Notes under the pieces: model-generated | Database searches by the model: none | Told to the model about the DNA's origin: nothing | Seen by the model: the letters and a program-made list of their open reading frames with translations, nothing else | Position numbers and translations under genes: made by a program | From: Glaucostegus cemiculus | Lineage: Eukaryota | Direction of reading: 5' to 3' | DNA: 64,000 nucleotides | NCBI GenBank assembly: GCA_976551045.1 | Contig: CDPCPM010000010.1 | Location: forward strand, 7,068,001-7,132,000 | Part shown: one piece after another, positions 1 to 64,000 of the stretch | Layout: each line of letters begins with the position of its first letter | How positions within the stretch are numbered: position 1 is the first letter of the stretch

Positions 1-976
1 GTCACTGAATTATCCATTACCAAGTCCACTCAGACTTTAGGTTTCATTCAACAATACTCAGTCTTGCAAAAGCAGTTAATGCTTCTTTACATTTAATATT
101 TAGTTGCTTTTCCATAGGTTCAAATTAGTTTGAAGTTGGTTGTAGGCAAATTATCAAATTATAATCCAATGTGTGCCCTACTTTAAAATTCAGAACAATG
201 GCAAATCTCCATTGGTGATTATAAAAGGCAGTTATGTATTTGTTGAACCTTTGCATGGATAACAGTTCACTCAAAGTATTGCAAGCTTTATTGAAACTCA
301 TACCCATTACCATTGTGGTAATGTAAAACATTCCTTTTCATGATTACCTTCAAGTATCCTTTGTTCAGTAATCTGATTAAAATGTTAATTCTATCTTAAA
401 ACATTGAAAGAAAAACACCTGTATAGCTGCTTAAAGTAATGCAAACACACAGTTCTTATCAAATAATTTTGAATACCTGATATTAGAGGCACATTGTTTT
501 TTTAAGTCCTTGATTTCACCCTTTTAAGGTTAGACACCTACCACTGATGGAAATCCATAGCTTGAACAAAGTTCTGTCCTGCAGATCTTTTGCATGGTAA
601 GTTCCTGATAGTTGACCAATTCAGCACCTTCTACAGAAGAGCTAGGTCTTAACCCCAATTAACTCAGTCTAAAGTTCATTTGCTTAGAAATTCCAATGCA
701 TCCCAAGTCAGTGTGCCAGCAGATTCAACTATCATCTCAATTAAAACTGGGGTGGTAATGGGAATAATAGTAGGAGATAAAGAAATTACTGCTTGGAGAT
801 AAGACTGTTTAGACAGAGAAGTTCAAAAATAAGCTTTAATATGAGATTGCAGACATTTTTGCCAGAAACAGGCAAGAGCCTTCTTCAAATATAAGGTAAT
901 TGATTTAATTGCTAAAGTCATTCCTCCATCTCTTTGCCCCACTCACAGCCCCATCTTGAAGTCTCAACCCTCATTG

Positions 977-1364
977 TGTCACAATATTGATTGAAGAGCA
1001 AGCTCACAGAGAACCCAAATGCAGCACACTAGTACAAGACTGGAGTCAGGATGCTTCCACAAGACCAAACACAGGCAACACTGGAAGGAAATCTTGCCTC
1101 AGAGATCTGAGTAGTAATCCCAACACAAACTGAATCTTCAAGCAGGAATAGAGAACATAGGACTGCTCTGGAGTAGACCACTCTAAGCAGCTAGAAGCTG
1201 ACGGTTGACCAATCCTCTGGCAAGTAGTGCTAGAGAAACCCAGGTACTTATGCTAGGCCCCTGATGGGGCTCAGGTGTGTGTCATTATGCAATCAGTCCA
1301 GCATGTGCTGTACAACGAGGCATCTAAAGAACCAAATCAAGGGCCAGTACTCAGAATCATGACA
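977..1364 (-). mobile_element. Solo LTR, copy 1 (probably Ty3/Gypsy, Tf1/sushi-like)
   Basis: TGTCA...TGACA termini; perfect 5-bp TSD CATTG at 972-976 and 1365-1369; colinear with copies at 35576, 50708 and 57637. Strand assigned from a TATA-like motif in the opposite-orientation copies. Confidence 0.85.
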
Positions 1365-2771
1365 CATTGATGGAATCTTTCCCAGGATTGACTCCTTATT
1401 GAAGGCTGTGATGCACCTTTGAGCATGGAATATGCTGCTTCTTTTGTGTGTGTGTGTACACGTGCACACTTATATTATAGACTTATTGGACAACAGAGTC
1501 ATGTAATATGACTGCTTCTCAAACATTGTAGTAGGTTCACAGGTATTCAGTTGCAAGAGTCTTAAAGTTTCAACAGGTAGCAAGTAATTCCAGTAAATAA
1601 ACCCCTGCCTTTTTTTAGATATATCTATTGTGTTTCACTACACCTGAAGACATTACAAAGACCTTGGCCCCATCCTTTTGAAGATCCAGGCCCATTCTAT
1701 CCCCAGTCCTCATTGAAGACATCCCATTTCTCCACTTTCCCCTACCGCTTGGTCACCTGCTCAGAAGCCCTGATCCTGCCATCCACTCAGCAGGCCCTCT
1801 AACACCCTCTCTGACATCTTTGTTCCAGTCTAGGTCCCAGGTGCCATATGTTCTACCATAAAGAAATACAACACCCTTTAAGTCTTGGGCAGTGCGGGGG
1901 TAGCAGGGGAGATGCAAACAAGATTATTGTTGGTGCCTTGCTGCACTGCCTATCTGACACACCTGTTTGGCTAGGAATCTAGAAATTGTGAGCATGTGTC
2001 TAATCTACAGTACAAATGAACAGTATCCCTGGACCTTTTGTTTAAATATCAAACTGTGTAATCCATATTACTTCATAAATTAAAATAAACAGGAGGAGAT
2101 ATGTTGACTGTGTTTTCCATTGAAGCTCTCAATAGCCAATCATGATTTTGCTGACAACAATATTGATATTACAAGCCTTCGTTTCAGTCACATGATACCC
2201 TAGGGCCAATAGAACAAGCAGAAAACTTCCACAGTGCATGAAAAATGCATCTTACATGGAAATGAAGGTAACATCGGCAAATTAGACAACACTTCTTTTT
2301 AACACAAATTACTTACATCAAGTACTAACACTTGCCCTTCAATATTGAACGAAGCATCAATTCCCATTAATGAACAGAGGTTATCGGAAAAATATAATGG
2401 GACCCCAATATATGTGTCAAGTGAAAGGAATGTGGTTTTGAGCACACAAGATTTTTAAGCAATCATGCATCCCTCTGTCCCCAATCATACACAATGATAA
2501 GAGGTTGTGTAAAGAGTTAAAATATTAGTACTTTGTTACTCAGCTTGCCTTTGTTGTACAGATTTATGCCCCACCTCATTCAGATGCACACTTTATTTTA
2601 ACCCATGGTGTGCCTATCATAGTAATAAGATTTATGAAATGAAAGATATGTCACTTATTAGTGCGATTCACCCACAGTTAGCAGGGCTTTGTCTTTTTCT
2701 AAAGAAAATGTTTAGAAAAGCTTAAGGTATCACCCAGGAGAATGAGATCCTTAAGGTATTGCAAATCTATT

Positions 2772-3044
2772 TGTCATGATTCTGAGCACTGGCCCTTGAT
2801 TTGGTTCCTTGGATGCCTCGTTGTACAGCACATGGATTCCATGCTGGACTGATTGCACAATGACACACACCTGAGCCCCATCAGGGGCCTAGTATAAGTA
2901 CCTGGGTTTCTGTAGCACTAGTTGCCAGAGGATTAGTTAACCTCTGGCTCCTAGTTGCTTAGAGTGGTCTACTCCAGAGCTGTCCTGTGTTCTCTACTCC
3001 TGCTTGAAGATTCAGGTTGTGTTGGGATTACTACTCTGATCTCT
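2772..3044 (+). mobile_element. 3'-truncated LTR, copy 2 of the same family
   Basis: Starts TGTCATGATTCTGAG and matches the reverse complement of copy 1 up to ...GATCTCT at 3044, followed by filler DNA. Confidence 0.85.
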
Positions 3045-4195
3045 CCTAAACCTCAGATAACCTCCTAAAGAGTTTAGGAACATTTGGTATAGCTTTATTG
3101 ACAACAGATATTAAGTTAAGCTTAAAGACCTACCAAGAAAATTATGGAAATAAGAGGACCAAAAAAAAATTATGATGTACTCTTATTGTTCCTCTAGATG
3201 AATTGGAATTAAAAGCATTGTAAATGGTGTATAAAGATCATAAAACACTTAAAAGACTGAAAGCTTTTTCTTCATGTCTCCTTAGACAATGACACTCTGT
3301 GGAACCAAAACTCTATGGCACTGAATTTCATGGTCTTTTAATATGGAACCTATTCCAGAACAACTAGGGATGAGAAATAATTGGCAGCTTTGGCACATAT
3401 TCTAAAGAATGATGACAAAAAATAGGTATCATTGATAATTGGATAGCTTAGATTTTTGTTAATTGGTCAATAATGTATTATACTTTTGATTAATTCAATC
3501 ATAAGATGCAAATTTGTAGCAGTTTCATTAAGGTAATTAAGTTTATACCAAAATAATCTTGTACTAAATGGGCACTAATATTCCTGCTGACAGCTGGGTT
3601 CTTTGGTAAATGGGCAATCTGAAATATACTCATGGTTATTTTAAAATTATGTTAATGTAAAATCTATCCTTAATGTGAGACACATTAAAATGCAAAGAAA
3701 CAGATGTTAGCTCTGTGACTAACACATTACATGACATCTCGTAAAGTGTAATAGTGAGATCAAGCACTGTTAATTCAAGGTTTTGATGGTGGAACATGCA
3801 GGAAATTCCTGCATTATCAGTAAGCTCACACAGTAAAATATCTATGGGATGGCTACTTGCGATTCTAGTTTGGACACTTAAGTTTCTACTGACGTGTGTT
3901 CAAATGCACAATTGTATCATTCAGTGGTAGAGAAATTAAATCTTTTTACAACTATCACACTGAGTATTTTAATGAAATGTATTGCAATACATAGGATATA
4001 TAGTCACTTTTAAAGACATTATAGGGGTTAAAATTGAAGTAAATTAGAGAAAAGTCAAATGGCTTTGATAAATTGAAGACATTTCAAAAAGTCAAAGCAT
4101 GGTTAAATCCTAAACTTTGGTCACGGATAAAGCATTTGGGAAGCCTTAATGCTGAGCAGGTTATATGATTTCTACCTTATAGGCTTATCCAGTTT

Positions 4196-4362
4196 ATAGA
4201 ACATAGAACATTACAGCACAGTACAGGTCCTTCAGCCCACAATGTTGTGCCGACATTTTATCCTGCTCTAGGATCTATCTAACCCTTCCCTCCCACACAG
4301 CCCCCTATTTTTCTATCATTCATGTGTCTATCTGAGTCTCTTAAATGTCCCTGGTGTACCTG
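4196..4362 (-). mobile_element. CR1/HER1-like LINE 3' end (subfamily C)
   Basis: (ATAGAAC)n tail and GG.CCTTCAGCCCAC motif; closely matches 31325-31450 and the reverse complement of 45860-46018. Confidence 0.8.
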
Positions 4363-4699
4363 CTTGTTTGTGAACATTGAGCTAGAGGTCGCAAATGTGA
4401 ATTAAAGATTTTTTGTGATTGAAGTATTTCCTCTTTTCCTGAAGGGGAAGAATTTATTTCCAGGCATAATATTCAGTGCCATTAAAAATTGGCCAGCAAT
4501 TCCTTTGGGATAACTTGAACATTGATGACTTAGACATGTGTGTGCAGGATAAAACTTCCAAATATGCAGATATCATGCGGACTGAGATTGTGGTAAATAG
4601 CAAGGAGGATAGTAATACATTCTGTGAAGATGATACAGTCTGGTGTGTATGATGTGTGAAGTAATATACTTTGGCAGAACGAATAAGGAAAAACAAAAT

Positions 4700-5370
4700 A
4701 GGACAAATGGCTTAGGTTTTAAGAGTAGGAAAAATTATAGGCTCAGGAATAGAGAAACTAGTGTTTACATTTGGAGAAATCCTTAAGTGGCACAGAAATT
4801 GAGCAAAACTTCTGCGAAGCATATGGCATTCATAGGTAAAAGCGCAAATTACAAAAGCTGGGAAATTATGTTGAAATTGTACAAAAAGTGGTGAGGTCAC
4901 AACTGGAGTCCTGCATTCAGTTCTGGTCTTTGCACCTTGAGGTGGATGCGAGAATGCTAAACAATAGATTGAGAGGTTGGCTTTGTTCCCCTTCAAGAAA
5001 ATAACCTTATGAGAGATTTGATAGAGGTGGACAAAACCATGACTGATTTAGACAAGGTAAATAGATGGATGCTGTTTCCATTTGTTGATGTTCAAGGACC
5101 AGAATGTTTTGGTTAAAAAAAATGCAAGGGAGATATGAAGATTTAACTTTTAATACACACAGAGTAGCAATGATTTGGAATTCATAGCTTGTGAGGGTAG
5201 TGGAAACAGAATAAATCGGTGTCTTCAAAAGGAACTTGGATAGACCCGAGAGAGAATAGTTTGCAGACTCTAGAGACAGACTGAGAGAATGGTACTTATG
5301 GAATCATCTTACCTGGAGCTGGCATGGAGTCGATGGACTAAACAGCCTCTTTCTGCATGGTTTATTATTC
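4700..5370 (+). mobile_element. Decayed CR1 ORF2 C-terminus and 3' UTR
   Basis: Degenerate CR1 blocks (CTGGAGTCCTGCATTCAGTTCTGGTC; GGAGATTTGATAGAGGTG; ACACAGAGTAGC...TGGAA). Confidence 0.65.
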
Positions 5371-5559
5371 CATGTAATGGGGTGGGTATTGCTTATGGCT
5401 TTTAGCACATCATAAAGGACTTCAGTGAAGTTAAGGCAAAGGTGACTGAATTAAGTACATTGACTAAATCAAATAATCTTTTAAAGAAAAGCACGGCAGA
5501 GCAGCTGATATGTTGCCGTGGAAAGTAATGGAACCATTGGGCTATATGGCAACAATATC

Positions 5560-5850
5560 CATGTAAGGAACCAACAGTTCAAGGAATTTTGGCTGTTGGT
5601 CTTGGTCTGAGATTCACTTGGTGCAATGGATGAAGGAGGGGGTAGGTTGCCTGGATATTTTATTCCAGAAAGCAGTCATACCCCTTAAATGGTCAGTTAA
5701 GAGGGATTGGAGGATACAGCTATGAATGACACAGATACAGGGATATAGATGGTAGTGCAGCAGGAGCCTTGGTCCTTGCACTTATTCAGCAGGTGCAAGA
5801 TTCTTGTAACCCATATGATGGAACAGCAAACTGACAACACCATTATGGTC
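5560..5850 (+). mobile_element. Decayed CR1 ORF1-region relic
   Basis: Resembles the elasmobranch CR1 ORF1 segment (LDILFQKAVIP; EPW-L-L-SR-like block); recognised by eye only. Confidence 0.4.
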
Positions 5851-7693
5851 ATTCATGTGACTATGTGACCTGCTCCTACTGTTTATTGTACTCTAGTGAT
5901 TACAAGGGATTTACAGCCGCCTTGTTGATTAGTTGTGTTGGTATCAACTGCTGACTGCTGCCTTTCTTTGAGGATTTCCTGGAATCACTTCTTTACTCTC
6001 AGCTATTATTCTCCCAGTAACAGTCATCTAAAGAGAATTCCTATTTGCAAACCCAGTGTCTCAGTACCATATTCAAAGCAGTTGGTATAAACCCATCTTT
6101 TCAGTAAAGTGGAAAATGGAAAGAAAACGACAAGAACAAACATTTTAGAAGTTGCACTCAGTGCTGATACAACTATATAAAATGTATATCAGTTAAACAG
6201 TGTCACTCAATAACCATTTCAATCTGGAGGACTTGGAATGCCTAGACTTGGAAGATTTTGGGAAATTGCAAATGTCTATTTTACATTGTTGGGACCTTAA
6301 CTGCTTTTTACCTCTAGTTTTTAGTTTGCACGTCTTTAACTTTTCTCATAAGTAAGCCCCTGCATGCTTTGCTGCTCTGTGTCAAGTTTGCAGTAAGCTA
6401 TTACAAGGATGTACCGTTTTAGTGATACGCACATTTCTTCAGTTTTCTTGAGCCATTTCTGGGACCAGCAATACCTGTCCTGTTACAATTGTAGCCAGCT
6501 CACTTTATTGTTATATTTAGACTTTGGGAATGCAAGATTGCAGAATTGCCCTACGGAAAGTTTAACTGGTAGACATTGGGAATGAGGATTTACCTCATGG
6601 TGACTTTTTAAATCATATGTTCTAAAGTCTGCTGTCTGTACTAAATATTGTTGTTTTTCTTCATGTATATATTTTTAAATGACTCTCACTATATCCTACA
6701 AGATGCATCGATATGATGCAAGATAAAATCTTGTTTTGAAATAGTTTTACATTCGAATCCATTGAGACACTCTATTCAATTACTAGAAAAGCCATGTTAT
6801 AAAAGTTATAAACAACATGTAGTGGTAAATAAATATCAGTAGATTGAAATGTAGCAGATGTTCCATTGAGTTAAGAAAAACAAGATGAGTTATTGTCCAC
6901 TAAAACAAGGTCAATGAACTAAATTAATTTTGGTTATTGACTGCTATTGGTTTGGACCATCTGGGACAGTATGCCATTAATAAAATGTTGCCTAATAAGG
7001 AGTGAATGCATTCACAATGAGCATGTACAAATAAAACTATAATTGTCCAAAAATGACTCTCTTAGGTCTGCCCACACAACATTTAAAAAGTGTTTAAATC
7101 TTTAAATCAAGTCAAAATCTTTGAATTAATAACAAAATTTTAAGAAGCAACTCATAAGTAATTAATCCAGTTTGGATCTTACTAGTATTTAGCTGTAATG
7201 ATATACTACAATAAGTCTGATTTATACACATCACTTTAAAGCAGACAGATTGATGGTTGAAACTGTTTATAACCATTATTTGTTTGGTATTTGACGGCGC
7301 TTTCTAACCAAGAGGTTTTATACAAACTTTATTTTAAAAGTTCATTTTTACTTTTTTCCTGTTTTTTTGCAATCTGAACTACAATGTCATAATTTTTTTT
7401 ATTGCTGACAAGAAGTTTGCAGCAGAAAATAGGGATCATCTTATCCATTGTTTTTTACCTATTAATTTTAATAGAAAGAAAGACAAGTAAATTGTGCCAA
7501 TGATTCACAATTGAGGTTCAATTCAGTGCTGGCATTTGGAAAACTGATGATTTGCTATCATCAGCATTGGGCAGTTAGATGAAGAACAAAGTACATTCTA
7601 CTCTGCAACAATCTCAATTTCAGCAAAAAGAACCTCTCACTGTATCAATGAGCTGTGGTGGGTGCAATGGGGGAGGGTCTGGTAGTCTGCATT

Positions 7694-7750
7694 AGAACAT
7701 AGATACCTACAGCACAATTCAGGCCCTCCGGCCCACAAAGCTGTGCCAAG
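7694..7750 (-). mobile_element. Very short CR1 3' tail (subfamily A)
   Basis: Near identical to 9900-9957 and 54018-54073. Confidence 0.8.
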
Positions 7751-9477
7751 GTTATTACATTGTGTTGTCAATGACTAAAAAAAACTATACATTAGCATTT
7801 TACTTTCAGATTCCTGTCCCGTTGTATTGAGGAGGCATCATGATGATAAATTGAGTCTATTTCAACTCTGCTACCTTAAAGGCGTTGGAAGCATGACACT
7901 TAATAGATTCTGGTGTTAGGGACACACCTCATGGAAATGACAATATAGAGTGCAGATGAACACTATAGAGTGCAGATGCCTCTTGTAAAGAGAGGTAAAG
8001 GGAGGGAGAGGGAAAATTGGGACTTTCCATTTTGTGGAAATGACCAGACAAGAGATATCAAGAGGTAGGGCCTGTGCAAAGTCTGCACTGCTGTTTAGGG
8101 TTTGGGCATTGTTGGAGAAGCAGGTTTGGTACCTAAATGTTGGACGTGCAAAATGAAAGAGATCGAACAACAATGACACATTCTTTGGATGCAATATGGC
8201 TGTTCCTTCACCCTTTAAAGGCTCTGTGCTGGAATACTTAGTGTATCTGCAGGCTCAATCCTTTTTGTGGATAAGTTACAGAAGAAAATGCAAAGAACCT
8301 ATCTGGATCAAGAGTTATCAAGGCACCTGGTATGCATGTTAATGACTTGATCAAAGGCACATCTGTTTGTTTTATGACTTTGATTGAACTGTTTTTGGGC
8401 TTCATTACCAGCCTTGTGAATGTATAGGCTATGCTTTAAGGGAGAACATGTTTTTTTTTAAATCTGAGCAGTCAGTTTCAAGGTTACTTTGACATACAAA
8501 GAGATTGAGGAGTTGGTGCTGCCTCAGGACATCATGGGGTGCCCAGGTATCTGGTTCACACCTGCATAAAACTTTTGTAGTTAAATGCCTGCTACATGCA
8601 AATGGGTTGGATGCCTTCAAGCTAATGAAGTGAGGTCTTCATCGCCAGATACATTGAGTCAAAGGCAGCCAACACCTTTGAGAAGGTAGCCAGCACTGCA
8701 AGATTCAGCATTGATTCATCCTGACAGGAATTTTCATGATCAGAGTGAATATAATTGCCAACTCTGGAAAGCAAGCCATCAGGTACCTGCCTGCCATTTC
8801 TGTGCCACAGGCAGCAAAACCCTTTGTCTCCTTGTTGGCCACTAGACCTGTAATGTTTTAATCCTAGTTTGATGTCACATAGCTTCATTTCTCAATTAGT
8901 AGCCATCTCCTTTTTAAACACAGTTAAAAATTTGAGTGCCTAGGGAAATTTTTTTGTGTGACATCCAATGGAATTTGAGCAAAAAGAAAATTACATTTAC
9001 CTTTGTAAATGGGTTTAGTAGGGTATTATACTGCTTCTGAGCTCTCCATGTGCATAATGTGCACATGTATGGACGCTATCAGATATATGCAATGTTGTCA
9101 GCCAGTGTGCAGTGCATATATTGATACCACATACATCAGAGTCAATTGCAGTGAATGGTCCATCAATGGTGTGGGCCCCTTGTGAAGAAGAACCTTCCAC
9201 TCCTGTTAAGAGTGGAAGCTGTGAGTCTGGTGCATAAATACTCCTTTAAACTTTCCACAACTCCCCTGCCCCTCATCACTATACCTTCCCCTTTACTGTG
9301 GCTCTTTTTTAGGACCCCCACCAGGCAGCAGCTTGCTTTTCGACAGCAATTTCTGCTAAAGGTCGTCCTCCACCAATTTTCCAGGAATCAATGATTTTCC
9401 CCTCAATCATTTTCTGAAGTTTTGATCCTCAGCAATGGCAGAACTAATGGAGGCAAAGATGAAAAACACGATGATAA

Positions 9478-9552
9478 CTGGAGGAACTCAGCAGGCCAGG
9501 CAGCATCCATGGAGAAAAGCAGGCGGTCAACGTTTCGGGTCAGGACCCTTCC
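9478..9552 (-). mobile_element. Penelope-like pseudo-LTR fragment with a half hammerhead motif
   Basis: Minus strand reads GAAGGGTCCTGACCCGAAACGTTGACC...GATGCTGCCTGGCCTGCTGAGTTCCTCCAG (helix II GGGTC/GACCC plus GAAAC); the CUGAnGA half is missing. Homologous to 50298-50416. Confidence 0.65.
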
Positions 9553-9899
9553 TAAGGAAAAGCTTTTGTTATTTTTAATGTTCAAAGGCTTGATCTTTTG
9601 AGCTTGTTGGTCTGAGGAGGAGCTGAGGCTGGATTTAATAGTTTACTATAGGTCAAGGATATTGGTGGCAAGGACAGAGCCCCCCTGAGGAGTTCTTTGA
9701 AATACTCGTGTCAGCTGCTACAAGCTTGCTTGATAAGCTCTTCTCCATCTTTATCCATCAGTAGGATGTTTCCTCATGTGAAACAAACAACAAAAAAACC
9801 TGGAAATTTGGCATCAATGGAGGCAAAAGGTGTACGTTGACATCTCAACCCAAAGTGCCACGATACACCTTTGCCTTCACGGATCCTGCTCGATCTATA

Positions 9900-10360
9900 T
9901 AGAACATATAGATACCTACAGCACAACTCAGGCCCTTCGGCCCACAAAGCTGTGCTGAACATGTCCCCACACTATTAGGCTTACCCATAGCCTTCTACCT
10001 TAATTACCTCCATGTACCTATCCAACAGTCTCTTGAAAGACCCTAACGTATCCGCCTCCACCACCATTTTCGGCAGCCCATTCCATGCACTCACCACTCT
10101 GAGTAAAAAAAAACTTACCCCTGACATCTCCCCTATATCTTCCCCCCAGCACCTTAAACCTATGTCCTCTTGTGGCCACCATTTCAGCCCTGGGGAAAAG
10201 CCTCCGACTAGTTACCCTATCCATACCTCTCATCATCTTATACACCTCAATCAGGTCCCCCCTCATCCTCCTCTCCAAGGAGAAAAGGCCGAGTTCCCGC
10301 AACCTGCTCTCATAAGGCATGCTCCTCATTCCAGGCAGCATCCTCGTAAACCACCTCTGC
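9900..10360 (-). mobile_element. 5'-truncated CR1/HER1-like LINE (subfamily A)
   Basis: ORF 10018-10341 gives the CR1 ORF2 C-terminus (YESRLRELGLFSLERRMRGDLIEVYK...TRGHRFKV...FFTQ). Confidence 0.9.
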
Positions 10361-10439
10361 TGAGTCCTTCCAGGGTTCTGCCTTTTGTTCTAGATTCCAG
10401 CATCTCCAGTTTCTTTTGTCGTGGTGTTCTTGGGTGCTT

Positions 10440-10880
10440 AAGCTGGAAGAGGACAGCAAAAGCATCAGCCCATGTCATGGTTATCAGTGGATTGTTGTAC
10501 CACATGTGCTCTTTTTACCCACTTTTTTTTTCCTTTGGCTTACAAGTTCCTTGTGTGATTTCAGCCTTCAGGTGCCTCCAGCACTTGTGGTGTGGTAGAG
10601 TTCATGTTTGTGCTTAATTAGCTCATGGATCTCCTGCCTCTCATTTGCAAGAAAGCAGTTCTGGTGTTTTATGATAGAGAAGCCACAAATCTCTTCACAG
10701 GTGCTAATTATGGCAGACTTCAGGGTAATCCAGATGTTGTAGGCACTCTGTAGCTCTGAGTGGTAGGAGGTTTTCTGAGTTTTTTTCTGTGAGGCACTGA
10801 GAAACTTACTTTGCACAATCTCCAGGTGTTCATTACTCATTTTCTTGCAGCAGTGCTTTTGCTGTTGTCTTTGTTCTGGA
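10440..10880 (-). mobile_element. Decayed RTE-clade LINE fragment (EN-RT linker)
   Basis: ORF 10568-10840 WITLKSAI...CGFSIIKHQNCFLANERQEIHELI resembles the RTE motif W..LK..I...LG...RKHQDWFDEND.EI..L. Confidence 0.55.
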
Positions 10881-10896
10881 GTTAGGTGGAGATAAT

Positions 10897-11155
10897 GGGC
10901 GGCACAATAGTGTAGCAGTTAGTGCGACGCTGTAACAGCGCCAGCGATCAGGGTTCGATTCCTGTCGCTGACTGTAAGGGATTTGTATATTCTCCCGTGT
11001 CTGTGTGGGTTTCCTCCGGGTGATCCGGTTTCCTCCCACATTCTAAAAGGTGTACAGGTAGGTTAATTTGGGGGTTTGAAATGGCCAGTGTGGGCTCGTT
11101 GGGCTGAAAGGGCCTGTTACCTAATTGTAAATAAATTTAAAAAAAATTTAAATAA
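10897..11155 (+). mobile_element. tRNA-derived V-domain SINE (HE1-like)
   Basis: A box TAGTGTAGCAG, B box GGTTCGATTCC, V-domain core (GTGGGTTTCCTCCGGGTG..CCGGTTTCCTCCCACA), CR1-like tail GGGC.GAAAGGGCCTGTT and AT-rich end. Confidence 0.9.
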
Positions 11156-12123
11156 TAAGGTGGATTGGGCAGTAATCAGTCTAGTAATCATAAATGTTGT
11201 CAGATCTGGTTATTTTCAAATCCACAGGTTCTTTCAGGAGTCCAGGAATGAGTTGAAAATGATTTGGTGCTTCACAAAGTTTTACTGGAGAAGTTTAAAA
11301 CAAAAACGGTCACAGAGCACACGGCACTAGCTTTGAGCTGAGACAAAGGGAACTAAAGATGAGCTTGGGCTGGGGGGAGGAGAGCAAGAGAGATTAACAA
11401 AAAGTGACACCTTTTATACCTGAGATAAGAGCTACTCATTAGCTAACAATAGTCCAATGAGGAAACCTGTTAGATACTTGTGGCCAAACCAACCAATGAA
11501 AAAAGCACATTCAACTGATGGATGAACCAATAAGCTAGTAAACAGCCATTCATTGTGCAGCCACTTGAGGTGTATTAAACACTATACATGGTTAAAAAAA
11601 AGCTAATTAAAATAGTCAAAGCCAACACTGTCATAGCATGGGTAATGTGCCAATTCTTGAGGAATTTTATTTGGATATTGACAGAAACAAACTGCTGACA
11701 ATGCCTTGATCGGGCATGAGATCATGTGTCTGATTCTCTGACAAAACTAGGTGTTTGTACTGACAAGACTGTTGTAATCATCTTTTCCAGGAGGAAAAGA
11801 TAGCTGGAGTAAGCTTTCCTTATATCCCCCTTGTCTGTCACACTTTGCCAAGCGACGCCATCCTTCCTGGAGCTGGTACAATTAGATCAGTTTGCCTCTG
11901 TCTGGGACATGGTGCAGGATATACTTTCAAGATCAAAGCAGAAACTTTGAAGCAGAAGCTAGGCACCTGGAAGCTTTGAGCTGTAAAAGCAAAGCACAGC
12001 ACCTTAACTAAACAAGCTGAGGAATGACGAAACAGGCAGTGTCAGCAACGTGAAGGAAGTGTAAATTATCGTGGATGAACCTAATGTCAAATGAGGTGCT
12101 GAACAGAAGGTAAAATAACATTG

Positions 12124-12220
12124 GGGGGGTGGTGAGAGAGAGGTATGGAGGGAGGGAGATGGAGACGGGAGGGAGGATGATAGAGAAAGATAATTAGAGA
12201 GGGAGTGTAAAAGGGATAGC
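12124..12220. repeat. GA-rich low-complexity purine tract
   Basis: GGGA/GAGA runs visible directly. Confidence 0.7.
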
Positions 12221-13991
12221 AAATGATTTTTTAAAAATGTGATTTAAAAAAATCAACATCAGTTATTACCTTGAGGAATGAGCCACAACAGTTATAATAG
12301 TTAACTTTCTATGTCAACAATGACAACCATGGTGATCGAGACTTATTATAGCAGTAAAACGATAGAACTGGCAGAACTTAATTTTAAGTTTTTAACTACC
12401 AGACAAATACAGTTGCTTTATATCATTCAATACATTTCATTAGCATTTAGTGCTTCCATTTTAAGTGAGTGGTGAAGCAGCACAATTTGGAAAACCAGTT
12501 TATGATGTTTGCTTTTAACGATGCATCTACCTGCTTTCTGACACATCAATCTACACAGACATTTTGACAGCAAATTCAAGCTATTTATATTTTACTACAT
12601 GTTTTTATAATCTTGGCCAGTTACCAGTGATTGCAGATTAAATGATTTCTAATGGACTAAATAATACAGTACAACACTGCCACCTATGCTTCATTCAAGG
12701 TGCTCATCTACAACCTTCCATCTCTCTGAGCTCTGGGCATCCTACAGCCAATGCAGCTGAACACTTGCAGAGCAGACTGATCCCTTAAGTTGAATTAATA
12801 GTGATGACTTCTTCTTTTGGATGGCCAGCAGATGAAAATTATGTGATTTACACATTTACCACATCAATGAGAATTATCATGCTATCAAGAGAGCTATTGG
12901 CTGCCTCAGTTACTACTTTGGTGAAATAGAATTAATTTCAATCAATATTTAATTCCATAGAATATAACCCAATAATTCAAAAGCTAATTTTATGTCAAAC
13001 TTATTCAATTAAGAACTAAGATGAAAAGCAAGTAGGAAATCATCTATAAACAACCCAAGTATTAAGGGAATATGTGAACTGGGCAGGATCATGGGACATG
13101 CTCAAGGGCTGTTTATGGGCTATAACTGCTCCTCTTTCTTTGTGCTTATGATAGATAATTTAGTCTGAGACAAAGGACCCAAATCAGTCAATGCAAAATG
13201 AAAATTGTACCTTCTCAAATCAGTGCCACACTCGTTAAATTGCAATCTTTCTGTCTTAATTGCTTTCTACAGGAAAATTGTCAACTTAATCTCCTTGTCT
13301 TTAATAAATTTACGTGGTAAATTTGTCTTGAATAACTTTTCATACTGCACGGCAAAGCTTAGATTCCTCTGTTTGATGTGTTGGATTTCTGCTAAGTTGT
13401 GTTTTTTCCCCAAAGTATGTTCTCAGTTCTTATCAATATTCTAAACCACGCCAATCTGCCTACACTCTCCCTTCACAAGCTCTGCTTCACAAAGGGAGCA
13501 ATGATTAAACTGCCTCATCTGCAGGTACATTATGCAAATGGAATAAATGAGTAGTTCAACATAAAGGAGGTATTGTTTCAAAATATTTTATGCCATTAGT
13601 TTCTTCTTTTCATTTATCTGTTATCTTAGGCTATGATGCCCCTGGCTATTTTTCCTTGCCTTGTGCTTCCCCGGAATAGCAATGAGCCAGATTTTTCCTT
13701 TTATTCCTTAGTTTTGTGGTACCAGCTCATCAAAGTTTTACTTGGTAAAGCTCAATGTTTTATTTAGTGTTAACTAAGATGTCTGTGCATATCACAGATT
13801 GAAAGGCACACTTATCAAAATGTACTCTGAAGGGAAATAGAAAAATACCTTAGATTAAGCCTCAAATAACACTACACATCCAAATGGTAACTTGGTCGTA
13901 TTGTACACTCAAAGACTAATATATTTACTTTTCATATTTTCTTACAACATTGGGAAGAGGCTATTGACTCCATTGGGCCTAGGTCAGTTTA

Positions 13992-14352
13992 AAACCATAG
14001 AACAATACAGCACGAAACAGGCCCTTCGGCCCACCAAGTTGTGCTGTCCATCAAACTTCACATGATCTAATTCTTTACTCCCACATATCCCTCTATTCCA
14101 CATTCCCCCATGTTCCTATCCAACAATCTCTTGAACCTGTCCAACGTATCTACCTCTACCACCACCCCAGGCAGTGCATTCCATGCGCCAACCACTCTCT
14201 GGGTGAAAAACTTCCCTCTGACATCTCCCCTGAACTTTCCACCCAATATCTTAAAGCCATGCCCTCTCGTCTTGAGCATCTGTGCTCTGGGAAAGAGGCA
14301 CTGGCTGTCAACTCTATCTATTCCTCTCAATATCTTATACACCTCTATCAAG
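13992..14352 (-). mobile_element. 5'-truncated CR1 LINE (subfamily B) inserted into an older V-SINE
   Basis: ORF 14067-14408 LIEVYKILRGIDRVDSQ...TRGHGFK...FFTQRVVGAWNALP; flanked by AGTTTA at 13986-13991 and 14351-14356. Confidence 0.9.
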
Positions 14353-14655
14353 TTTACAGAGCAATTCCATTCCCCAACAAATTTTTCCCTGTGCCCTATT
14401 TTGCCCATATTCCTATTAATTTTTCTTAGATCTTGCCGCTTATCTACACACTAGGGGCAATTCAGAGTGGTCAATTATCCTACCAACACACACATGTTTG
14501 GGATGTGGGAGGCAACTGGAACATGTAGAGGAAACCCAAGTGGTCAGAGGGGGAATGTGAAACGCCACACAGACAGCACTGAAGGTCAGGACTGAGCAGA
14601 GGTTGGGGATTGAGGCAGCAGCTCTACTTAGCTGCACGATTGTACGGCGCACTGG
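14353..14655 (-). mobile_element. Older V-domain SINE
   Basis: Reverse V-domain (TTTGGGATGTGGGAGG.AACTGGA...GAGGAAACCCA...CCACACAGACAGCAC) and a decayed tRNA head. Confidence 0.7.
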
Positions 14656-15199
14656 GGGTGTTTAAATGGCAACAGATCCTGCCATGTTAAGAAAAGGTCA
14701 TCATTATGTTCTTTGGCTGGTAAGGAATGAATTTCAATCAGGTAATCAAAAAATGGAAGCAAAGACAAGTACATTTGTATATATTTTAAGCACTTTTAAT
14801 GGAAAATTACCTAATTCAAATTATCTGTTATTTGGAAATTAGGCCATTACTCCTGCGTTATTTTATTTAAATTGTTTATTTGAAAAACATCATGTTCAAA
14901 AATAACCAATTAGAAATTTGTGTGGTTGCAGGACAAAATGCATTATATATTATCACAATTTGCCTCTGAACTTTAACCTAGGAAAATGAATTGATGCTAC
15001 TCTACAGTCTGTCAGTCCTAACAACTGGGGAATTTAAGCCAATAATATTTTAAAACCATATCAAAGGCTGTGTTCACAACTTACTCTACCCCCAGACTAG
15101 ATACATGGAAGAAGAAGAATTTATTTTTATTAGGATTCTTGTAATTTAGTGAATTGTGATCATTAAGAACTAAACTAACCATCAACTTGAAGCAAAGTT

Positions 15200-16205
15200 G
15201 ACACAATTTAGTGGAAGAAGTCCTGTTTGATCAATTTATTGGAGCCCTTGGAGAAGTAACGTGGGCTGTGGATGAAGGGAAGCTGGAAGATGTACTACAC
15301 TTAGATTTCCAGAAGGTATTTGATAAGCTACCATGTGAAAGGTTATTGCAGAAAAGTTTTGTGGTATAGGGAGTGTAGATAGAAGATGAGTTCTTTTCTG
15401 GTTGGCAAGATGTTAGCAGTGGTGTGCCACAAGGATTAGTGCTGGGCCCCCACCTTTTAACAACTTATGTAAATGGCAATGGATAAAGGAATCAAGGACA
15501 TGGCTGTCAAATTTTCTGATGGAACAAAAATGTGCAAGAATGCCCAAAAGCAGTGAAGAGGATACAAGACTACCAAGCTTGTAGTTTATGGGCGGCACGC
15601 TAGCGTAGCGGTTAGCGCGACGCTGTTACGGCGCCAGCGATCAGGGTTCGATTCCCGTCACTGACTGTAAGGAGTTTGTACGTTCTCCCATGTCTGTGTG
15701 GGTTTCCTCCGGGTGCTCCGGTTTCCTCCTACATTTGAAAAGACGTACGGGTAGGTTAATTTGGGGATTAAAATGGGCGGCGTGGACTCGTTGGGCCGAA
15801 AGGGCCTGTTACCACGCTGTAAATAAAAAAAAAAATGTAATTTAAAGCTTAAGTGAAAATGGCCAAAGATTTAACCAGTAGAGTATAACATGGGGAAGAT
15901 GTGAAATTTTCCACCTTGGCAGGTTAAAGAAAGAGAAACATATCATTTGAATTAAATAATGTGGAACACTGAGATGCAAAGGGATTGGGATGTCCAACAG
16001 CATGATTCTCAAAAGCCTAGCATACAGGCATAGCAAGTAATTAAGAAAGGTAGCAGAATGTTATCATTTATTGCTTGGAGAATTCAACACAACAGTGGGA
16101 GGCTGTGCTTCAGTTATACAGGTCATTAGTGAGATCATCTGGAGTACTGTGTGCAATACTGGTCTCCTAGATGGATGTTAAAATGTTAGAAGCAGTTCAG
16201 AGAGT
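15200..16205 (+). mobile_element. Decayed CR1 RT-region fragment interrupted by a SINE
   Basis: LDFQKVFDK, SGVPQGLVLGP and KFSDGTK (FADDTK-like) motifs with frameshifts. Confidence 0.75.
15590..15835 (+). mobile_element. Young V-domain SINE (HE1-like)
   Basis: Intact A box TAGCGTAGCGG and B box GGTTCGATTCCC, CpGs retained, A tail; near-TSD TGTAGTTTA (15580-15588) / TGTAATTTA (15836-15844). Confidence 0.92.
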
Positions 16206-17085
16206 TTTTTTAAAATGCTTATTTCCAGAATCTGGGTGCTTGCGGCCTATTCCAAAATGCCATTAAAAAGCTAGGAATGAGCTGCCTTTTGAAGTGCTGC
16301 AATTCTTTTGGTTAAGGTAACTCACTATTGAAGTGGGCGTTCCAGAATGTAGACCCAGTATTAGGCAATATATTTCCAAGCCATAACTTGGAGTGAAGGA
16401 ACCTGCAGGAGGTGCTGTCCTGGCCCTTCTGTGTGGTAGAGGTTGCGGATTTGTGTGGTGGAGTCATGGTGCATTTTGTAGATAGTACACATTGCAGCTA
16501 CTGAATGCCATTGGTGGAGGAGATGAATGTTTAGGGTGCTTGATGGATTGCCAATCAAATTAGCTGTGTTGTCCTGGAGATGGTCAAGTTTCTTGAGAGT
16601 TGTTGGCATTGCATTCATCCAGGCAAGTGGAGATTATTTCATCATGGTCCAGGGGTGAGCCTCTTAGACAGTGGATAGGATCTGGGGTGTCAGGAGATGA
16701 TTTGTGCAGCACAGTCTCTGTTATCATGGTCCTAATGTAGCTGGTCCTGATCTTGAAAATATTCAGAGATTTTCCTTCTATCCTAAGGTCAGAAGATATT
16801 TACTGGTGACTGTACAATGTTCAATTCCAGTTGCAAATGTAGTTGAGTTGCTGATCCTTCTGGATATTTATGGTGGGGGATTCACTGATGGGAATGCCGT
16901 TAATTGTCTCTTGTTGGAGGTGGTCCAACACATATGTGGCATGGATGTTACTTGCTGCTCTTCAGCCCATGGCTGAATGTGCCTTGGTCTTGCAGCCTGC
17001 AGGATGCACTGTTTCATTTGCTGAAGATTTGCAACTGGAATTGAACATTGTACAGTCACCAGCAAATATCTTCACTTCTGACCTT
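16205..17085 (-). mobile_element. Decayed CR1/L2-group LINE of a second clade (RT C-terminus)
   Basis: Minus ORFs: EVKIFAGDCTMFNS (FADD-like) and PTTLKKLDHLQD..A.LIG.PS..LNIH.LH...VAAMC.IYKMH. Related copies at 39580-40250, 44725-45090 and 59475-60330. Confidence 0.75.
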
Positions 17086-17959
17086 GGGATGGAAGGAGGA
17101 CCTCTGAATATTTTCAAGAAAAAGTCAGCTAGGTTCTTGATGAGCAAAAGAGTTGAAAGGTGATCGCAGGTAGACATTACTGAGCTTACAGTCAGATTAG
17201 CCATGATCTTATTAAATAGTGGAGCAAGCTTGAGGGGATTTACTTCTGCTCCAGGTGTGTATATTTGTAAATTCATAAGCAACTCACAATTTCAGACATC
17301 TAAACCTTTGGGTGGGGGGGGGGGAGGGGGAAATCTTTATCAGGTAAATTCTGTAACTTCACATTCCTATGTGTGATGTAAACAAGAACAGAAATCCAAC
17401 AAGGGGTAAAAAATTGAAAAGAATTGCTTTCTCAACCCACACACTACTTCAGTGATGCTTCTCACCGGTATGTGGTATTGAATAATTTACTGTTGCATGT
17501 ACATCTTTGTGGCTTCTTCTTACATTACTCACTGACAATTGTGAGCTTGTGCCCACACTGGAGCATAAGCATGTAGTGTTTTTTTTTTCCTTAGTCATTC
17601 AGAGGTAAGTGTTTATTTTTCTGATGTTGCCTCATTTGAGTAGTTAATTCCAGCGCCATTCCAGCTGTAGTTCAGAATTATCTCTGCTTGAAGTACTTGG
17701 ATATCATCAGGTTACTTCCTCCCTTCCCCATTGCACTCTCATTTCCCACATTGCTTTCAAGCGACACATAATACCAAGTTGTCTAGTTGGCCATCTATTT
17801 CATTTTGCTTTGTAAAAATGCTACTGGACTTCAAATTTATTGCATGAAAGTGTTTATATAAATAAATACTGTAAGTTTTCATGTTATTCTTGCCGGGAGA
17901 AACAAATCAATGTTCCAAGAGTTAGACTGTGTGGAGTGATTACAAAAATTAGGCCTTCA

Positions 17960-18260
17960 TTCTTTGAAACAGCAAAGGCTAGCAGATGGTTCAAAAGTTC
18001 GGAAAACCTTCAAAGAGATGTGGAGGATAAGGAAAGAGAAATATATTCTGGTTGTAGGGTGGTTCGGAACAAGAGGACATAACCTTTAAACTAGAGCCAG
18101 GGCATCAGGAAAAGGAACATAACGTCACACAGTGGATGATTGGAGTGTGGCATTCTGTTCTACAGGAAGGCATATATGTATGCTTGGTCTGCTAATAATT
18201 GTAAATCTAGGATTGAAAGTCTTTATTAAACCAATGTTATAAAAGAATATGGAATGTGCA
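17960..18260 (+). mobile_element. Highly decayed CR1 3' fragment
   Basis: ACAAGAGGACATAACC (TRGH) and CACACAG...TGGAGTGTGG blocks. Confidence 0.5.
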
Positions 18261-19149
18261 TAGCCATTTTATCAGCATTTGCTTTAAAACTGTTGAATGA
18301 AATCAAATTTATTTTAATTTTCCCTTCTGCAATGTAATTGACCATTCTATTTAAACAAAGACATTAATTGTCTTGTGTAAAGCTTGTGTAATTTCGATTA
18401 TTTCTCAGCAACATATTCCTTAGCTTAATTTTAGTTATCCAGAAGAGCTTAAGTTCATGGCCAGTGGCATAATATATCATGTCCTAAAAGTCACTTGTGC
18501 AAGGACTTAAACTAACAAACAAAGGTGTGGACAAAGATTTCCTTAGCTTTCTATTAGAATGTGCAATAGCTATACATCTGGATGATAATGAGTTTTAAAA
18601 AGACAGCAATTCAATGCTCCTTGGCAATAGCACTAGTATTTTTCTGAGATGTTTTTGAAGAATTGCACATTATTTACATGGAGAATTGTTCCAACAACAA
18701 TCACTGCTGCAGAGAATGGGTGAGGCAGAGTATGTTGCAACTTTGAATGCAAAAATGCTGTGAAATATTTGAAGCAGAGGAACATATAAGCCTGCGGCGT
18801 GAGGAGCAGAGTTTTTAATTGCTCTGGCAGAGCATGGATATAATAGGCTAAATAGCCTCTTTTTGTGCTGGAAATATTTATGGTCCTAACTTACATAACG
18901 GTACCTGACTGAATCTGTATTTCATTACTATTTAATAGTTTGGAACAAACCCCATGCTGATGTACCAGAAATATTTTGTTTGTCACTTTTCATTCTGTGT
19001 ATAATAAGGACAAAAATGTACTGCTCTTCTGGTGCTCTAACCACAGAGGGACAATGGCTGGGCTAGGCGAAGTGATAAATAATGCAAATCCCAGACTTTT
19101 GTATTAAGTTTCAGTGTGGCTTTGCCCAGCACTACCCACTGATGGGTCA

Positions 19150-19442
19150 CTACCTCAACTAAACCAGGTTCAATTCTGACTTCCAGTGCCGTCAGTGTGG
19201 TGTTTGTATGTTCTTCCTGTGACCACATGGGTCTCCAGGTGTTCTGGTTTCCTCCCGCAATCCAAAGACATACAAATTGGTAGATTAATTAGCCACAATA
19301 AGATGTGGGTACGTGGGTGGTAGAATCAAAGGAAGGATGAGGGGAACATAGGAAGAATAAAATGGAATTTGTGCAAATGGGTGCTTGATGGTTAGTACCA
19401 AGGTGGGTTGGTGGGCCTGTTTCTGCACTGAATGACTCTTGA
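19150..19442 (+). mobile_element. Older V-domain SINE
   Basis: B box GGTTCAATTC, V-domain core, tail TGGGCCTGTTTCTG. Confidence 0.7.
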
Positions 19443-19799
19443 CTGCCAGGCCAATGACGGGGGAGAGTGGAAAAGCTTGCTCAGGCCTCCCTTAATGGTA
19501 TCGGGCTTCAGACTGTGCAATTTATATGGGGTGAGTGACACCTGAGATGCACTCCTAATGATGGTGATTTTGATTGCAAAGCTATAAATTGAGTGACCTT
19601 GCACTTCAGCAATATTCAATGGTGAAGGTCACTGCTTGGCATGACTTTGAAATTATCACATCAAGGAGTTTCATCCTCAGTAATTTCATTAGTGATTGTT
19701 AAGATTATTGGGTTTTTAAAGTCTATATTTCAGCATATCTTTAAATATTGTTTCTTATTAGGAGGTATCAGCAGAAACTTCTAAAATTCTAATCACTGA

Positions 19800-20640
19800 A
19801 GGATTAGACAATATAGATGAGACCATTCAACATCTATGCCAGTCAAAAAGTAGATCAGTAACCTTACAAATGCCAGGTCTTTAAGTACACATCCAGTTAC
19901 CACATTTTCAGGCAGTCAGCTTCACACCCTTACAGTCCTCTGGGTGAAACAGTTTTCCACTCTAATCCTTTTGTGAATTATTCTAAATACTTGCCCTACT
20001 TGCTCCAGTGTAATCACATCTTTCCTATAATGAGGTGTCCAGAACTCTAAGCAGTACTGAACTGCAGTGAAAATTGTGCTATATATAGTTCTAGAATAAG
20101 CTCTCTGCTCTCATAGTCTTGGCTAATAATATTCTATCTCATAGGCCAATAAGGAAGTTAGTATGGCAAATCTTGTTACTTTTAAAGATCTGTGCATATA
20201 CAATCCAAGTCCTTCCGTCCTTCCATGCCACCGAATTTCTTCACATTTATTGTGTATTCCCTCACCTTTTGCAACTCCACAAATGCATTACTGCACACCT
20301 CAGAAGTGACTGCCATTTATCACTTCTCTGTCCAACTCACCAGACCATCTGAGCTTCTCTCCTCATGGTCAGCTACGTGATCATTTTTTGTTCAATCTGA
20401 AAAGTTCTTTATCGTGCCTTCTATATTCAAATATAAATCATATGTATGACAAAAAAGCAAGGTCCTTGCTGACTGTCCCTGATTAGTCTGTGCCGTTCTA
20501 AATGAAGGTTTGTCCTAATTCTCTGAATTAATTCCAACAATTTGTTCATCACCAGTGTTAAATTATTCACTATCCTTTATTCTCTTTTAAATGTTGTTAG
20601 CAGCTCTCCAGTCCTCTGACACTACTCCTGTGGCCAGGGA
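19800..20640 (-). mobile_element. Old, fragmented CR1 LINE
   Basis: Reverse CR1 blocks (CCTCTGGGTGAAA, CCAGAACT..AAGCAGTACT, CTCCAGTCCTCTG.CAC). Confidence 0.55.
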
Positions 20641-21294
20641 AGATTGAAATATGATGTAATTTTCTCTTTTGCCTTTTTTAAAGCCAAGTTTTAGGGTTTG
20701 AAAAAAGATGGGAATTAATAATTGTTAGATATTAGACAAGACAGGAAACTTCGGTAAATAACAACAGAATTAAACTTTGTCAGAAACTGGTTCACTAACT
20801 TTGCTTCTGATGCTATAATCATTAGTAAGCATCAGCTTGGAACAGTTGATTCCTGTTTTTTTTCTTATTTTGGGTGCACCAGTACAGTCACAGCTATTTA
20901 GTTGAAGGTTTGTGTTACAAAGATTCTTAATATAGATTTACTTTTAATTGCTACTGTTCGGCATTGTATAGGCAGTGCTTTAATCCTGCCTCTACCATTG
21001 TTTCAGCTGTTAATGTCATTATCATTGCTTTGAATGGACAACATTCAGTTAATCAGAATTTATAACTAAGATTTTGGATTTTTCATCCATGTCGACAACT
21101 TTTATGAGCATCCCCAATCCACAAGAGAAAATACCATTAAGGGTGTTATAAATTCTGAAATTGCAATTGTTGAGGATGAACATGGCATTTGGTTTTGTTG
21201 ATACTGGAAATAGAATTAAAACTATTCCCTGCCACATTAAGCTTCAGCTTTGAGATTTAGTTGATGTTAATATGGATCAATAAAATATGGAACA

Positions 21295-21660
21295 CCATTG
21301 ACATTGTAAAGCATCCCAAGCTGCTCAGTACAAGTGCCTTTGATGTTTAACATGAGAGCAGTCCAGATGTACAGTCAAACGGTTGTATTTAAGGAGCATC
21401 TTAAAAGAGGTGCAAGTAGTGAGGCAGAGAAGTTCAGGGAGGGGATCCTAGAACTTAAAGCCTAGGCGGATGAAAGCACTGCCATCAATAGTGTAACACT
21501 TTCAAAGGGTCAGGATCGAAGGTTCACTGAGTTTGTGGAGGGTTGTATGGATTTTAGAGATGGGTGCAAAGAAACAAAACAATTAAAAGACTTTGCTAAA
21601 CCAAGAGACAATAACCCCAACAAACACAGGCTGACTGGGAATTAGGATACAGTGAGTCCA
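21295..21660 (-). mobile_element. L2-clade LINE 3' fragment
   Basis: TTAAGGAGCATCTTAAA...CAGGGAGGGGATCCTAGAACTTAAAGCCTAGGCGGATGAAAGCACTGCCA resembles the reverse of the vertebrate L2 AF...AP.LWNSLP region. Confidence 0.55.
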
Positions 21661-24600
21661 CAGAGCAAAGGTTTCACATTTCAATAGTCTGATGAATAAG
21701 TACATTTTCTTCTGTGGGTCAGCGCTCTCACAAGATACCACAGTGTCTGAATCTTAGGATATCATGCAGTTTCATCTATCCATATTAGTCGATGCAAGAG
21801 GATGCGCTTTAAGTATCCAGAGATATTTTCTCTTGAGAATGTTGGATCACAGATTTACCCTGTGCACTTTGATCATTTGGATTAAGGCTTAATTCCAGCA
21901 AAAAAAAATGTTTAGATCTCATTCTCTAATGCCAAGTTACAAGCTGTAAATAACCCAGACTCAAATATAGAAAACTTTGCTGTTCAATAAAAATGAAGGA
22001 ACTGAGAAAAAGCCAGTCGAGCCAGCAGTTCAGCTCCATAAGAAGGATTTCTGTGTTCAGTATGGAAGTCAAAATCTTTATCTTAATATTAGCCAAGAAA
22101 GATGAAGAGCAAGAACACCTGCATGATTTGAATGAGAAGTTGTACTGTAAACCCTTAACTCTGAATTATGGAATAGAAGTACTTTGGTCATATGCTTATG
22201 ATGTATTGGAAAATTGTGCTAGATTTTCCAAGTGAGAAATATCTGCTTTTTGACTTTGCTGTTCAGGGAAACCATTATTATTATGGGCGGGCAGTTGGCT
22301 GAGGAGATACACCATTGGGCCTGATGGGATGTGTGAGGTTAGCTCTTCAACATTGTCCCCAAACCGACCACCTCACTTAAATTCTCACTTAAGAAGGATT
22401 GATGCTAGGCAGTAAAAAAAAAACATTTTTGGTGCAATCCTTAAAAATCTGATGCAGCTTAATGGAGCAAATGAGTGGAGCATTTGAAGTAAAATGTTGT
22501 TAAATTGGATTGTTACTCTTCCACTTCCACCTACCATAAAGAAATGAGTGGCATACATTTCTGAACTTCAGCAGAACGTAGACCAAGGTAGCAGGGAAGG
22601 TAGAGCTTTCAGCCAGTTTCCCCAAGAGGTTTACTCGTGCAATAGGAAGGACGCACTGCGTGACTGCAGGAAACAGCAACAGAACAGCCTAGAGAAGACC
22701 TATCCTCAGAATGTATTGTCATGAGAGGAACACCTAAGGTCCAAGAGGAACTTGCTTTACAATTGCAGACAACTACTTTGGATAATATTGGCTATTGATT
22801 AGCAAACATTAAAAAAACAGCTGCTTATAAACTAGGACCTACTGAATGCACAGCAATAATCAATAATATTGTAGATGATGGCTCTTTCCTTTGGATTGTG
22901 AATCAGCTGTGGTTTACAGTGATGTCTGATCGGCAAGGCACACAAAGCTTGAAGTAGGCTCTGCTTTCTCAGAGGCATTTCTTAAAAAGGTCCCACCTGG
23001 AGAATTCAGGTGCTAGGAAATGGGGGAAATTTATAGGAAAAGCAGCATAGATACGGATTGCATCTTGGAGAAGATTTCATGCATGACCTTTCTAAATATT
23101 TCTAGGTCAGCTAAAATTGCTAACTCCTCTGATTACTACTGTTCAGGTTGATGGGCTTTGTTCCCTGATGGGTTTTGTTCCCTGTAGACACGCCAGATTG
23201 TTTTTGCTCCTCCTCCAATTCTTCTTGGAGGCCAAAGCTGTGTATTGCACAGCAAGCTACCTTAATGTGCAAAATCCAATCAACAACATAACTCTCAGCG
23301 GTATTGCTCTGGATTGATCAGGACTCCTGAAATCACCTTTTATTAACAACATAACTGTTCTCTACTTGACCAATCAGTACCTGCAATTAACTTTTGGCTT
23401 TGTTCTGTCACAGGCAAACACTTATAATGTAAAGGGTTATAACACAAGCAAAAGAAACAAAAAAAAACTTTTAATATCAAATACTAATATTGCTAAGAAG
23501 AGCTGAATTGTCACAAGATAATAGGATTGTGACAGCTGGGTATTGACATTCAGGATTTATCGCTCTTTATTATATACCAGCTGTTCATCAATTGAATTTA
23601 ATCCCTTCCTCTTGCGGAAATTCATGGGGTTAATATATGAAGCCCATCTAATGCCATGGTGCATAGTTATCATTATAGCCTGAGGAAAATCAGGCTTTGA
23701 GATAAATCTTGCTGATGCCTGTTGGGATTTCTCCATAGCACGCTTGCCAGTGCTGTAGTATCTTGGGAATTATGTGCTTGTTGTGTTTCTTCTCCTTTTC
23801 ACTGAAGATGTGTAACATCTATGGAGAATATTGACTAATATCAAATATTATTCTGAAGGCCTGAAGCCTCCAAAATAAGTATAAAGTACAAAATAAATAA
23901 ATGTTGTAAAAATATATTTTAATGCCTTTATTTTGTTGCAAACCCTTTTTTAGGATGCTAAAGTTCAAATACCAGAAGCTAAGGTTCACATTTAGTTTTG
24001 AGTGATTCATTTTCCACCATTGGCAGATTTGCATTACTGCTCATGGTTATAGATTTATTGCTTTTTTTTTAAGATAACATGGATAACGAAACATGAGATG
24101 GTAGCTTCCTGTTCGCTTGGAGAAAATCAGATGACATAATTTTTTGTTCACTATGTTCTTATGTATTGGAATACAGAGGAGATTCCTCCCCTGGCGTGGC
24201 ACTTCTGCATTCTTTAATGGACACAAAGTCTAAAGTAAACACCATGACATATTAGTGTGTTTTTGCTCCTTAGCCTGCAGATTTAAGCCTTGTGGTTAAC
24301 TTTCTAAAAGGTGCAGATATTTTGCCTCCTGAGTTAAATAATTGCCTTTTAACATTTTGTTGCAGTCTGGTGGACAAGAGGCAGTATTATGATAAACTGG
24401 AAATCTATGCCAATGCTAAGAGGAAGGAATGGATGTAGAGCATTTTAACATCCAGGGTTTTGTCATGAATTAGTCTCACATTTTACGGTACATCTCGCTG
24501 TCTGAGGCCTGCCTTTGTTGTTAACGTATACTGCCATGGTACAGATTGAAGGGAGTGATTAAGGGAACTGTTTACCCTTCTGCTGTCTTCTGACTTGTAG

Positions 24601-24664
24601 GAAGTATGATCTCCCTAGTCTTAAGGATTCCCATTCAGTTTACAAAAACAAGAATACACGTCAC

Positions 24665-24793
24665 CTGTGGGGAAGGTTGAGGCATATGGACTAAAAGCAG
24701 GCAAATGGGACTAGCACAGAGGGACAACTTGGTTGGCATGGGCAAACTGGGACAAAGAGCTTGGTTCTGTGCTATATAACTCCATAACTCTAA
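24665..24793 (+). mobile_element. Short CR1 3' tail
   Basis: GCAGGCAAATGGGACTAG...GGCATGG..AA.TGGG...GTGCTATATAACTC. Confidence 0.55.
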
Positions 24794-25097
24794 GGAAGGT
24801 CTTAAAAGAGACATTTTTTTTCCTGTGTCAAAGCTTTAATTACTATGTACTAAAGCAACCCAATCAAGCTTTTATTGAATGAATGACATCCTTACTCAAG
24901 TGATTCCTAAGGAATAGGCTCTAAGAATGCAATTGTACTAAGCATACTTAGGGCATTTTAATTTCTTTCAGAAGGAACAACTCAGAGTAAAATAATTAAT
25001 TGGAGTAAATCCAATTTCAATGGGATTAAAGTGGATCCATCCCAGATTGGAATTAAAAGTGTAAAAGAACATGTAAAACTATAAAAGAACAATGGCA

Positions 25098-26314
25098 GCT
25101 AATCAGGAAGTTGAGCGCTCTGGGCATTAACACCCCTCTCTGCAACTGGATTTTCTAACTTGCAGGCCGCAGTCAGTGAAAATTGGTGAAAACACCTCAA
25201 GCACCATCACATTGAGCACTGGCTCCCCTCAGGGTTGTGTGCTCAGTCTGCTCCTGTTCACCTTGTTGACTCACAACTGTGAGGCCAGATCCAGCTCCAA
25301 CCGCATTGTCAAATTCGCCGATGACACGACAGTGGTGGGTCTTGTCACGAATGACGATGAGTCGGACTACAGAGAGGAGGTGAAACAACTAGCCGTGTGG
25401 TGCTATGACAACAACCCCTCCTTGAATGTGGATAAAACCAAGGAGATGATAGTGGATTTTAGGAGGGGTCACCGTGTGCACGCCCCGCTGACCATCAACG
25501 GGTCTGCTGTGGAACAAGTACGCAGCACCAAGTTCCTGGGGGTGCACATCACCGATGACCTGACCTGGTCCACTAACATTACAGCCCTCACGAAGAAAGC
25601 TCAGAAATGCCTCTACTTTCTGCGGAGACTGAGGAAAGCGTACTCCCATCCCTCCGTCATGAAAACCTTCTATAGGGGGACCATTGAGAGCATCCTAACC
25701 CAATGTATCACTGCTTGGTTTGGAAGCTGCTCAGCTGCTGGGCGTAAGTCCCTCCAGAAGATAGTTAGGGCTGCGGAGTGGATCATAGGTGTCTCGCTTC
25801 CATCCCTCGCAGACATATACAAAGACCGTTGTGTGAGGAAGACCAAAAGCATAATGGCCGACCCTTCTCACCCCTCCCACCACCTCTTCACAATTTTGCC
25901 ATCAGGGAGGAGGCTTAAATGTATCAGGGCAAGAACGACCAGGCTGAACAATGGCTTCTTTCCGCAAGCCATCAGAACTGCAAACTCTCTCATCCCTCCA
26001 TCTTCCTTTGTTAACACTAAGAGATGCTAGGTGCACAGAAATGCACCAGCACTTTAAATGCCCAACACCAGCCCGTTCACTTTAATAACTATTTATTTAT
26101 TTACTGCCCATTTTTTATTTAATCTGCATATTAATTTAATTTTAACTTACGTAGTTCTTAATGTTTACTGTTTTTTAATGTTTATTCTGTTAAGTGTGTC
26201 TGTGTGTCTCTGTTGGTTGTTATTTAATGGGACGAGCACCTGAGGAGGACGGTATCTCGCTCCTATGCATACTATGTATGTATATGGTTGTGACAATAAA
26301 ACTGATTCTGATTC
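25098..26314 (+). mobile_element. 5'-truncated Rex1/Babar-like LINE inserted into an old CR1 (CR1 debris ~24960-25097 and 26315-27020)
   Basis: RT ORF, AATAAA followed by an (ATTCTG)n tail, and TSD TGGCA at 25093-25097 and 26315-26319. Confidence 0.88.
25176..26030 (+). pseudogene. Reverse transcriptase C-terminal fragment (284 aa open frame) of the Rex1/Babar-like LINE
   Basis: GSPQGCVLS.LLF, KFADDTTVVGL, LNVDKTKEMIVDFRR, KFLGVHI, LYFLRRL and FFPQAIR motifs; the N-terminal RT and endonuclease are missing. Confidence 0.9.
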
Positions 26315-28397
26315 TGGCATGTTTCTGGAAGAAATGGTTCAGGTAAAGCTAAAACAGATTCCTATGAGGTGCAAAAGCCAAATAATTCAGAGCTCCCTGG
26401 CTGATGAAAGATGTTCAGAGGAAAATAAACTATAAAAGGCTGCTTATGACAAATGTCAGGTTGTAAATTTCAGTAAGAACCAAAACTGATTATAAAAGAA
26501 TCAGAGGGAAAGTGAAAACTAAAATAAGAGGAGAAAAGAAAAGCTACAAGCATACATGGGAATCCAAAAGCAATCTATTAGCATATAGAAGGTAAAAAGG
26601 AATGAGATGGGCCTATTAAGGACAAAATGGGAACTTGCATTATTGATACTGAGGGCAGAGTTAAGTTATTACTTTGCAATGATCTTCAAGGAAAAGTGTA
26701 CTTGCAACATAACAACAGGAGGTAGTTTAGACATGATTTCAATTGCCATTTGTGTTGTGCTGCAAGTATCCACTTCTATGAATGTCTTAAGTGATGGGAA
26801 AGAAAGCCATGAATCCTGCTTTGTGGATGATGTAAAATTGGGCAGTAAGGCAAGCATTGCTGACAGAAGCACAAAAAAAACCCAAAGTTAGTGGGTTTGG
26901 TGAATGGAACTGGCAAATTATTGTAGGTTAATTATTAATTTAAAATCTGAGGTTGGTAGATTTTTGATAACAAAGGTATTAAAAGATGAAGGGAAAAAAT
27001 GACAAACTGAATGGAGAAACTGATTTGAGGGGCTAGGTAGCTAATTCCTTTTGTCACCATAATTATTAGCCACAAGTACTTTAAGGCAGGATTGGATGAG
27101 TGACTGTTCCACCAGTCTTTCTGCATTGCTGAAGCCAGTGTTAAATCAAGGAAGAAAGTATGAATTATCAATCCTCTGCAAAATGCATGCGAAGGCCTTT
27201 TTGTAAGAGAGATTATGGAACATGTAGAAAGTGATAATTATTCTGGAAACAAAGAATGTGGCAAAAAATAAATAACACAATTGTACTTCAATTGTCCAGC
27301 TAAGTGATGTGGTGGTTTGATAAAACAGGACTACGTTTAACACCCAAGATCTAGTACATGTACCTAAAATGAAGCCTCGCTAAGAATTGATGACGAAGCG
27401 TACATTTTGGTGACTGTTCCCCTGATGATGATCATATCTACAAGTGGGAAAATATAAATCTATGGGGCGGGAGGAAGTGTCTCATTGTGCATAGGAGCCT
27501 GAATGGTAACATGAATGCAAATTCTGAAGAAATGTGTTGCCTTTTCCTATTGCTGAATTCTCCTGTGCAGAAGAGAGTAACAAAGATTTTGCAGGTTGCA
27601 TCTGTGAAAGCTCTGGTATCTGTAGGCAGCATACTGATTAAGATTGCAGTGTTAGGAATTTTGCAAGCTTGAGTTACCTGATACATAAACATCAAGGGCA
27701 ACAGTTGGTCTGACAGCTTCTGTTATGGTGATGCATTTATTGTACAGAGGACTCTAAAAGAGTTAACAATGATCTCTGCACTGACTCTTTCCTAAGCCTT
27801 GGCCTTCCAAGATAAAACTCCAGTGTCATTAAAAGGTAGCTTAGGTGAGATATCACAAGCAGCTTCTTTATGACCTTACTGATCTTTGCCAAGTCCAGTG
27901 TCAGGGAAAATTGAAAGCAATCTTCATAGCGAGCAAAATTCTAGATTGTTAAAGAAGAAATTGAACCAACTAACCTTTAAGTGAAGGCTCCAGCTTTCTC
28001 ACTGTACTTGCCCTTGAGTTTATTCCTCATTTTCCACTGGTTATATGATACAGATGTAATGTAAAATTATTCCCTCTTACAAATTAGTGTATCAAGTGAA
28101 CATTTAGCAATCAAGTTAAGTCCATAAATGGATAGCGAACAATTGGTGTACTACCAACAATGTTGTCAGAGTTGCTGTCAGAGTAAAACTTTATCTTACC
28201 AGACATCTACAGCATTGCCTCTGAAAGCTGCAGAGCCTAAAAATATCAGTATCACATGAAATAATTAAAAATAAAACCTTATGTTGCTATCTAGAATTCA
28301 GCACAGATGCAGCACTAATAAACTGTTGCTTTTGTATTGAGTCAACATGTTTTTACAGAAGATTTTCTATTCTCTGAGCCAAAGGCAATTTACAAGG

Positions 28398-28450
28398 GGC
28401 TGTGGTGGGGGGTGGGGGGTGGGGGGGAGGTGCATGGAATCAGTTTGGGG
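28398..28450 (+). repeat. G-run cluster (potential G-quadruplex)
   Basis: GGGGCTGTGGTGGGGGGTGGGGGTGGGGGGGAGG. Confidence 0.5.
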
Positions 28451-30659
28451 ATGAGGTAAATGTGGGGTGGATCAGAGGAATACTGCCAGGTAAACAAATC
28501 AACTCGTCACAGATACACAAGTCTGCAAGCATCAACAACTCTTATTTTACAATAGTGGGTCTGATTTTTATCAGTTAATAAAATTTATACTCTTAGAAAA
28601 ATCTCATCTGTCTGCAAAAAGGATTATTTGACTTCACAATCAAAGTGGCTTATTTTCCAATGGCATGAAAAGGCAGAAAAGAATTACTTTCCACAGTAAT
28701 GATTAAATGAGGTGCTATCTGATGTTCATTAAATTCTTAAGATGAAATCTCCAATCCATGCTTTTTAGAAATGGGATTTGGAATTATCTGACTCTAGGAT
28801 TATCTTTTAACTTCTATGCATTGTGTATTAGCTTGCTTCAATTAGCACCACTCTCACTTCTGAATCAGAAGGTCACACAGGCTCAAGTCTCAAATGTAAT
28901 TTTAACTGACATTTCAATATATAATTGCATTGCCTCTGGTACCACCTTTTAGATGAAGTTCAGCAATGCCCACCTGCTTGTTCCTGATGTTTATACCCAA
29001 GCATCCATCTGCTGGATATGTGTATAAATTGGTGGCTGGTTCCGCCCCTCCCATGTAACAATGATGCCAAGATGCATATAAAGTGCTTCGTTATACTTCT
29101 AAGGAATGTAGTTAGATGCTACAAATGCAAGGTTATTGAAAAATCTATGACAAAATATCTAAATATGAGAAGTTTGCTTGTGTTGCACACATTCTCTCCA
29201 CATGCCTTACTTCCAGCTGTTGTGATTATTGATCCTGTTGTTATGTTAACCTTTACCATTAATTTATATTTTCTATTAAGTTTTACTGTGTCAACTGTTG
29301 TCATTATGGCCATTCTATAGAATAAGTTCTTAAAATATTCTTAAATCCTTTACCATCTTGTATTTTATAGACAGCTAACCATAAAAATTAACACAAGGCA
29401 ATTTAGTAGTCGCCAATAAAGAAAATATTTGATTTTTTTTTGTATTCTTCAACATTACCAAGATTACACCATTACTTGGCTTGCAATTAAGCTTCAATAA
29501 CAGCTGTAGTTTGCACTCATGCAAGCCAAGCCACACAGCTACTTAGAATTCTTTGTATACTTGTACTTAAGTTAATGTCACCACTTAGTCTTTTTTTAAA
29601 TGCAGTGCCTCAGGATCAAAGGTGCTTCCAAACCAATTCTGAGGATCAGATGATACCAGTACACAAACTCTTGCAATGCTGGGTGCCTGTTGCTCACCAC
29701 CTACCATGTAATTTATAAACATATGTTCACCAACAATTTTTCATAATTTCTCAGAACATAACCAAATTACTGAAATCAACAAATCATAGTAATAATGTAC
29801 TAAGTTCAGCTATTCAGTTGTTCTGCTGGTTTAGATGGGCTTGCTCCAATTGTCCTCACACTCTAAAATGCTCTCCATTAGCATTCAGTCTACATCACTT
29901 GGTAAGTGTGCAGGTTCTGATGAAACATGCCAGGATTCAAACTTGTGGTATCCTTACACTGAGATTGACAGTGCTGTCTCATCTGCATAATGGTCTTAGG
30001 GTTCATATTGCTCTCAATCTACTGTGTAATTTGCTGTTGTTATCCAGAGATGAGTGTAATCCAGCCCCATTTAAAAATAGCCCTTTCGGGTCAACAATCC
30101 CATGTCAGAGTTTAGCCTCCAGCCAGTATCTGAGGAGTCATGGACTTGGGAATTAGATAATTTAATGTTATTGTTTTTGTCCCCAGAGTTGCTGATTTGA
30201 CAATCGGCGACCTTTCCTGAAATCCACTACCATCTCCTTGGTTTTTTCCACATTGAGAGAGGTGCCTTAGCAATTCTAGTAACCTTTTGGAGGATAGATT
30301 ACTGGAATGACATTATATTAAATTATTTGAATATGGGTAATCCCACAATGACAGCAGTCTAAGACTGCATAACAGACAGTTTTCGTGCTCTTTGGCATTT
30401 CACACATGGACATAGGCATCTTATACCTGCCAATAAGCCTTCATTTGCTTGCTGCCCCCATCAAGGTCCTCCTGTTTGTTTTGTTCTTATGAGTATTTTA
30501 GGTTCTGTGCATCCCCGCTAAAGCCAGCATTTATTTCCCTTCCTTATATACTTTTAGGAAGATGGTGGTAAACCACCTTCTAGAATTGCTCTGGTTAAGG
30601 TACCTCTAAAATGCTCTTGCCTGGTGCGTTCTAGGAGTTAGGTCTGACATTAATGAAAG

Positions 30660-31560
30660 GAAACAGAAGAACAGAAAATAAGGACAGATTAAGCCATTTG
30701 GCCCTTTGAACCTGCTCCATCATTCAGTACAATCATTGCTAATTCTTGATTGTGATGCCATATTTCCACACTCACTTAGTACCTCTTGATGCCTTTTTGT
30801 GTTTAGGAATCCATCCCTCTCAAGTACATTCAGTGTTTTAGCCTCCAGTCTTCTGTGGTAGAGAATTCACCATCTGAGCAAAGAGATGTCTACACATCCC
30901 ACTCTTAAAAGGTTCACCCCTTCTGAGTCTGTGACTCCCTTATTCTAGACGCTCACCCCAGCCAGTTTAGCCCTGTCAGAATTTTGTAATAGAACATAAA
31001 AGATAGAACACTGGCAAAGAGCATATCTGTAGAAAGTTTTAAGGGAATGATTTTCTCTGCTCAATTTCATTGAGGTGCAAAGCTTCAGATGCCTCTGCAT
31101 CACTAAAGAAATTTTGCTTGAAGTTTGCTGCAGCCATAATTGCAACCTCAAAGGAAGACAGAGACCACATTGTCTACGGCTGTCAAGATAACCTTCCGGG
31201 TAACAGTAACAGCTCCTGGGATGATGTTGTCAACATATGCAGCACTCAATGTTTATATTGACCTCTTTCATGAAGGAGGCCATTGAGAGACAGGGAGGGA
31301 GGAGGTGTGGAGGACGGAGGAGGGAGAACGTTACAGCACAGTACACGCCCTTCGGCCCACAATGTTGTGCTGACATTTCATCCTGCTCTAAGATCTATCT
31401 AACTCTTCCCTCCCACATAGCCCCCTATTTTTCTATCTTTCATGTGTCTGTGCTGCCAATGAGATCCCTTATTCTTCTAAACTCAATTAAATATTGGGCT
31501 AATTTCTACTCATATGACAGCCCTAATACCCCAAAAATCAGTTTCATAAAACATTGCTGC
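30660..31560 (-). mobile_element. Old CR1 3' region, fragmented, with a younger subfamily-C tail at 31325-31450
   Basis: GCCATTTGGCCCTTTGAACCTGCTCC...CTGTGGTAGAGAATTCAC; resumes at 31455 CCAATGAGATCCC.TATTCTTCTAAACTC. Confidence 0.6.
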
Positions 31561-32483
31561 CCCCCCCTCTAATGTGTTAGACATTGTTGATGGGATGGAT
31601 GGCCTGGAGCAAGGTATGAGGCTAGTAATGAAGTTAATGGGCGATGGGGCTTTTCATTGCTCTTTCTCATGAGGGCGAGGTCATCAAACTTTGTCTGCCA
31701 CTGAATCCAAGTGGGCATTTTATTTTTGGTGTTGATCATTTAACCACCAGCCTATGGTCGTTCAGAATAAATCCAGGAACTCTCTTCTCCCCTTCTATTA
31801 GGACATCCAGAGTTGTATCATTATATCAAAATGCCCATTCTTGTCCCTGCGCTGGCCTGGGTTCCCCCATGCATCAAGCAACTGTGGAATAAAGTGAGCA
31901 TTTCCTCTTTAAGGGGGGCAGCCATGGCTTCAATTAGAGCCATTAAACTCCAGCTAGTACTAATAACTTCTGAGATTGCATTTTGTGACACATGCCAGTG
32001 TTTTAGACAGCTTATTTGGCCCTGTGTGCAATCATCATAGTGAGACACAGGCATGACTTTAAAGGTGTTTTTTGTTAGAGGTTAGTTATGCATAGCTGTT
32101 CCAGCCCATGATTTTCCTGTGTGATCATTTATTCTGAAAAAGTTTAAATTTTGTTTTATTTTAAATATTGCAGTAAGCACCTAAAATTATTGACCGCAAC
32201 TCCCTCCTGTCTTCTCATCTCTACACCTTGACTCGCCTGCCAAATTCTTGATTTGTCACATGAGTGTTTTCCATATGGATGGAGTTATTATTATGACTAA
32301 CAATTTTAAAACATTTTATCTCCAGGGCTGAAAATGTCAGACCCTCAGTAGAAGGGAAACGACACCTAGACTGAGATTAGAGGGAATGCCACAAGAACAG
32401 CACAAAAACAAAATTCCCATTTTTCACACCAAAGACCACAGTCCTCAAAGTGTTCAACGCAACACAAATGGGTACAATTGAGA

Positions 32484-32615
32484 GACGAGATACTGCAGAT
32501 GTGCAATTTGCAGCAAAAACAAAAAAAAAAAGTGCTGGAGTAACTCAGTGGGTCAGGCTGTGTCTGTGGAGGTAAAGGGATGGTCGGTATTCTCGATGAA
32601 AGCACTTCAGGACTG
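32484..32615 (-). mobile_element. Decayed Penelope-like pseudo-LTR fragment
   Basis: ACTGCAGATG...GTGCTGGAGTAACTCAGTGGGTCAGGC...GGACTG is homologous to 9478-9552 and 50196-50460. Confidence 0.65.
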
Positions 32616-34779
32616 TTTCCTGTGTGACTTGGGTATTTAAGCAGAGAAGGGAATTTCTGTCGGTTTGAAGTTTACTAAACTAGTTGTACATTGGGTTGAA
32701 GTAAATACAATCTTTCAAACAGCCATACATTTTGGTACATTAGTTAAGAATCCTACCATTTGCTCCTGGAGGAGATGATTACACTTATTTGATGGAAGTG
32801 TAACCTCGATCATGGACTCAAATCCAACCACCTATATTGATTTTGATAGAAATAAAGATACCGTAAAAATAGCCTGAAGAGAATCCTCCAAAAATAAATT
32901 AAGGCACATCTCCAAATAGATTTGCCAGTTCTTCCTGTAATATTTTAATACAAGTGGAAAATTCAAGGCACGTGTGGCCTTATTTTTATGGCAGTAACAG
33001 GAACACTTGGTTTATGGATACAACATATCTCTGTTTAAATCCAGAATGAGGATGATATGAAACCAAAAATGATACTGTGCTAATTCACTGTTATACAGAA
33101 TGTTGTGAAAAATCCTAGAGTAACAGAGGCACTCTGCAAGCATAAGAGAGATTCCGATAAACATCTATTTTTATGACCACAGAGCACCACTTTCTCATAT
33201 TAAAAGCCGAGACTACCAGTTTTGCCTGACTAGATATGTTGCAGTCAAGTGGAAAATTTATGTTGGTAATATATGCAGCAGAGCACCCAATCCTGGTTCT
33301 AGACATTCGTATAAATTGCAAACATCTGAGCTTTTCAGGATGCTCAAGAGGAAAATGTTGATGGGATTGGATACAAAAAGAGTAATTTGCATAACTCAAA
33401 CTTTAATTTCAGATAACTTGTGTTGACTTTTGCACAACCTTTCATAAATACATAAACAATATCAGTCAGGTTTGAAATCCAAGTGGGATCATGAAGATTT
33501 TTCCAATATTTCTACAAAATATTGAGTTTTTAAAAGCTTCATGTTTGCTGCATATTTCTTAGTAATGAACTTGCACGAATAGAAATATAAATTGTAAAGT
33601 GAAAATATTTTAAACCATGTAATAGCAAACTAATTCAAATTCTTCATTATATTACTAAGTAGAAAATATATAACTATATACATCAGACCAATTATCACTT
33701 CTAAATGGCTAATGCTGCACAGCACAGACACTTTAATTACTTGAAAGCTCTGAGAAATTTGTATTTAATTTGAAAAGATCATGTGAAAAATGTGTTGTAG
33801 GTATTTTTATCTTGAAGATTTATTTGTTCACATGTCTATCTAGATTCTGTTGTCTACTTCAGCTGACAAACTAAATAGGCTGTAGGTCAGTCCTGATGGT
33901 CAATTCACTTTGCAAATGATCCAAAATATGCAGAGCTTCAGAAGTCTTTGATTGAAGTAATGATTCATCACATGTTTTGTATTAAATTACAGAGGGTACA
34001 TAGCTTTAAAAAATTGCCTTGGAACATAAATAGCTCTTCAGTCCACCATTTTATGTTTTTCATTAGAAAATTTGTGAAAATGTTACTTCCTTGATTATTT
34101 TTGTTTGCTGAAAACAATCTGCTTCTAACACATTCAGACAATGAGAAGATGTCTCATTAGGTACATGTGTCTTATTCTTAGTTCATTATTTTTATTTATA
34201 GCTTATTCTCCAGCATGTGGTATAGCTGAAGCAAACCTGACATAGGTACAGATTTGTACCGCTGTCATTTCAAGATTTTTTTGCTTCTCTTTTTGGATTA
34301 GGTTAGTGTTTTGAAAAACATTTACATATGGGTTGACAGATTAATACTACATATTTCCAGACTATTTAAAGGGTATAATTAAAAATATATACAAATGAAT
34401 GCAAATAAATATGAAGGCATATGTTTCTTATGACTGAAATCTCTTGGTGATATCACCAAAATTAAATTGGGATAAGTACAAGGTTGAAAAATCCTATTTT
34501 GGTTCTACAGTTAGGCTTAATAAAACACTTCAATCTGTATTGTTCTGGCCACAGTCTTCCTTGGTGGCAAGTAGATTAGCTGGTAACCACTTGGAAAAGC
34601 AAATTACAACATGCATGTGTCACGATACAATTAATCATTAGAGAGACCCTCAAATGGCCATTAGAAATCCCCCACCTAAGATTTCATTCTGAAATAGTCA
34701 TCCTTATTTTGAAACCCCCTTCATAGTTTTACTCCTTTCTACTTCTGTAACCTCTTTTAAGCATCTCAAACTTTAGTTG

Positions 34780-35040
34780 TACAGTCATACAGTACAGAAA
34801 CAGACCCTTTGGACCACTATGTTCCTATCTACACTAATGTTAGGTCCATATTCTTCCACACCTTGGCAATTCAAGTACTTGTCCAGAAGCTTTTTCAATA
34901 TTGTGAGAATATCTAACTCCACCAGCTCTTCAGGAAATGGATTCCAGACTCTAACCACCCTTTGTGACAGAAAAAAAAATCCCCACCCCAACCCGATCCC
35001 CTCTAGACCTCCTACCTTAAGTCCTTGCACCAGTTCTGGC
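34780..35040 (-). mobile_element. Decayed CR1 3' fragment
   Basis: ORF 34785-35051 FLSQRVVRVWNPFPEELVE...LKKLLDKYL. Confidence 0.75.
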
Positions 35041-35411
35041 CTTTTGTGCATCCCAGATTGTCATTGCTTCTCCGTTTGTAACTGTGTGTTCATTTAGCAA
35101 GCAGTGGAGGTCACTCCCTGGACATCTCACTCTCTTCAGTTACAGAAAATAAGATCATGTAGCAGGATCTTGCCTTGGGGAGAAATGTTTCAATGTATTT
35201 TTTTCCTGAAGATTAAGTTGATTCATAAATGCATCCCAGCAAGTTGTCTAGTATAGTGCATGTTTTGAATAGCAGGAAATAATTAATAAATTGTTGGAAT
35301 TTAAGAGCAAGAAGGGTAATCATAAGCAAGTCACATGTTCTATAGGTATTGTCAAATCATTTACCACAGAATGTCATTAAAACTTTCCTTAGAGAATCTT
35401 TTGGTCGCCTC

Positions 35412-35570
35412 TGTCATGATTCTGAGTACTGGCCCTTGATTTGGTTCCTTAGATGCCTCGTTGTACAGCACATGGATTCCATGCTGGACTGATTGCACAA
35501 TGACACACACCTGAGCCCCAACAGGGGCCTAGTATAAGTATCTGGGTTTCTGTAGCATTAGTGGCCAGAG
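35412..35570 (+). mobile_element. Partial LTR (putative U3 plus start of R), left arm of the fold-back
   Basis: TGTCATGATTCTGAG...AGTATAAGTA...GTGGCCAGAG; inverted repeat of 35824-35982. Confidence 0.9.
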
Positions 35571-35575
35571 TATTC

Positions 35576-35982
35576 TGTCACAATGCTGATTGAAGAGCAA
35601 GCTCACAGAGAACCCAAATGCGGCACACAGGTACAAGACTGGAGTCAGGATACTTCCTCGGGACCGGACACAGGCAACACTGGAAGGAATCTTGCCTCTG
35701 AGATCTGAGTAGTAATCCCAACACAAACTGAATCTTCAAGCAGGACTAGAGAATGCAGGACTGCTCTAAAGTAGACCACTCTAAGCAGCTAGGAGCCAAA
35801 GTAAACCCAAAGGTTGACCAATCCTCTGGCAACGCGTGCTAGAGAAACCCAGGTACTTATGCTAGGCCCCTGATGGGGCTCGGGTGTGTGTCATTGTGCA
35901 ATTAGTCCAGCATGGAATCCATGTGCTGTACAACGAGGCATCCAAGGAACCAAATCAAGGGCCAGTACTCAGAATCATGACA
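35576..35982 (-). mobile_element. Complete LTR, copy 3
   Basis: TGTCACAAT...ATCATGACA, colinear with 977-1364 and 50708-51105; no TSD of its own (TATTC vs ACCAC). Confidence 0.9.
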
Positions 35983-38660
35983 ACCACTTCCAACATCACA
36001 TTACTTAGTTCAATTTTGTTTTGGAATTATCCTTTGGAATGTCTTGGGGAAAAATCACTTCATCAAAGGCACTAATAAAAGACAAATTGGCTAGGGTATT
36101 TGGAGGAGAATACCCTTGTGTACCTCAGTGAGAAATAGTGTGTTCACATTTTCATTAGGGTGCAATGAAACTATCATCTACCGTAGTCACTAGGGTTGCA
36201 TGTTTGCTTTAATAGTATGGGCTAGCTTTAAGTGATGCTAGCCTCTCTTTGCCATTATCACTAATTAGTAGGAAGCAAGTAGTCATCATCCTGTCACCCT
36301 GACTCCATGGGAAGCAATGGGGGTGGTGGTGAATTAATTACCTTTCTGGGGACTGTCAAATCTAGCCCCCCCCCACACGCAAGAGCCTGTAAACATATCA
36401 TTTTATCATTGTTGCCTCACAAATAATAACGTTTGATTCTTCTCTCAAGTTAGTCAGTTTTCTTTGATAGAAAAAAAAATCTTTGTCTCATCATGTTTAC
36501 TTTTATTGAAAGGCAGCAACAAAAGGTAATTCCAGTTATTAGAAAGGTTAGCAGAAGCTGGAGTTCCTTTGGAAAACAAAATACTTCAAAATTAAGATTT
36601 AAGATCAAGTTGATTGACAAATTCATTCTGTCAAATTGTTCTGTATGTTGAAGGATCTGGATAGCAGGAGATAATTAATATTTTAGAAACAAATAGCAAG
36701 AAGGTAGTCATGAAGAACTCAACTGGCAAGAATGCATTAAAGAGTTGAATGCTTTACCTTAGAGTGTTATTGAAATGGACAGTGTAAAGAAGCTCAAAAT
36801 ATAATTGTATGAATTGCTGGGGGGGGGCATAAAAAATGGAAAAAATATAGTCGGAGGGCATGATTTGATATAAAAGATTCCTACATTCTTGAAATATGTA
36901 TTGCAAGTTAGTAAATTGTATGTATACAAGTTTTAATAACTCCAGTACATGAAACTTACAGTTTATATATTGGTATAATTTGTAGGATAATTCTGAATTG
37001 ATAACTAAAGTCTAGAATTATTCATAAACTGTTTTCAGTAGTGGTTTGATTGACAGCCATTCCATGAGTACTTGATTTTTTTGCTTTATATATCATCAAC
37101 AACCTATGAAGACAATACTGGATTCAAAATTTTCAAAGCTTAATCTTTATGTGGAACGAGTAGGGTGTTTGGCACTAAATACTTTGGAACAAGATGCATT
37201 TAGCAATAGCCGGCTAGCTTGTCAGGGCTTGGAACAATTTGGATTTGAATAGAAACTCTTCTCTAAGTTACATTACAGCAAACAAGCTGCTGTTTTTCTT
37301 TTTATACCTTGATATATGCCAAGAAACATATTTCTGCATTAAATTACAAGTAGCAGGAAGTGATTCAAAGGATAAAGAAAAAAAATATTTTGGCTTAGAT
37401 GACAGATATAAACAGCTCAGGTTCTCATCTCATCGCATGTGGGGTTAGTAATAATTACCGACATAACCATTATACTCATTGATCCATAATTTGAGTAGGT
37501 TAATATCAACTGGAGGTGCATAGTTGTCTTGAAAATGCTCACATCAGTGCTGCTTATATATAAATACTGTTCCTGTGCTTGAAATTCATGATAATCCTCA
37601 CACACGTATTCATGCATATAATACATATAATTTTTATCAATACATTTTCTTTCATCTCCGTAATGCAAACCCACCAAGCTGGACCCTTAACACCACATAA
37701 CACAATCTTATTCTTGAAAGATGCAATACAGTGAATTATTCTTGATCCTGCATTGAGTAAGGACACTATAGTCAGGGATTCATGACAGGACAATAGGTTT
37801 TTCTTATAAATGTTACCAAAAGGTAATTCTAGGGTACATTCTGGAAAAGTCAACATGAGTGATTGTAACCTTATTCACCTTGCCAAGCAGGCAGGCAGTT
37901 AAAATCATACCTTCACCCTCCACCCACAGACTGTACATCCTGCAGGTGATTATACACCAAGCAATCATACAAGTACAAAAAAAACAATGAAGTGATTTTC
38001 TTGGATTTCAGTACCTGGAAGATGGGAAACCCAAACAGACTTATTCCTGAACACACTCTGTACACCAGTTGTACAATCCATTAAACTTCAAGCACAAACT
38101 AATACACAAAAATGTTCTTGATTTTGGGAATCAAAATGGATTTTTGGTACAATATTGACCAAATATTTGTATTTTTGAAGCTTTTATTTATTTTCTGGGG
38201 TTACAATATAAAATTTCACACATTAAAAAGTCAGAAAATATCAGACTGTTAAACCACTGTAACCTGTGCAGCACACAGATTAAATTTTATTACATTACTC
38301 AACTAATTTCCCGTAAATGCAGCTAAAATGATAAATGCCATACTAAATTGATCTAGTTAAGACTAATGTTCTGCGCAACTATCAAAAGGAAGACTCTGTT
38401 TGTCTTTCTTTACTAATTTAAGAAAAACAAGTAATTATAAAACTCTGTTTAGTCATATACTTAAATATGCAATAGGATGTTCTGACTAACAGCATTAGTC
38501 AGATGCAGTGGATTCATTGCTGCCACAAGTTCACTGCTACATTTCCAACTTTCCTATTTTGAGACTAATGGTCTATACATTTAAGTACTAGTTTTTCTTT
38601 AATGCAAAGTACCCGAAAAAAAGTAGCACATTCATTATTTCTGCAGAAGGAAGTGAATAC

Positions 38661-38912
38661 ATTTTTTAAAAATTTTATTTACAGCGTGGTAACAGGCTCT
38701 TTCGGCTCAACGAGTCCGCGCCGCCCCTTTTAAACCCCTAAATTAACCAACCCGTACGTCTTTTTAGGATGTGGGAGGAAACCGGAGCACCCGGAGGAAA
38801 CCCACACAGACACGGGAGAAAGTACAAACTCCTTACAGTCAGTGACGGGAATTGAACCCCAGTTGCTGGTGCTGTAACAGCGTCGCGCTAACCGCTACGC
38901 TAGCGTGCCGCC
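38661..38912 (-). mobile_element. Young V-domain SINE (HE1-like)
   Basis: Close reverse complement of 15590-15835 with CpGs retained. Confidence 0.92.
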
Positions 38913-39579
38913 AGCTTTAATGCAATTTAAGAGTTGCATTAACTTGCATGGAATGAAGAGCCATACAAAAGGAAATGGCCTGCAATGTACAGGACCGCTT
39001 CATTTTGTGGGTCAGCTTGTTCCCAACTTCCTCGTCTGCACTTTGTGACTGGAATTGAGGGATGCACTGGTGCATATCTGACCGCCTGCTCTGTAGCTGA
39101 ATGCAATACTGACTCTAGGGGTTGAGCTCAATCAAGCCGCGATGAGCCAATTACTCATCATTAGCATAGCACCAGCCTATCACGTTTGACTCCATTAATC
39201 TGAATGGAGTCACCAAACTGGACTGAAAGGGAGGGGCAAGAACGTTGTTTGTTTTTTTGCTAAATAATAAAGTTTATATGTAAATATTTCTATGTATTAA
39301 TGTTTTAATTTTATTTTTTTCAATTGCTTCATTCCTCTCAATCAGTTTTAAATACCTCTGTTGCTCAGACTATTTAAACAGTTCATTGACTTCCAGCACA
39401 GTGCAGTTTCAGAAAGGCCATCTGGGTGGTCTGGGAAGAGATATCAGGATCCACTATTGAGACCTAGTCTGTGCTCTCAGACAGATCCAAAAGCAAGGCT
39501 GAACCTCAAGTTAAACTATAGGGTCATGCAAGGCATTATCCAGATTGAGCATGATCTGACTCAATCAATGTCAGTTTTT

Positions 39580-40250
39580 GGAAAGCATCCATTTCTTGGA
39601 ATGTGGGTGGTTAGGCAAAGTCTGCTTTCACTCCCCATCCCTGCTTTCTTGAAGTGACGCAGTTCTTCTAGGGATAGCAATTCCACGATGCTTTTGGGTA
39701 GGGAGTTCCAGGATTTGGAATGGTACACCATGTAGAACAAGGGTGGTGGAGGAAATGAAAGTTAGGGCGGTTCATTCTGGATGCTTTATCCTGCATGGTG
39801 CTGAGCTTCTTGAGAGTTGATGGAGCTGGACTCATTCAGACATGTGGAGGATACTATATTGACCTTTCGACAAGAGTCACACACTGCAGGGTATTCAAAC
39901 TCTAACCTGTGGTTGTAGCTGCAATATTTAGGTGCCTGGTCTGGTTGAGATTCTGGTGTTATAGTAACCGCCTGGATGCTGATGGTGGGAGACCTTCCAG
40001 TGAGGATGCTATTGAATGCACATGGTAGGGGGCTAGTTTCTGCCTTAATAGATATGGTCGTTGTCTGGCACTTGCAAAGTGAATGTAACTTGCCACCTTT
40101 TAGCCCAGGTCCAGATGGTTCCTAGGTTTTGCTGCATGGGCTGCTTTATTTTCTGAGGACCTGTGACTGTTATTGATCATTGCACAATCGTCCGCGAATG
40201 CTTCCATTTCTGAGCTAATGCTGGAAGGAAGTCATTGATGCAGTTGTAGA
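39580..40250 (-). mobile_element. Decayed LINE of the same clade as 16205-17085
   Basis: Shared blocks (GAGCTTCTTGAGAGTTG.TGGAGCTG.ACTCAT.CAG; GTAAC.TGCCAC.TT.AGCCCA). Confidence 0.65.
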
Positions 40251-42809
40251 CCAAATAAGTGCCTGATTGAACAACCTATATTGTGACTTTAGGCACTCAG
40301 TCCAGGACCCATTCCCAAGCATACATCTTACTTCAGTTTCTTTCATTTTCTATAAAACTACTGCAATCTGTGTTGTTATTTTACAGTACAAGCATCCAGT
40401 AATAAAACGAACTTCCAATATTTAGGCAGGAATTAAATTGTTAAATTGCTTTACAGTCAGGAAATTCCAAACGCAATACCAAGTGATAGTTTCTTCTGTT
40501 TACAGTTTTGTGGGATTTTTAAAAAAATGAATAAAAAACAATGAATATCATGCCATTTAAATGCAAACCCAGCAGTCTTTGAATATTTAACTGTGAAATT
40601 AATTTCCAAGAGAACTGTTTATAATTCCATACCTTCTATCAGTTGATTGCTCCAGATGAAATTATCATTTGATCACAACTGTGATTTGATCTGTGAAGGG
40701 AGGTGACTAATTTGAATCCTGAAAAGTGAAATAGTGCTAAAGCTAGCCGGCAGCTTTTTCCATAGTCTGCTGAGGCTGTAAACAAGGTTTGCAGAGGGAC
40801 AGCTGTGCCAACAGCTGTTAGGCTGTCAGAAGTACCTCACAATGTTGAATGTTATCTGAGTTGGAAGTATGGTTCAATTGCACCAGTTCATCCATTTCAA
40901 ATTGCAGTAAAGTGTCCCTTAGAAAAAAAATGGCCATGTATTAGTTCTCAGTGCTGTTACATTGGCCAAGTTTGACATGCATCAATTTAATTAATGCAGA
41001 TCATCATTTTTAAATAAGACAGGTATTTCTGTGAATTCTGCAACTACTAATTATAAATTTTGGCTGCTATTTACCTTGTGAAGCCAACAGAAGCATGGAC
41101 ATTTGGGTTATCAGAACTTTTAAGAATGAGATTTCAATACTCCATGAAAGTGGCTAAACATCTTTGTTCCCTCTGAAAAAGACAGGAAGCAGCTAATGCA
41201 GTCTCAAGCACAAAATTTACTTTATAAGGGAATGGATCAAAGTTGTTTACGACAAATATATGCTTAAATCAGAGATGTCTCTGTGGTATGATTATCTTCT
41301 CTGCTGCGTTTAAAGGGAAATGTGAATTAATTTCATTATTGGCAATAGTTGTTTAGCTCCTTTGACACTGCCTCCAAGGCAAGGACACAAGCTATAGTAC
41401 AAAGCAAATCCAAATATAAACATGATGTTGGAAATACTCAGTAGATCATGCAGCATCCGTGGAGGGCGAAACAGGGGATGACCCAACAGGTATTGAACTG
41501 GGAGGAAGTTGTTAACAGTTCAAACAGCTGGGGTGTAATGTAATAGCTTGGGGGAGGGAGTGGGGGTGGGGGGAGGGAGGATGCCTTTGGAGTTGGGAGA
41601 GATCAGGGATTTCCTTCAGAGGGAGCACTTGTGTCCTCCTTGACAATACAGAATGTAAGAGGAGCTATTTATCCTTGGGGAGCTAACAGCTCCAGCCTGG
41701 AATCAGCTGCCATGAACCCTGCAGTTTTGGTTTTGCTTGATGGAGGCCCACTTGCGTTTTGTGGGTTCTTCACGCACAGCCCGATCCCAGTCCTTCAATA
41801 TTTAACATTTTAAATGGGGGCTGCTCAATAGGGTTGAAGCTGTTCAATGATGATGTTTAATGCTATTCCAACCACTCGCCCATCCTCTGACTCAACAAGA
41901 CAACTTCAAAAAAAAAATCATTTTATCTTGAGGTACTTGATACTTTCTCTCTGACATAAGCAAAAAAAATTTTATTTTTTTTTGGAAAACAGACTGGTAA
42001 TGCAAATATATAATGTGATCAAATATAAAAAGACTTTGGATCTTTTAAACAAAAAAAATTATCTGCTAGCTTTACAGAGAGATTATATTTTGTGTAAAAT
42101 GCTCCTCCTGTACCAAAGACAGATGGATGGTTTGCAGTAAGGTTACAAAAACCTGCACTGTTGTTTAAATTTGTTAACTTGAGGCTTGGAAATATAATCT
42201 TACCCAGCTTAATGATTACTTTCTCCATTACAAAGTAGCATTCCCATTGGACTTGTGAGGTGTAATTTAGTGTGTTTACATGATAAATTGTCAAGTTTTG
42301 CACACATGAATGCACAACTCAAATTTGGTTTTAAATGAATGAGCCTAATCCACCGGGAATGAAGACACATTTAACAAGCGGAAGGTTTTTGCAACTGAAA
42401 ATTTTCAGAACTAAGTTTGCTATTCACATCTATAAGTATTTATAACAGCTTTAAAAGAAATATTCATTACCTGTGGATGTTACAGGCGAGGTTGGCATTT
42501 ATTGTCCATCACGAATTGCTCCTGACTAAGTTGATCACTAGAGTCAACCAGCTTGAGCAAAGGTGGCAGATGTCCTTCAGGGAAGGCAATCAGTGAACCA
42601 GATAGGTTTCTAAACAACAAATCAGTAGTTTCATGGTTATTGTTAATGACGCCAGCATTTTAAAATAATCCTGATTAATTTAATTACTTGAATTTAGATT
42701 CCCCAACTACCATGGTGGGTGGAGTGATCCAGAGATCAGAGTCATACAGAGATACCCATTGAAAGAAGTCCTTCAGCCCATGGTGTAGGCACCAACCAAC
42801 AACATCCCA

Positions 42810-43045
42810 GTTATATTTAAAAGAGACATCAGGGGCAGCTGCTTCATGAAAAGGGGTGGTGCATATTTGGAATGAGCTGCCAGAAATAGTGGTTAAGATG
42901 GGAACATTAGCAACATTGAAAAGCCATCTAGATAAGCACATGGATAGGAGAGATTTAGAGGGTTGTGGGCCAAATGTGGGTAGATGAGACTAGCTCGCTG
43001 GGCGACACACTCAGCATAGACCAGTTGGGCTGAAGGGCCTGTTTG
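42810..43045 (+). mobile_element. CR1 3' fragment
   Basis: TGGAATGAGCTGCCAGA...GGGCTGAAGGGCCTGTT...TGACTCTATGACT. Confidence 0.75.
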
Positions 43046-43049
43046 CATG

Positions 43050-43350
43050 CTGTACGACTCTATGACTACATCAATCATTCTTTATTTAAATTATTCTCCC
43101 CACATTCTCATGAAATCTCCTCCCCCACCGATTCTACCACTTACCTATACACCAGGGATAATTTACAATGGCCAATTATTCTACCAACCTGAATGTCTTT
43201 GGGATGTGGGAGAAAACTGGAGCTTCAGAAGAAAACCCTTGCAGTCACAGAGGGAATGTGCAAATGTCACACAAACAGTAACCGAGGTCAGGATTGAACC
43301 TGGGTCTCAGGTGTTCTACTGGCTGTAAATCCAATAATTTCGCCACTGAG
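43050..43350 (-). mobile_element. Older V-domain SINE
   Basis: TCTTTGGGATGTGGGAG.AAACTGGAGC...GGGAATGTGCAAA...GGATTGAACCTGGGTC. Confidence 0.7.
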
Positions 43351-43559
43351 GTATTCTACCCTTGCAATAAAGGCTAAATTGCTGTAAAGACAGTGCATCA
43401 ATTCACATTGGTCATGGGCTGCACTAAATTGTTTCCCAGGCCAGTTTAATATCAAATAGACGAGATGGTATCATGCAAAGGCACTCTTAAAAGTAAAATT
43501 AACTATGATTGACATCAACTTCATTCTGAGCACTACTGAAATAGCAGAGAGAAGGAATA

Positions 43560-43703
43560 TTGAACGCTACCTCATTATTTCTCTCTTGCACTATTTTTGT
43601 AACTTATAGTAATTTTTACGTCTATGTCTTGCACTGTACTGCTGCTACAAAACAACAAATTTCACGACATCTGTCAGGGATAATAAACCTTATTCTGATT
43701 CTG
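43560..43703 (+). mobile_element. Rex/Babar-like 3' tail
   Basis: GCACTGTACTGCTGC.ACAAAACAACAAATTTCACGAC...AATAAACC followed by ATTCTGATTCTGA. Confidence 0.55.
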
Positions 43704-43974
43704 AAGTTTATCCCACTTTTCAAGTGTGCAATGATTTCCCTCAAGGCCATCTCTGCCACCTTTTGTATTCCCTGCCGCTGCCACCAATGGCCCTCATAAC
43801 AGAGCACTGAAACACACTTACTAGGCCAAAGCATCTTCCAATAGTATTGGAAAGGCATTCCTTTGATGGGGTTCAAGTCCTCATGAGAATTAACCTCCAA
43901 GTTCACAGTGGAGTAGTGACTAAAATAATGATCAAAGTCAGCTCTTAGTTTCACCTTCTTGGTATTTAAAGCTA

Positions 43975-44220
43975 AATTTTTAAATTTAAATTTTATTTAC
44001 AGCGTGGTAACAGGCCCTTTTGGCCCAACGAGTCCGCGCCACCCATTTTAAACCCCCAAATTAACTTGCCCGTATGTCTTTCAGAATGTGGGAGGAAACC
44101 GGAGGAAACGCACACAGACACGGGGAGAACGTACAAACTCCTTAGTCAGCGACGGGAATCGAACCCCGATCGCTGGCGCTGTAACAGTGTCACGCTAACC
44201 GCTACGCTATCGTGCCGCCC
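43975..44220 (-). mobile_element. Young V-domain SINE (HE1-like)
   Basis: Reverse complement of the 15590 family with small internal deletions. Confidence 0.92.
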
Positions 44221-44724
44221 CCAGTAATGTCCAAGGCCTTACCAGTGAGATCCTGAGCAGTGGCAAGGTCTTGAGTGATGTAATATCACTACATAGGTGG
44301 CCCAAACAAGTCATACCAAAAGAAACAACTGAAAGGAACTTTAGCTGGGTGACTAGCCCACACCCCTGCTTTGTCATCTTTAACCCTGCACGTTGCTTTA
44401 AGTGTATTTCTGACATTCAGAAACAAAGATATTCAAAATTACTTAAAAAACAATTGAGAAGACCAATCAAATACATATAAATAACAAACAATTAAATAAA
44501 TTAACTAAACGAAACTCAATTGAAAAACAAAAACATATATTGATTAATTACACTTATCCATCACAGCCATTTTATTGCATTCAAATGAATGGACTCCACT
44601 GTTCCTGTGAGAGATCTAACCTGGCACAGGTTCAAATGAGCCATTTCCCTTTAAGTGTTGGGGAATTGTCGCAATTTCGTGCTCGGCCACTTGCTCTGTG
44701 AGGATTCTAACACAGTTGGCCAAA

Positions 44725-45090
44725 TGCCAACAAAGATGCCACACAGTAGCAGCAGTTTGTACCCTCTCCACGATGCACCTCAGCAACTCACCAAGACTCC
44801 TTCCAAACCCAAGAACCTCTACCAACTAAAGGGACAAGGACAGCAAAAGTACTAAACACCACCACCTAGAAGTTGCCCTCCAAGCCACACGCCATTCTGA
44901 CTAGCAAATATTGTTATTCCTTCACTGGCACGGGGTCAAAATCTGGAATTGCCTCCCTAACTGGTATACCCACACCTCAAGGACTGCAGTAGTTTAAAGC
45001 AGCTCACCACCAACTTCTCAAGGGAAATTAGGGATACACAACTAAATGCTGGCTCAGCCTGCGAAGCACACATCCCTTGAATGAACAAAA
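44725..45090 (+). mobile_element. LINE 3' end, same clade as 16205-17085
   Basis: GCAGCTCACCACCAACTTCTCAAGGG.AATTAGGGAT...TAAATGCTGGC...CACATCCC.TGAATGAA. Confidence 0.7.
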
Positions 45091-45688
45091 TAGCTTGTGC
45101 GTGAATTGGCGCCAAATTGGAGAAGTACCATCAGTTTTAAGGGAGCACTTCCCAGCAAGTTCTAACCCAATGATGCGCGGTTAGAGGTTAAGACCTAACG
45201 TATCAGATATTTCAATCCCTGAGTTTAGTTGTCTTGTCCTTAGTTGTTGCAGGGTCCTCATTACAGTACTACAATTAACGTGGCTTTCCTTACAGTTAAG
45301 TCTAGACCTGGCTGCCTACAAGAAAATCTCAAGATCCATGTTGCCAAGTCCTTGCTTCACACTCAAATTAGAGTTAACAGTCACATAGTTTCAACCCAGT
45401 TCTGATCAGTCCAGCTATGTGACTCGTAAACACAGATAAATCCTAATTGATAGACATAGGGACATGTTTTCAATATGTTGTACTATTTGTCTATTTCATT
45501 TATCATTACTTTAGTGCACTTCTAAATGGTGTGTTGAACCTTGTTCAATCCCTCACATCAAATATTTTTCTCATTGTTATGGAACTTGCCTGATGTCTAA
45601 TAACTTCTGTCTAATGTACATATGATAGGGTCATATGGCACAGAAACAGGCCCTTCAGCCCACTGCCTGCACTGACCAGCAACCACTC

Positions 45689-46018
45689 AGAGTGGACAGT
45701 CAGAGACTTTTTCCCAGGGTGACAATGGCTAACACAAAAGGGACATAATTTTAAGGTGTTTGGAGGAAGGTATAAAGGGGATGTCAGGAGTAAGTTCTTT
45801 ACACAAAGAGTGATGGGTGTATGGAATGCACTGCCGGCAGAGGTTGTGGGGGCAGATACATTAGGGACATTTAAGAGACGCTTAGATAGACACATGAATG
45901 ATAGAGGAATGGAAGGTTGTGTGGGAGGGAAGAGTTAGATAGATCTCAGAGCAGGATAAAATGTCAGAACAACATTATGGGCTGAAGGGCCTGTACTGTG
46001 CTGTAGTGTTCTATGTTC
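45689..46018 (+). mobile_element. 5'-truncated CR1 (subfamily C) inside an older minus-strand SINE (45628-46530)
   Basis: ORF 45756-45938 GGRYKGDVRSKFFTQRVMGVWNALPAEVV; tail ...GTGTTCTATGTTC. Confidence 0.88.
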
Positions 46019-46145
46019 ACCCATCTACACTAATCCCATTGTTTTTATTCTCCTATCAACTCTTAGTTCCCTCCTCACCCCCCCCAACCCCCATCCCCAT
46101 TCACCTTTACATTACAGGCAATTTACAGTGGCAGTTCACTTACCA

Positions 46146-46355
46146 ACAGCGCCAGCGATCGGGGTTCGATTCCCGTCGCTGACTGTAAGGAGTTTGTATG
46201 TTCTCCCATGTCTGCGTGGGTCCCCTCCGGGTGCTCCGGTCTCCTCCCACATTCTAAAAGACGTATGGGTAGGTTAATTTGGGGTTTAAAATGGGCGGCG
46301 TGGACTCGTTGGGCCGAAAGGGCCTGTTACCACGCTGTAAATAAAATTTAAAATT
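46146..46355 (+). mobile_element. 5'-truncated young V-domain SINE
   Basis: Starts just before the B box (GGTTCGATTCCC); the rest matches the 15590 family. Confidence 0.9.
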
Positions 46356-47609
46356 AATGAAAAAAAATTCAAACATGCATGACTTTGGGACGTGGGGAGA
46401 CATTACAACACCCAGAGCAAACCCATGCAGCCACTGAGAGAGCGTACAAACTCCACGCAGACAGCACTGATGTCAGGACTGAACCTGCTTTGCTATACCT
46501 GGGAGGCAGCAACTATTAGCGGTGACACCCCAAATAGATGCAACAATATTCAAATGTGACCAAGCAAGGTAAATTTAATTTGTGGTATGGATTGTTTCTT
46601 TTCTCTGTGCAACAGTGACCCTTCCATTCTGATATTTCTTACTTTTCATTCACAGTAGAATGTCCTTCAAGTACTAGGGATACAGAATGTATGTGCAGAG
46701 CACTGGGAGCCAACAGAAGGGATCATCAATGTAGAAATTATAGTAACACTGCTGTTATAATTCATGTCACACTTTTCCAGGATGTGGCTTAGGCATGTAG
46801 AACTTAAACTGTTGCTTATTTTAAACCCTGGCTCTAACAGTTGCACATGTTGGGAAATTCTGAAGACCTGCAGTACAAAACTGACTTACAAACATTTAGG
46901 GATATGAATCGTGTGTGTGTGGATTAATTTTTTAATTATGGCTCCCCAATCAGTCCAGATTTAATCAAACTGTCAAGGCTATTTTTGAACGTTTTACACC
47001 TTGTGGCTTACAGTCAACATTCAGCAATTGCCTGCACCTGTGGACAGGTATCAGAGGGAATTTCAACTTCTCAGTTTCAGTTAGTGTTGCTGGAGTGAAA
47101 CTAATGTAAAAACATTGTATGGGTTGGATTTCCCTGGCACTTTTGATTGCTGTGTGCAGTGATGCAAGGTTTAAATTGAACATTTGTGGGAAAAAGCAGA
47201 TCAATAAACTCCATTTGCTAGTTGGTATGTATCCTGTGTAGATTGAAGTCACTAAAAAAGCTTGAGTATCCAACTGAGCCAATTGCTAAGCGTAGACTTG
47301 CTTCAGATGAAGTATTTTTTTCTGTCATCTCAGTACAGTTAAAAATTGAACAATTACGCACATTTGGAATCACACCTCACCAGTGTTAATGCAGAGTAGG
47401 CTATTGATGGAGTAAAGTTCCCTCTACTCTTCCTCATGATGTATCCTGCAAATGCTCAATAGCACATCCTCTCTGTTCCCGTTGTTCCTTTCCAAATTCT
47501 CCATCATACACCATATAACTTCTGAAAGAAAAGCTGTCATTTTGTTCTCAGTCGTGGGTGTGGATCTGAAGCCACAGCGGCCTTAATGAGGAATTAAGAA
47601 ATTTGTTTC

Positions 47610-48056
47610 ATGTAGAAAGCACTGGACTCTGCCCAATACATCACAGGCACATCTCTCCCCACCACCAATAGTATCTACAGGAGGTGCTGCCTCAAGAAGG
47701 CAACATCCATCATCAAAGATCCCCACCAAATAGGCCGGGCCATCTTCTCACAGCTCCCATCTCAGGCAGGAGGTACAGAAGCCTGAAGTCCCACACCACC
47801 AGGTTCAAGAACAGTGACTTCCCTTCAACCATTTGGTTCTTGAACCAACTGGCACAACCCTAATTGCCACTGCACTATGGCCACTCTGATCACTTTGCAC
47901 TAAAACAGACTTTGATCTATGTTTGATTTAGGTTTTTTTTGTGAATGCTGCTTATGTGATGCTATGTGCCTGTGATGCTGCTGCAAGTAAGGTTTTTCAT
48001 TGCACCAGTGCACACTTGTGCTTGTGCATATGGCAATTAACTTGATTTTGACTTTG
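47610..48056 (+). mobile_element. Older Rex1/Babar-like LINE 3' fragment
   Basis: Encodes CLKKATSIIKDPH...GRRYRSLKSHTTRFKNS.FP-like peptide; tail ...TTGACTTTGA. Confidence 0.75.
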
Positions 48057-48198
48057 AAGTATATCCTTTCTTAAATGAGACACAAACTGGACACAGAACT
48101 CCAGGTCTGAACTCACCAACCTCCTGTTATTACAACAAGACAATTTTTTCTCCAGACAGTAAGAATTCGTGTTTGGTCATCATTGATAAATATGTGTC

Positions 48199-48598
48199 CA
48201 CAAGACCAAAAGACACAGGAGCAGGATTAGGCCTTTCGGCCCATCAAGTCTGCTCTGCCATTCGATCATGGCTGATTTATTTTTCCCTCTCGATCCCATT
48301 CTCCTGTCTTCTCCCCTTAACCCTTTGACACCCTTACTAATCAAGAACCTATCAACCTCCAGTTTAAATATACTCAATGTCTTGACCTCCGCAGCTATCT
48401 ATGGCAATAAATTCCACAGATTCACCACCCTCTGGCTAAAGAAATTCCTCCTCATCTCTCTTCTAAAGGGAAGTCCTTCTATTTCTGAGGCTGTGCCCTC
48501 TGGTCCTAGACTCTCCCACTACTGGAAACATCCTCTCCACCTCCACTCTATCCAGCCCTTTCAATATTCAGTAGGTGTCAATGAGATTGCCCCTCATC
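48199..48598 (-). mobile_element. 5'-truncated CR1 (subfamily D)
   Basis: AAATTCCACAGATTCACCACCCTCTGGCTAAAGAAATTCCTCC (reverse FF.QRVVNLWN) plus the 3' UTR. Confidence 0.88.
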
Positions 48599-50195
48599 AG
48601 AGAATTGTTTGTCAATTGCTGTCATCTCCACACATTTGAATCCATTGAGTTCAAAATGGAGTGAATATACATGTTGCAGCATTGGAGAAGTCTTGGAATA
48701 ACATGACACATTCTGCTCCCTGCATATGAATCTACAGGCCCAGCTTTTCCTTCAGATGAAGGCAGCTGCCATTGGATTCATAAGCTAGGCAGTGAACTCT
48801 GTAGACCTCCAGGGACGATTAGTGAAAAAGCTAGTGCCTACTAGTACTATAAGAAGGAACAGCATCAAGTGACACATATTTTACCAATGATACCAGGCTC
48901 AGGATCAGCGAGGGGGGGGGGGGCTATCATATGATTTTGTTTAGACTCTAATGTGGGTCCATTGTTAGGATGCAAATGAGGTGAGAAACCATGAATACTC
49001 CACCTGGAGCAAAGATCTCTGCTCTTAATTGGTGGATAAGTCCTTGTCTACTGTCGGTGTCCCAGTTTATGCGTTCAGTGTTCTCACAGTGTAGGAACCT
49101 CATTTCCATAAAATTTCTCTGTTAATGTGTTGAACTGTGCAGCAAGGAGAGCAGGTAAAAGCATGAATGAGGCTGAGTTACGGAACACATTACTCCCTGT
49201 AGGCTCGAAGTGTAACAGATTTTTCAACGTTTTGATTGGAAGAAAGGCAGGTTTATTTAAAGATCTTGGATGAGGGATAAATTGGTTTTTACTTTGGGGA
49301 AAGATTATGTTTCCCTTCCCAATATGACAGCAAATCACAATGGAGAAAGGCTATAAAAAAAGAAAGAGTATTAAAAAGTTGTTCTTTCACCCTTCCTTTC
49401 ATCACGTGCTACATCAAATAGCTTTGATGGAATTGTTTCCAAAAAAGTGACCAATAGCATGGCACCATTTGTATTTCTTTAACAGAACAGTTCTGACTGC
49501 GGAAAGCAGATGTGGACAAATTTGCATGTTTCAATGTAATGGGGTAAATAAACAAGGCTAATTAATTCACCTGGTGCAATAGTACCTTGTCTTTCACATG
49601 GGCGATGTTGAACATGAGAAATAAAGAAAAGAAAAGTTCTTTTCTGATTAGATTTTCCATCATTTAGATGCGGTTCCTAACACAAACTAACTTGTGACAT
49701 GCGGTATGAACAGTAAAGTTCAAGTGACCAGATAACTAATATCAAGCATGTATTTCTTTTAAATGAAGAAAATTGTAATAAATGTATGATCAAAGAAAAA
49801 GAAAGCCATATACAAAGAAAAGTTTTTCTACCAAATGCATCCTTGCTTGGATTACGTCCAGAGTACGTGTCTATTTCTGTGCCCTGAACCTAGGAAACGA
49901 TATCGAGTGGCTGCTGACAAAGTGGAGAGCATGTCACTAGAACTCTGCTGGTTGGATTATACAGAATTTTTACCCTGAAATATATAGTAGGTCACAGGGC
50001 AGGCAGCACCCTATGATTCATAAAGGGCTGGTGAAGAAATAATGACACTAAAATTGTTTTTAGTGTCCCTAATATCATCTTATTGATGGTTACATTACAA
50101 AGCAACATTCCTAGCTAAGTGCACACAGATAACACAGAAGCAAAAGGCCTTAAAGCAATTACAGCCTTTTCTGCTATTCAAGAAGTCATGGTTGT

Positions 50196-50460
50196 CTGGA
50201 GGAACTCAGCAGGTCAGGCACCATCTCTGGTGGGGAAATAAACAGTTGACATTTTGGATCAAGTCCTTTCATTGGGACTTGAGCTTCCTTTCCTTTGCAG
50301 TCCTGATGAAGAATCTCGACTAAAACGTCAACTGTTCTTTCCCCCCCCCCCCTCCCTCCCTCCCTCCCTCCCTCCCTCCCTTTGTAGATGCTGCCTGACC
50401 TGCTGGGTTACTCCAGCATTTTGTGTGAGTGTCACTTCAGATTGCAGCATCTGCAGGGTT
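50196..50460. mobile_element. Inverted pair of Penelope-like pseudo-LTRs
   Basis: 50196-50279 is an imperfect reverse complement of 50299-50416; a (CCCT)n expansion sits at 50341-50380. Confidence 0.75.
50298..50334 (+). ncRNA. Degenerate minimal type-I hammerhead ribozyme motif
   Basis: CAGTC-CTGATGA-agaatctcgact-AAAA-CG-TC-AACTG: CUGAUGA core and GUC triplet intact, GAAA changed to AAAA, helix II eroded. Confidence 0.55.
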
Positions 50461-50604
50461 TCTTGTGTCATGGTTGATCTGTATTTTATCACTATCTACT
50501 TTCTTAGTTTCATATTATTGGCTAACAAAAAACAAATTATCTACTGCTTTTTGAGGAAAGTCTTCCCACACTTGTGATGCTTGTGTCCATCATGGTGATA
50601 CTTT

Positions 50605-51410
50605 AAATTCTAACCTGAGTTCACATTCCACTTGGGAGACTTAAGCCCAATGATTTAGGCTGATGCTTCAGATCAGTACTGAAGGAATGCAGTGCTATCA
50701 GAGTGACTGTCACCATGTTGATTGAAGAGCAAGCTCACAGAGAACCCAAATGCAGCACACAGGTACAAGACTGAAGTCAGGAGACTTCCTCAGGACCAAA
50801 CACAGGCAGCAACTGGAAGGAAGTCTTGCCTCAGAAATCAGAGTAGTAATCCCAACACAAACTGAATCTTCAAGCAGGAATAGAGAACACAGGACTGCTC
50901 TGGAGTAGACCACTCTAAGCAGCTAGGAGCCAACAGTTGACCAATCCTCTGGCAACTAGTGCTAGCGAACCCCAGGTACTTATGCTAGGCCCCTGATGGG
51001 GCTCAGGTGGGTGTCATTGTGCAATCAGTCCAGCATGGAATCCATGTGCTGTACAACGAGGCATCTAAGGAACCAAATCAAGGGCCAGTACTCAAAATCA
51101 TGACAGTGACATCCTTTAAAGGACATGAATGAGGAGTCCCATCTGTTCTCAAGTGGTGATAAAAGATCCCACAACATGAACTCAAGAGTAATGGAGTTCT
51201 TCCACATTGCCCAACTAATCTTAACCTGAGCAAACTGCTAGAGGCAGATTCTCTGGCCACTATCATATTGATGTTGTGAGATCTTACTGCACACGTTAGT
51301 TGTGTTATTTCCTACTTTGCTACAGACCACAAAATGTTGACAGTAAAGCACATTGGTTGTACCAATTGTGAAGCACCTACTGCATATAAATGGAAATCTC
51401 TTTTCTACTG
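50605..51410 (+). mobile_element. Old Deu-domain SINE (SacSINE1/AmnSINE1-like) split by an LTR
   Basis: GAGACTT.AGC...TAGGCTGA...CAGTACTGA.GGA.TGC before the LTR; AAAAGATCCCA...GGAGTTCT...CAGATT.TCTGG.CA.TATCA.ATTG...TATAAATG after it. Confidence 0.6.
50708..51105 (-). mobile_element. Solo LTR, copy 4
   Basis: TGTCA...TGACA; perfect TSD GTGAC at 50703-50707 and 51106-51110. Confidence 0.9.
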
Positions 51411-52396
51411 CTACTTCTTCATATTAAGAGATATTTTCTAACTTTGCTTCTGAGGGTCCTGAATTATGGCTTCAAGATTATTTCCCTGTCCTAGATACGT
51501 CCACCAGTGAAAAAGGTAAAATAAATATTTCAAACATGAAAATAAAACAGGGACCCATTTAAAGGAAGACCCATGTCTTGGACACCCTGGCAGTGCTCAG
51601 AGAGGATTGATAGCCACTCCCTTCGGTTAAGACCTGCACCAACGTTTCAGCCCCGGGTAATTCGGGAACTATGCAGTTAAAAATAGCAATCATCTGTTTT
51701 TGGTCATTTTCTTCACTGCACAAATCTCCAGGGACCTCTAAGGTCCCTGATTAAATTTGTGAACGTTCTTTAAGCATGCAAAAATTGCCTAATCGGGTCC
51801 TGAAATCAGGCTTTTAATAAAATTCACCCATGCTGTGTGCAAATTGTTGCAATGCACAAGAAAGCTTCCTGGCCATGATGTTTGCAGTTTTGCAGTAGGA
51901 CTCTCACTTTATCTGTCCACTATCAAGTTGGAACGATTTCCTCTCATTAGGCTCTAATCTTTTATGGTTTTATATCTGATTCACATTGTTCATAGTTATT
52001 GAAATTCATAAAGAGAGTTCGTACTTCAATCAATAAATCTTTGAAACTGGGCGGGATGAAACTTCAACATCTTTGGCTCGTCCCTGAACTTTATCCAACA
52101 GTTCCTTTTAATTGAGAGAGCAATGATAAACACAAGCTAAAATTCTGCAATCACAAGAATTGCCTGGTAGGATACAAGATCGATTTGTCACCAGAATTAA
52201 CGTGCCAAATAGGAACAAATAGTAATTTCAGAATGCTATTGTGAAAAATTAAAACCCTTCATTTTTATTTTATAATACTTCAAACTCACAAATATGTACT
52301 TATAGCTGTTCTGCAATGCAAATAAGTTTAAGAATTATGTGTTGAATACAGAACTTACATTGAATGCCACAGATTGTAAGAGAAGTTATTAGGAAG

Positions 52397-53099
52397 ACAT
52401 TACGGCCCTCACAAAGAAAGCCCAGAAACGCCTCTACTTCTTGCGGAGACTGAGGAAAGCGAACTCTCATCCCTCAGTTATGAAAACTTCCTATAGAGGG
52501 ACCATTGAGAGCATCTTAACCCAATGTCTCACTGTCTGGTTTGGAAGCTGCTCAGCTGCTGGACGGAAGTCCCTCCAGAGGATAGTTAGGGCTGCGGAGA
52601 GGATCATAGGTGTCTCTCTTCCATCCATCGTTGACATATACAAGGACCGTTGTTTTAGGAGGACCAAAAATATAATGGCGGATCCTTCTCACCCCTCCCA
52701 TCATCTCTTTACAATTTTGCCATCTGGAAGGAGGCTCAAATGTATCAGGGCGAGAACGACCAGGCTGAGCAATAGCTTCTTTCCACAAGCTATCAGAACT
52801 GTGAACTCTCTCATTCCTCCATCTTCCTTGTTAACACTAAGGGATGCTAGGTGCACAGAAATGCACCAGCACTTTAAATGCCCGACACCAGCCCGTTCAC
52901 TTTAAAACTATTTATTTAACCTGCCGTATTTAACTTAAACTTCCGTAGTTTTAATGGTTTTTTTGTTAAGTGTGTCTGTGTGTCTCTGCTGTTTGTTATT
53001 TAATGGGACGAGCACCTGAGGAGGACGGTATCTTGCTCCTATGCATACTATGTCTGTATGTGGTTCTGATAATAAAACTGATTCTGATTCTGATTCTGA
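52397..53099 (+). mobile_element. 5'-truncated Rex1/Babar-like LINE (same family as 25098-26314)
   Basis: ORF 52441-52905 is nearly the same peptide as the C-terminal half of 25176-26030; (ATTCTG)n tail. Confidence 0.9.
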
Positions 53100-54017
53100 C
53101 AAACATTTAAATAGAGCATAAGCCACAGAACCAGCCAGCAGGAAGTTCAAATTAATTTTAGCAATATGCATCCTTTATAACTGTTGATTTATTTTACTCT
53201 TTGAATGTTTTGCGAGCCTGCTTCTGAATGCAGGTTGAGGAGAGCTAGAACCAGGGTAATGTTAGATCCGGAGTGGTGGGGTTTGGGAGAGATGAGGGAA
53301 ATTAGTCAAACTCAATCTTTCCAGTAACTTGAGATATAAAAAAAGTGACCTGGAAAGTTGATCATGAGGTCATAGAAGAACAAGCTTTAGGAATACCAAG
53401 TGTGTGTCATGAAAGCGAGGAGAGGAAGCATTTCTGTTCTGTCCGGGTTTTTTTTGTAAGTATCTGTCTTTCGTTCCTGCAGGCCAAATCTGGTTGTTGC
53501 TTCATTTAATTACATTTAACTCAACAAGTCCAAAACAAATGAACAGACTGTCAGAATTTAAAAAAAAAAGCCTTTCTCAGGGGAAACCAGATGTCACAAG
53601 TACTACAAAAACAGATGTAGTATGGAAAATCAAGAGCACTAACAAAAATGAGCTGTCCAATTGTAAAAGGCAGTTTAGTTTTTAAAATGGAAGCCACAGC
53701 TGTAAACATCACAATTTCATTGCATTTTTCTCTAATGTTTCCTTCTTATTATAAGTATATAATAGAATGATTCCAAGCAAGTTTTATTTAAAAAAGACTC
53801 AACACACTTCTCATCTGCTGACATTTCCTCATTGGATATTTGTAATTATGATCAAGACACACGACACTAGTTTACAATTTTTTTTAACTACCTCTGAAGC
53901 AAATCTTAGTGTCGACTATAACCTTTGCCATATCTTGCTATTTTGGTGGGGCTATAATCTTTACCTTATCTTTCTATAGTGCTTTTTTATTGTTGGTTCT
54001 CTTCTTCACTTCTGGTT

Positions 54018-54843
54018 AGAAACATAGAAAAACTACAGCACAATTCAGGCCCTTCAGCCCACAAAGCTGTGCTGAACATGTCCCTACCCTAGAAAATACT
54101 AGGCTTACCCATAGCCCTCTATTTTACTTAGCTCCATGTACCTATCTAACAGTCTCTTGAAAAACCCTATCGAATCAGAATCAGAATAAGTTTTATTCTC
54201 ACTTCCATATACACATTCAGCATGCATAGGAGCGAAATACGGTACTCCACAGATCAAGGTGCTCGTCACATTAAAAAACAATGATAGACACAAAGGCAGA
54301 AAGACATTAACAACATTGGAACCACAAAATTAAATAGTGACTCGAATAAACAATATTAAAGTGAGCGTACTGAGGCAGCAGACAATGGACATTTAAAGTG
54401 CTGGTGCATTTTTGTACGCCTAGCATCCTTTGGTGTTGGTGGGAGGGATGGAGGGATGAGGGAGTTCATGGTTCTGATAGCTTGTGGGAAGAAGCTATTG
54501 CACAGTCTGGTAGTCCTTACCCGGATGCACTGGAGCCTTCTTCCGGATGATCTGCCTCCACCACTGCTTCTGGCAGCCCATTCCACGCACTCACCACTCT
54601 CTGAGTAAAAAACTTACCCCTGACATCTCCTCTATATCTACTCCCCAGCACCTTAAACCAATGTCCTCTTGTGGCCACCATTTCAGCCCTGGGGAAAAGC
54701 CTCTGATTATCTACCCGATCAACACCTCTCATCACCTTATATACCTCTATCAGGTCCCCCCTCATCCTCCTCCTCTCCAAGGAGAAAAGGCCAAGTTCCC
54801 TCAACCTGCTCTCATAAGGCATGCTCCGCATTCCAGGCAACAT
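54018..54843 (-). mobile_element. CR1 (subfamily A) interrupted by a Rex-like insertion
   Basis: ORF 54517-54843 is a CR1 ORF2 C-terminus; 54018-54176 plus 54550-54843 are colinear with 9900-10345. Confidence 0.9.
54172..54549 (-). mobile_element. Rex1/Babar-like 3' fragment
   Basis: Minus strand SGRRLQCIRVRTTRLCNSFFPQAIRTMNSLIPP; tail appears as (CAGAAT)n on the plus strand. Confidence 0.88.
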
Positions 54844-55915
54844 CCTTCTGTCACATTTTTCTCCTTTGATTTTTTTTCTCTCATATGTTGATTCACTCCA
54901 TCTCTGTGCTTCGTGTGGTCAGCATACAGTTAACATTATTTTTAATGGACATCCTATTTAAGGTCATCAAGAATGAACGTGAACCGTTTGCATGCGACAC
55001 ATTGATGCCGAATGGGGTTATGCAGGAAAGGAATATAGAAAGGGAGATACAATCAAATTGAATCAGGAATAGACAGAAGTCTTTCCACCAATAATAGCCA
55101 ATGTAGTATTAGACCTAAAAATGAGAAAGGCAAGTCTGTCTCCTAATCGCTGGTTATACAAGACTTCAGCTTACGATGTCCATGCCAATCGAGTACTCAT
55201 CAGTTCTAATCCCATTTTCCAACACTTGGCCAGCTGCCTTCCAAGTTCAAGTTGATTCAAGCACTTGTCTTAAATGTTGTGACAGACCGTCTCCACCACC
55301 TCTTCGAGATTTCAAACTTTCTCTGGGTAGGAAAGAAATAATTCCCACAGATCCCCTCATTTAAACCTATACCCCCTGCCTTTAAAAGGTTCTTCACCAT
55401 CTTCGCTGATGGAGTCAAATTTAAACCATCAAATTACATTTTTAAAGCAGAAAAATATTTCAAGATCTTTCTCAAAGGTGAAAGAAAAAATGTGAAGCTG
55501 AGCTGAAAACAAAACTTTGCAAGGGATGACGAAGGTTTGGCCCTGCAGCTAGATTTTAAAAATTGGCACAAGGCCCCTGGGAAGAAGAGGTCTTGATTGC
55601 TTGTTGTTCCAGGTATTCAATGATACAAGAATGAGGTTGATCTCAGCACACCTAACCACCCTGAATATGCAGCTGGCAAAAGAAATTGAAAATAGTGGAA
55701 CTCAAGTCAAAAGAAATGATAGTTAAACCAAAGTCCAGTTAAATTTGTCTAAACTTTAAGCAATGAATCAAGTAAAGGTCAATGGGACAGAAAAGCAACC
55801 TTCAAATACTGAAAGCAGTCCGGGGGGAGCTGCAGAAATGATCCCCTGTATCTGATGATGCAGGTGCAAGGAAAGTTTGGACCATTAAAAAAAAGAAATT
55901 ACTTTATCTTCAGCA

Positions 55916-56269
55916 CCTGATAGACGTATATAAGATGATGAGAGGTATTGATCGAGTAGATAGTCAGAGGCTTTTCCCCAGGGCTAAAATGGTGGCTACC
56001 AAAGGACATAGGTTTAAGGTGCTGGGGAGTAGATATAGAGATGTCAGGGGTAAGATTTTTACTCAGAGAGTGGTGAGTGCGTGGAATAGGCTGCCGGAAA
56101 GGTTTGTAGAGGCGGATTTGATAGGGTCTTTCAAGAGACTGTTGGATAGGTACATGGAGCAAAATAAGATAGAGGGCTATGGGCAAGCCTAGTACTTTCT
56201 AGTGTAGGGACATGTTCAGCACAGCTTTGTGGGCCGAAGGGCCTGAATTGTGCTGTAGATGTTCTATGT
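55916..56269 (+). mobile_element. 5'-truncated CR1 (subfamily A)
   Basis: ORF 55935-56192 MMRGIDRVDSQRLFPRA...FTQRVVSAWN.LP. Confidence 0.9.
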
Positions 56270-56455
56270 AACATGTCAGAAACTAAATGGTGAACTAAAA
56301 GGTAAACATAAAGCTACACCACAATTGTAGATACATAGAATCCAACACAAAAATCTTCTGTATAGAAAATAGGGGGCAAAACCATGGAATAATTTAACAA
56401 ATCACTGGATGCAGTGATGAAAGAAACTGCAAAGCTTTACTAAATTGGTGAGCTT

Positions 56456-56540
56456 TAAGAGTTAGATTGTGAGACGTTTGAAGGACGGCACGACAAGGTG
56501 GGCCGAAGGGCCTGTTTTGTGCTGTATTGTTCTATGGTTC
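56456..56540 (+). mobile_element. Short CR1 3' tail (subfamily B)
   Basis: Matches 62471-62556. Confidence 0.8.
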
Positions 56541-57636
56541 TGTGGTTTTTACTGACCCCAGTATCGGCAGCAACATTGGAATCTAACGCTAGTGGGTTGT
56601 GGTTAGATTGCCACTGGTGTGGGGAGAAAGATGGAACAAGAAGAAAGATCATGACGTTAAAGTGCAAAATTGACAGGGAGACAAAGTAAACAAGAAAGTA
56701 AAAACATGCAACTGAGTAAGAACGAAAGCAAAGTATTTTTTATTAACATTGAAGACAGATTAAATACATTGTGAAAGTAAAATGCGATTTTACTACTTTT
56801 CAATATTCATTTTTTTGATTTATACATATTTGCAGAGATATAATCTAATTACCCGTTACAAACTTCAGTTTGAACTTTATCAAAATGTGTCAACATTCTT
56901 CTAAAAGGCACTTGAACTGTTTTAAATCTGGGCAGCCCAAGAACTGACGAGAGCACTGCCTGTCTTCTTCTCAACACAGCACTCCTTTTTTGTGAAGAAA
57001 TAAAAGGGTGTTACATGGTAAGGTTTTAAAGTAGCATAGTTTTTATTTCCAGTACTTTACTGTTAACTTTTATGTTGAGTGACATTTTTTCCTCTCTCCA
57101 AAGGACCTAAAATTCTCCTGTGATGCCCTCCCGGGGAAAGATGGTGACTTTCAATTCAGATCCTTAACAACTTTGTTTAGCCACATGCTTCAGATCTTTG
57201 ACTTTGTCTCCAAAAGCAAAAATAAAAGCTTAGACCTCCATTCATCTAAGTTATAGCTTTCATATGAAAAGTTGTTCAACTCAATAGCTCAACTCAAGTG
57301 AAAATAAAAGCACTAACATACATTTTTGAAACCCAAGAGAAACTTTACTTTCATTAACCATCTAGTGGAAGTCAGACTGCCTGATGTGGATTTTATTATT
57401 TATGTTCTTAAACATCTACATTTGTAGCCAAATTTTAAATGTCTATAAAACCATCAATTCTGTTGAATTCATCATTTTAATTAACATACTGATGCAATCA
57501 ATTTCATTAAAATAATGGTAGAACTGTGATCTTTTTCAAGGCTGCTGGGAAGAGGTATTTCAGAGAAATAAATTATTCCAGACTCTCAGCAATGAGTTCA
57601 GAAGAAATCTCCATTCATGCCTTAAGTCAAAATACA

Positions 57637-58045
57637 CGTCATGATTCTGAGTACTGGCCCTTGATTTGGTTCCTTAGATGCCTCGTTGTACAGCACATGG
57701 ATTCCATGCTGGACTGATTGCACAATGACACACACCTGAGACCCATCAGGGGCCTAGCATAAGTACCTGGGTTTCTCTAGCACTAGTGGCCAGAGGATTG
57801 GGCAACCTTGAAGATTCAGTTTGGCTCCTAGCTGCTTAGAGTGGTCTACTCCAGAGCAGTCCTGTGTTCTCTAGTCCTGCTTGAAGATTCGGTTTGTGTT
57901 GGGATTACTACTCCGATCTCTGAGGTGAGATTTCCTTCCAGCGTTGCCTGTATCCGGTCCTGAGGAAGTATCCTGACTCCAGTTTTGTGCCGGTGTGCTG
58001 CATTTGGATTCTCTGTGATCTTGCTCTTCAATCAACATTGTGACA
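57637..58045 (+). mobile_element. Solo LTR, copy 5
   Basis: (C)GTCATGATTCTGAG...TTGTGACA; near-TSD ATACA (57632-57636) / ACACA (58046-58050). Confidence 0.88.
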
Positions 58046-58181
58046 ACACAGGCTTCTAGTCAACTGACCTCCAGGATAATTCAGTGATAGGGAAACAGAA
58101 TTTTTCATGAGGGTTAAGAAATCTTTCTTTATTCCAATTGAAAGAAAACATCAAAAATTGGATGTTATCTCTATTTAATCA

Positions 58182-58410
58182 GGGTGGCACGATAGTGTAG
58201 TGGTTAGTGTGATGCTGTTACAGTGTCAGTGATCGGGGTTCAGTTCCCATCACTGACTGTAAGGACTTTGTATGTTCTCCCGTGTCTGTGTGGGTTTCCT
58301 CCTTCATTCTGAAAGACGTACTGGTAGGTTAATTTGGTGGTTTAAACGGGTGGTGTGGACTCATGCCGAAAGGGCCTGTTACCATGCTGTAAATAAATTT
58401 TTTAAAATTT
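58182..58410 (+). mobile_element. V-domain SINE (HE1-like), more decayed copy
   Basis: Same family as 15590, with CpG decay and deletions. Confidence 0.88.
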
Positions 58411-58934
58411 AATTGTCATTAGCTTTAGCAGAAACACCAAATTGATATTTAAAATTGCTGGCACTAACTCTCTCTCCTTCCCCCCACCCACCCTCAAATG
58501 TTACTGAGGAAATTCTTGGTATAAAAATTCTCATCCAGGAGGTGGAAATCTCAGCTAGGTTTCATGCTAGGTTGGAATTTTGCTATTAAAAGTTGTAAGG
58601 AATGTTGCTCAATCACGTTAACTTTACCACTTGGTGATGAGAGGAAATTCAAGCAATTGGATCTGAAGTCAAAGTTTTTATTCTGATGTATGTAATTGTT
58701 GTCTCTCAAGCCAATAAACTGCACAGGGAACCTATACTGAGATAGAACTTAGTCTGTGGTCTACAGAGTAAGAATTGAGTCTATTTAAGCCAGTGTCATA
58801 CAGCATAGAATCAGGCCCACCATGTCTATGCTGCTCTTGCATCCATCTACACCAATTTCATTTACTTGCTTCGTTCCCTGCTTCACCTTGTTCTGTCCAC
58901 TCCCAATTCCACACCCGCCTCATTCCTCCACATT

Positions 58935-59472
58935 CTTCTAACAATCTCTTGAACCTGTCCAACGTATCTGCCTCCACCACCACCTCAGGCAGCGCATTCC
59001 ATGCGCCAACCACTCTCTGGGTGAAAAACTTCCCTCTGACATCTCCCCTGAACTTTCCACCCAATATCTTAAAGCCATGCTCTCTCGTCTTGAGCGACTG
59101 TGCTCTGGGAAAGAGGCGCTGGCTGTCAACTCTATCTATTCCTCTCAATATCTTATACACCTCTATCAAGTCTCCTCTCATCCTCCTCCTCTCCAACGAG
59201 TAAAGCCCTAGCACCTTAAGCCTCTCCTCATATTCCATACCCTCTAATCCAGGCATCATCCTGGTAAATTCCCTCTGTACCCTCTCCAACGCCTCCACAT
59301 CCTTCCTATAATGCGGCGACCAGAACTGAACACAATACTCTGTGCGGTCTAACTAGAGTTTTGTAAAGCAGCATCATCACCTCTCTGCTCTTGAACTCAA
59401 TCCCACAATTTATAAAAGCTAACATTCCATAAGCCTTCTTAACTGCCCTATCCACCTGCGAGGCAACTTTGA
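58935..59472 (-). mobile_element. CR1 (subfamily B) ORF2 C-terminal fragment
   Basis: ORFs 59306-59584 (LKVASQVDRAVKKAYGMLAFI...LVRPH) and 58858-59298 (LERVQR.FTRM.PGL...FFTQRVVGAWNALP). Confidence 0.92.
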
Positions 59473-59474
59473 GT

Positions 59475-60330
59475 GAACTGGGGATGTCTGCTGCTGATTG
59501 CACAATGTTCAACTCCTCAGCTAATGAAGCAGCCCATCTCTGTGGGCAGCAAGACTTGGGCAGCAAGACTTGGACAGCAATCATTTACTTGCTGAAAAAT
59601 GACAAGCCATCCTGCCAGAAAACTGCCAAACATCGAGCATCTTCATCAGAAGAGAATCTAATCACCCACTACTGACATTACCATTGCCAAGTCTACCACC
59701 ATCAATATCTACAGGGTAACCAATGACCAGAAACTCAAGTGGACCGGCCACATAAATACATTGGCTCTAGCAGGGAGGGATCCAGGGAGGGATCCCTAGA
59801 TCCCTCCCTGCTCTAGGGAGGGATCCCTGCTCTAGAGATCCCTCCCTAGAGCAGGGATCCTGTCATGAGTAACTCAGCTCCTGACACCCAAAAACATACC
59901 CACCATCTACAAAACACAAGTCAAACATGTGACAGAATCCCTTTCTGTCGCTTGAATGGATGCAACTCCAACAAGTTTAAGAATATCCAGAACAAAGCAA
60001 CCTGCTTTGGAACCCCATCCTACACCTTAAACAGTCTTTCCCTTCACCACTGACATACCACCTACAAACTGTGTTTTCTGATATTTGCCTAAGCTGCTCC
60101 TACAACACCTCCCAAGCCTGTGACCACCCTTACCAAGAAGGATGTGGGCAGCAGATGTAAGAGATCACCACAATCTGCAGTTGCACCTCCAAGTCATACA
60201 CCATCTTAATTTGAAAGAACATCACTCCTTCATCACTGTTTCTAGATTACGCAACCTCCTACTCAAACAGGATTGGAGAAATACCTTCTCCAAGAGGACA
60301 TTGGGGATACAAAGAAGGTGGCTCGTCCTG
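59475..60330 (+). mobile_element. Decayed LINE (clade of 16205-17085) with internal rearrangements
   Basis: GMSAADCTMFNS; GACCAGAAACTCAA.TGGACC.GCCACATAAATAC; ATCCAGAACAAAGCA.CCTGCTT. Confidence 0.7.
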
Positions 60331-60344
60331 ACCTTCTCAGTGAC

Positions 60345-60600
60345 AGTTAGAGTCATAGAGCACAGAAACAGCCCCTTCAGTCCATGCCGACCAAGATTCC
60401 CATCTAAGCTAGTCCCATTTCCCCATGTTTGTCCCATATCCCTCCAAACCTTTCCTAATCATGTACCTGTCCAAGTATCTTTTAAATGTTGCTCATGTAC
60501 CTACCTCAATCACTTCCTCTGGCAGCTCACCCCATATACTGACCACCTTATGATGGACAAAGTTGCCCCTCAAGTTCCTCAAGCTCCTCTCACCTTAAAT
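60345..60600 (-). mobile_element. CR1 3' fragment
   Basis: AGAGTCATAGAGCACAGAAACAG.CCCTTCAG...CACTTCCTCTGGCAGCTC. Confidence 0.75.
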
Positions 60601-60629
60601 GTCAATTATGAATTGCGTCAATTAATTGT

Positions 60630-60925
60630 GGCAGGCACGGTAGTGTAGCAGTTAGCGTAACGCTATTACAGCGCCAGCAACCTGGGTTCAATTCCAGCCA
60701 CCGTCTATAAGGAGTTTGTACGTTCTCCCCTTGTCTGTGTGGGTTTCCTCTGGGTACTCCGGGTTTCCTCCCACATTCCAAAGTCGTACGGGTTAGGAAG
60801 TTGTGGGCATGCTATGTTGGCGCCGGAAGCGCGGTGACACTTGCGGGCTGCCCCCAGAACACTCTACGCAAAAGATGCATTTCACTGTGTGTTTTGATGT
60901 ACACGTGACTAATAGAGATATCCTA
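60630..60925 (+). mobile_element. V-domain SINE with an alternative (non-CR1) 3' tail
   Basis: Same tRNA head and V core as the 15590 family; diverges after CGTACGGGT. Confidence 0.85.
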
Positions 60926-61447
60926 ACCTTAAAAATGACAAATAAATGCCAGCTTTGCTAATGATGTTTGCCTGCCAAGAAATGAATAATTGATTTAAAA
61001 AAGTCTGCCAGGGTGACACTGATCCCCCACCTGCATCAATTTTCCACCCCACTGCCTGTCTGACTCCTTAATGTCTGACTTTGTACATTGTTCCACTGTT
61101 CAACATAAGATCATTTTCCAAACTGGCACATTACAGCCTTTTTGTATTCAAAAATGAATTAACATTTTTAGATAAATGGTCAATCCAGTCTAGTAAATTG
61201 CATTTCCAGCACTATATATTTTCTCTCCCACCTTCTGATATTTCTGATTTCTGTCATCTCCTCCTGGTTACACCTCCCCCAGACATACTCTTTGTTATTC
61301 ACTAGTTTTTAACCACCTCCTTTCAGCCAACAACACCACAGCATTGTTCAATCTCTCCTGGTCTCCACCCCACCACAGACCTTTCCCTTTGTCCTCTCTG
61401 CCCCTTCCCTCTTGCTCTGGAACATTTTTTTATCACTGGCTTTCCCC

Positions 61448-61484
61448 AATTCTGATGAGAGGCCATGCATCTGAAACATTAACT
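61448..61484 (+). ncRNA. Minimal hammerhead-like motif with both core boxes
   Basis: AATT-CTGATGA-gaggccatgcatct-GAAA-CATT-AACT; helices partly mismatched. Confidence 0.5.
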
Positions 61485-61836
61485 CTCTTTCTCTTTCCAC
61501 AGTTGCTGCCTGACCTGCTGATTATTTCTGGCATCGTCTGTTTTTATTTCACTTTCCAGCAATATTTATGTCACATTCGTCCTGAAGAAACTGGAGTAAT
61601 TGAGTGTGCTGAAAGTGTAGAATTATTCCCTTGCACAAGAGGAAGGCAATAAATCGGTTCTTATGTTTTCTTTTTGATAAAATACTTCTCGTGGAACCCA
61701 ATTTTGAAAATAGGAAAATTCAAGGTGCTGGCAGTTTTTCTTGCACTGACAGATCTGTTTTGCTATAAAACTACTTGAGTCCAATGTCAGGATGTTAGGA
61801 TGTTCTCGCATGCAGAATAAAACAAATTAGAATATC

Positions 61837-62130
61837 ACTTCTTCCAATCTAGTGTACTGCATTTGGTGCTCACATTGTGACATCCCCTACACTGCAGAAA
61901 CCAAACGCAGACTGAGTGACCACTTTCCAGAACACCTCCATGAAGTTGGCAGGGATGATCCTGAGATGCATCTGGTCTGTCACTTTAAGCATTCATCGCA
62001 CCCTCACCCTGGCCTCTCAATCTTTGACCTCACACACCGTTCCAGTCATGTCCAATGTAAGCTTGTGGAACAGTGCCTTGTTCTTCTCTCCAGGCATGTT
62101 GAAACACTCAGTACTAATTCATTAATTTCA
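61837..62130 (+). pseudogene. GIY-YIG endonuclease fragment of a Penelope-like retroelement
   Basis: SNLVYCIWCSHCDIPYTAETKRRLSDHFPEH...VCHF...H...KLVEQ matches the PLE pattern VY.I.C..C...YIGET.R.L..RF.EH...VA.HF. Confidence 0.8.
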
Positions 62131-62222
62131 GATAAACGGCCTTTCCAGTTTGCATCAGAATTTTGCTTGTAATGTTCACTCAGTTTGCCTTTCTCCACAA
62201 GAACACAAGAAGACAATATCTT

Positions 62223-62556
62223 GTATAAGATATTGAGAGGAATAGATAGAGTTGACAGCCAGCGCCTCTTTCCCAGAGCACAGATGCACAAGACGAGAGG
62301 GCATGGCTTTAAGATATTGGGTGGAAAGTTTAGGGGAGATGTCAGAGGGAAGTTTTTCAGCCCATGGAATGCACTGCCTAGGGTGGTAGTAGAGGCAGAT
62401 ATGTTGGACAGGTTCAAGAGATTGTTAGATAGGCACATGGAAAATGTGGAATAGTAGGATATGTAGGAGGTAAGAGTTAGATTGTGAGATGTTTGAAGGA
62501 TGGCACAACTTGGTGGGCCGAAGGGCCTGTTTTGTGCTGTATTGTTCTATGGTTCT
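62223..62556 (+). mobile_element. 5'-truncated CR1 (subfamily B)
   Basis: ORF 62185-62454; flanked by a 15-bp direct repeat ACAAGAACACAAGAA (62197-62211 and 62560-62574). Confidence 0.9.
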
Positions 62557-63721
62557 AAGACAAGAACACAAGAAAATAGGAGCAGAAGTAACCAACTGGT
62601 CCTCCAAACCTGTCCTGCCGTTTAACGTGATCATGGGTGATGAATCCTATACCCAACTCTTCTGCTGCGCCAGGTCACAATAGCCATCGATCCTCTAGAT
62701 GCTATCAGATCTGTTGAATATTTCCAGCATTCTCTGTTTATTTAAGATTTCCAGAATGTGTTGTATTCGGTCTCTCACAGTTCCAGAATTGATTAATTCA
62801 TTCTCTCTACTGCCCTCATTCATCTCCCTCTGTTTACACTCCTCCAACCGATCAGCAGTGATTTGCAGACATCCACCCACCCTATCTTAGATGGCACCAA
62901 CAATATGAGATGAGATATGATGAAATATCTTATTCCAGTCGACAGGATAATCTTGGCTCCACCCCAACACAGACATTTCTTCAGTTCTCGCCACCCCTCC
63001 CTGTAACTTCAAGCACACTTGTTTTCTCAATTTTCCATTTCTAATGAAATGTCATTGACCTGAACTATTAGTTCTGTATCCCTCACCACTGATTTTGCCG
63101 GGTCCACTGAGAATTTTCACCATTTTTTCTGTTTTCATTTCAAATTAGAGCCATGTATGACCAATGGGCTCGATTTGATGCTATAAGTGAAGTATGATAT
63201 AAATATATATCAGGCCAAAGGTTACACTTTTGGTAGATATCACAAATCAAAATCCTAGAAATTATTTATGGAAGTGCTGTAATGAAGTGTCTATTTTCTT
63301 CCTGGAAAGATAGGTAGAATGGTTGAATAACAACTTTCATCTGTATTTATCTTGTGATTTTGCAAAACAGGTGGCAGTTTCCTCTTCCAGAGATCACAAA
63401 GATGGTACAAAACCCTTTTTTTGCACCCCAAGTGCAATATAATGCAATTTATAATCGGCACTATTCCTTTATCATTTATGACTGCAGACAAGACCATATT
63501 CTCAGGTGAAAAATGCTCAAGTCAGTCACAGACAAAATTCTAACCCTCCTCCAAATGAAGGTTTGTCACTGTCATTAGGATTGAAAAAATTAATCAATAA
63601 ATTAGGCAACAGCAATAAAAGAAACTGATTTGCTAACCTAAGAACCAGCACTGTCCAGCAATTGCCTTATTTGAATCTTGCCTTAAATTCCCAATAGCTT
63701 TTGTATAGAAATATTGAAGCT

Positions 63722-63965
63722 TACACACATGGAAAATAGGAAGAGTAGGCTATTTATCCCTTGCAGCCTACTTTGCTATTCAATGTAATTACAGCTGATC
63801 TTCTATCTCAATAATATATTCCTGCCTCTCCCCATATCCTTTGATGCTTTGTGCACCTAGATATTTATCTATCTCTTCCTGCAAAATATTTAGCTGGCCC
63901 TCTGCAGTAGTGAATTCTGAGTGAAGAAACTTCCCTTCCTTCCAAGTCCTAAATCCCTGCCGTTT
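63722..63965 (-). mobile_element. Old CR1 3' fragment
   Basis: GGAAAATAGGAAGAGTAGGC...TCTCCCCATATCC...CTGAGTGAAGAAAC. Confidence 0.6.
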
Positions 63966-64000
63966 ATCATGGGGTAGGTTAATTCTGATTTTAAGCTTCA

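What the first reader, a model, noticed from the sequence alone, without database searches (positions are those of the whole stretch)
35412..35982. Fold-back LTR that looks like an integrated snap-back cDNA of a self-priming retrotransposon
Seen: on the minus strand the unit reads full LTR (35982-35576), then GAATA-CTCTGGCCAC, then an inverted copy of the first ~150 bp of the LTR. Both outer ends are therefore the same TGTCATGA terminus, with ~159-bp arms (about 11 mismatches by eye). The turn-around point GTGGCCAGAG (35561-35570) lies ~28 bp after TATAAGTA (35533), where transcription should start, and its complement sits 5 nt after the LTR end, where a primer-binding site belongs. Established: Tf1/sushi-group Gypsy elements do not use tRNA; their PBS is complementary to the first ~11 nt of their own transcript. 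Inference: plus-strand strong-stop DNA (U3-R-U5-PBS) annealed through its PBS to R, copied U3 backwards and was integrated, giving a MITE-like long-TIR element from an LTR. Caveats: the flanks match only 3/5 (GCCTC vs ACCAC). The left arm also shares two variants with copy 2 rather than with the right arm, which would require an intermolecular switch or two separate events.
Basis: partly seen in the sequence, partly recalled or inferred. Interest (0 to 1): 0.8.

Follow-up and report, generated by a model that had tools for sequence, protein, structure and literature searches.

The report
Two retrotransposon ends fused at primer
A 571-base hairpin-shaped relic in a fish-like genome consists of two ends of a self-priming retrotransposon joined back to back at the element's probable primer site, more likely from two separate copies than from one copy folding back on itself.

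Summary
The structure is real: a complete 407-bp LTR (35576-35982, minus), 5 non-LTR bases, then an inverted copy of LTR bases 1-159. The LTR carries the ordered U3 blocks of published Sushi-type LTRs, and the short arm stops at the conserved block about 30 nt after the TATA-like box. So a junction made through primer-binding-site (PBS)/self-primer complementarity is likely (about 0.8), though no full-length element could be seen. A single molecule folding back is not favoured. The arms are the most divergent of 15 copy pairs (11/159), differ at 4 of 4 informative sites, and the flanks match 3/5 where three ordinary solo LTRs match 14/15. Each sign is modest. Best reading (0.55): two different copies joined on the chromosome, either by a cDNA's single-stranded PBS tail annealing to a resident LTR (PBS-homology insertion is shown for Tf1, PMC11042837) or by microhomology deletion between inverted neighbours. 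In-particle snap-back with integration as one unit: 0.22. One copy, no sign of MITE-like mobility. I found no report of this junction in six listing-level searches. Interest 0.4.

The parts
35412..35570 (+). Left arm: LTR positions 1-159 (probable U3 plus first bases of R)
   Evidence: closest to copy 2 (6/159), furthest from the right arm (11/159)
35533..35540 (+). TATA-like box of the left arm (TATAAGTA)
   Evidence: best match (7/8) to a recalled TATA motif; same place as the AT-rich block in Sushi LTR alignments
35564..35570 (+). GCCAGAG block: probable transcript start / self-primer, and the overlap with the putative PBS
   Evidence: 31 nt after the TATA-like T; matches the TG(C/T)CAG block of Sushi training LTRs; role as self-primer is inferred
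35562..35575 (-). Putative primer-binding site directly after the full LTR
   Evidence: 10 of first 12 bases complementary to the R start of 5 of 5 other copies; only 35571-35575 is independent of the arm; not confirmed in a full-length element
35571..35575 (-). Five non-LTR bases (GAATA) at the junction
   Evidence: 3 of the 4 bases in register with R pair, chance 6.4%; they do not match the right flank (1/5), so the full LTR is not an ordinary solo
35576..35982 (-). Complete 407-bp LTR; its first 163 bases are the right arm
   Evidence: 87-92% identical to three solo LTRs in the window
35820..35830 (-). The full LTR's own R-start block (GCCAGAGGATT)
   Evidence: best duplex partner of the 12-nt tail within this LTR
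35854..35861 (-). TATA-like box of the full LTR (CATAAGTA)
35614..35621 (-). GCATTTGG motif 46 nt from the LTR 3' end
   Evidence: in 4 of 4 complete copies, sense strand only; similar motifs near the 3' end of several Sushi training LTRs
35407..35411 (+). Left 5-bp flank (GCCTC)
35983..35987 (+). Right 5-bp flank (ACCAC), 3/5 match to the left
977..1364 (-). Comparison copy 1: solo LTR, duplication CATTG/CATTG
2772..3044 (+). Comparison copy 2: LTR truncated at about position 273-284; shares two variants with the left arm and one with the right arm
50708..51105 (-). Comparison copy 4: solo LTR, duplication GTGAC/GTGAC
57637..58045 (+). Comparison copy 5: solo LTR, duplication ATACA/ACACA, first base C

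Best explanation
A one-off, inert fusion of two different copies of a Sushi-like (self-priming Ty3/Gypsy) LTR, joined on the chromosome through the built-in complementarity between the PBS and the start of R. Shown: the anatomy, the Sushi-like blocks, the unlike arms. Inferred: (1) the bases after the full LTR are the PBS; (2) a resident plus-strand LTR was broken or resected beyond its R start; (3) an LTR end carrying the PBS paired with that R start over about 10 of 11 bases and was joined, losing the rest of the resident copy. Two routes fit about equally. Route a (0.25): the partner was cDNA with a single-stranded PBS tail, possibly plus-strand strong-stop DNA, which is exactly the LTR+PBS piece seen; its other end joined by integrase or through the TGACA shared by both LTR ends. 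Route b (0.30): the partner was the 5' LTR of an integrated element lying inverted nearby, and the DNA between was deleted by microhomology joining.
For: Arm ends at the conserved Sushi block about 30 nt after the TATA-like box and the other side ends 5 nt after an intact LTR end. Arms are the most divergent of 15 pairs (11/159; others 6-10) and differ at 4 of 4 informative columns. In 8 simulated settings with identical arms at birth, the left arm shared two or more derived bases with one other copy in 0.4-10% of runs. Two mismatches in a true 5-bp duplication have probability 2-4% at 5-7% divergence, against 9.7% for unrelated 5-mers matching 3/5. Copy 2, the left arm's closest relative, lacks the 11-12 nt insert that the right LTR shares in position with copy 5. 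About 50% of Tf1 cDNA keeps a single-stranded PBS tail and integrase-free insertions favour PBS-like sites via Rad52 annealing (PMC11042837). Inverted LTR-element tandems occur in Drosophila (PMC5932611). The family is dense here, 5 loci in 64 kb, and copy 2 shows that these LTRs do get truncated.
Against: No full-length element was seen, so the PBS is inferred from 5 independent bases (3 of 4 in register, chance 6.4%). The duplication test is weak (likelihood ratio about 2.5-4.5; 1.3 at 10% divergence). Column 40 groups copy 2 with the right arm, so homoplasy or recombination exists among these copies; with strong rate variation three informative disagreements arise in up to 24% of simulations; tree tests are split (AU 0.033, KH and SH 0.118). 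Gene conversion from copy 2 could explain the shared variants (not tested). In the parts of PMC11042837 I read, insertions at resident elements were direct tandems and the word 'invert' does not occur in the main text. No internal element sequence remains beside the unit to support route b.
Confidence: 0.55

Rival explanations
1. One reading: inside the particle the PBS end of plus-strand strong-stop DNA primed on an R start, copied U3 backwards, and the product was integrated as one unit with two U3 ends. Strictly one molecule 0.07; two templates from a mixed particle, or a hairpin end paired with another cDNA end and collapsed by annealing, 0.15.
For: Both outer ends are exact LTR termini and the piece is exactly LTR+PBS+inverted U3. 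The R start is the tail's best partner in its own LTR and the 7-bp pairing is in both the best and the centroid RNA fold. Flanks match 3/5 and one ordinary solo already shows 4/5. PBS-tailed cDNA is common in Tf1 (PMC11042837).
Against: Arms are the least alike pair and share no private variant. Needs two changes in five flank bases (2-4%). A one-molecule hairpin has one double-stranded end and no evident primer for the second strand (inference). In the single-strand DNA fold the tail did not pair with the R start.
Confidence: 0.22
2. No PBS is involved: two inverted LTRs were brought together by an ordinary deletion, and the five extra bases are a repair insertion or mutated LTR sequence; the match to landmarks is chance.
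For: Only 5 bases are non-LTR; they match the LTR continuation 3/5. Copy 2 is also truncated, at an unrelated point. The landmark argument is after the fact, and the family lacks the AATAAA typical of Sushi LTRs.
Against: Needs a break within a few bases of the conserved block (roughly 10 of 400 positions, my estimate), a second break 0-5 nt from the LTR end, and 3 of 4 bases in register (6.4%). The 5 bases do not match the right flank (1/5).
Confidence: 0.15
3. The unit is a member of its own mobile long-inverted-repeat family (MITE- or Ginger-like) that arose once from LTR pieces and then spread.
For: 571 bp, 159-163 bp inverted arms, TGT termini, within the 40-270 bp repeat range of Ginger1 (PMC2836005). 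If born elsewhere from two LTRs, unlike arms are expected.
Against: Single occurrence: the exact junction 14-mer is found once in 64 kb; the other four loci are ordinary LTRs; no CCGG/CCGT or other 4-bp duplication (1/4).
Confidence: 0.05
4. Assembly or long-read fold-back artefact.
For: Fold-back chimeras give inverted duplicates (recalled); reads were not available.
Against: Arms differ at 11 of 159 positions, four of them at sites variable among other copies, and the inversion stops exactly at the LTR terminus on both sides.
Confidence: 0.03

Closest known systems
Tf1/sushi group chromoviruses (self-priming Ty3/Gypsy); Sushi LTR model of Benachenhou et al. 2013 (PMC3601003)
   Same: TGTYANR-type start, 5-bp duplications on solos, T-rich sense strand (32-34% T in full copies), ordered TGATT / CACCTG / TATA-like / TG(C/T)CAG blocks, a sequence after the LTR complementary to the probable transcript start.
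   Different: No AATAAA in any copy; no gag-pol or chromodomain seen; the LTR is followed by inverted U3, not by an internal region.
Integrase-independent, PBS-homology insertion of Tf1 cDNA (Li et al. 2022, PMC11042837)
   Same: Intact LTR end followed by PBS bases that are also target-site homology; no clean duplication; resident copies as targets.
   Different: Reported products at resident elements are direct tandems or conversions; annealing to the R start of an inverted LTR is not described in the parts read; host is fission yeast.
Inverted tandems / double insertions of LTR elements (McGurk and Barbash 2018, PMC5932611)
   Same: Two copies in opposite orientation, side by side.
   Different: There the junction holds a target-site motif between intact ends; here one copy is cut at its R start and the junction is PBS-like.
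Ginger1 DNA transposons and the proposal that their inverted repeats came from two opposite LTRs (Bao et al. 2010, PMC2836005)
   Same: TGT termini, long inverted repeats of similar length, here plainly made of LTR sequence.
   Different: No transposase gene, no 4-bp CCGG/CCGT duplication, no evidence of movement.

Membership tests
LTR retrotransposon solo-LTR family | TG...CA termini and 4-6 bp target duplication on dispersed copies | tested here: met
   3 of 3 ordinary complete copies have 5-bp duplications (5/5, 5/5, 4/5); one has C at the first base
Tf1/sushi group | Sushi-type LTR sequence blocks in order and orientation | tested here: met
   Pattern found in 6 of 6 copies (3 of 6 in the stricter form), sense strand only, 0 hits in the rest of the window. 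The pattern was written after seeing both sides, so this is not a blind test
Tf1/sushi group | Terminal motifs TGTYANR ... CNTNACA (Table 3, PMC3601003) | tested here: inconclusive
   5' fits; 3' reads TGTGACA or GGTGACA (first base differs); the rGmr1 motifs fit as well and the motif cannot orient the LTR
Tf1/sushi group | AATAAA near the LTR 3' end | tested here: not met
   No AATAAA in 6 of 6 copies; AATCAA near the end in 3 of 4 complete copies
Tf1/sushi group | PBS after the 5' LTR complementary to the transcript 5' end | tested here: inconclusive
   10 of 12 bases pair with the R start but most of that is the arm itself; no full-length copy; transcript start not mapped
Tf1/sushi group | Three-duplex 'pretzel' structure of the 5' leader (PMC10085805) | tested here: inconclusive
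   Central 7-bp duplex predicted; overall fold not unusual (z -0.33); sequence after the PBS is missing
Tf1/sushi group | Pol with chromodomain and RT/IN phylogeny in the clade | not testable with these tools
   No internal region in the window: 0 Gypsy domains in the 32 of 106 open frames scanned; no eukaryotic genome collection open
tRNA-primed LTR element | TGG-starting tRNA complement within a few bases of the LTR end | tested here: inconclusive
   First TGG is 9 nt after the LTR end and lies in LTR-derived sequence; no tRNA set was compared; the rule is recalled
   3/5; 2-4% if true duplication, 9.7% if unrelated
Single-molecule snap-back product | Arms identical at birth, each other's closest relatives | tested here: not met
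   Highest distance of 15 pairs; no shared private variant; differ at 4 of 4 informative sites; strength modest
MITE / Ginger non-autonomous element | Several dispersed copies of the whole unit | tested here: not met
   1 of 5 loci in the window; rest of the genome not testable
Ginger1 / Ginger2 | 4-bp duplication (CCGG/CCGT for Ginger1) | tested here: not met
   4-nt flanks match 1/4 (PMC2836005)

The most novel reading that the evidence does not exclude
Self-priming LTR elements carry a structural liability that tRNA-primed elements lack: the 3' end of their plus-strand cDNA is complementary to every LTR's R start. It recurrently primes there, in the particle or on resident LTRs, and leaves short units with two integrase-ready U3 ends and long inverted repeats. 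This locus would be a fossil of a repeatable route from LTR retrotransposon to long-inverted-repeat element, found at the same junction across sushi-rich vertebrate genomes and absent from tRNA-primed families.
Probability: 0.15. Interest if true: 0.72.

Novelty: new variant of a known kind. Interest (0 to 1): 0.4.

Why it matters
Self-priming in vertebrate sushi-type elements appears in the papers read as a prediction from sequence and as 'implicated', with the experiments done on yeast Tf1. A genomic junction that sits exactly on the PBS/self-primer pairing would be a footprint of that pairing acting in a vertebrate germ line, and route a would extend PBS-tail insertion from fission yeast to vertebrates. 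If such junctions recur, they give a concrete path for the proposal that long inverted repeats can be made from LTRs (PMC2836005). If the junction is unique it is a curiosity: one of many rearranged LTR relics, with at most a 160-bp hairpin that could give double-stranded RNA if transcribed. The claim is cheap to test on any assembly of this genome.

Tried and rejected
Search for a full-length element: none in the window; no other place has the exact junction 14-mer (two 2-mismatch hits, one being copy 5's own R start). Two pattern scans of the bacterial/archaeal genome collection for stray host DNA: 0 hits each. The one 68-residue frame that crosses the junction was searched for read-through proteins: none near length, 0 of 4 candidates when longer; the profile search gave 11 weak multi-stretch hits (E 6e-8 to 1e-3, 35-43% identity), which I judged spurious from the table and did not open. 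Rfam: 0 matches in the window. Pfam: 2 of 32 frames hit, both LINE-type; 74 of 106 frames were not scanned. Empty-site test: the left flank has a diverged copy at 36533-36776, but similarity stops about 29 nt short of the unit; a tiled search printed nothing and gave no information. Nested insertion of the full LTR into the left copy: rejected, no remainder of the left copy on the right. Full LTR as an ordinary solo: rejected, its own flanks match 1/5. Polypurine tract left on the right flank: 8 of 12 purines, same as two ordinary solos, not unusual. Opposite LTR orientation: rejected, Sushi blocks on one strand only. Folding gave no independent support. The register display was off by one base and was redone. 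Supplements of PMC6317226 held no vertebrate PBS sequences.

Full report
OBSERVATION. The unit 35412-35982 is as described. It has inverted arms of 163 nt at 93% complementarity. On the minus strand it reads a complete 407-bp repeat, five extra bases (GAATA), then the reverse complement of the repeat's first 159 bases. The window holds five loci of this family: three ordinary solos with 5-bp duplications matching 5/5, 5/5 and 4/5, one truncated copy (copy 2), and this unit, whose flanks match 3/5. The outer flanks are not inverted, so the inversion stops exactly at the LTR terminus on both sides. The host looks like a cartilaginous fish: the best named relative of a LINE fragment in the window is from Chiloscyllium punctatum at 63% (most of the 120 listed hits are unnamed). 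That is context only.

WHAT THE REPEAT IS. The termini fit the Sushi and rGmr1 motifs of PMC3601003 (passages) about equally. The paper's supplementary alignment is more telling (parts 27 and 31 of 32 read; searches). Sushi LTRs carry, in order, TGATT, CACCTG, an AT-rich TATA-like block and a TG(C/T)CAG block. Six exact forms of the last block occur 11 times in the file, all in the Sushi section: 10 of the 24 training LTRs plus the model consensus; the other 14 were not checked for looser forms. In two training LTRs I counted by hand (GYPSY107_LTR_DR, GYPSY1_LTR_GA) the G of GCCAG lies 30 nt after the first T of the box; in the window it is 31. A pattern of these blocks is found in 6 of 6 copies (3 of 6 in stricter form), only on the TGTCATGA strand, and nowhere else in the window. 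I wrote the pattern after seeing both sides, so it is not a blind test. Against membership, no copy has AATAAA, and no coding region is present (0 Gypsy domains in 32 of 106 frames scanned). Self-priming as the shared trait of the Tf1/sushi group is stated in PMC6317226, PMC10085805, PMC5341516 and PMC4600332 (passages). The 11-nt primer length of Tf1 is recalled; Butler 2001, Levin 1995 and Atwood-Moore 2006 were not read. That the conserved block is the self-primer is my inference.

THE JUNCTION. The short arm ends at this block, and the long side ends five bases after an intact LTR end. The 12 bases after the LTR pair at 10 positions with the R start of 5 of 5 other copies, and the R start is their best partner in the LTR. 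Most of this is circular, because the arm is LTR sequence. The independent part is 3 of 4 bases in register (chance 6.4%) plus the position of the two breakpoints. Folding adds little: a 7-bp long-range duplex in the RNA fold with an unremarkable overall energy (z -0.33), and none in the DNA fold. I put a PBS-mediated junction at about 0.8. The direct test failed for lack of data: no full-length copy in the window, and nothing. The viral and metagenome contig collections and any eukaryotic assembly stayed unchecked.

ONE MOLECULE OR TWO. A single fold-back makes the arms identical at birth. They are instead the most different of 15 pairs (11/159; the others 6-10), share no private variant, and differ at all four informative columns; one of these (152) may come from the PBS. 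The left arm shares two variants with copy 2, and copy 2 lacks the 11-12 nt insert seen in the right LTR. In simulations with identical arms (8 settings, 6000 runs each) sharing two derived bases with one copy occurred in 0.4-10% and three informative disagreements in 0.5-24%. Tree tests of an arm-arm clade are split: AU 0.033, KH and SH 0.118. Column 40 groups copy 2 with the right arm, so homoplasy or recombination is present. Two mismatches in a true duplication have probability 2-4% at 5-7% divergence (7% at 10%), against 9.7% for unrelated 5-mers. Both signs lean the same way; neither is decisive.

MECHANISM. On the plus strand, the R start of a plus-strand copy and the PBS of a minus-strand copy are direct repeats, so the junction can form on the chromosome. 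PMC11042837 (outline, parts 1-3 of 10, Discussion and passages) reports that about half of Tf1 cDNA keeps a single-stranded PBS tail, that integrase-free insertions have PBS-like downstream flanks, that about 70% go to resident Tf2 copies, and that Rad52 annealing is needed. It describes direct tandems, not inverted joints. In a genome with an LTR every 13 kb or so, each solo offers the tail a 10/11 match at its R start. Route a: a PBS-tailed cDNA, possibly strong-stop DNA, was captured at a broken resident LTR, its far end joined by integrase or through the TGACA common to both LTR ends. Route b: microhomology deletion between an integrated element and an inverted neighbour; inverted LTR-element tandems exist (PMC5932611, passages). 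I cannot separate these and give them 0.25 and 0.30. These weights are judgement, not computation.

KNOWN OR NEW. The parts are known: Sushi-like LTR, PBS-homology joining, inverted LTR pairs, and the idea that opposite LTRs can give long inverted repeats (PMC2836005, passages). I found no report of an LTR-PBS-inverted-U3 junction in searches, judged from listings, with two of those hits read further for this point; subscription journals are largely outside the library. PMC5371812 and PMC2864245 (passages) added background only. It works like PBS-homology joining of Tf1; it is probably a Sushi-group relic but membership is not proven; it is not shown to be a MITE.

VERDICT. Real, well-placed and probably PBS-mediated, but a single old locus whose arms and flanks argue mildly against the snap-back story. 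New variant of a known kind; interest 0.4; 0.72 if the junction recurs genome-wide (probability 0.15).

Noticed in passing
window 35137-35382 and 36533-36776: Two diverged direct copies of an AT-rich 245-bp stretch flank the unit (E 1.5e-10). Similarity stops about 29 nt before the unit. Nature unknown; all frames contain stops.
   Followed up: partly
window 51251-51262: A 12-nt exact match to the junction (CTCTGGCCACTA) lies 145 nt outside copy 4; flanking sequence is unique in the window. Probably chance.
   Followed up: partly
window 57807-57823 and 57880-57896: Copy 5 has a short insert that duplicates LTR sequence 73 nt downstream; the full LTR of the unit has a different 11-nt insert at the same place. 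May mark a subfamily or a template-switch hot spot just after the R start.
   Followed up: partly
window 3040-3080: Copy 2 ends abruptly and is followed by short local repeats (CTCCTAAA twice), resembling a templated repair junction. Both truncated copies in the window share the same two variants.
   Followed up: no
window 977-1364, 35576-35982, 50708-51105, 57637-58045: None of the complete LTRs has AATAAA, unlike the published Sushi model; AATCAA lies near the end in three of four.
   Followed up: partly
window 25131-26030 and 52393-52905: LINE reverse-transcriptase fragments; both also hit Pfam ALKBH8_N. The second is the reading frame of the 89% repeat pair D7.
   Followed up: partly
window 53993-54176 / 56115-56298 and 59019-59159 / 62222-62362: Inverted pairs of LINE-derived fragments 2-3 kb apart, showing that close inverted neighbours of one repeat family are common in this region.
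   Followed up: no
window 1-64000: No Rfam family at gathering threshold and no host-gene domain in the 32 frames scanned; the window appears intergenic or intronic.
   Followed up: partly
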